This document shows positions 1 to 32,000 of a stretch of 32,000 nucleotides of DNA, one piece after another. Both the position numbers and the translations under genes were made by a program. The stretch comes from Nanobdellota archaeon (lineage in GTDB: Archaea > Nanobdellota > Nanobdellia > Nanobdellales > Nanobdellaceae): NCBI GenBank assembly GCA_042850255.1, contig AP031373.1:450001-482000 (forward strand). Direction: 5' to 3'. Below the pieces are notes generated by a model. That model made no database searches. It worked only from the letters and a program-made list of their open reading frames with translations, and was not told the origin of the DNA. How positions within the stretch are numbered: the first letter of the stretch is position 1; every line of letters starts with the position of its first letter.

Positions 1-185
1 TTTTCACCTATTAATGTTATCCATTGAAATGCATATGATTTATAATGATCTCTATCAAGAATTGGTGTATCCTCTACCCATCTTGCTATTATTATATCTA
101 GAGGACCTCCTTTTGTATCTTCTACCATATATTTTATCCTATGTAATAAATCCAATTCTGTAAAACTTGCCTGTTCTGTTACCAC
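1..185 (-). CDS. Partial ORF of unknown function, 3' end outside the window
   Basis: The minus-strand frame is open from at least ~250 to position 1. It reads ..KVYVVTEQASFTELDLLHRIKYMVEDTKGGPLDIIIARWVEDTPILDRDHYKSYAFQWITLIGE.. Candidate starts are GTG at 183-185 or ATG at 126-128. No family recognised. Confidence 0.3.
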   Translation of the reverse strand, partial: MVTEQASFTELDLLHRIKYMVEDTKGGPLDIIIARWVEDTPILDRDHYKSYAFQWITLIGE

Positions 186-325
186 ATATACTTTTCTTAT
201 TTTTTTATCTAAATCTTCAATTCGGCAAGAAAGATTTTGTGTCCATAGTTTAGTATATAAATAGAAAGATTTATAAGTTTAACTGTTTATATTTTACTAA
301 AAGATAGTTACATAAATTTAAAAAT

Positions 326-1042
326 TTATCTCAACCTATATCCACCATCTACTGGAATTACTACTCCATTTATCCATTCCGATTCTTCACTCATTAACCA
401 AGCACCCACTATTGCAAAATCTTCAGGTGGTGCTTTTGGATCTCCTAGTTTTCTTAAAGATCTCCAATCTCTTTCAGGTATAAATTCTCCGTCTATCCAA
501 CTTGGTGCAATTCCAACAACTCTTATTTCTTTATTTAATAATTCTGAAGCTAATACTTCTACAGCTTTGGCAATACCTGCTTTTGCTATAGAATATGATA
601 ATTGGTTTGGTAATGCTTTGTCTATACCTTTAATAGCAGAAATTAATAATATTGTAGATCCTTTATCTAATATATCTAAAAATGTATTAATAATATTTAT
701 TGGATATTTAATATGATTATTTATCATTTGATCTAATGCATATGGATTTTCTATATTATCTTCTTCATATCCTCCAATCATTATTGCTATTCCATTTATT
801 TTATCTTTTATTTTCTTAACTTCATTTTTTAATTTATCTAAATTTTCTTTTAAACTTATATCTGTAGATATTATATATACTTTTCCATATTTTTCTAAAT
901 TATTTTTTATATATTCCAGTTTTTCTTTATCTCTAGATACTAATATTATTTCTGCCCTATTTTTAACTAAAAAATAACTTAACGCATATCCAAATCCTTT
1001 ACTTACTCCTATTAAAAGAAATGTTTTTCCATGAAAGTCCAT
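326..1042 (-). CDS. Short-chain dehydrogenase/reductase (SDR) family oxidoreductase
   Basis: 238 aa. N-terminal Rossmann glycine motif variant LLIGVSKGFGYAL. Catalytic YxxxK present as YSIAKAG. The terminal IPVDGG is typical of classical SDRs. Confidence 0.8.
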   Translation of the reverse strand: MDFHGKTFLLIGVSKGFGYALSYFLVKNRAEIILVSRDKEKLEYIKNNLEKYGKVYIISTDISLKENLDKLKNEVKKIKDKINGIAIMIGGYEEDNIENPYALDQMINNHIKYPINIINTFLDILDKGSTILLISAIKGIDKALPNQLSYSIAKAGIAKAVEVLASELLNKEIRVVGIAPSWIDGEFIPERDWRSLRKLGDPKAPPEDFAIVGAWLMSEESEWINGVVIPVDGGYRLR

Positions 1043-1043
1043 A

Positions 1044-1296
1044 TTAAATATTTAACAACCATTTATATAAAGGTATAAATTTAATTTTCCCTTTTTTATT
1101 GAACCAAGATATCTCTTTTTCATCTTCATAATCCCAGGTAATAATTATTAATTCTGGATTATGTTCTTTAAATAATTCATAAGAATGAATTAGAGATCTA
1201 ATTTCTCTTTTATCTATTTCATCAAAGTTATTAACATAACTAACATTAATTAATTTAGTAATTCTATTACCTTCTTTTATTAAAAAATCTATTTCA
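1044..1296 (-). repeat. Copy 1 of a ~250-nt high-identity segment shared by the two ATPase genes (direct orientation)
   Basis: ttaaatatttaacaaccatttatataaaggtataaattta (1044-) vs ctaaatatttaataaccatttatataaaggaataaattta (20553-). There is also an identical 23-mer gcaatttcttttgataataattt at 1915-1937 and 21415-21437. Confidence 0.7.
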
Positions 1297-2318
1297 TAAT
1301 TATTATTTTCAAAATAAAATATATTTTTATTTATTTCTAGTCCATTTTTTATAAATTCTAAAAATACTATATTTTCTAATGTTTTTCCAATATCTTTTTC
1401 TATTATATAATTATACAATCCCGGATCTACTAAATGTATTTTTGGTATAGATAATTCTAATTTTCTTAAACTTTTAGAATAATTTCTTAAAAAGAAAAAT
1501 ATTTGTATATCTTCTAGAATTTTTTGAAAATTATATAATAAATTTTTTGATACTTTTATATTTTGAGATCTTAATGTATTAAATAATTTTCTAATAGAAA
1601 ATTCTTTCGTAAAAGATGTAATAGCACTTTTTATAAATAATTCTAATGCATATCTATTTTTTATTCCATATCTATCTATAATATCTTTATATACTATTAG
1701 ATCTAAATATATTTTAAAAAAATCTGAAGGATTTATATTATTAAAAATTATATCTGGAAATTGTGAATAAATATATTTATTTACTATATTTCTTATTTTT
1801 CCCTCTTCATAAATGGAATATAGTTTTTTATTTTCAACATTTTCATAGAAGAATATTTCCTTAAAACTTAAAGGATATATATTTATTGATATAGATCTTC
1901 CCCTCAAACTTGTAGCAATTTCTTTTGATAATAATTTTGATGAAGAACCTGTAATAAATATATAATATCTTTTTGACTCATACAATGTATAGACAAATTT
2001 TTCCCAATTATTTAAATTCTGTATTTCATCAAAAAACAAATATTCAGGATCTTTGCCATATATTTCTTTATGATATATTAAAAAATCAAAAGGATCTTTA
2101 AAATCAACATAGTCTTCGAAATTTACAAATAAATAATCTTCTTCCTTTAAATTTAATTTTTTAATTAAATAATATAAGTAAAAACTTTTACCAGATCTTC
2201 TAGGTCCTATTATTGAATGAATAAAATCTTTTGTAATATTTATTTCCTTTAATCTTGGTTTTACATTTATATTTTTTATATCTTCCTTTTTTGTAACTAA
2301 ATATGTTTTTATATCCAT
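1044..2318 (-). CDS. AAA+ ATPase of the archaeal ATPase/DUF4143 type with a PD-(D/E)xK-like C-terminal domain
   Basis: Walker A GPRRSGKS and Walker B LFFDEIQ. The C-terminal YEIDFLIKEG block is nuclease-fold-like. The track ORF extends to 2414, but MDIKTYL (ATG 2316-2318) has a TATA-like box about 22 nt upstream and aligns with the paralogue at 20553. Confidence 0.85.
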   Translation of the reverse strand: MDIKTYLVTKKEDIKNINVKPRLKEINITKDFIHSIIGPRRSGKSFYLYYLIKKLNLKEEDYLFVNFEDYVDFKDPFDFLIYHKEIYGKDPEYLFFDEIQNLNNWEKFVYTLYESKRYYIFITGSSSKLLSKEIATSLRGRSISINIYPLSFKEIFFYENVENKKLYSIYEEGKIRNIVNKYIYSQFPDIIFNNINPSDFFKIYLDLIVYKDIIDRYGIKNRYALELFIKSAITSFTKEFSIRKLFNTLRSQNIKVSKNLLYNFQKILEDIQIFFFLRNYSKSLRKLELSIPKIHLVDPGLYNYIIEKDIGKTLENIVFLEFIKNGLEINKNIFYFENNNYEIDFLIKEGNRITKLINVSYVNNFDEIDKREIRSLIHSYELFKEHNPELIIITWDYEDEKEISWFNKKGKIKFIPLYKWLLNI

Positions 2319-2338
2319 ATACTTATATATAGAGACAC

Positions 2339-2350
2339 TTTTATAAAAAG
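2339..2350 (-). promoter_or_regulatory. TATA-like box for the ATPase gene (leaderless geometry)
   Basis: The minus strand reads ctTTTTATAAAAgtgtctctatatataagtatATG. The box ends about 22 nt before the ATG at 2318. Confidence 0.4.
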
Positions 2351-2537
2351 TTTCCCTATATACAAGGACATTAATTCTATATTTTTGGTATGACTGTATA
2401 TTATATAGTACCAATTTTTACAATTTTTGGTATTCTATAGTATATAAACTTTTATAAAATATAACTATAAGCTGTACAAAAATATATTAATTTGGTTCAG
2501 TACAGTATAATATTTTTATTAAAAATTATTTTCAAAA

Positions 2538-3518
2538 TTATTTTTCTAAATTTTCTTTAAATTCCTTTGCAGTTTCTTCAGGTATAGAAGATATTATATA
2601 CTCTAAATGTCCAATTTCCATATAACCAATATCAAACATATTTCTTTGTTGTATTTTTATTATAGGATATGTTCTAGATTCTTTTAATAATGTTGTATCA
2701 AATATCTCCATATTAAAACTATTATATAACTTTTCATATGTTGTTAAAATTTTATATAATTCTTCGATGAATTTTTCAAAATTATTTTCTGATAAGAAAA
2801 ATATTCCAAATGTTTCTATATATCCTAATAATTCGTTATTCCTAAAAGGTGCAAAAGATGAAAATAATTTTATTAGTGAATCCTGTATAAATCTCTCATT
2901 TAATTGTTTTTCAAAATTAAAATAATCTTCTATAAAAAATTTTTTATATTTTTCAAAATATCTTTTTGATTTATCTAAATATATTTTAAAATAGTTAGTG
3001 GGTTCTTTTTCTATTAATATTTGGAAATGTAAATGACCTTGTGATGCTCCCGCAAAATATCCTTTATTTAAATTAATAAATATATAATTATATTCTTTTT
3101 CAGGTATTTTTTCATAAAATTCCTTTATTAAACTAAAAGAATTATACAAATCTAATATATTTATTTCTGAAAAGTTTTCTGTATGCTTTTTATAATTTGG
3201 AACTAGTACTGCATGATATCTTCCATATGGATACTTATTTGCAAATAATACAGAATTTCCTTTATATAACTTTTTAGAAAATTCAAAATCTGGAGTATAT
3301 TTTTCAGGATCACAAAATACACAAACTTTTTGATCTAAATTTATATTTTTATATGTTCTAGGTTTACTTTTTATAGATTTATTTATCCTTACTTTTAATC
3401 CTGTTATGGGGTCAATTCTTTCTTCAATAATATTTCTTTCTAATTGATTATTATATAAATTCTTTACTTCATATTCATAACTTATTAATTTTATTTCTTC
3501 ATTATATATTTTTTCCAT
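2538..3518 (-). CDS. Galactose-1-phosphate uridylyltransferase-like HIT-superfamily nucleotidyltransferase
   Basis: 326 aa. CVFCDPE (CxxC zinc site), ANKYPYGRYHAVLVP, and the active-site HxHxQ motif as GHLHFQIL. Confidence 0.7.
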   Translation of the reverse strand: MEKIYNEEIKLISYEYEVKNLYNNQLERNIIEERIDPITGLKVRINKSIKSKPRTYKNINLDQKVCVFCDPEKYTPDFEFSKKLYKGNSVLFANKYPYGRYHAVLVPNYKKHTENFSEINILDLYNSFSLIKEFYEKIPEKEYNYIFINLNKGYFAGASQGHLHFQILIEKEPTNYFKIYLDKSKRYFEKYKKFFIEDYFNFEKQLNERFIQDSLIKLFSSFAPFRNNELLGYIETFGIFFLSENNFEKFIEELYKILTTYEKLYNSFNMEIFDTTLLKESRTYPIIKIQQRNMFDIGYMEIGHLEYIISSIPEETAKEFKENLEK

Positions 3519-3842
3519 ATTTTAACTATATACCTAGAAATATAAATAATTTATTATAATCAAGAAACTGATAAATCTTTATAAGATTTTTATATTATTA
3601 CTTTATAATGGTAAATATATTAAAAAGAATATTTAAAAAGAATTTAGGAAGTATTGATGATATAATAAAAGATTTTATATTAGATACTACCGCCCTTATA
3701 AAGACAATAATATAATAACAGTAGATCCGTCTTTTAATAGATATAAAAATTATAAAATAGTAGCAAAAGACGGATATAAATTTATGAAAAAAGCAAGTAT
3801 ATGGGATAAAATAAAAGAATATTTTAGTAGTTTATTTAATTT

Positions 3843-4283
3843 ATGAGATTATGGTCTATACATCCTAAATATTTAGATACTAAAGGATTATTAGGGTTAT
3901 GGAGAGAATCTTTATTAGCACAAAAAGTATTATTAGGAGAAACTAAAGGTTATAAAAATCATCCTCAATTAATAAGATTTAAACAAACAAAGGATCCTTT
4001 ATTATATATTGGAACATATTTATATTATATCTATTTAGAGGGAGAAAGAAGGAATTATAAATTTGATAAAAGTAAGATAGTTAGGTATGATTTAAATATT
4101 GAAAAAATACCTGTTACAGATGGGCAAGTAAAATACGAATTTAACCATTTATTAAATAAGTTAAAAGAAAGAGATTATAATAAATATCAAGAAATAAAAG
4201 ATATTAAAAATATAGAAGTACATCCGGTATTTTATATAATCCCTGGAGATATAGAAAAATGGGAAAAAGTAAAGGATTTATAG
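3843..4283 (+). CDS. Pyrimidine dimer DNA glycosylase (endonuclease V-like, Pyr_excise family)
   Basis: 146 aa. The N-terminus MRLWSIHPKYLDTKGLLGLWRESLLAQKVLLGETKGYKNHPQLIRF is the characteristic signature of this family. Confidence 0.8.
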   Translation: MRLWSIHPKYLDTKGLLGLWRESLLAQKVLLGETKGYKNHPQLIRFKQTKDPLLYIGTYLYYIYLEGERRNYKFDKSKIVRYDLNIEKIPVTDGQVKYEFNHLLNKLKERDYNKYQEIKDIKNIEVHPVFYIIPGDIEKWEKVKDL

Positions 4284-4313
4284 TTCCCAAACAATACCGG
4301 GTACTCTTGGGAA
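4284..4313. other. GC-containing inverted repeat immediately after the glycosylase stop codon
   Basis: TTCCCAA (4284-4290) and TTGGGAA (4307-4313) form a 7-bp stem with a 16-nt spacer containing tacc-g-ggta. It stands out from the AT-rich background. Confidence 0.35.
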
Positions 4314-4457
4314 TGGTTGTACTTCATGTATATGTTTTCTTTTAGTTATTTATCTTCATAATATTTGACATAACTAAAGATTTAAAAATGTTATACAAAA
4401 CTGTTGTTATTTTATAATAATTATACTTAAAAATATTTTTAATAATAAATATAGCAT

Positions 4458-5225
4458 ATGGATCAATCATTATTAAAGCAAGTATCAGATTATTGGAAAT
4501 TATATGTAGAATTAAAAGGACAAAGAAATTTAGACTTTAAGAAATATGAAGGAAATATTAAGTATTCTCTGATAACTGCTCCAGAATTACATAAATTATG
4601 TGAAAAATTTGGATCAGATCAATGTTATTTAGAAGGAGCCTTTAATATTTATCCAAGAGTAGATGATATTGATGATGAGTATATTAATATATCATATCTA
4701 AAAAAGAAAAAAGATAAGGAAGCAAATGGTCTTGCTAGGCTTTATCATGAAGAATGGGGTCTTGATTTTGATATAGAAGAATATAAAAAGAAGGAGTATG
4801 AAAAAATAAAAAAGATAGAAGAAATTTTAAATAATTTGGGAGTATCTGGAGAAGATAGTTATATGTTTAGTTTACAAATATCTCTTCCAGGAAAACGTTA
4901 TGAAGATAAAAAAATGATTATATATATAATAAAAAATAACGAATCTAATAATTTATATTCTATAAAATATTATAATTATATAGACTTAAGAAGTAAAGAA
5001 GAATATTTTGATTATTCTCATACAAATGAAGAATATCTTATAAAAATAAAAGAAGGATTAGAAGATAGTATAGAATTATTAGGAAAAGTAAGATATATTA
5101 TAATGAAAATGTTTCCAGAAGCTAAGAAATACATAGAAAGAGAAACTAACAGAATGGAATATAATAGTTATAGAAAAGAAGTAGTTTATGATCCAAGAAA
5201 GATAGAAAAATGGTTTAATTTATAA
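4458..5225 (+). CDS. Hypothetical protein (255 aa), no recognisable family
   Basis: Long ORF with compositional bias like its neighbours. An AT-rich upstream region holds TATA-like tracts. Confidence 0.6.
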   Translation: MDQSLLKQVSDYWKLYVELKGQRNLDFKKYEGNIKYSLITAPELHKLCEKFGSDQCYLEGAFNIYPRVDDIDDEYINISYLKKKKDKEANGLARLYHEEWGLDFDIEEYKKKEYEKIKKIEEILNNLGVSGEDSYMFSLQISLPGKRYEDKKMIIYIIKNNESNNLYSIKYYNYIDLRSKEEYFDYSHTNEEYLIKIKEGLEDSIELLGKVRYIIMKMFPEAKKYIERETNRMEYNSYRKEVVYDPRKIEKWFNL

Positions 5226-5282
5226 TAATAGTTTTAAATAGTTATATTTTAAATTTTTGTTAATTATAATTTATTAAGATCT

Positions 5283-5861
5283 TTATTTAATATCTATTTC
5301 TTTTTCAATCTTTGAATTTTCTTTATTAATTATAACAATTTTTTTAATATTTTTGGTTTTTATAATATTAAACTTTTCAAAATCATTATCTAAAGTTATA
5401 ATTGTATCAATTCTATCTTTATATTCGTCCGCTAATATAAAGTGAATTATATCTTTTAAGTCTGGTACTTTCGATTTTATAATATTTTTATTTAAGTAAT
5501 CATAATGTTTATTTAAAGTTTCTACGATTTCTAAAAGTCTATTTAATATTTTATTACTATCTATAATATCTATAACTTTATATAGAGAATAAATATTTTT
5601 TATAAATTCATTATATACTTTTTCTCTTATTTTATTATCTTCTTCTCTACTTTCATTATCTTTATTAAAATATTTATTAAAATAATCTCTATATTTTTTC
5701 TTAGAAAATAATACATGTAGAGCTTCTTCTACTCCTATAAAACTTACATATCCCTCAACGTTACGAGGATGATATTTGTGATTTTCTATATTTTCTATAT
5801 CTCTAAAATTATTAAAAGAAAATAATAGTAATGCTGAAGTTTCATAATAAATCTTTATGTC
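5283..5861 (-). pseudogene. 192-codon open frame with no ATG/GTG/TTG start and a PIN-like C-terminal motif; possibly the 3' part of a frame-broken gene
   Basis: My own translation of the minus strand gives DIKIYYETSALLLFSFNNFRDIENIENHKYHPRNVEGYVSFIGVEEALHVLF...DIIHFILADEYKDRIDTIITLDNDFEKF...IDIK*. The frame contains no methionine and overlaps the end of ORF 5842-6192 in the +1 frame. It is absent from the supplied track. Confidence 0.4.
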
Positions 5862-6192
5862 TTAATTTTTTTACATCATTTATCATTTCTATAATATAAT
5901 CATTAGGAATATTTATATCCGATGTTATTTTGACTATTTTATTAAATTCTACAGCAGTTTCATTAACAAATTTTATATATTTAATATAGAATTCTTCATT
6001 TTTTACATATTTAGAGTTATAATATAGTCCTAATGCAAATATATATTCTGAAAATATTTTAAATCCCAATATGGAATATTTTATATTTTCATCATCAATA
6101 TCCATTTCTTTAATATCTTTTGGCATTATTTCTATCAATTTTTTTACCATATCTATATGAAGTTCATGCATTAAGTAAGTTAATGGTGGCAA
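5842..6192 (-). CDS. Hypothetical ORF (116 aa, TTG start in track); frame stays open upstream to ~6315
   Basis: The track start is TTG. The same frame reads KKNKKINKSKTKKIGETYYKFTYKFLNIDIIPIIYIKDRYS upstream with no stop until 6316-6318. It is probably the middle piece of a broken gene. Confidence 0.4.
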   Translation of the reverse strand: MPPLTYLMHELHIDMVKKLIEIMPKDIKEMDIDDENIKYSILGFKIFSEYIFALGLYYNSKYVKNEEFYIKYIKFVNETAVEFNKIVKITSDINIPNDYIIEMINDVKKLRHKDLL

Positions 6193-6296
6193 TGAATATC
6201 TATCTTTTATGTATATTATAGGAATTATATCTATATTTAGAAATTTATAAGTAAACTTGTAATAGGTTTCACCAATTTTTTTAGTTTTACTTTTAT

Positions 6297-6539
6297 TTAT
6301 TTTTTTATTTTTTTTTTAATCGCTTTTGAAAATTTCTTTATAATTTCTTCTATATTTTTATCTTCAAAGATCATATTAGCAAATTCATATATATTTCCTA
6401 GTATTGTATCTGTTTCTTTAAATAATTTCTTAGATATTTTATACATTGTTTTAATATCTATAATTTCAAATTCTTCATATTTTTTATTGTCAATAAATGA
6501 ATAAATATAATAAATAGAATCTACATATTGATTGTTCAT
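6297..6539 (-). CDS. Hypothetical ORF (80 aa) ending in a poly-lysine/A-run; possibly the 5' part of a frame-broken gene
   Basis: ATG start. It ends ..FSKAIKKKIKK* inside an A10 homopolymer (T-run 6308-6317 on the plus strand). Confidence 0.45.
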   Translation of the reverse strand: MNNQYVDSIYYIYSFIDNKKYEEFEIIDIKTMYKISKKLFKETDTILGNIYEFANMIFEDKNIEEIIKKFSKAIKKKIKK

Positions 6540-6594
6540 AAAACTAAATATTATTTTTTATTTATTTAAGTTTTAAATATAACAATATAAAATA

Positions 6595-6978
6595 ATGGAC
6601 TATTTCAAAGTTAATAATAAAGAAGAAATAATAAATAAAATTAAGGAAATATTATCAAAATATAATATTTCTTTTGCAATAATTTATGGATCTTTCGTTA
6701 GAAGAAAGTATTTTAGGGATATAGATATTGTAATAAAAGGAAATATAGATAAATATAAATTAGAGGAAGAATTAGAGAAATTAGGATATATATTTGATAT
6801 AAAATTATGGGAAGAATTAAATTTAAAATATAAATTTTTTGCAATAAAAGAAGGAATTTATATAATATTTAATGAAGAAGATTTTAAATGGGAAAAATAT
6901 AATACTGTAAGAGAATATTTAGATTTTCAACCAGTAATAGAAAGGTATTATAAACATTATATAAGTTTAATAAAATGA
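6595..6978 (+). CDS. Minimal nucleotidyltransferase (MNT), antitoxin partner of HEPN
   Basis: 127 aa. IIYGSFVRRKYFRDIDIVIKG contains the GS...DxD pol-beta NTase signature. A 4-nt ATGA overlap links it to the downstream HEPN gene. Confidence 0.85.
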   Translation: MDYFKVNNKEEIINKIKEILSKYNISFAIIYGSFVRRKYFRDIDIVIKGNIDKYKLEEELEKLGYIFDIKLWEELNLKYKFFAIKEGIYIIFNEEDFKWEKYNTVREYLDFQPVIERYYKHYISLIK

Positions 6979-7397
6979 AAGAACTAATAAAAGAACATAT
7001 TAAAGAACTAATTAAAGGTTTGAAACAATGGGAAAAATATGAAAAAATTGATAAAAATAAATTTTTATCAGATGAGGATACACAAAATATGGTAATGTAC
7101 GGAATGTTAAGAACAATACAATCTATGATAGATATAGGAAATGATATAATAGAAATTTTTAATTTTGAAGAACCTTCTACATATAAAGAAATATTCGAAA
7201 TATTGAAGAAACATAATATAATTGATGAAGAATTATCAGAAGAATTAAAAAAATTAGCAGGATTTAGAAATGTATTAGTACATATTTATTATGATATAGA
7301 TTTAAATAAGGTTTATGAAGTTTTAATATCTGGAAGAAATAATATAGAAAAGTTTTTAAGAATTGTTTTAGACTTAACAGAGAAATATAATATATGA
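6975..7397 (+). CDS. HEPN domain protein (DUF86 family), toxin of the MNT/HEPN pair
   Basis: 140 aa and helical. LAGFRNVLVHIYYDID carries the Rx4-6H motif (RNxLVH) typical of DUF86. Confidence 0.85.
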   Translation: MKELIKEHIKELIKGLKQWEKYEKIDKNKFLSDEDTQNMVMYGMLRTIQSMIDIGNDIIEIFNFEEPSTYKEIFEILKKHNIIDEELSEELKKLAGFRNVLVHIYYDIDLNKVYEVLISGRNNIEKFLRIVLDLTEKYNI

Positions 7398-7427
7398 TTT
7401 AAAAGATCTTTAGAATTCTTATAATAT

Positions 7428-8357
7428 ATGCCAATACCTAATGATTATAGAGAAAAATTATTGGAAAGATTAAATAAAAGTAGATTAACGGTAAGCGATT
7501 TAAATTATATAATTAAAAACTTCTTTAGGGAGAGATTAGATAATATTTTAAATTATGGTAAAGAATATAAATTAAGAAGCTATAATTTTTACTGTGTTAA
7601 TATGTATTATGATGAAGGAAGATTTTCTATATATAAAGAAGATAAAGTAGATTATATAAGTACTATTGGTATTATGATTTATATAAATAAAAGAAATCTT
7701 ATCAATATAATAACTTCTGAATTATTTATAAGATACCTATTAGAAGGAAAAATAGGATTATCTATAATAAAATATGATGGAAAATATAATATTACTATTG
7801 TAATACCTACAATTTATGGAGAGAAAAATATAAAATCAGGACCATATATATTGATGAATTTATTTAGAGATAAATTATTAAATATATATTCTTCGGATTT
7901 ATATTTATTTGGAAATAAATTAAAAATTGTTCAAGATGAAGAAATATATGGTAGAATATATATTAAACCTGCAAGATATCCAGAGGATTCTTCAAAATTA
8001 GATGAAATAGATATGAAAATGTTTAGAGCAGATAATATATCTTTAAGAACATATAATGGAGAAGAAAGATATAATGTAATTTTGTCTACATATAAAGGTA
8101 TTGTAAAATTAATGGAGAGATATGATTATGAAGAATATGATTTTTATCAAGGAATAAGAAATGAAACATCTATTATAATATCTAGTGTTAAAATAAGAAA
8201 TATGCCAGAATTTGTATTAGTTGATAAGGTATATAAAGAAGGAGAAAAATATATTGTAGAAGCTTATAGAGGAAATAGAGAATTAATAAAAATAAATAAA
8301 AAAGATTTTTGCTATCATCCATTAGCAGGATTGTATGGAATTAATTATTGCAAATAA
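7428..8357 (+). CDS. Hypothetical protein (309 aa), apparent paralogue of the 12761-13732 and 13755-14759 products
   Basis: Long ORF 30 nt after HEPN. Shared blocks seen by eye: IGIMIYINKRNLINIIT vs NNYGIVFYINSKRLLEKLL, and GRIYIKPARY vs GVSIRPAAYY. Confidence 0.6.
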   Translation: MPIPNDYREKLLERLNKSRLTVSDLNYIIKNFFRERLDNILNYGKEYKLRSYNFYCVNMYYDEGRFSIYKEDKVDYISTIGIMIYINKRNLINIITSELFIRYLLEGKIGLSIIKYDGKYNITIVIPTIYGEKNIKSGPYILMNLFRDKLLNIYSSDLYLFGNKLKIVQDEEIYGRIYIKPARYPEDSSKLDEIDMKMFRADNISLRTYNGEERYNVILSTYKGIVKLMERYDYEEYDFYQGIRNETSIIISSVKIRNMPEFVLVDKVYKEGEKYIVEAYRGNRELIKINKKDFCYHPLAGLYGINYCK

Positions 8358-8474
8358 TTTAATTATTTGAATAATTATTTATATAAAGATTAAATTTACT
8401 TTGATAAACTATGAATATTTTTATCTACATAATATTAGATAAATAATTCAAATTTCCGAAAGATAAGTATACAA

Positions 8475-9164
8475 TTATATAAATCCTAGCCATAATAAAA
8501 TTACCCCAAAGAATTGAGACCAATATAGTAATTCTGGATATGCAGCAATATATAATGTTCCAGCTATTGATAATAATATTACTCCAGCTATTATACTAGA
8601 CATTTGCATAATTTTATGTCTTCTTTTCTCTTTATCTTCAATATTCTTTGCTTTTCTAATACTAATAATTGCAGAAATTAATAATACTATTACTGCGGGG
8701 AAAGTAACTAAAGAAGATGTTATTGTAATAAGTAAAGGTAGTACTCCAAATACAACATAATTTTGTATTATATTTCCAATCTTAACAAAGAAAAATGATA
8801 TTAATAAAATAATATCTGTTATTATAGAATAAATATAATATATTTTTTTGATTTTATTGCTAAAAAATTGTATAGATCCTAATGCCAATAAGTTAACTAA
8901 AATAGCAACTATAAATAAATAAAAATCAATTAAAAATTCATTGTAATATCCCAATGCAAATATTAATTCTAAAAATGCACCTAAAGAAAATAAATATAAA
9001 CCAGAAGACCAGAAAATATAATTTTTTACTTTAGTCCTAAAGTATTTTAAAGAAAGTAAAATGGCCAATATAAATGATAATATTGTTATTATTGCTGTGG
9101 ATAGTACTACTATTTCTTGTAAATCAAGCATTATATAATATTTTAAAAAACTTTTAATTTTCAT
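8475..9164 (-). CDS. Polytopic membrane protein (~7 predicted TM segments), unknown family
   Basis: 229 aa made of successive hydrophobic stretches of about 20 residues, with one charged loop (KAKNIEDKEKRRHK). It is the last gene of a three-gene minus-strand cluster. Confidence 0.7.
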   Translation of the reverse strand: MKIKSFLKYYIMLDLQEIVVLSTAIITILSFILAILLSLKYFRTKVKNYIFWSSGLYLFSLGAFLELIFALGYYNEFLIDFYLFIVAILVNLLALGSIQFFSNKIKKIYYIYSIITDIILLISFFFVKIGNIIQNYVVFGVLPLLITITSSLVTFPAVIVLLISAIISIRKAKNIEDKEKRRHKIMQMSSIIAGVILLSIAGTLYIAAYPELLYWSQFFGVILLWLGFI

Positions 9165-9165
9165 A

Positions 9166-9675
9166 CTATAAATATTTGAAATCAGAAATCTTTATTATTT
9201 CTCCATCTATCATATTAGATTCAACATATTTATCTATATAATCTTTTACTATAAATTTTGAGGATACAGAATACGCGCCTGTAAATATCCCGGCTGTCCC
9301 ATTTAAAATAAATGTAGATTTATAAGATTTATATCCTAAAAATTCTACTATTAACTTTTCGTTCTTTGCATTTATTTTTAATGTTTTATAAAGTAAAAAT
9401 GATCCTAAAAATGGGTAAATATTATTTCCATCTAAATATATTTCAAATTCTTTTAAACTTGATTTATTAATTAATGCTGATAAAAATATAGAAATATATG
9501 TAAATAAGGAATATGGATCGTATCTATATGTTAAATTTATATTCTTATTATAAAATTCCGGTAAGTAGTCAATTATACTTTGTATTAGTTTATTGTCTAT
9601 TCTTATTTTATTAAGTTCTCGATTATTATTTATATATTCAGAAAATATACTATAATAAGTATCTGCTATTGACAT
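9166..9675 (-). CDS. Hypothetical protein (169 aa) with weak resemblance to the central/GXGXG part of the 10911-11831 product
   Basis: LSALINKSSLKEFEIYLDGNNIYPFL vs ISSLINKLGYTQLVLQGSPFIPSL. LNGTAGIFTGAYSVSSKFIV resembles one GXGXG-type turn. It sits 1 nt from the downstream gene. Confidence 0.5.
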   Translation of the reverse strand: MSIADTYYSIFSEYINNNRELNKIRIDNKLIQSIIDYLPEFYNKNINLTYRYDPYSLFTYISIFLSALINKSSLKEFEIYLDGNNIYPFLGSFLLYKTLKINAKNEKLIVEFLGYKSYKSTFILNGTAGIFTGAYSVSSKFIVKDYIDKYVESNMIDGEIIKISDFKYL

Positions 9676-9926
9676 AATATCATAAAAATTTTCTTTACAC
9701 CCTTTTTCTTATTTTCATATATCCTAGTAAAGAAATTAATTATTCTACTAGATTCTTCTCTAATAAATTCTGTTAATATTTTATATATAATTTCTATTCT
9801 TTCTCTATCAATTTTTTCTTTTATATCTGTTTCCTTTTCTTCAAATCTTCTTAAGGATTTTATTATTTCATCTAAACCTTTACTTTCAGAAAATCCATCG
9901 GCAGTTATATCGGTCAAAATATTCAT
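9666..9926 (-). CDS. Small hypothetical helical protein (86 aa)
   Basis: ATG start, 10-nt overlap with the next ORF, K/E/I-rich. Confidence 0.45.
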   Translation of the reverse strand: MNILTDITADGFSESKGLDEIIKSLRRFEEKETDIKEKIDRERIEIIYKILTEFIREESSRIINFFTRIYENKKKGVKKIFMILCQ

Positions 9927-10020
9927 TATTTACCATAAGTTACACTACATTATGGGAAAATTTAAAAATCTTTTATAATATTGATTTTCTTTAAACAAAT
10001 ATTGTTAAATACATTTTATT

Positions 10021-10890
<870 letters not shown>

Positions 10891-10910
10891 TTCTTATATT
10901 TTTGATATAT

Positions 10911-11831
10911 TCATTTACCATATTTTTTACCATTTACTATTATTTCTCCTCCATATATATTTTTTAAACTACCTTCATCTACATTCCCATCAACTATAAT
11001 TTTTCCACCATATATATCATTTAAACTATTTTTTCCAATATTTCCTTTTACATATACTTTTCCACCTCCAATAGCATTAAAACACTCTTTTCCAGTATTA
11101 CCTATAAGTGTAACTGATCCTCCTTTCATATTCATAAATCCGTAATCTTTTATATCTCCATAAAATACTAAAATTCCCCCTTCTATTTCTAATCCTATAT
11201 AATTATCTCCATCTCCTTTATGAATTAATACACCTCCTCTTAGTCCATATCCATAACCAGGTCCTGCATATCCATAAGTTTCTACTTTCCTTCCCTTTTC
11301 AATTAGTGAAGGAATAAATGGGGAACCTTGTAGAACTAGTTGAGTATATCCTAATTTATTTATCAATGACGAAATTGAGACTCCTAGACTAACATGTATA
11401 GGATTTACACCATAATATAAAGATATATTTCTTAAAATTTCTATAGAATCTTTGCTTATATCTTCTACTTTTTCATCATAATTAGAATAAAAAATATTTA
11501 TTTTTGGTAATATATTTAATTCGAAATAATTAAAGAAATCTGATGAATTATTAGTATTTTTATATTCTATTAAATATCCTGGATATTCGGATTTTTTTAC
11601 TTTTTCATTTATTCTATCTATAATTATCTGTACTAATTTCTGATTTAAACTAATGTTTTTATTTTTTATATATTCAAATAACTTTGTACTTTGATATTCG
11701 AATAAAGATTTTAAGAAATATTTTATTGAATATGATATACCTTCTATATTTTCTGGCTGTTTATAATCTTTATAAAAAGACACCGAATTTTTATTAATAA
11801 AATATAATAGTTCATCTATATTATCCTCCAT
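10911..11831 (-). CDS. GXGXG-motif beta-helix protein (GltB domain-3 / FwdC-like C-terminal half) with an uncharacterised N-terminal half
   Basis: 306 aa. The C-terminal ~120 aa are repeated glycine turns: GGVLIHKGDGDNYIGLEIEGGILVFYGD..MKGGSVTLIGNTGKECFNAIGGGKVYVKGNIGKNSLNDIYGGKIIVDGNVDEGSLKNIYGGEIIVNG. Confidence 0.65.
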   Translation of the reverse strand: MEDNIDELLYFINKNSVSFYKDYKQPENIEGISYSIKYFLKSLFEYQSTKLFEYIKNKNISLNQKLVQIIIDRINEKVKKSEYPGYLIEYKNTNNSSDFFNYFELNILPKINIFYSNYDEKVEDISKDSIEILRNISLYYGVNPIHVSLGVSISSLINKLGYTQLVLQGSPFIPSLIEKGRKVETYGYAGPGYGYGLRGGVLIHKGDGDNYIGLEIEGGILVFYGDIKDYGFMNMKGGSVTLIGNTGKECFNAIGGGKVYVKGNIGKNSLNDIYGGKIIVDGNVDEGSLKNIYGGEIIVNGKKYGK

Positions 11832-12095
11832 AATAAAATATTATATAAACTAAGTTAATAAAAATATAATAATTAATCATGGTTGTGATATTAAAATTTT
11901 GTTATTTCTTACAAAACACTCATAATAAAATGACGGATAATCTGGGTTATACGACATAGATACCAGGGCATTGTATTATAATTGAGCTGGCCATTATTTT
12001 TAAGGATCTTGTAATATTTTTTATGTTATTTAGGTTAGGTTAATTTCTAGATATTTTTAGTAATTTTTTATAATTAGCATACAATAAATTAAAAA

Positions 12096-12539
12096 TTATA
12101 AAAACTTAATGCCAAAATTTTCAAATTTTTTATTCATTCCATTTTTATCTCCAGTTATTATAATAGGATGATATATATCGTTTATTTTGTACAATATAAC
12201 ATAAGTAGAAAAGTTTGATTCGTTTTTAAGATAATTATGGATATTTTTTGTTTGATTTAATCTATATATGTTTATATTATTTATATCTTTATCTTCTAAA
12301 TCCTTTATTTCTATTTCTTGCGAACTATAATTATTAAAAATATATTCTAAATCTTGAGGAAATAAATAAGATATAATTAAAACTAGAGAATCCTCAAGAA
12401 CTTCTAATTTATTATTTTCATATTTAACTAAACTTCCCTTTCCAAGAGTTAAATATATACTGCTATATCCTAAAGAAGATATATCTTTTATTATTTTATC
12501 CAGATTATTTTTATTAGTTTGATATAATAATCTAGACAA
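12096..12539 (-). CDS. Hypothetical ORF (147 aa, TTG start in track), probably the 3' part of a ~206-aa gene split at an A6 run
   Basis: The frame stays open upstream to the A-run at 12599-12604 and has no ATG start. See the partner ORF at 12563-12715. Confidence 0.45.
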   Translation of the reverse strand: MSRLLYQTNKNNLDKIIKDISSLGYSSIYLTLGKGSLVKYENNKLEVLEDSLVLIISYLFPQDLEYIFNNYSSQEIEIKDLEDKDINNINIYRLNQTKNIHNYLKNESNFSTYVILYKINDIYHPIIITGDKNGMNKKFENFGIKFL

Positions 12540-12562
12540 AATATTATAATCATTTACAAAAA

Positions 12563-12715
12563 CTATATTATATGTAGAATAATCATTGTTTTCTTTAATT
12601 TTTTAATATTAGATATTCCTAGAAAAGTTAATTGTTTTTTTCTTATATTTTCAAATATTTCATACTCTAAATCTTTATCTGAATCGAAGAATCCTGTCCA
12701 TATGCCACCACCCAT
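12563..12715 (-). CDS. 50-aa ORF (MGGGIWTGFFDSDKDLEYEIFENIRKKQLTFLGISNIKKLKK..), probable 5' part of the split gene
   Basis: My own translation, with ATG at 12713-12715. Adding a single A to the A6 run would read ..GISNIKKIKENNDYSTYNIVFVNDYNILSRLLYQ.. straight into ORF 12096-12539. Confidence 0.35.
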   Translation of the reverse strand: MGGGIWTGFFDSDKDLEYEIFENIRKKQLTFLGISNIKKLKKTMIILHII

Positions 12716-12760
12716 ATGCTACTATTTAGTAGAAAAATTTAATAATATAGAATAAAGATG

Positions 12761-13732
12761 CTATTTAGATTTCTTAGGTTTTCTTTCAATGAATGCTAAA
12801 TAATTATTACTTACATTTTTTAATCCCCCATATTTTATATAAGGTTCTATTGGTATTAAAAATTCTGTTACTCTTCTACTCTTTTTATATGCTGCTAAAA
12901 TAAATGCTGGAGTATATATAACATGTCCATTAATTTCAATTTTATAACTAACCATTAATAAATAATGACCAAATTCTAAACCTCTCTCTAAAACATAAAA
13001 GCTATTTTCTGAAATATCACATAGAGTATCTTTAGATATTGCAAAAACTCTAATGTAATAAAAATTGTTCCTATATCTGTTATCGATTCTGCTATTATTT
13101 TTAAGAGTATCCTCTATATAGGCAAAAATATTTTTATCATCTTTAAAATTATGAACATGGTGTTTATATACTAAATTTGGATTTAATACAACAGGATTAT
13201 TTAGATAATAATAAGCAGCAGGTCTTATTGATACTCCATCTGCTATTTGTAGATTATTTACTTCAATTCCTTTAATATTATATCCTATATGAGATTCTTC
13301 TTCAGGTAATTTATATAATTTTGTATATTTTCCTAAATATTTTCTAAATTCTGCAGGAGAATATGTACTATAATGTATATACACTTTTGCTAATGCAGAA
13401 TTATTATCTTTATCTCTTATAAGATCTACTGATATTTTTTCATCTAATATAAGTTTAGAAAATTTTGAATCTTCTAATAATTTTTCTAATAATCTTTTTG
13501 AATTTATATAAAAAACTATACCATAATTATTTAGCATACTTTCAAGTGAAGATTTGGATATTAATCTCAATATATAAGATTCAGAATTATCATAAGAATT
13601 TGAATATACATTATATTGAATTTCAATATCATATTTTTTCATATTTTTTACAAAGTTATCATTTACTTTCTTTTCTGGATCTTCATAAAAATTCATTAAA
13701 GCATTTTGTATTTTCTTATATAAATTATTCAT
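12761..13732 (-). CDS. Hypothetical protein (323 aa), large paralogue B of the operon
   Basis: Long ORF 22 nt downstream of the previous gene. It shares blocks with 13755-14759 and 7428-8357. No catalytic motif recognised. Confidence 0.65.
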   Translation of the reverse strand: MNNLYKKIQNALMNFYEDPEKKVNDNFVKNMKKYDIEIQYNVYSNSYDNSESYILRLISKSSLESMLNNYGIVFYINSKRLLEKLLEDSKFSKLILDEKISVDLIRDKDNNSALAKVYIHYSTYSPAEFRKYLGKYTKLYKLPEEESHIGYNIKGIEVNNLQIADGVSIRPAAYYYLNNPVVLNPNLVYKHHVHNFKDDKNIFAYIEDTLKNNSRIDNRYRNNFYYIRVFAISKDTLCDISENSFYVLERGLEFGHYLLMVSYKIEINGHVIYTPAFILAAYKKSRRVTEFLIPIEPYIKYGGLKNVSNNYLAFIERKPKKSK

Positions 13733-13754
13733 TTAATATAATTTTAATTTAAAT

Positions 13755-14759
13755 TTATAAAATACTATACCACTTATCTGTAAATATTTCTATCGGATTA
13801 CCTACTATATCTGATTTATCTATTTCTATTTCTAATCTTTTACATACTGGAGCTAAAACTTTTATATTTAAAAACTTGTTATTTATTATCTCTGCATTTT
13901 TTATTATTGCAGGTAATTTATATTTTTCATTTATACAATTTATATCATCTATTTTATTGGTAAGATCTACGTATGTAATTAATATTTCTTTTATTTTATC
14001 ATTTAAATTATAATATCCATAATTTTTTCTTACTATATCATATAATCCTTTTGATGAAACTCCTAAAACTCTTTTTTCATATTTTCCATAAATACTACTA
14101 TTATATATTTTTTCTATTTCTTCATCTAATTTTTTAAATTCGTATTTTTCAGATTCTATATTTTCTTTATCTAATAATGGAGAAAATATAGAATGTATAC
14201 CTTCTGATAATTTTATAAAACTCATATCCGATATATTATTTACATTTACTTTTTCTTCATTTATTTTTCTTTCCTTAATATATTTTTTTAATGGTAAAAT
14301 AGTAGATTCTGGGGTATAAACTCTATTTTTTTCATAATCATAAATATATGGAGCTAATATAATTATATTTCCCTTAATAGTATTATTTTTATATATGTCT
14401 ATATCTATTTTTAAACCATTTATACCATTTATTATTCTATAAGCCATATATACAGTTGGGTATCCTATTATGAAATCTTTTAATTGATTATAATTTCCTA
14501 TTATTTTAAATCCATAATTATTTTCTACATCTTTTCTAAAACTATCAGAAATTATATATAATTCTACATGTTTTATATTATTGGATAAGTCATTATCTAC
14601 TTTTATGTTAAAAATTATATTAGAATTATCATTTCCTGGAATTTCATAATATAGTTCCTCATTATCTTTTATATCATCATATTTTATATTATAAATGATA
14701 TTCAAAATTTCTTTTATAGATCCTTCTAAATTATTTTTATCTATTATATTATCAAACAT
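13755..14759 (-). CDS. Hypothetical protein (334 aa), large paralogue A of the operon
   Basis: Long ORF. NNYGFKIIGNYNQLKDFII vs NNYGIVFYINSKRLLEKLL, and NVNNIS vs EVNNLQ, in the neighbouring gene. Confidence 0.65.
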   Translation of the reverse strand: MFDNIIDKNNLEGSIKEILNIIYNIKYDDIKDNEELYYEIPGNDNSNIIFNIKVDNDLSNNIKHVELYIISDSFRKDVENNYGFKIIGNYNQLKDFIIGYPTVYMAYRIINGINGLKIDIDIYKNNTIKGNIIILAPYIYDYEKNRVYTPESTILPLKKYIKERKINEEKVNVNNISDMSFIKLSEGIHSIFSPLLDKENIESEKYEFKKLDEEIEKIYNSSIYGKYEKRVLGVSSKGLYDIVRKNYGYYNLNDKIKEILITYVDLTNKIDDINCINEKYKLPAIIKNAEIINNKFLNIKVLAPVCKRLEIEIDKSDIVGNPIEIFTDKWYSIL

Positions 14760-14805
14760 TATAATTAATATTTATATTAAATCTATTTAAACCTATTTTC
14801 ATAAA

Positions 14806-15255
14806 TTATAAGTAATATGATTTATCTTTGGATTCTGAATATAATTCATAGAGTATTTTATTTATTAATTCTTCATATTTTTTCAATAGATCTTTAAATT
14901 TATTATATAATTCCTCATATTCTTTTTCTTTATCTTGTAATAAATAAGAAAGTAAAAGATTAATATAATAATCATATTTTTGATTTAATTTTTTAATTTC
15001 ATTTGAATATTTATTTCCTTTACTACTTTTTCCCAATCTTACTAATTTAATAAATAATTTTTCACCTTCATATAATCTCTCTAACTTTTCACCTATCTCT
15101 TTTATTTTTTCTAAATTGTTTTCTTTTGTTAAATAATCTAGATATTCAAATATGCTATTAGAGTTTAAACCCCAATACATTAAATAAAAATACATTTTGT
15201 ATAAATTATTTTTTATCAAAAATTCCCTAATTTTTATTATATCTTTATAGTTCAT
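14806..15255 (-). CDS. Small helical hypothetical protein (149 aa), small paralogue B
   Basis: K/E/L/Y-rich with no His or Cys. Its start overlaps the stop of the upstream gene by 4 nt (15252-15255). Confidence 0.6.
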   Translation of the reverse strand: MNYKDIIKIREFLIKNNLYKMYFYLMYWGLNSNSIFEYLDYLTKENNLEKIKEIGEKLERLYEGEKLFIKLVRLGKSSKGNKYSNEIKKLNQKYDYYINLLLSYLLQDKEKEYEELYNKFKDLLKKYEELINKILYELYSESKDKSYYL

Positions 15256-15695
15256 GTACTTAATATTTCTTCTAACAATTCTCTAGCCTCTTTTCCTAAT
15301 TTTTTTATTTCATTAATCTTTTCATCAATATTTTCTTTATTATCTAATATATCGAAAATTATTTCAAGAAATCTTATATCTATTAGGATTGAAATATCTC
15401 TTAATTTATCTATTTTTTCTTTATTCAAATTTGTAGAATATAATTGATTTATTACGTTTATTATAAACTTATTTATTACTATTTCGTCAATAAAATTAAA
15501 AAATTTTTCAAATATTTCAGATTTTCCAGTTTCTTTTAAATATAATAACAAATCATCTATATCATTTTCAAATAAATTTGTGATATAAATTATTTTTTGA
15601 ATATCTTCTTTTTTAATTTCATAGTCCTTTATTTTATTTTTTAAGTATCCTCTAAATTTTCTAAATTCCCTTACATTAGCAAATCTAAAAACCAT
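15252..15695 (-). CDS. Small helical hypothetical protein (147 aa), small paralogue A, first gene of the operon
   Basis: VREFRKFRGYL and LLLYLKETGKSE match IREFLIKNNLY and LDYLTKENNLE in the next gene. It contains no histidine. Confidence 0.6.
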   Translation of the reverse strand: MVFRFANVREFRKFRGYLKNKIKDYEIKKEDIQKIIYITNLFENDIDDLLLYLKETGKSEIFEKFFNFIDEIVINKFIINVINQLYSTNLNKEKIDKLRDISILIDIRFLEIIFDILDNKENIDEKINEIKKLGKEARELLEEILST

Positions 15696-15790
15696 AAATT
15701 AATAATTAAAATATTAATAATATAAATTTTATTAGATTCAGGAAAAATGCAAAATAATAAATTATAAAAATTTATTGTAAAACTATTAGT

Positions 15791-17191
15791 ATGATATTAT
15801 TCATAATTACTTACATAATAAAATTTTTAATATTTTTTTATCCATTATTGTTCTATATTTATCATTTATTTTTATATAATGCCTCTAAAAGTTCTAAAGG
15901 TGAAAATGATACAGAAATAAAGGATTATCCATATTTATCAATAATTGTTCCTATAAAAGGAGAAAAAATAGAAATTATAAAAGATTTAATAGATAATATA
16001 TCAAAATTAAGATGGGATAAGGAAAAATTAGAAATAATTATAGTATCTGATGATAGCGAAGAATATTTTAATGAAATAAAAAGAAGTATAAAAATTCCAG
16101 ATAATTTAAAGGTTTATTTATATAGAAGGGAAGAAAAGTTGGGATATAAAAGTGGAGCTTTATTATATGGATATAGAAAATCAAGGGGAGATTTAATATT
16201 AACTATTGATGTAGATTCAAGATTACCTGAAGATTCTATTGTAAAATTATATTCTAAAATGGTAAAAAATAATTGTGATGTTATAACATTAAGATGGATT
16301 GGTTATTCTCAAAATAATAGATCTTCTATTGCTAAAGGATTAATAGTGTTAACATCATTTTTCAGTAAAATATTTTTTGAAGGTAAAGAAAAGGCAGGTT
16401 TATTAGTTCTACCTATTGGCAGTGGTACATTGTTTAAAAGAGAAGCTTTAGATGATGTAGGAGGATGGGATTATAAGTTAATTCAGGATGATCTAGAAAT
16501 TGGAACAAGATTAATATATAAAAATAAGAAAATATGCGCATCAGATATTCCTATATATGTTGAAGTACCGGATAATTTTTTCTCTTTTTATGTTCAGCAA
16601 ACTAGATGGTCTATGGGAACTGGGGAAGTTTTTAGAAATAGATTAAAATATATAATAAAATCTAAAATAAGTTTTTATAAAAAATTAGATTTAATATTCT
16701 ATTTATTTCAATATACGCCAATCCTTTTTATATTTATATCCTCTATATTACTAGTAATATTAATTCCTTTTATTAATTATGATCCATTAATGATTCATAT
16801 TCCTTTATTTATAATTATAATAATTCTTTATGGAATAATTGGTATTATATATATTAAAGGAATATATAAAATTGCTAAAGAATTGAATTTAGATATAATT
16901 GATATTTTATTCTCCTTAAGTAGAATTTCTGCATTTACATTATCAATATCTCCTTTTATATCTTATTATTTCTTAAAAGGATTAATAAGTAATAAAAAAG
17001 TATATATAGTTACTCCAAAAGGTGGAAATAAAATAAAAAATAGTTATAATATATTAATTATAGGAGTTTTTGGATTAATATTTTTAATTTCTTCTATAAT
17101 ATATTTTTTGCATCAATATTATTTTTCTTCTCTATGGTTATTTTACTATTCAATAAATTTTATATATACTAATATTACATTTAATAAATAG
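15791..17191 (+). CDS. Membrane-integrated family-2 glycosyltransferase, processive synthase type
   Basis: 466 aa. N-terminal TM segment, LSIIVPIKGE, IIVSDDS, TIDVDS (DxD) and QQTRWSMG (QxxRW), followed by 4-5 C-terminal TM segments. Confidence 0.85.
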   Translation: MILFIITYIIKFLIFFYPLLFYIYHLFLYNASKSSKGENDTEIKDYPYLSIIVPIKGEKIEIIKDLIDNISKLRWDKEKLEIIIVSDDSEEYFNEIKRSIKIPDNLKVYLYRREEKLGYKSGALLYGYRKSRGDLILTIDVDSRLPEDSIVKLYSKMVKNNCDVITLRWIGYSQNNRSSIAKGLIVLTSFFSKIFFEGKEKAGLLVLPIGSGTLFKREALDDVGGWDYKLIQDDLEIGTRLIYKNKKICASDIPIYVEVPDNFFSFYVQQTRWSMGTGEVFRNRLKYIIKSKISFYKKLDLIFYLFQYTPILFIFISSILLVILIPFINYDPLMIHIPLFIIIIILYGIIGIIYIKGIYKIAKELNLDIIDILFSLSRISAFTLSISPFISYYFLKGLISNKKVYIVTPKGGNKIKNSYNILIIGVFGLIFLISSIIYFLHQYYFSSLWLFYYSINFIYTNITFNK

Positions 17192-17255
17192 ATTATGCCT
17201 ACCAAGTAATTAGAGTTAAGAAAATATTTATAAACTATATATTTAAAATATTCTT

Positions 17256-17639
17256 ATGGCAACTTACTTACTATACTTAGTAATATCCTTTACCTCATTA
17301 ATCATTAGTATAGTAACTTTGACTATAGTATTGGCAAAATTATATAATAAGAAATATTTAACAATACCAGTATTAATATTATTATTTATAATTGGAGAAA
17401 TATTTTTAACTTTTGGATTTAATTTATTATTCTATTCGATATTCTTAATATTTTTAATATCTATACTTTTGATATTATTTTACTTTGGAATAATCAGTTT
17501 AGAAGTATTGATAATATTAGTTGCCATATCATTATTTTCTTATATTATAGTTTATCTATATTTTACTTCAGCAATTCCATTATATAGTGTATCATATAGT
17601 CAACTAGTTCCTGTAATATCTACAACACCAATTTATTAA
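17256..17639 (+). CDS. Small polytopic membrane protein (127 aa, ~4 TM)
   Basis: Almost entirely hydrophobic. It ends 1 nt before the next GT2 gene. Confidence 0.6.
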   Translation: MATYLLYLVISFTSLIISIVTLTIVLAKLYNKKYLTIPVLILLFIIGEIFLTFGFNLLFYSIFLIFLISILLILFYFGIISLEVLIILVAISLFSYIIVYLYFTSAIPLYSVSYSQLVPVISTTPIY

Positions 17640-17640
17640 G

Positions 17641-19266
17641 ATGTCTTTAATTTTTATTTCTGCTTTATTATTACTATTGGATATATTTATCTTATCTGTT
17701 TTCGATTTGAGGTATTTAATAAACTTTGATAGAAAATTAAAAATACCAAAATATAAAGATTTAGAAAGAAATATTACTCTATTTATATTATTTCCAGTAA
17801 AAAATGAAGAACAGGAAGTTTTAATTAAAAAAATAGAATATTTGGAAAAAATAGAAAATAAATATAATAAATTAAAATTATATTTTGCATTTATAGATGA
17901 TACAGATATAAATAAAGAAGAATTGATGATAAAATATTTAAGATCTAAAGGAGCTAAAGAGTATATAGAAGATAATTTTTATATATTTGATTTAGATAAA
18001 ATAAAATATTTATTTAGATTAAATGGGATAAAAAGAAAAGGGGCAGCTTTAGATGATACAATAGATTATTTAGTAAAAAAATATAATATAGAATATGTAT
18101 CAATATATGATTTTGAATGGACCATTAATGTAGATTATTTATATAAAGCTTTATGTATATTAGAATCAAATAAAGATTTATCTTTTGTATATTGGAATAG
18201 AAGAACAGTATCTGTAGATTATTTCCATAAAATAGTTGGTATCTATGTAGATACATTCTTTGAATTCTATTTACCAATGAAGAATTTATTAGATGATATT
18301 TCAATGGCTCATGGATCCTGTGGAATATTAAGGATAGAAGATTATAATAAAGTTGGGAAATTTACACCCCATCTTACAGAAGATGCTTCTTTAACTTTAA
18401 GATTATATTTAAATGGATATAGAGGATTATATATAAGGGATTGGGTAGAATATGGACAAAATTTACCACCTAATTTTAATATGACTTTAAAAACATTAAG
18501 AAGATGGCAATCTGGAACATTTGATGTTATTTTTTCTAATTTTTGGAAGATAATTAAGAATAAAAAATTAAATTTAAAGCAAAAAATAAGCTTTATTCAT
18601 ATGTTTTCATCAGTATTTTTACCAATAGTATCATTTATATTAATATCTATAAGTTTAATTATAATAATATTTAATATTTCATCATCATTATATCCTTATA
18701 TATCTATCTTCTTTTATTTTTCTCAAATTTATATTATTTCAATATTTATTTCAGAATATTATTTAGTGGAAAAAAGAATATATAGTAAAGGATATATAAA
18801 AGACGCATTTTTAACATTATTATTAGGTTGGGGAATTTCTGCTCTAACAATAATATATTATCTAAGAAGAATATTTTTAGGATTAGATAATAAATGGATA
18901 GTAACTAAAAAATTGATTAGAAGATATAATTATGATTTATATTCTATTATTGTTTTTTCCATATTTCTAATGATAAATCTATATTTTGTTTATTATTCTT
19001 GGAGTTCTTTAATTAAATATTTTAAATATATAGGTATATATCAGTTTTTGTTATCATTAATATTAGGAAATTTATCTACTTATATCTGGATTATTTCTTT
19101 GATATTTATATTTTACTTGCAGTATAGAAGTTATCATATGAAGGAAAGAGATTTGAATAATTTATTGTATCTAGGTATTTCTGATGGAGAATCTTATAAT
19201 AAAACAAAAATAATTATTAAAAATGATAGAGTGGGTAGAAATAAGGAATCATTATATGAAACCTGA
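17641..19266 (+). CDS. Second membrane GT2-like synthase with divergent catalytic motifs
   Basis: 541 aa. LFILFPVKNEEQEV, FIDDTD, IYDFEW in place of DxD, LTEDASLTL (TED-like) and LRRWQSGT (xRW), followed by multiple C-terminal TM segments. Confidence 0.75.
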   Translation: MSLIFISALLLLLDIFILSVFDLRYLINFDRKLKIPKYKDLERNITLFILFPVKNEEQEVLIKKIEYLEKIENKYNKLKLYFAFIDDTDINKEELMIKYLRSKGAKEYIEDNFYIFDLDKIKYLFRLNGIKRKGAALDDTIDYLVKKYNIEYVSIYDFEWTINVDYLYKALCILESNKDLSFVYWNRRTVSVDYFHKIVGIYVDTFFEFYLPMKNLLDDISMAHGSCGILRIEDYNKVGKFTPHLTEDASLTLRLYLNGYRGLYIRDWVEYGQNLPPNFNMTLKTLRRWQSGTFDVIFSNFWKIIKNKKLNLKQKISFIHMFSSVFLPIVSFILISISLIIIIFNISSSLYPYISIFFYFSQIYIISIFISEYYLVEKRIYSKGYIKDAFLTLLLGWGISALTIIYYLRRIFLGLDNKWIVTKKLIRRYNYDLYSIIVFSIFLMINLYFVYYSWSSLIKYFKYIGIYQFLLSLILGNLSTYIWIISLIFIFYLQYRSYHMKERDLNNLLYLGISDGESYNKTKIIIKNDRVGRNKESLYET

Positions 19267-20548
19267 TGTTATTAATGAAATAATAGATTATTCAAAAAAT
19301 AGGTGGATTGCATTAGAAACTTCTAGATTAGATCAAAGAATATTTATTAGATATGATAAAGATAAAAATCCTTTAAAAATAAATAACGAAGATGAATATA
19401 AATCTTTATTTGTTAAATTTTCATATTTAAAATTTAGAACAATATATGCTACAATAAATATATATAATAAAATAGAAATAAATAAATTAAAAGATTTGAA
19501 TAATATTAAATATGTAACTCCAATATTTGATATAGATGGGACATTAGAGGATTTTGAAATAATAAAAAATGTTGCAGAAATAATTGTTTCATATTTGGAA
19601 AAATATGGTATATATAAATCTATATATTTAAAATGGAGTGGAAGAGGGATTCATGTACATATAAATGAAAAAGCATTTTCAGAATCTTTAAAGAAATATC
19701 ATCCACTAGATATTGCATTTTCAATTGTAGATTTTATATTAAAAAAAGCAAAGGATGATTTGGAAAAAGAAATTTCTAAAGCTAAAGGTAAAAGCAGAGA
19801 ATTTAAAGTAGAAAATAAAATTGATATACAAAGGGTATTTACTGTACCTTTATCATTTCATAGATTTTTAGATTATATTTGTGTAGTATTTAAACCAAAT
19901 GATATACAAAATTTTGATTTATCTTGGGCAGATTATAAAAATTATAAACATGATAAAAGATGGAGAGAATTTGAATTAGGAGAAGGGGATTCTTTAGCAG
20001 AAATTGCAATGAAAGAAATAAAAGGTTATATATCAAATTATTTAAAAAGTAGTTCGATAAAAGTTTCTGAGAAAAAAGTTAATGTTGGAAATGTTGGAAG
20101 ATTTCAAGTAATGGGATTATTACAAGCAGCAAGATATTATTTATTATATGGAGATATAAATAAGGCAAAAAGTTTTGGATTAAATAGAGCGATATTTTAC
20201 GCATGGGCAAAATATTATAGGCCAATATATAAAAGAAGTAAGAAAAATATGTTTGGAATAAAAGAAGAAAATAAAGAAGAATTTATAAAAGTTGGGGGAG
20301 AAGAAGTTCCATATGATAAAAATACAGGATACTTTTATATAGGAGATAAAGATCAAACTCCAGAAGATTATGATAAAGAAATAAAAGATAAAATAGAAAG
20401 TATAATAAATTATGATATTGCCTGGAATTATGCATTAGAATATTTAAAGAAATTTTCTAAAGAGGTATTGGAAGATCCTCAATTATTTTATAAGAAGGTT
20501 TATGAACCTGTTAGAGATAAATTCTTTGAAGAAATATTAAAAAAATAA
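19256..20548 (+). CDS. priS: Archaeo-eukaryotic primase catalytic subunit (PriS) with a ~130-aa C-terminal helical extension
   Basis: PIFDIDG (DxD), KWSGRGIHVHI (SGxGxH) and RVFTVPLSFH. The track start is 19223. The ATG at 19256 (MKPDVINEI) is the shorter alternative. Either start overlaps the GT2 gene end (19266). Confidence 0.85.
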   Translation: MKPDVINEIIDYSKNRWIALETSRLDQRIFIRYDKDKNPLKINNEDEYKSLFVKFSYLKFRTIYATINIYNKIEINKLKDLNNIKYVTPIFDIDGTLEDFEIIKNVAEIIVSYLEKYGIYKSIYLKWSGRGIHVHINEKAFSESLKKYHPLDIAFSIVDFILKKAKDDLEKEISKAKGKSREFKVENKIDIQRVFTVPLSFHRFLDYICVVFKPNDIQNFDLSWADYKNYKHDKRWREFELGEGDSLAEIAMKEIKGYISNYLKSSSIKVSEKKVNVGNVGRFQVMGLLQAARYYLLYGDINKAKSFGLNRAIFYAWAKYYRPIYKRSKKNMFGIKEENKEEFIKVGGEEVPYDKNTGYFYIGDKDQTPEDYDKEIKDKIESIINYDIAWNYALEYLKKFSKEVLEDPQLFYKKVYEPVRDKFFEEILKK

Positions 20549-20552
20549 TTAT

Positions 20553-20795
20553 CTAAATATTTAATAACCATTTATATAAAGGAATAAATTTAATATTAAT
20601 ATTATCAACTATTTTATTATCTTCATAATCCCAAGTTATAATAATTAATTCTGGTTTATATTCTTTAAATAAATTATAAGATTTAATTAATGATCTAATC
20701 TCTCTTTTATCTATTTCATCAAAATTACTAACATATGTAACCTGTATTAATTGTTTTATATTATTTCCCTCTTTTATTAAAAAATCTACTTCATA
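20553..20795 (-). repeat. Copy 2 of the ATPase 3'-end repeat
   Basis: See copy 1. The offset between copies is about 19.5 kb, on the same strand. Confidence 0.7.
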
Positions 20796-21806
20796 TTTTT
20801 GGTAATCTTTATAATAGTATATTTCTAAATTTTTATTATAATAACTCTTTCTTCTAAATAATTCAATTGCTACAGTATTTTCCATTAACTTTCCTATATT
20901 ATCTGGTAATACTTTATATCCTAATGATGTATAAAAACCGGTATCAATTAAATAAATTTTCTTAGGAGATTTATTTATTTCTCTTAATTTAAAAGAGAAG
21001 TTGTTTAAAAATATAAATAAATACGATTCTTCTAAATAATTTAGATATTTTGATGCTGTATGATCACTACCTAAATTAAAATGTTTCTTTAAAGAATTAT
21101 ATGTTGTATAATTTGATATATTTGATAATAAGTAATATGTTATATCTTTAAATGTTTTTACAAATCTTATTTTATATCTAAATATAATATCTTTTTCTAT
21201 AATATGGTTAAATAGTTCTGATAAATAAATTACAGGGTCTTCTTTATCTACTACAACTTCTGGAAATCCTCCAAAATTTATATAATCCATTAATAATTTC
21301 TTTAATCTTTCATAATCTTCATATGTATTTATTTTAAAATCATTTGCTCTTAAAAATTCTCTAAAAGAAAATGGAAATAAATCAAAAGATATAGCTCTAC
21401 CTGTTAAATGTGTTGCAATTTCTTTTGATAATAATTTAGCATTAGAACCTGTTATATAAATATCATAACCTTGATTATATAATCTATTAACAAATATTTC
21501 CCAATTGTTTAAATTTTGTATTTCATCAAATAAAATAATTTTAAAATCCTTATATAATTCTAGTAAACCTTTATATATATCATCCGGATCGTATTTTAAT
21601 ATTCTATCATCATCAAAATTTACATATGCGAAATTTTTATCTTTTAAATAATTATATATAAAGAAAGATTTTCCAGATCTTCTAACTCCAGATATTACTT
21701 TTATTAATTTAGTATTTATTATTTTTAATTCTCTTTCAACATATTTTTTAGTACTTATAATTTTATCTATATAATACCTTTGTGCACCTAAAATATCTGT
21801 AATCAT
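20553..21806 (-). CDS. AAA+ ATPase, DUF4143 type, paralogue of 1044-2318
   Basis: Walker A GVRRSGKS, Walker B ILFDEIQ and YEVDFLIKEG. The C-terminal ~80 aa are about 75% identical to the other copy. The track ORF extends to 21851, but MITDILGAQRYY (ATG 21804-21806) aligns with the paralogue. Confidence 0.85.
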   Translation of the reverse strand: MITDILGAQRYYIDKIISTKKYVERELKIINTKLIKVISGVRRSGKSFFIYNYLKDKNFAYVNFDDDRILKYDPDDIYKGLLELYKDFKIILFDEIQNLNNWEIFVNRLYNQGYDIYITGSNAKLLSKEIATHLTGRAISFDLFPFSFREFLRANDFKINTYEDYERLKKLLMDYINFGGFPEVVVDKEDPVIYLSELFNHIIEKDIIFRYKIRFVKTFKDITYYLLSNISNYTTYNSLKKHFNLGSDHTASKYLNYLEESYLFIFLNNFSFKLREINKSPKKIYLIDTGFYTSLGYKVLPDNIGKLMENTVAIELFRRKSYYNKNLEIYYYKDYQKYEVDFLIKEGNNIKQLIQVTYVSNFDEIDKREIRSLIKSYNLFKEYKPELIIITWDYEDNKIVDNINIKFIPLYKWLLNI

Positions 21807-21816
21807 AATAAATATT

Positions 21817-21846
21817 AGTGCGAACTTTTTAATAAATTTTCGCACT
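21817..21846. promoter_or_regulatory. Perfect 8-bp inverted repeat AGTGCGAA-N14-TTCGCACT spanning the TATA-like tract upstream of the ATPase gene
   Basis: The half-sites lie at 21817-21824 and 21839-21846. The spacer is ctttttaataaatt. A third TGCGAA occurs at 21861-21866. The GC-containing palindrome is conspicuous in this AT-rich DNA. Confidence 0.45.
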
Positions 21847-22080
21847 AACAATGCAAATATTGCGAAATCTCTATCAAAGGTTTATAATTTATTAAATATA
21901 TCCTTCAAAAGTTTATGGTAACATATATGGACCGATCATTTATAAATACAAGGTCTACATACATGACCACTCTTATAAGGATTGTTTCTTTTGTGAAATT
22001 AAACTTAAAATATTAATAAACAGAATTAATAAGATTTTCTAAATTATTCATTTAAACATACTTTTCAATATTATTTTTAG

Positions 22081-23520
22081 ATGGTTCAAAAGGATATTTT
22101 AATAATAAATCCTAAGAGTAATATATCTGTTGCAACTTTATGGACACAAAAAGAAATAATTCTCAGTAAATTATCTGAAGATATTAAAAATAAAATTAAT
22201 GTAATTGGAACTTTATATACATTTCCAGGAGTTAATTATATATTAGAAACATTGGATCAAAATCCTCAAATAAATAGAATAATAGTTTATGGTTTAGATG
22301 CCTCATCATCTGGTCAGGCTTTAATAGAGATATTTAATAAGAAAGATGAAGAAACATTGAGAAAATATAATATACAATTTAAATTAAATGATATATTGGA
22401 TATATTAAATACAGTAGAAATTATTGATTTAAGAAAACAATTTTTAATAAATAAACTGAATAATCTAAATGAATTAGAAAAAGTTATAAATGAAAATTAT
22501 GATACAGGAAAAAAATATAGACAAACTAAAGGGTTAAAAGTTATAGAAAAAGTAGATGAAATAGAATCTTGGCCAGAAATTATAGCTCCGATAGTTATTT
22601 ATGAATCTTCAGTATTTAATGCATGGGTAAAAGTTATTGATAGCGTATTTAAATATGGGCAAATAGTAGAAACTGAATATAACGAAAAAAGTAAGCAGAT
22701 AATGAATGTTATAACTACTATTAAATTAAATGGAGAGGAATATAAAATAGAAAAAGAATTTTTTGATTTTATACCTGAAAAAGATTTTGAAGCACATATA
22801 AAAAGTTTAAATTTAAAAAGTTCGTCAAAAGAAGTCGGTGTTGAATATAATTATGGGGAAAGGTTGAGGAATTATCATGGAATAGATCAGGTAGAGAATA
22901 TGGTAAAAAGATTAATTAAAGATAAAAATACTAGAAGAGCCTTTTCAACACTCTGGGATCCTTCTGTTGATACCGATTCATCTTATCCACCTTGTATAAC
23001 TTCAGTTCAAGGATTAATACAAAATGATTATTATTATCATACCGTTTATATTAGAAGTAATGATATGTTTAGAGGGTGGCCTTTGAATATGGTTGGTCAA
23101 ATAAAATTGGCAGAGGAGATTGTAAAAAGATATAATGAAAGAACTGGAGAAAATATAAAATTAGGATATGTGACTACAATTTCTGTTGCTGCTCATATAT
23201 ATGAACATGATTTTAAGTATGCATTAGAATTATTAAATAAATATTCTTATAGGATATATAATTTTGTTCAAGATCTTAGAGGTAATTTTCTGATTTATAT
23301 AAAAGATAATAAAGTTTGCCTAGAACAGAAGACTCCCAATAATTTATATACTTATTTCTTAGAGTGTTATAATCTAAATGAAGAGAAAAAAGCATATAAT
23401 ACTTTGAAGAGATTTTCTTATAATTTATCTCCAGATCATGCTATGTATTTAGGTTGGGAACTAGCAAAGGCATTTGAATATTTAAGGACTGGAAAAGAAT
23501 TTAAACAGGATAAAGTTTAA
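22081..23520 (+). CDS. thyA: ThyA-type thymidylate synthase fused to a ~170-aa N-terminal MtrA/DUF4346-like domain
   Basis: The C-terminal part has RRAFSTLWDP, YPPCITSVQG (catalytic Cys), IRSNDMFRGWPLNM and AAHIYEHD. The N-terminal part has ISVATLWT...NVIGTLYTFPGVNYILETLDQNPQINRIIVYGLDASSSGQAL. Confidence 0.8.
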   Translation: MVQKDILIINPKSNISVATLWTQKEIILSKLSEDIKNKINVIGTLYTFPGVNYILETLDQNPQINRIIVYGLDASSSGQALIEIFNKKDEETLRKYNIQFKLNDILDILNTVEIIDLRKQFLINKLNNLNELEKVINENYDTGKKYRQTKGLKVIEKVDEIESWPEIIAPIVIYESSVFNAWVKVIDSVFKYGQIVETEYNEKSKQIMNVITTIKLNGEEYKIEKEFFDFIPEKDFEAHIKSLNLKSSSKEVGVEYNYGERLRNYHGIDQVENMVKRLIKDKNTRRAFSTLWDPSVDTDSSYPPCITSVQGLIQNDYYYHTVYIRSNDMFRGWPLNMVGQIKLAEEIVKRYNERTGENIKLGYVTTISVAAHIYEHDFKYALELLNKYSYRIYNFVQDLRGNFLIYIKDNKVCLEQKTPNNLYTYFLECYNLNEEKKAYNTLKRFSYNLSPDHAMYLGWELAKAFEYLRTGKEFKQDKV

Positions 23521-23524
23521 AAAA

Positions 23525-23815
23525 CTAATATATATTTATTTTTCTAATCTTCTTTAAAGCACCTCTAAGCATTAGTTCTTTTTCAATATTTTCTAATAAT
23601 TCAGATAAGGTGAGATATTGAGTATAAGAGGATAAATTTGAAGGGATAATATTTGATTTTAAATCTTCATAATATCTTAATAATGTGCTTGTAGAAATTG
23701 TAGCCAATTTTGTTCTAATTTCCTTTATAACACTCTCATTTATATTTTTCATCTTTTCTTCCATTCTATTAGATATAATTTTATAATTTATATAGTTTTT
23801 GTTAACAATGAACAA
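23525..23815 (-). CDS. Small hypothetical protein (96 aa, or ~79 aa from MEEKMKN at 23764)
   Basis: ORF directly downstream of the rhomboid gene on the same strand. Helical composition. Start uncertain. Confidence 0.45.
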   Translation of the reverse strand: MFIVNKNYINYKIISNRMEEKMKNINESVIKEIRTKLATISTSTLLRYYEDLKSNIIPSNLSSYTQYLTLSELLENIEKELMLRGALKKIRKINIY

Positions 23816-23832
23816 TAAATTAAAAAATTTAG

Positions 23833-24462
23833 TTATAAATTAATTATAATATCTTCTTTTTTCTCAAATTTTCTTTTATATATATAACCATATAACATAC
23901 CAAATAATGTTCCTCCTAGATGTGCAGAAAAACCTAAGCTAGTAAATGGGTATATAATTCCTATAGCATTAAATATTATCCAAAATATTGCCGCATAAAT
24001 CATATCTATTGGTACAATTATTGGAAATATAATAACTTTCTCTTTTGGCTTTAATATTGCTAAAGCTCCCAAAATTCCTGAAATTGCACCTGAAGAACCT
24101 AGACCTGCAATTAATGGGTTATTAAAATATTGTATTAGAAATGCTATATTTCCTACAATACCAGATAAGAAAAATAATATTAGTAATTGTTTACTACCAT
24201 ATAAATATTCAAATGCTATTCCTAAGAAAAATAAAGCTAATCCATCAAATAATAATTGATAAATACCACCTGCTGCTGGAGGAGCATCTAAAAATAAAGA
24301 TGTTATAAACATCCAAGGATATTCCAATGCATAATGTGGATAAAACATTAATAAATTAAATATATTTGCTGGTAAAAATGGTTCTATAAAAAATACTATT
24401 ACCAATATTGTAACTAACCATATAGTTATTGGTATACCTAGTGGTTTATACACTTTTGACAT
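23833..24462 (-). CDS. Rhomboid-family intramembrane serine protease
   Basis: 209 aa with ~6 TM segments. GLGSSGAISGILGA holds the GxSG catalytic Ser, and FSAHLGGTLFG holds the catalytic His. Confidence 0.88.
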   Translation of the reverse strand: MSKVYKPLGIPITIWLVTILVIVFFIEPFLPANIFNLLMFYPHYALEYPWMFITSLFLDAPPAAGGIYQLLFDGLALFFLGIAFEYLYGSKQLLILFFLSGIVGNIAFLIQYFNNPLIAGLGSSGAISGILGALAILKPKEKVIIFPIIVPIDMIYAAIFWIIFNAIGIIYPFTSLGFSAHLGGTLFGMLYGYIYKRKFEKKEDIIINL

Positions 24463-24494
24463 AGTTAAAAAGTTATCTTAATATTTATATATTA
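24463..24494. promoter_or_regulatory. 32-bp divergent promoter region with one TATA-like box per strand
   Basis: On the plus strand, agTTAAAAAGttatcttaatatttatatatta precedes the ATG at 24495. On the minus strand, taaTATATAAATAttaagataactttttaact precedes the ATG at 24462. Confidence 0.45.
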
Positions 24495-26921
24495 ATGAGA
24501 TTACCTAACGATGTACTACCAACAAAATATTATATTAAATTGAATGTTGATATAGATAAATTAATATATGAAGGAGAAGAAGAAATAGATATAAAAATAT
24601 TAAGGCCTAGAAATAGAATTTATTTACATTCTAGAGAAATAAAGATTGAAAAAATTAGATTTAATAATTATACAACTAATTTTAAAAATATAGATCAAGA
24701 TACCATTGAAATAGATATAGGAAAGAAATATTCTGGAGATGGAAAATTATATATAAAATTTAAAGGAAAAGTAAGAAATGATTTAATAGGATTTTATTTA
24801 TCAAAAGGTAAAGATAAAATTTTAACTACACAATTTGAACCTACTTATGCTAGATATTTTATTCCATGTTTTGATGAACCATCTTTTAAAGCAAAGTTTG
24901 AATTAGAGGTTTCTGTAAAGAAAGATTACGATATAATATCTAATACTGAAATAGAAGAAGAAAATATAAAGGGAGATAAGAAAATAGTTAAATTTAAAGA
25001 AACACCCCCTATGTCTACATATCTATTATATTTAGGAATAGGAAAATTTGATTATTTGGAAGATAAATATAAGGATAAAAGAATAAGGATTGTCGCAGAT
25101 AAAGATAAAGCTAAAGATGGCGAATTTTCATTACAATGGGCAAAAGATGTTTTGGAATTTTATGAAAAATATTCTTCAATAGATTATCCATTAGAAAAAT
25201 TAGATTTAATTGCTGTACCAGATTTTGCTGCAGGTGCAATGGAAAATTGGGGTGCTATTACATTTAGAGAAACTGCATTATTATATAAGGAAGATACATA
25301 TTCTTTTTCTCAAAAGTTAAGGACTATGGAAGTAGTTGCACATGAGCTTTGGCACCAATGGTCTGGAAATTTAGTTACAATGAAATGGTGGGATGATTTA
25401 TGGTTAAATGAATCTTTTGCAACATATATGTCATATAAAGCTATAAGTAATGTATATCAAGATTTACCATGGGAAAGATTTTATTTAAATGAAACATATA
25501 GTGCTAAATTTGTAGATGGATTTTTAACAACACATTCTATAAAAGTAAATGTACAAAGGGAAGAGGAAATAGAAGGTATATTTGATGAAATAAGTTATGG
25601 AAAAGGAGGAAATATATTGAGAATGGTTGATAATTATTTAGGATATGATAAATTTAGATTGGCTATAATAAATTATTTAAATAAATATAAATATTCAAAT
25701 GCTACTGCTGGAGATTTATTTAGAGAATTTGAATTAGTTGGAGGTAGGGATGTTAAAATAATGATAGAAAAATGGATTAGTAAAAAAGGATATCCCATTG
25801 TTAATGTAGATTATAATAAAAATACAATATATATAAATCAATCAAGATTTTTATATAAAAGAAATGAAAATTCTAAGTGGATAATACCGTTATTTTTAGA
25901 TATAGAAAATGAAAAAATGAATATATTATTTAATAAAGGAAAAGGAAAAATAATATTAAAAAGAGAACCCGAATATTTTATATTAAATAGAGATGCTATA
26001 GGATTCTTTATTTCAAAATATAATAATATGCAGTTTATAATAAATGGATTAAAAAATAATAAATTTTCTCCATTAACTAGAGGATTAATATTACATGATC
26101 TATATTTATTAAATATATTTGGAAAAATAACAATTGATAAATTAATTGATATGATTGATTATTATAAAAATGAAGATTCGTGGTTTGTTTTAACAATATT
26201 ATTTAATATATTATATAATATAGATCTATATTTTGGATTGAGTACTAAAAAGTTTTTGAAAAAATACTCTAATATATTTGAAAGATTTAAAGATATAGAG
26301 ATAAAAGATTATCCAGAATTGAATATTAAATATTTAACATATAAGTATTTATCTTTAATAAACGATTATGATATAATTGATATATCTTTTGATAAATTTA
26401 AAGAATGGGAAAAATTAAATAATAATGAAAAAACAGTTATATCTGATGTAATTGGAATACATGGAGGAATAAATGAATTTAAAAAAATGCTAAACTTATA
26501 TATAAAATCTAATAATCCTGAAGAAAAATTGATTTTAATTAGAGGATTATCTAATTTCAGAAGAAGAAGTTTATTGGTAGAATTGTTAGATAAGGCATTA
26601 GATGGTACTATAAAATTACAGGATTGGAGGAATTTATTTACAAATGTATCAAGAAATCCGGAATCAATATATATATTATATAGTTGGATGAAGGAAAATA
26701 TTGAAGAAATTAAAAAATATGAAAAAGCATATTTAGTAATAAGGGATGTAATATATAGTTTATTTAATATATATACAGGAAATATAACAAGAGAGATAAG
26801 AGATTATTTAATTAAAAATTTACCAAAGTATAAAGATGATATATTGAAATTCTATCAATATTCAGAAGCAGTATCTGATTGGGTAAATAGAAATAAGAAA
26901 TATTTAGAAAATATATTATAA
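24495..26921 (+). CDS. M1-family zinc aminopeptidase (tricorn-interacting factor F3-like)
   Basis: 808 aa. GAMENWG exopeptidase motif and HELWHQWSGNLVTMKWWDDLWLNESFA (HExxH-x18-E), followed by a C-terminal helical ERAP1-like domain. Confidence 0.95.
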   Translation: MRLPNDVLPTKYYIKLNVDIDKLIYEGEEEIDIKILRPRNRIYLHSREIKIEKIRFNNYTTNFKNIDQDTIEIDIGKKYSGDGKLYIKFKGKVRNDLIGFYLSKGKDKILTTQFEPTYARYFIPCFDEPSFKAKFELEVSVKKDYDIISNTEIEEENIKGDKKIVKFKETPPMSTYLLYLGIGKFDYLEDKYKDKRIRIVADKDKAKDGEFSLQWAKDVLEFYEKYSSIDYPLEKLDLIAVPDFAAGAMENWGAITFRETALLYKEDTYSFSQKLRTMEVVAHELWHQWSGNLVTMKWWDDLWLNESFATYMSYKAISNVYQDLPWERFYLNETYSAKFVDGFLTTHSIKVNVQREEEIEGIFDEISYGKGGNILRMVDNYLGYDKFRLAIINYLNKYKYSNATAGDLFREFELVGGRDVKIMIEKWISKKGYPIVNVDYNKNTIYINQSRFLYKRNENSKWIIPLFLDIENEKMNILFNKGKGKIILKREPEYFILNRDAIGFFISKYNNMQFIINGLKNNKFSPLTRGLILHDLYLLNIFGKITIDKLIDMIDYYKNEDSWFVLTILFNILYNIDLYFGLSTKKFLKKYSNIFERFKDIEIKDYPELNIKYLTYKYLSLINDYDIIDISFDKFKEWEKLNNNEKTVISDVIGIHGGINEFKKMLNLYIKSNNPEEKLILIRGLSNFRRRSLLVELLDKALDGTIKLQDWRNLFTNVSRNPESIYILYSWMKENIEEIKKYEKAYLVIRDVIYSLFNIYTGNITREIRDYLIKNLPKYKDDILKFYQYSEAVSDWVNRNKKYLENIL

Positions 26922-26943
26922 ATTTTTTTATAATTATTAATCA

Positions 26944-29079
26944 ATGGGTAAAGATATTATATTAATAACTTCTGCATTACCATATGTAAATAATGTACCA
27001 CATATAGGGAATATTATAGGGAGTTTATTACCTTCAGATATATTTGCCAGATATAATAGATTAAAGGGTAATATAGTATTTTATTTATGTGGTACTGATG
27101 ATCATGGATCTACTACAGAAGTAGAAGCAATTAAACATAATACAAAACCTGAAAAAATAGTAAGTTTTTTCCATAATATACATAAAAATATATATAAATG
27201 GTTTAATTTTTCATTTGATAACTTTAGTGAAACATCTAATAATAAAATACATTATAAAGTTGTTCAAGAATTATTTGTAAAATCCTTTATAAATGGATAT
27301 ATAATAGAAAAAGAAGTAGAATTACCTTATGATCCTTTGTGGAATAAATTTTTGGCAGATAGGTTTGTAGTAGGTAAATGTCCATACTGTGGTTATGAAA
27401 ATGCAAAAGGAGATCAATGTGAAGCTTGTGGAAGATTATTGGATCCAAAAGATTTAATAGATCCGAAAAATTCTATAACAGGAAATCCTGTAATATTTAA
27501 AAAGACCAGACATCTATATTTAAATTTAACTAAATTAGAAAATAACATAAAAGAATATTTGGAAAGTAAAAGAGGGATATTTACAGATTTAGCAATATCT
27601 ATGTCATTAAGTTGGGTAAAGGAAGGTTTGAAAGAAAGAAGTATTACTAGAGATTTGTTATTTGGTGTACCCGTTCCTTATAAAGAATTATGGGAAGTTT
27701 TAAGGAAGAAAATATTTAATAAACTAAACTTTGGATCAAAAGATGCATTTATAGATTCATTAGTTAATGCATTAAAAGAAGAAGGATTATTAGTACCTGA
27801 AGAAGAAATAATAAAAATAAAAACAATTGTTGAAGAAAACTGGCCAAAAGTTGATAACATATTAAATTTATATAATTATTTTGAAGAATATAAAGAAAAA
27901 GTATTATATGTATGGTATGATGCATTAATTGGTTATATATCATTTTTAATAGAAAAATTAAAGGGAGAATATATTTATGAAGATGTAAAAGATGAAGATA
28001 TAAGTAATTTAAATATTTTGGAAGATAATGGAAAAATAATTAAGATAAAAATAGATAATTCTTTATATGAATTAGAATATAAAATAGAAGGATCTACATT
28101 ATATTTATCAGGAATTTATAGAGAATTCTATAATTTGGGAAAAATATTAAAATATCTATTTGAAAATAAAAAGGTTGTAAAAATATATTTAGATATAGAT
28201 TGGAAAGAATTTTGGACTTATGGAAAAATATATCATTTCTTGGGAAAAGATAATATACCATTTCATGCAGTATTTTGGCCTGCAATATTATTATCATCAA
28301 ATAATGTATCTGAAGATTATAAAGAATTCTTTGAAATAACAGATTTAATTAATTTTACTTTACCTTATGATGTTATAGGATTATCTTATTTAACATATGA
28401 AGGTAGAAAAATAAGTAAAAGTCAAAGATGGGGGATATTTTGTGATGCATTAATTAATACAAATTTAAATCCAGATTACTGGAGATTTTATTTATCATAT
28501 ATATTACCTTATAATAAGGATACTGATTTTAAATGGGAGGAATTTAAGAATGTAATAAATGAGGAATTAGTAAATAATATAGGAAATTTGACTCATAGGA
28601 TATTATCTTTTATTAAAAAGTATTATAATGGTAAAATAGATGGACCTGTAGATAGTAATATATTAGACGAAATAAAGAAAAAATTAGAAGAATATTTTGA
28701 ATTAATGGATAAGGGAGAATTAAATTTAGGATTAAGGAAAATATTAGAATTATCTAATTATGGAAATAAAATATTCCAAGATAATAAACCTTGGGAAGAT
28801 CCTGAAAATAGCAAAACAATTGTGAAATCCTTAATGATATTATTGATAACTTTATATACTATGTTATATCCATTTATTCCTTCATCTTCTGAAAAATTCT
28901 TTAATTATATAGATTATCATAATTTATCCTTTGAAGATTTAGAATATTTGTATAATTTTGCAGATAAATTAGTTATAGAAATAACAAAAGATGTAAAACC
29001 AATGTTTGAGAAAATAAATGATAATATAATAAATGAATTAAAGGAAAAAGCTACTTCTCCTGTTTCTTCATTTTCATAA
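26944..29079 (+). CDS. metG: Methionyl-tRNA synthetase with large internal insertions
   Basis: 711 aa. PHIGNIIG (HIGH), CPYCGYENAKGDQCEACG zinc knuckle, YVWYDALIGYIS, HFLGKDNIPFH and GRKISKSQ (KMSKS). Confidence 0.95.
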   Translation: MGKDIILITSALPYVNNVPHIGNIIGSLLPSDIFARYNRLKGNIVFYLCGTDDHGSTTEVEAIKHNTKPEKIVSFFHNIHKNIYKWFNFSFDNFSETSNNKIHYKVVQELFVKSFINGYIIEKEVELPYDPLWNKFLADRFVVGKCPYCGYENAKGDQCEACGRLLDPKDLIDPKNSITGNPVIFKKTRHLYLNLTKLENNIKEYLESKRGIFTDLAISMSLSWVKEGLKERSITRDLLFGVPVPYKELWEVLRKKIFNKLNFGSKDAFIDSLVNALKEEGLLVPEEEIIKIKTIVEENWPKVDNILNLYNYFEEYKEKVLYVWYDALIGYISFLIEKLKGEYIYEDVKDEDISNLNILEDNGKIIKIKIDNSLYELEYKIEGSTLYLSGIYREFYNLGKILKYLFENKKVVKIYLDIDWKEFWTYGKIYHFLGKDNIPFHAVFWPAILLSSNNVSEDYKEFFEITDLINFTLPYDVIGLSYLTYEGRKISKSQRWGIFCDALINTNLNPDYWRFYLSYILPYNKDTDFKWEEFKNVINEELVNNIGNLTHRILSFIKKYYNGKIDGPVDSNILDEIKKKLEEYFELMDKGELNLGLRKILELSNYGNKIFQDNKPWEDPENSKTIVKSLMILLITLYTMLYPFIPSSSEKFFNYIDYHNLSFEDLEYLYNFADKLVIEITKDVKPMFEKINDNIINELKEKATSPVSSFS

Positions 29080-29111
29080 AAATTTATAAGGAAACAATAA
29101 AAAAATATAAT

Positions 29112-29288
29112 ATGAAAGAGGCCGATGATGATCCGAGTTTACTATATTTCACAAATAAATTATATTATATATTATTTAAGTTTATTGTTTTTGTTCTTTC
29201 TTTTCTTCTTTCTTCTTTGCCATACAATATTATTTACGAAAAAATTTTAAAAAACTATCATTTTTCTATGACCAGAATAGAATACTAA
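29112..29288 (+). CDS. Possible 58-aa single-TM micro-protein
   Basis: My own translation gives MKEADDDPSLLYFTNKLYYILFKFIVFVLSFLLSSLPYNIIYEKILKNYHFSMTRIEY*. It falls below the track size cut-off. There is no further support. Confidence 0.2.
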   Translation: MKEADDDPSLLYFTNKLYYILFKFIVFVLSFLLSSLPYNIIYEKILKNYHFSMTRIEY

Positions 29289-29422
29289 GTTGTAGTAAAA
29301 ATTTGTTCATACAATAAATTTATATATAGGATATAAAAAGTTTATTTTAAAATAGTTTTTAAATAAGGAGACTGTTTATAAATATTTATTTTATAAGCAA
29401 AATTTTAAAAATTAAAAATATT

Positions 29423-29980
29423 TTATGGACAAAAAATTAAGATATAGTGATTACTAAGATATGTTGGTCCTTCTAAAAGTTTAAATCCATATTTTTCAAA
29501 AAAAGATATTGTTTCTTCTGGTGATAATCTTATAGATATCGGAGGTCCAAATTCTGTATATTCTTTTTTAAATTCTACAACTCCTATTTTTCCATTATCT
29601 TTTAATATTCTTTTAATTTCTTTTAATAAACCTTCTTCTTTCTTTTCATGAACTATATCATGAAAAACATTTGCTAATAATACAAAATCAATTGATTTAT
29701 CTTCTAAAGGAACTTTATTAGTTATATCTGCTTGTATTGTTATTATATTATCAATATTCCTTTCTTTCTTTATTTTTTCTATATAATCTAGGAATTCTTT
29801 ATCTATATCTATTGCATATACCTTTCCTGGATAAATAATTCTTGCGATTGGTATTGCAAACCTTCCAGGTCCAGATCCTAAATCTGCTAAATTTATTCCT
29901 TTTTCTAATTTTAATGGTTTTAAGAATTCTTCTCCAATTTCCTCTCCTTTTAAATGTTTAAATTTGTGATTTCCAAACAT
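29423..29980 (-). CDS. Class I SAM-dependent methyltransferase
   Basis: 185 aa. LADLGSGPGRFAIPIA (motif I), YAIDID and LLANVFHD. Confidence 0.85.
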   Translation of the reverse strand: MFGNHKFKHLKGEEIGEEFLKPLKLEKGINLADLGSGPGRFAIPIARIIYPGKVYAIDIDKEFLDYIEKIKKERNIDNIITIQADITNKVPLEDKSIDFVLLANVFHDIVHEKKEEGLLKEIKRILKDNGKIGVVEFKKEYTEFGPPISIRLSPEETISFFEKYGFKLLEGPTYLSNHYILIFCP

Positions 29981-30009
29981 TTTTATTAATTATTTTAAAA
30001 GTAGTTTAT

Positions 30010-30948
30010 ATGTCTTATGATATTATAGGAGATATTGCAGTAATTAAAAAACCATTAAAATATTCTGAAGAAGAATATGTAAAAAGGATTTTAGAAAAGC
30101 ATAAATTTATAAAAACAATTTTACTACAAGAAACAGATGTTTTACCCCCTTATAGAGTTCCTAAATATAAAATATTATATGGAGAAAATAAAACAGAAAC
30201 AATAAATATAGAATATGGATTAAAATTCAAAGTAGATGTTGTTAGATCATATTATTCTCCTAGATTAAGTAATGAAAGATATAGAATTGCAAAAGAAGTA
30301 AAAGATGAAGAAGAAGTATTAGTAATGTTTTCTGGAGTAAATGTTTATTCAATATATATTTCAAAATTTTCTAAGGCAAAAATTATATATTCTATAGAAT
30401 TAAATCCTTTTGCAGTAAAATATGGAATAGAAAATGTAAAATTGAATAAAGTAAATAATGTTGTAACATTATTAGGTGATGTAAAGGATGTATCTCAATA
30501 TATAGGATATTTAGAGGATAAAGATGGAATAATAAAAAATAATGAAGAATATATAAGAGATTTAATAGATTCGGAATTAGAATTGAATAATTTATATATT
30601 TATGAATATAATGAATTATTAAAAAATGTAAAATATAAGAATTTAAAATATATAAAAGAATTAGAAAATTTAGAAAAATTTAATAAAAAATTTGATAGAA
30701 TTATAATGCCATTACCAAAAGAAAGTCATACATTTTTAGAATATGCAATACCATTAATTAAAAATAATGGTATTATTCATTTATATCAATTTTTTAAAGA
30801 AGAAGAAATAATAAATAATTCTCATAAATTATTGGATGAATACAGTAAAAAATTAAATTTTGAGTATGAAATATTAAATATATTAAAAGTTGGTGATATA
30901 GCTCCAGGTACTTATAGGGTATGCATAGATTTCAGAGTAAAACTTTAA
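30010..30948 (+). CDS. Trm5/Taw2 (Met-10+) family tRNA methyltransferase-like protein with an internal insertion
   Basis: 312 aa. YDIIGDIAVIK, YYSPRLSNERYRIA, IELNPFAVKYGIENVKLNKV and FDRIIMPLP. No D1 domain precedes the IGD motif, which is Taw2-like. The SAM loop is atypical (VLVMFSGVNVYSI). Confidence 0.75.
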   Translation: MSYDIIGDIAVIKKPLKYSEEEYVKRILEKHKFIKTILLQETDVLPPYRVPKYKILYGENKTETINIEYGLKFKVDVVRSYYSPRLSNERYRIAKEVKDEEEVLVMFSGVNVYSIYISKFSKAKIIYSIELNPFAVKYGIENVKLNKVNNVVTLLGDVKDVSQYIGYLEDKDGIIKNNEEYIRDLIDSELELNNLYIYEYNELLKNVKYKNLKYIKELENLEKFNKKFDRIIMPLPKESHTFLEYAIPLIKNNGIIHLYQFFKEEEIINNSHKLLDEYSKKLNFEYEILNILKVGDIAPGTYRVCIDFRVKL

Positions 30949-30973
30949 TATGTTAAAGTTATTATTTTAAAAA

Positions 30974-31432
30974 ATGAGATCTGACGCGTTTACAATATTA
31001 ATAATACTACTTGGTATAATTTTAGGTATAGTAGTATATTTGGTATTATTTGTACCACCAAGTGAAATAGCAAAATATCTGGGAGGAGGAAGTAATAAAA
31101 ATTTACCAGTGTCATTCAAAGTATCTTTGATGTATTATACATCAAATAGTATAGGTGCATTTATATATAATCAAGGTCCAGGTACTGTTTATTTAAATAA
31201 TATGAATGTTTATGCAGAATATTATCCATATGGGGGAAGTTATAATTGTAATATAACAGCTTCTAACTATACGTTAAGTCCTGATAGTCAAGTAAGTGTT
31301 ATAATAAATTGTGAAAATGAAAATCAAATAATAAGTAATCTATTTTCAAATAATGGATACTACATATTTTATTTCAATTATAAAAACTATGAACAAACAT
31401 ATAATTTGACAACTATAACTGCTCCAAAATAA
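30974..31432 (+). CDS. Membrane-anchored or secreted protein with an N-terminal hydrophobic helix; possibly pilin-like
   Basis: 152 aa. MRSDAFTILIILLGIILGIVVYLVLFV is followed by an N/Y/S-rich, probably beta-rich ectodomain. The class III signal-peptide cleavage motif is not canonical. Confidence 0.55.
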   Translation: MRSDAFTILIILLGIILGIVVYLVLFVPPSEIAKYLGGGSNKNLPVSFKVSLMYYTSNSIGAFIYNQGPGTVYLNNMNVYAEYYPYGGSYNCNITASNYTLSPDSQVSVIINCENENQIISNLFSNNGYYIFYFNYKNYEQTYNLTTITAPK

Positions 31433-31656
31433 TTTTTGATTAATATTTTTAAAAATAAATATTAAGGGTAAATTTATATGAAGATTAATTATCCTTTATG
31501 ATTAGATTTTAAAGAACCATATTTAGAAGATAATAAATGGATTTGTCCTTATTGTAATGAAAAATTTGGTAATAAAAACTTTTTTTAAATTATCCATAAG
31601 ATAATTGTATTATAATTTCTTATGGATATTTTATAATAAAAATTTAATGTTATTGA

Positions 31657-31986
31657 TTATTTTATGCTTTCTTGTTTAAATCTACGCTTTCGATATAGAT
31701 AGACTCCAATAATAAATGGTATTAATCCTAACCACATTAAGAATAAGGCTAGTAAGTATACTATTATCCAATCTTTTTTAGAAACTTTTTCTAATTTTTC
31801 ATAAAAATCAATCATCACTAGCATAGTTAAGAATAATGCCGTACCTAAGAATATTATTAGAAAGAAAATTATTTCCAATATATAAGATCCTAAGAAATTA
31901 TTGGATAAGCCTATCCACATGAATATCATAACTGCTAAAAATTCTAATATGCTTCCTAAAAGTAATTTTTTAGATATTGGCTTCAT
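31657..31986 (-). CDS. Small membrane protein (109 aa, ~3 TM)
   Basis: Three hydrophobic segments and a basic C-terminus YRKRRFKQESIK. Confidence 0.55.
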   Translation of the reverse strand: MKPISKKLLLGSILEFLAVMIFMWIGLSNNFLGSYILEIIFFLIIFLGTALFLTMLVMIDFYEKLEKVSKKDWIIVYLLALFLMWLGLIPFIIGVYLYRKRRFKQESIK

Positions 31987-32000
31987 TTAAGTATTATTTT

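Follow-up and report, generated by a model that had tools for sequence, protein, structure and literature searches.

The window analysed here, a stretch of 32,000 nt with about 20% GC, belongs to the 773 kb genome of Nanobdellota archaeon YN1 ('Ca. Nanofervidus parviconus'), for which 889 CDSs have been reported and whose nearest cultured relative is 86.5% identical in 16S rRNA. Between positions 15695 and 12761, four open reading frames (ORFs) run one after another on the same strand, their coordinates agreeing with the ORF listing:

15252-15695, minus strand: S1 (YN1_5320), 147 aa, acidic (pI 5.3), heading the run
14806-15255, minus strand: S2 (YN1_5310), 149 aa, basic (pI 8.9)
13755-14759, minus strand: LA (YN1_5300), 334 aa, acidic (pI 5.3), predicted to be mixed alpha/beta and soluble
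12761-13732, minus strand: LB (YN1_5290), 323 aa, basic (pI 9.2), predicted to be mixed alpha/beta and soluble

The overlap of 4 nt between S1 and S2 (ATGA, 15252-15255) and the gaps of 46 nt after S2 and 22 nt after LA were found as given in the preliminary description of this DNA. An S2 start overlapping the S1 stop in this way is the usual signature of translational coupling. With about 9% stops expected per codon on the minus strand, a frame as long as the large ORFs would stay free of stops with a probability of 1e-14, and one as long as the small ORFs with <1e-6, and the GC content by codon position drops from position 1 to position 3 in S1, S2, LA and LB as it does in conserved neighbours. 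Because the chance of such open frames is tiny and the codon-position trend is that of conserved genes, the four ORFs are, as judged from these sequence statistics, real genes.

The same-strand run passes position 12761, where two further ORFs are added to it, and is preceded by a short intergenic region:

12563-12715, minus strand: 50-aa ORF, 45 nt downstream of LB; probably YN1_5280, from a gap in the locus-tag numbering
12096-12539, minus strand: 147-aa ORF (YN1_5270) with a TTG start, following the 50-aa ORF after 23 nt
15696-15790, no strand assigned: AT-rich intergenic region of 95 nt, common to S1 and a divergent GT2 synthase gene

Gene calling on a Logan assembly made independently from the same culture also reported the 50-aa ORF. 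The 147-aa ORF, for which Pfam, NCBIfam, PADLOC and PHROGs returned no family match, is probably the last gene of the cluster's transcription unit. On the other side, a membrane GT2 synthase gene cluster runs divergently from the four ORFs; with the adjacent GT2 gene as anchor, a contig scan recovered bacterial glycosyltransferase loci only, which are irrelevant here. A TTTATATT element, read about 35 nt ahead of the S1 start codon (ATG), is presumed to be an archaeal promoter and is a non-discriminating feature in DNA of ~85% AT.

Two features elsewhere in the window were also considered:

6595-7397, strand opposite to the cluster: MNT/HEPN pair (Polbeta PF18765, E=1.1e-9; HepT-like PF01934, E=4.5e-29)
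7428-8357, plus strand: LC (YN1_5210), 309 aa, basic (pI 8.9), 31 nt behind the MNT/HEPN pair

The HEPN protein contains an RNVLVH (Rx4H) motif, and the two genes overlap by 4 nt at 6975-6978, as read from the ORFs and their translations. Combining an MNT with an Rx4-6H HEPN in overlapping genes, this is by its sequence a bona fide HepT/MntA toxin-antitoxin pair, located about 4.4 kb from the cluster on the other strand. Its earlier characterisation as a pair of small helical proteins was right as to the pair and wrong as to the MNT, which is an alpha/beta nucleotidyltransferase. Two AAA_14/DUF4143 ATPase copies flank the region on both sides, and a T4-endoV-type pyrimidine-dimer glycosylase is encoded in the same stretch.

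The statement that the cluster has no recognisable family was borne out, no significant match being obtained in Pfam, NCBIfam, PADLOC, PHROGs or among PDB sequences. LA matched only itself among 5.8 billion clusters in a word-indexed search, and LB only itself among 1.84 billion representatives in a full HMMER/phmmer scan. S1, S2, LA, LB, LC and the 147-aa ORF are all singleton clusters named 'hypothetical protein'; the protein collection searched includes the sister genera, as seen from a primase cluster in which 95 members carry the name Ca. Nanopusillus or Nanobsidianus. A linkage of small and large genes in other genomes, as considered in the preliminary description, was not observed, since no LA or LB homologue was found anywhere. 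Signatures of nucleases, ATPases, NTases, TIR, Sir2 or proteases were absent from the Pfam and NCBIfam results, and four of the five proteins (the four and LC) gave no PADLOC match even at E=1. A tblastn search of 50,697 phage and virus records revealed nothing significant, and pattern scans of IMG/VR and JGI metagenomes, using an N-domain alignment as well as single proteins, remained empty.

Comparison with 35 metagenomic loci of relatives (primase ~80% or ~47% identical) revealed counterparts only for the window genes at 17.6-31.4 kb and none for those at 1-17.6 kb; upstream of the primase, the relatives carry unrelated genes. Searching S1, S2, LA, LB and LC with phmmer --max against the 1185 ORFs of these loci yielded nothing. 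The cluster is thus outside the gene-order block kept with sister genera, which is compatible with the accessory stretch proposed for it and does not amount to proof, as the synteny comparison spans about 10 kb to either side of the primase in the relatives. A recent acquisition from the host was considered unlikely, because the GC content of the cluster (17-20%) resembles that of YN1 (23.4% genome-wide) and not that of the host (32.6%), and because LB has no homologue in any genome.

Analysis of the small proteins supported the view that they are helical: 79-86% of their windows have a helix-type hydrophobic periodicity, on a par with the 84% of the known all-alpha HEPN next door. Both lack His and Pro entirely, and S1 also lacks Cys and Trp. 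As neither holds a histidine, S1 and S2 cannot be active Rx4-6H HEPN domains, in line with what had been deduced before. No HEPN/HepT profile of Pfam or NCBIfam matched them at E<=1, in the same run that gave E=4.5e-29 for the neighbouring HepT, and Smith-Waterman comparison of S1 and S2 with the window's own HEPN did not exceed the shuffled background (z = 1.0 and 0.06). The layout of the HepT/MntA type VII system is nevertheless reproduced, with adjacent genes for 127-149 aa, a 4-nt start/stop overlap and then an ORF of ~310-330 aa, both at 6595-8357 and at 13755-15695, and S1 and S2 are helical like HEPN. The difference is that they match no HEPN or MNT model and, by eye, have neither Rx4-6H nor a GSx(n)DxD nucleotidyltransferase motif. 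S2 had one sub-threshold Pfam match, to 4HB_MCP_1 (E=0.0011; 19 bits at a cutoff of 27), and a chance-level PADLOC match to Cas9 (E=0.12).

The best PDB sequence match of S1 by phmmer was Csm2 of T. onnurineus, with residues 37-74 aligning to 141-178 and 'FEKF..F' common to both. This brings in the reading that the cluster is an extremely diverged known multi-subunit machine, either a degenerate type III/I effector with Cas11/Csm2-like small and RAMP-like large subunits or a replication accessory complex. Two small all-alpha proteins beside two alpha/beta proteins of ~330 aa do resemble the arrangement of Cas11-type small subunits (Csm2/Cmr5) with Cas7/Cas5 backbone subunits. However, the Csm2 match has an E of 0.87, which is non-significant and at chance level, and no cas small-subunit model (Csm2, Cmr5, Cse2) and no RAMP model was matched at E<=1 in Pfam or PADLOC. 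LA and LB are glycine-poor, with 14 and 10 Gly, respectively, unlike RAMPs. Neither cas10 nor cas3 nor a CRISPR-like array is present in the window, and the YN1 genome paper reports no CRISPR and cas4 only as a solo gene. Moreover, homologues in sister genera would be expected of a core machine, and for LB there are none. This descent is considered highly improbable.

Coupled genes for helical proteins of ~148 aa also recall filamentous archaeal viruses (Lipothrixviridae, Tristromaviridae), whose paired helical major capsid proteins have ~130-170 aa and are typically sequence orphans, so that the cluster could be a structural module remaining from an integrated Nanobdellota virus or plasmid. 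Archaeal virus genes are typically orphans, the region is missing from the primase neighbourhood of the relatives, and the pyrimidine-dimer glycosylase in the same stretch fits a viral origin as well. The likeness to capsid pairs does not extend beyond two adjacent genes with helical products; in a comparison made at the level of sequence, there was no sequence or PHROG match, and no other viral genes are nearby. Within the window, neither an integrase, a tRNA, att-like repeats nor a capsid or packaging match was found, the only long direct repeats being the two AAA_14 gene copies. No PHROG match with a function was obtained, the virus-record and IMG/VR searches described above and a BFVD fold search were empty, and the codon-position GC equals that of core genes. 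A viral or plasmid remnant is, on balance, rather improbable.

What had set the cluster apart was its interpretation as two paralogue pairs, with LC as a third large paralogue. The sequence blocks quoted in support exist, yet the similarity was at background in BLASTP, shuffling, phmmer, leave-one-out HMMs and hhalign. For S1 and S2, proposed as diverged duplicates, BLASTP gave E=0.76, phmmer no mutual match and hhalign a probability of 0.5%; probabilities in the pairwise HHalign comparison of the large and small proteins were <=1.5% throughout. The BLASTP match between LA and LB (E=0.047) is out of register, joining LA 51-162 to LB 213-300, and LC was matched by LB over 36 residues only (E=0.016) and by LA with E=2.4. 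In Smith-Waterman comparison with shuffles, z was 2.25 for S1-S2 and 2.3, 2.1 and -0.4 for the pairs of large proteins, vs 3.2-3.9 for unrelated controls from the window. Among the 39 ORFs of the window, phmmer --max linked only LC to LB (E=0.013), the reverse direction being empty, and leave-one-out HMMs of LA, LB and LC never recovered the third protein. Non-significant pairwise alignments were the very outcome that the preliminary description had set against paralogy.

When half-proteins were compared, the N-terminal halves reached z = 3.1-3.5 in the pairs LA-LB and LB-LC, and the LA N-half set against the LB C-half scored z = 5.15. An internal duplication, with a 'strand-S/K-helix-NYG-strand' module occurring twice per large protein, was rejected, as N-halves and C-halves showed no relation in a profile-profile comparison (0.1% probability) and the 'beta-S/K-helix-NYG-beta' motif failed the leave-one-out HMM test. 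What is left are hints of paralogy, namely a faint LB-LC similarity, one out-of-register LA-LB signal and a similar predicted order of helices and strands. At the level of sequence, duplicated pairs are not supported, and membership of LC in a family with LA and LB is unproven.

The similar element order stems from AF2 models made of LA and LB independently, each from a single sequence (pLDDT 37-42), where the N-terminal part reads alike as helix, beta-hairpin, short helix, strand, long helix, beta-hairpin and helix. The LA model has a pLDDT of 37.3 and its best Foldseek match in the PDB an E of 1.7; the LB model has a pLDDT of 41.9, with residues 1-140 at 55-69, and no significant match (best in PDB eIF4E with E=0.05; best in BFVD E=0.017 with TM <=0.17), models at pLDDT 37-42 being too poor to exclude a known fold. 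No transmembrane segment was predicted in S1, S2, LA, LB or LC (maximum KD19 <1.4), confirming the earlier observation. In three-way alignments of the large proteins, nearly every invariant column consists of N, K, I or Y, and no catalytic-type residue (D, E, H, C, S) is invariant. Readings as PD-(D/E)xK nuclease, P-loop protein or RAMP were discarded, neither a conserved acidic/lysine triad nor glycine-rich loops nor matches having been found by eye and HMM.

These features bear on the possibility of an undescribed defence or toxin-antitoxin-like conflict system, in which sensing or regulation would fall to the helical small pair and the effector function to the large proteins, all within a variable island next to HepT/MntA. 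The distribution of the cluster is restricted to the lineage and its position is outside the syntenic block, a bona fide toxin-antitoxin pair is encoded 4.4 kb away, and the two AAA_14/DUF4143 copies bracket the region. Against this, four of the five proteins drew no PADLOC match at E=1, none of the enzymatic signatures sought was present, and invariant catalytic-type residues were lacking; besides, a single toxin-antitoxin pair on the other strand is a thin basis for a defence island. We regard a defence system as unlikely.

YN1 is bridged to its Sulfurisphaera host by a cone-shaped attachment organelle that has a gate at its base, and it forms 6.6-nm filaments, cytoplasmic or intercellular. 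The cluster could encode parts of a YN1-specific cytoplasmic structure, either the filaments or the gate. A lineage-specific structure needs lineage-specific proteins, and the four products have no predicted TM segments, come in paired sizes with complementary charge, and are encoded divergently from the membrane GT2 synthase gene cluster. The YN1 paper describes a large cone-shaped attachment organelle and cytoplasmic filament bundles and names no component proteins; the locus tags of the cluster are absent from its supplementary material. All of this is purely circumstantial, and neither a repeat nor a coiled-coil signature of a polymer could be shown. Since a good share of the 889 CDSs can be expected to be orphans, as in DPANN generally, the prior that this cluster is the one concerned amounts to a few percent, and the assignment is considered very unlikely.

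The explanation we tentatively prefer, at somewhat less than even confidence, is that the cluster is restricted to this lineage and encodes soluble proteins, probably without enzymatic activity, which pair through their charges. S1, S2, LA, LB, the 50-aa ORF and the 147-aa ORF would probably form one transcription unit of six co-directional genes, where coupling of the S2 start to the S1 stop would favour equimolar synthesis. That the products are non-enzymatic is suggested by the lack of any catalytic or family signature in sequences that are very divergent and compositionally biased. They may assemble into a hetero-oligomer, each size class comprising one acidic and one basic member (S1 5.3/S2 8.9; LA 5.3/LB 9.2), and charge might help to hold together heterodimers of S1 with S2 and of LA with LB, or else a 2+2 particle, opposite pI being weak evidence. 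Judged by how narrowly it is distributed and by its neighbours, the HepT/MntA pair and the AAA_14 ATPase copies, such a complex might have an accessory role, in mobile-element conflict or host interaction, and not one in core physiology; this is the weaker part of the proposal.

Orphan genes and clusters are common in DPANN and other fast-evolving symbiont genomes. The cluster resembles the lineage-specific orphan clusters of DPANN/Nanobdellota genomes in that its genes are AT-rich and evolve fast, code for hypothetical proteins that lack homologues and belong to a symbiont genome of reduced size, and it differs clearly from them only in its tidy layout, with a coupled small pair and two large genes of similar size, and in the acid/base pairing. 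We conclude that no relation to a known family is detectable, from which the existence of a new kind of system does not follow. A YN1-lineage complex with new folds, whether made of filament or attachment-cone gate subunits or acting as a defence or conflict system unrelated to any described, is accordingly given a low probability. If the complex is real, its four to six proteins would constitute a family without a described relative, in an archaeon that is among the few DPANN members in culture. YN1 builds a unique cell-to-cell bridge, and well-defined orphan clusters of this kind are natural candidates for its parts.

The cluster consists of two small (S1, S2) and two large (LA, LB) ORFs, followed on the same strand by two further ORFs:

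15252-15695, minus strand, S1, 147 aa
14806-15255, minus strand, S2, 149 aa
13755-14759, minus strand, LA, 334 aa
12761-13732, minus strand, LB, 323 aa
12563-12715, minus strand, 50-aa ORF, 45 nt past LB
12096-12539, minus strand, 147-aa ORF (YN1_5270), 23 nt past the 50-aa ORF

The coordinates and operon-like layout of the four minus-strand ORFs in the preliminary description were reproduced, with the stop of S1 and the start of S2 overlapping in ATGA and subsequent gaps of 46 and 22 nt. Because the same-strand run goes on past 12761 via the 50-aa and 147-aa ORFs, the transcription unit likely comprises six genes. The cluster proteins are identical to YN1_5290, YN1_5300, YN1_5310 and YN1_5320, all annotated as 'hypothetical protein' of 'Nanoarchaeota archaeon'. 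With a stop expectation of ~9% per codon on this strand, the chance of an open frame over 323-334 codons is ~1e-14, and codon-position GC declines as in MetRS, the M1 peptidase and the primase. We conclude that S1, S2, LA and LB are real genes.

Composition analysis revealed S1 and S2 to be devoid of histidine, as described previously, and also of proline and cysteine. Their hydrophobic periodicity was helix-like in 79-86% of windows, equal to that of the neighbouring, true all-alpha HEPN of the HepT/MntA toxin-antitoxin pair. LA, LB and LC (the 309-aa ORF at 7428-8357, plus strand, proposed earlier as a third large paralogue) are of mixed alpha/beta character. In agreement with the earlier reading, the hydrophobic stretches of all five proteins are too short for a transmembrane helix. 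The predicted pI is 5.3 for S1 versus 8.9 for S2, and 5.3 for LA versus 9.2 for LB.

The source organism, Nanobdellota archaeon YN1 ('Ca. Nanofervidus parviconus'), lives as an ectosymbiont on Sulfurisphaera ohwakuensis and has a complete genome of 773,326 bp with 889 CDSs; its nearest cultured relative, Nanobdella aerobiophila, shares only 86.5% 16S rRNA identity (PMC11420986). GC content in the window is ~20%; recent transfer from the host is argued against by composition. YN1 cells carry a cone-shaped attachment organelle and 6.6-nm filaments, both cytoplasmic and intercellular, whose component proteins are unnamed in the paper (PMC11420986). That the cluster encodes part of such a YN1-specific filament or organelle apparatus would fit its restriction to this lineage and is very improbable.

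Searches of Pfam, NCBIfam, PADLOC and PHROGs with the five proteins and the 147-aa ORF gave nothing above noise, the strongest profile match being that of S2 to 4HB_MCP_1, below threshold (E=0.0011, 19 bits versus a cutoff of 27). Sequence searches of the PDB yielded no match or chance-level matches only. The sole named match for any of the four cluster proteins was Thermococcus onnurineus Csm2, the best PDB match of S1 (E=0.87, not significant), where S1 residues 37-74 (window 15474-15587; 'SEIFEKFFNFIDEIV') resemble the C-terminal helices of Csm2 ('KENFEKFYDFLQAVV'). Since Pfam and PADLOC gave no match to any cas model, this likeness was taken as coincidence, and we give little credence to the cluster being a hyper-diverged known machine, e.g., a Cas11-plus-backbone effector; the genome paper reports a solo cas4 and otherwise no CRISPR-Cas (PMC11420986).

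LA and LB retrieved only themselves among 5.8 billion clusters in a word-indexed search. LB likewise matched nothing but itself when 1.84 billion representatives were scanned in full with HMMER, and each of the five proteins forms a singleton cluster. The proposal that no family is recognisable was thus upheld in the four profile collections and strengthened for LA and LB, which are true orphans. A remnant of an undescribed Nanobdellota virus or plasmid would account for such orphans; tblastn found nothing significant among 50,697 phage and virus records, pattern scans of IMG/VR and of JGI metagenomes gave no match, and we regard this origin as quite unlikely.

The previous assignment of two paralogue pairs plus a third large paralogue did not withstand testing, all methods remaining at background. 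BLASTP gave E=0.76 for S1-S2, 0.047 for LA-LB (register non-colinear), 0.016 for LB-LC (36 residues) and 2.4 for LA-LC. Smith-Waterman scores against 200 shuffles for pairs among S1/S2 and LA/LB/LC corresponded to z = 2.25, 2.3, 2.1 and -0.4, versus 3.2-3.9 for unrelated control pairs within the window. In phmmer --max against a 39-ORF database, only LC retrieved LB (E=0.013), without a reciprocal match; HMMs built from any two of LA, LB and LC never retrieved the third, and hhalign probabilities for the claimed paralogues were at most 1.5%. The likeness of S1 and S2 is confined to equal size and helical character. A 'strand-S/K-helix-NYG-strand' module apparently occurring twice per large protein was rejected: LA N-half versus LB C-half gave z=5.15, a score reached by 0/500 shuffles, but profile-profile comparison of N-halves with C-halves gave 0.1% probability and leave-one-out HMMs of the motif failed completely. 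As I, N, K, Y and E dominate the alphabet, blocks of this kind are found by eye through chance. In register, the N-terminal halves gave z = 3.1-3.5 for LA-LB and LB-LC, and independent low-confidence single-sequence AlphaFold models of LA and LB (pLDDT 41.9 and 37.3) both place helix, beta-hairpin, short helix, strand, long helix, beta-hairpin and helix in this order within the first 140-165 residues. On these scores and models, common ancestry of the large-protein N-terminal domains is no more than possible.

For comparison with sister genera, 35 metagenomic loci were recovered using the neighbouring primase-like gene as anchor; their primases are either ~80% (Ca. Nanopusillus/Nanobsidianus by cluster names) or ~47% identical. 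The window genes outside the cluster that are discussed below are:

1044-2414 and 20553-21851, both minus strand, AAA_14/DUF4143 ATPase copies, paralogous direct repeats 19.5 kb apart
3843-4283, plus strand, T4 endonuclease V-type pyrimidine-dimer DNA glycosylase (PF03013, E=1.5e-21)
10021-10890, plus strand, pirin
10911-11831 and 9166-9675, both minus strand, GXGXG/FwdC-like beta-helix proteins (sub-threshold NCBIfam, E=1e-13 and 2e-4)
15791-17191, plus strand, multi-pass membrane GT2 with a QQTRW (QxxRW) motif
17641-19266, plus strand, 541-aa GT2-like membrane protein, upstream of the primase
19223-20548, plus strand, primase-like gene YN1_5360
22081-23520, plus strand, thymidylate-synthase-like domain fused to PterinBD-DUF4346
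29423-29980, minus strand, class I SAM methyltransferase

When all window ORFs were compared with the 35 loci by tblastn, gene order proved to be conserved only across 17.6-31.4 kb (541-aa GT, primase, ThyA-like gene, 96-aa ORF, rhomboid, M1 peptidase, MetRS, Trm5/Tyw2, 152-aa ORF; 46-85% identity to the counterparts), with zero counterparts for 1-17.6 kb. Upstream of the primase, relatives carry different genes, housekeeping-like by reading translations (class II aminoacyl-tRNA synthetase, methyltransferase-like proteins, large helicase, DHH-like protein). Sensitive phmmer of the five proteins against all 1185 ORFs of these loci found no match. Both null results place the cluster outside the gene-order block kept with the sister genera. 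As judged by primase cluster names, the protein collection behind the orphan searches includes Nanopusillus/Nanobsidianus relatives, and LA and LB are missing altogether from the sister genera in the collections searched. Since proteins of no more than 46% identity can readily be matched between these genomes, LB is unlikely to be a quickly diverged shared ancestral gene.

YN1_5360, annotated as 'hypothetical protein', has no Pfam match at E<=0.001 and carries the archaeo-eukaryotic primase motifs IFDIDG and SGRGIHVHI. It shares a 90%-identity cluster with a near-identical 430-aa Logan protein, and its ~80%-identical metagenomic relatives fall in the cluster 'Eukaryotic-type DNA primase' of Ca. 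Nanobsidianus stetteri. It shares 44 nt at its start with the end of the 541-aa GT gene that precedes it; in Nanopusillus/Nanobsidianus contigs the latter lies downstream of the primase (L021), being a 120-aa fragment in L012 and absent in L006. The second AAA_14/DUF4143 copy lies between the primase and the ThyA-like gene, a position that in relatives is occupied by a peroxiredoxin plus GT gene or by a GT fragment, or is empty. The primase-ThyA junction would seem to be a rearrangement hotspot of this clade. The thymidylate-synthase-like fusion is ~46% identical to the relatives' orthologue, its flanking genes being 67-81% identical, and appears unusually fast-evolving for a core enzyme. The class I SAM methyltransferase gene, missing from the MetRS-Trm5 interval in L006, L008 and L012, is probably a further YN1-specific insertion.

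The stretch around the cluster, without counterpart in the examined sister-genus loci, also holds HepT/MntA, the T4-endoV-type glycosylase, the pirin and several other ORFs of no assigned family, and is flanked on both sides by the AAA_14/DUF4143 copies, whose DNA segments are 73-93% identical. In a reduced nanoarchaeal genome the glycosylase is an unusual repair gene, which may stem from horizontal transfer. The GC of the pirin (~28% versus 17-21% around; 0.44 at codon position 1) suggests more recent acquisition or strong constraint. Divergent from S1 across a 95-nt spacer lies the membrane GT2 gene, also without counterpart in the relatives' loci; QxxRW is typical of processive polysaccharide synthases. 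The GXGXG/FwdC-like pair, with N-terminal regions lacking assignment, follows closely behind the cluster in the same orientation; we consider a formylmethanofuran dehydrogenase-related role unlikely, since most metabolic pathways are absent from YN1. A conflict or defence function of the cluster would suit the presence of HepT/MntA in this stretch; with PADLOC giving nothing above noise, it is an unlikely reading.

The cluster is real, compact and lineage-restricted, and its products are without predicted transmembrane segments, recognisable catalytic signature or detectable family. An overlap such as that of S1 and S2 usually signals translational coupling, each size class is an acid/base pair by pI (S1/S2; LA/LB), and the products would assemble as a hetero-oligomer. 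In three-way alignments Asp, Glu, His, Cys and Ser are never invariant, which speaks for a structural or adaptor role rather than a catalytic one. Our tentative reading, held at somewhat less than even confidence, is an orphan hetero-oligomer that would be structural or adaptor rather than catalytic. Clusters of orphan genes are common among DPANN archaea. The distance of this one from known families appears maximal, its functional status being that of a candidate system, and there is a slim chance that it is truly new and important, either as part of the attachment organelle or filaments or as a new defence system.
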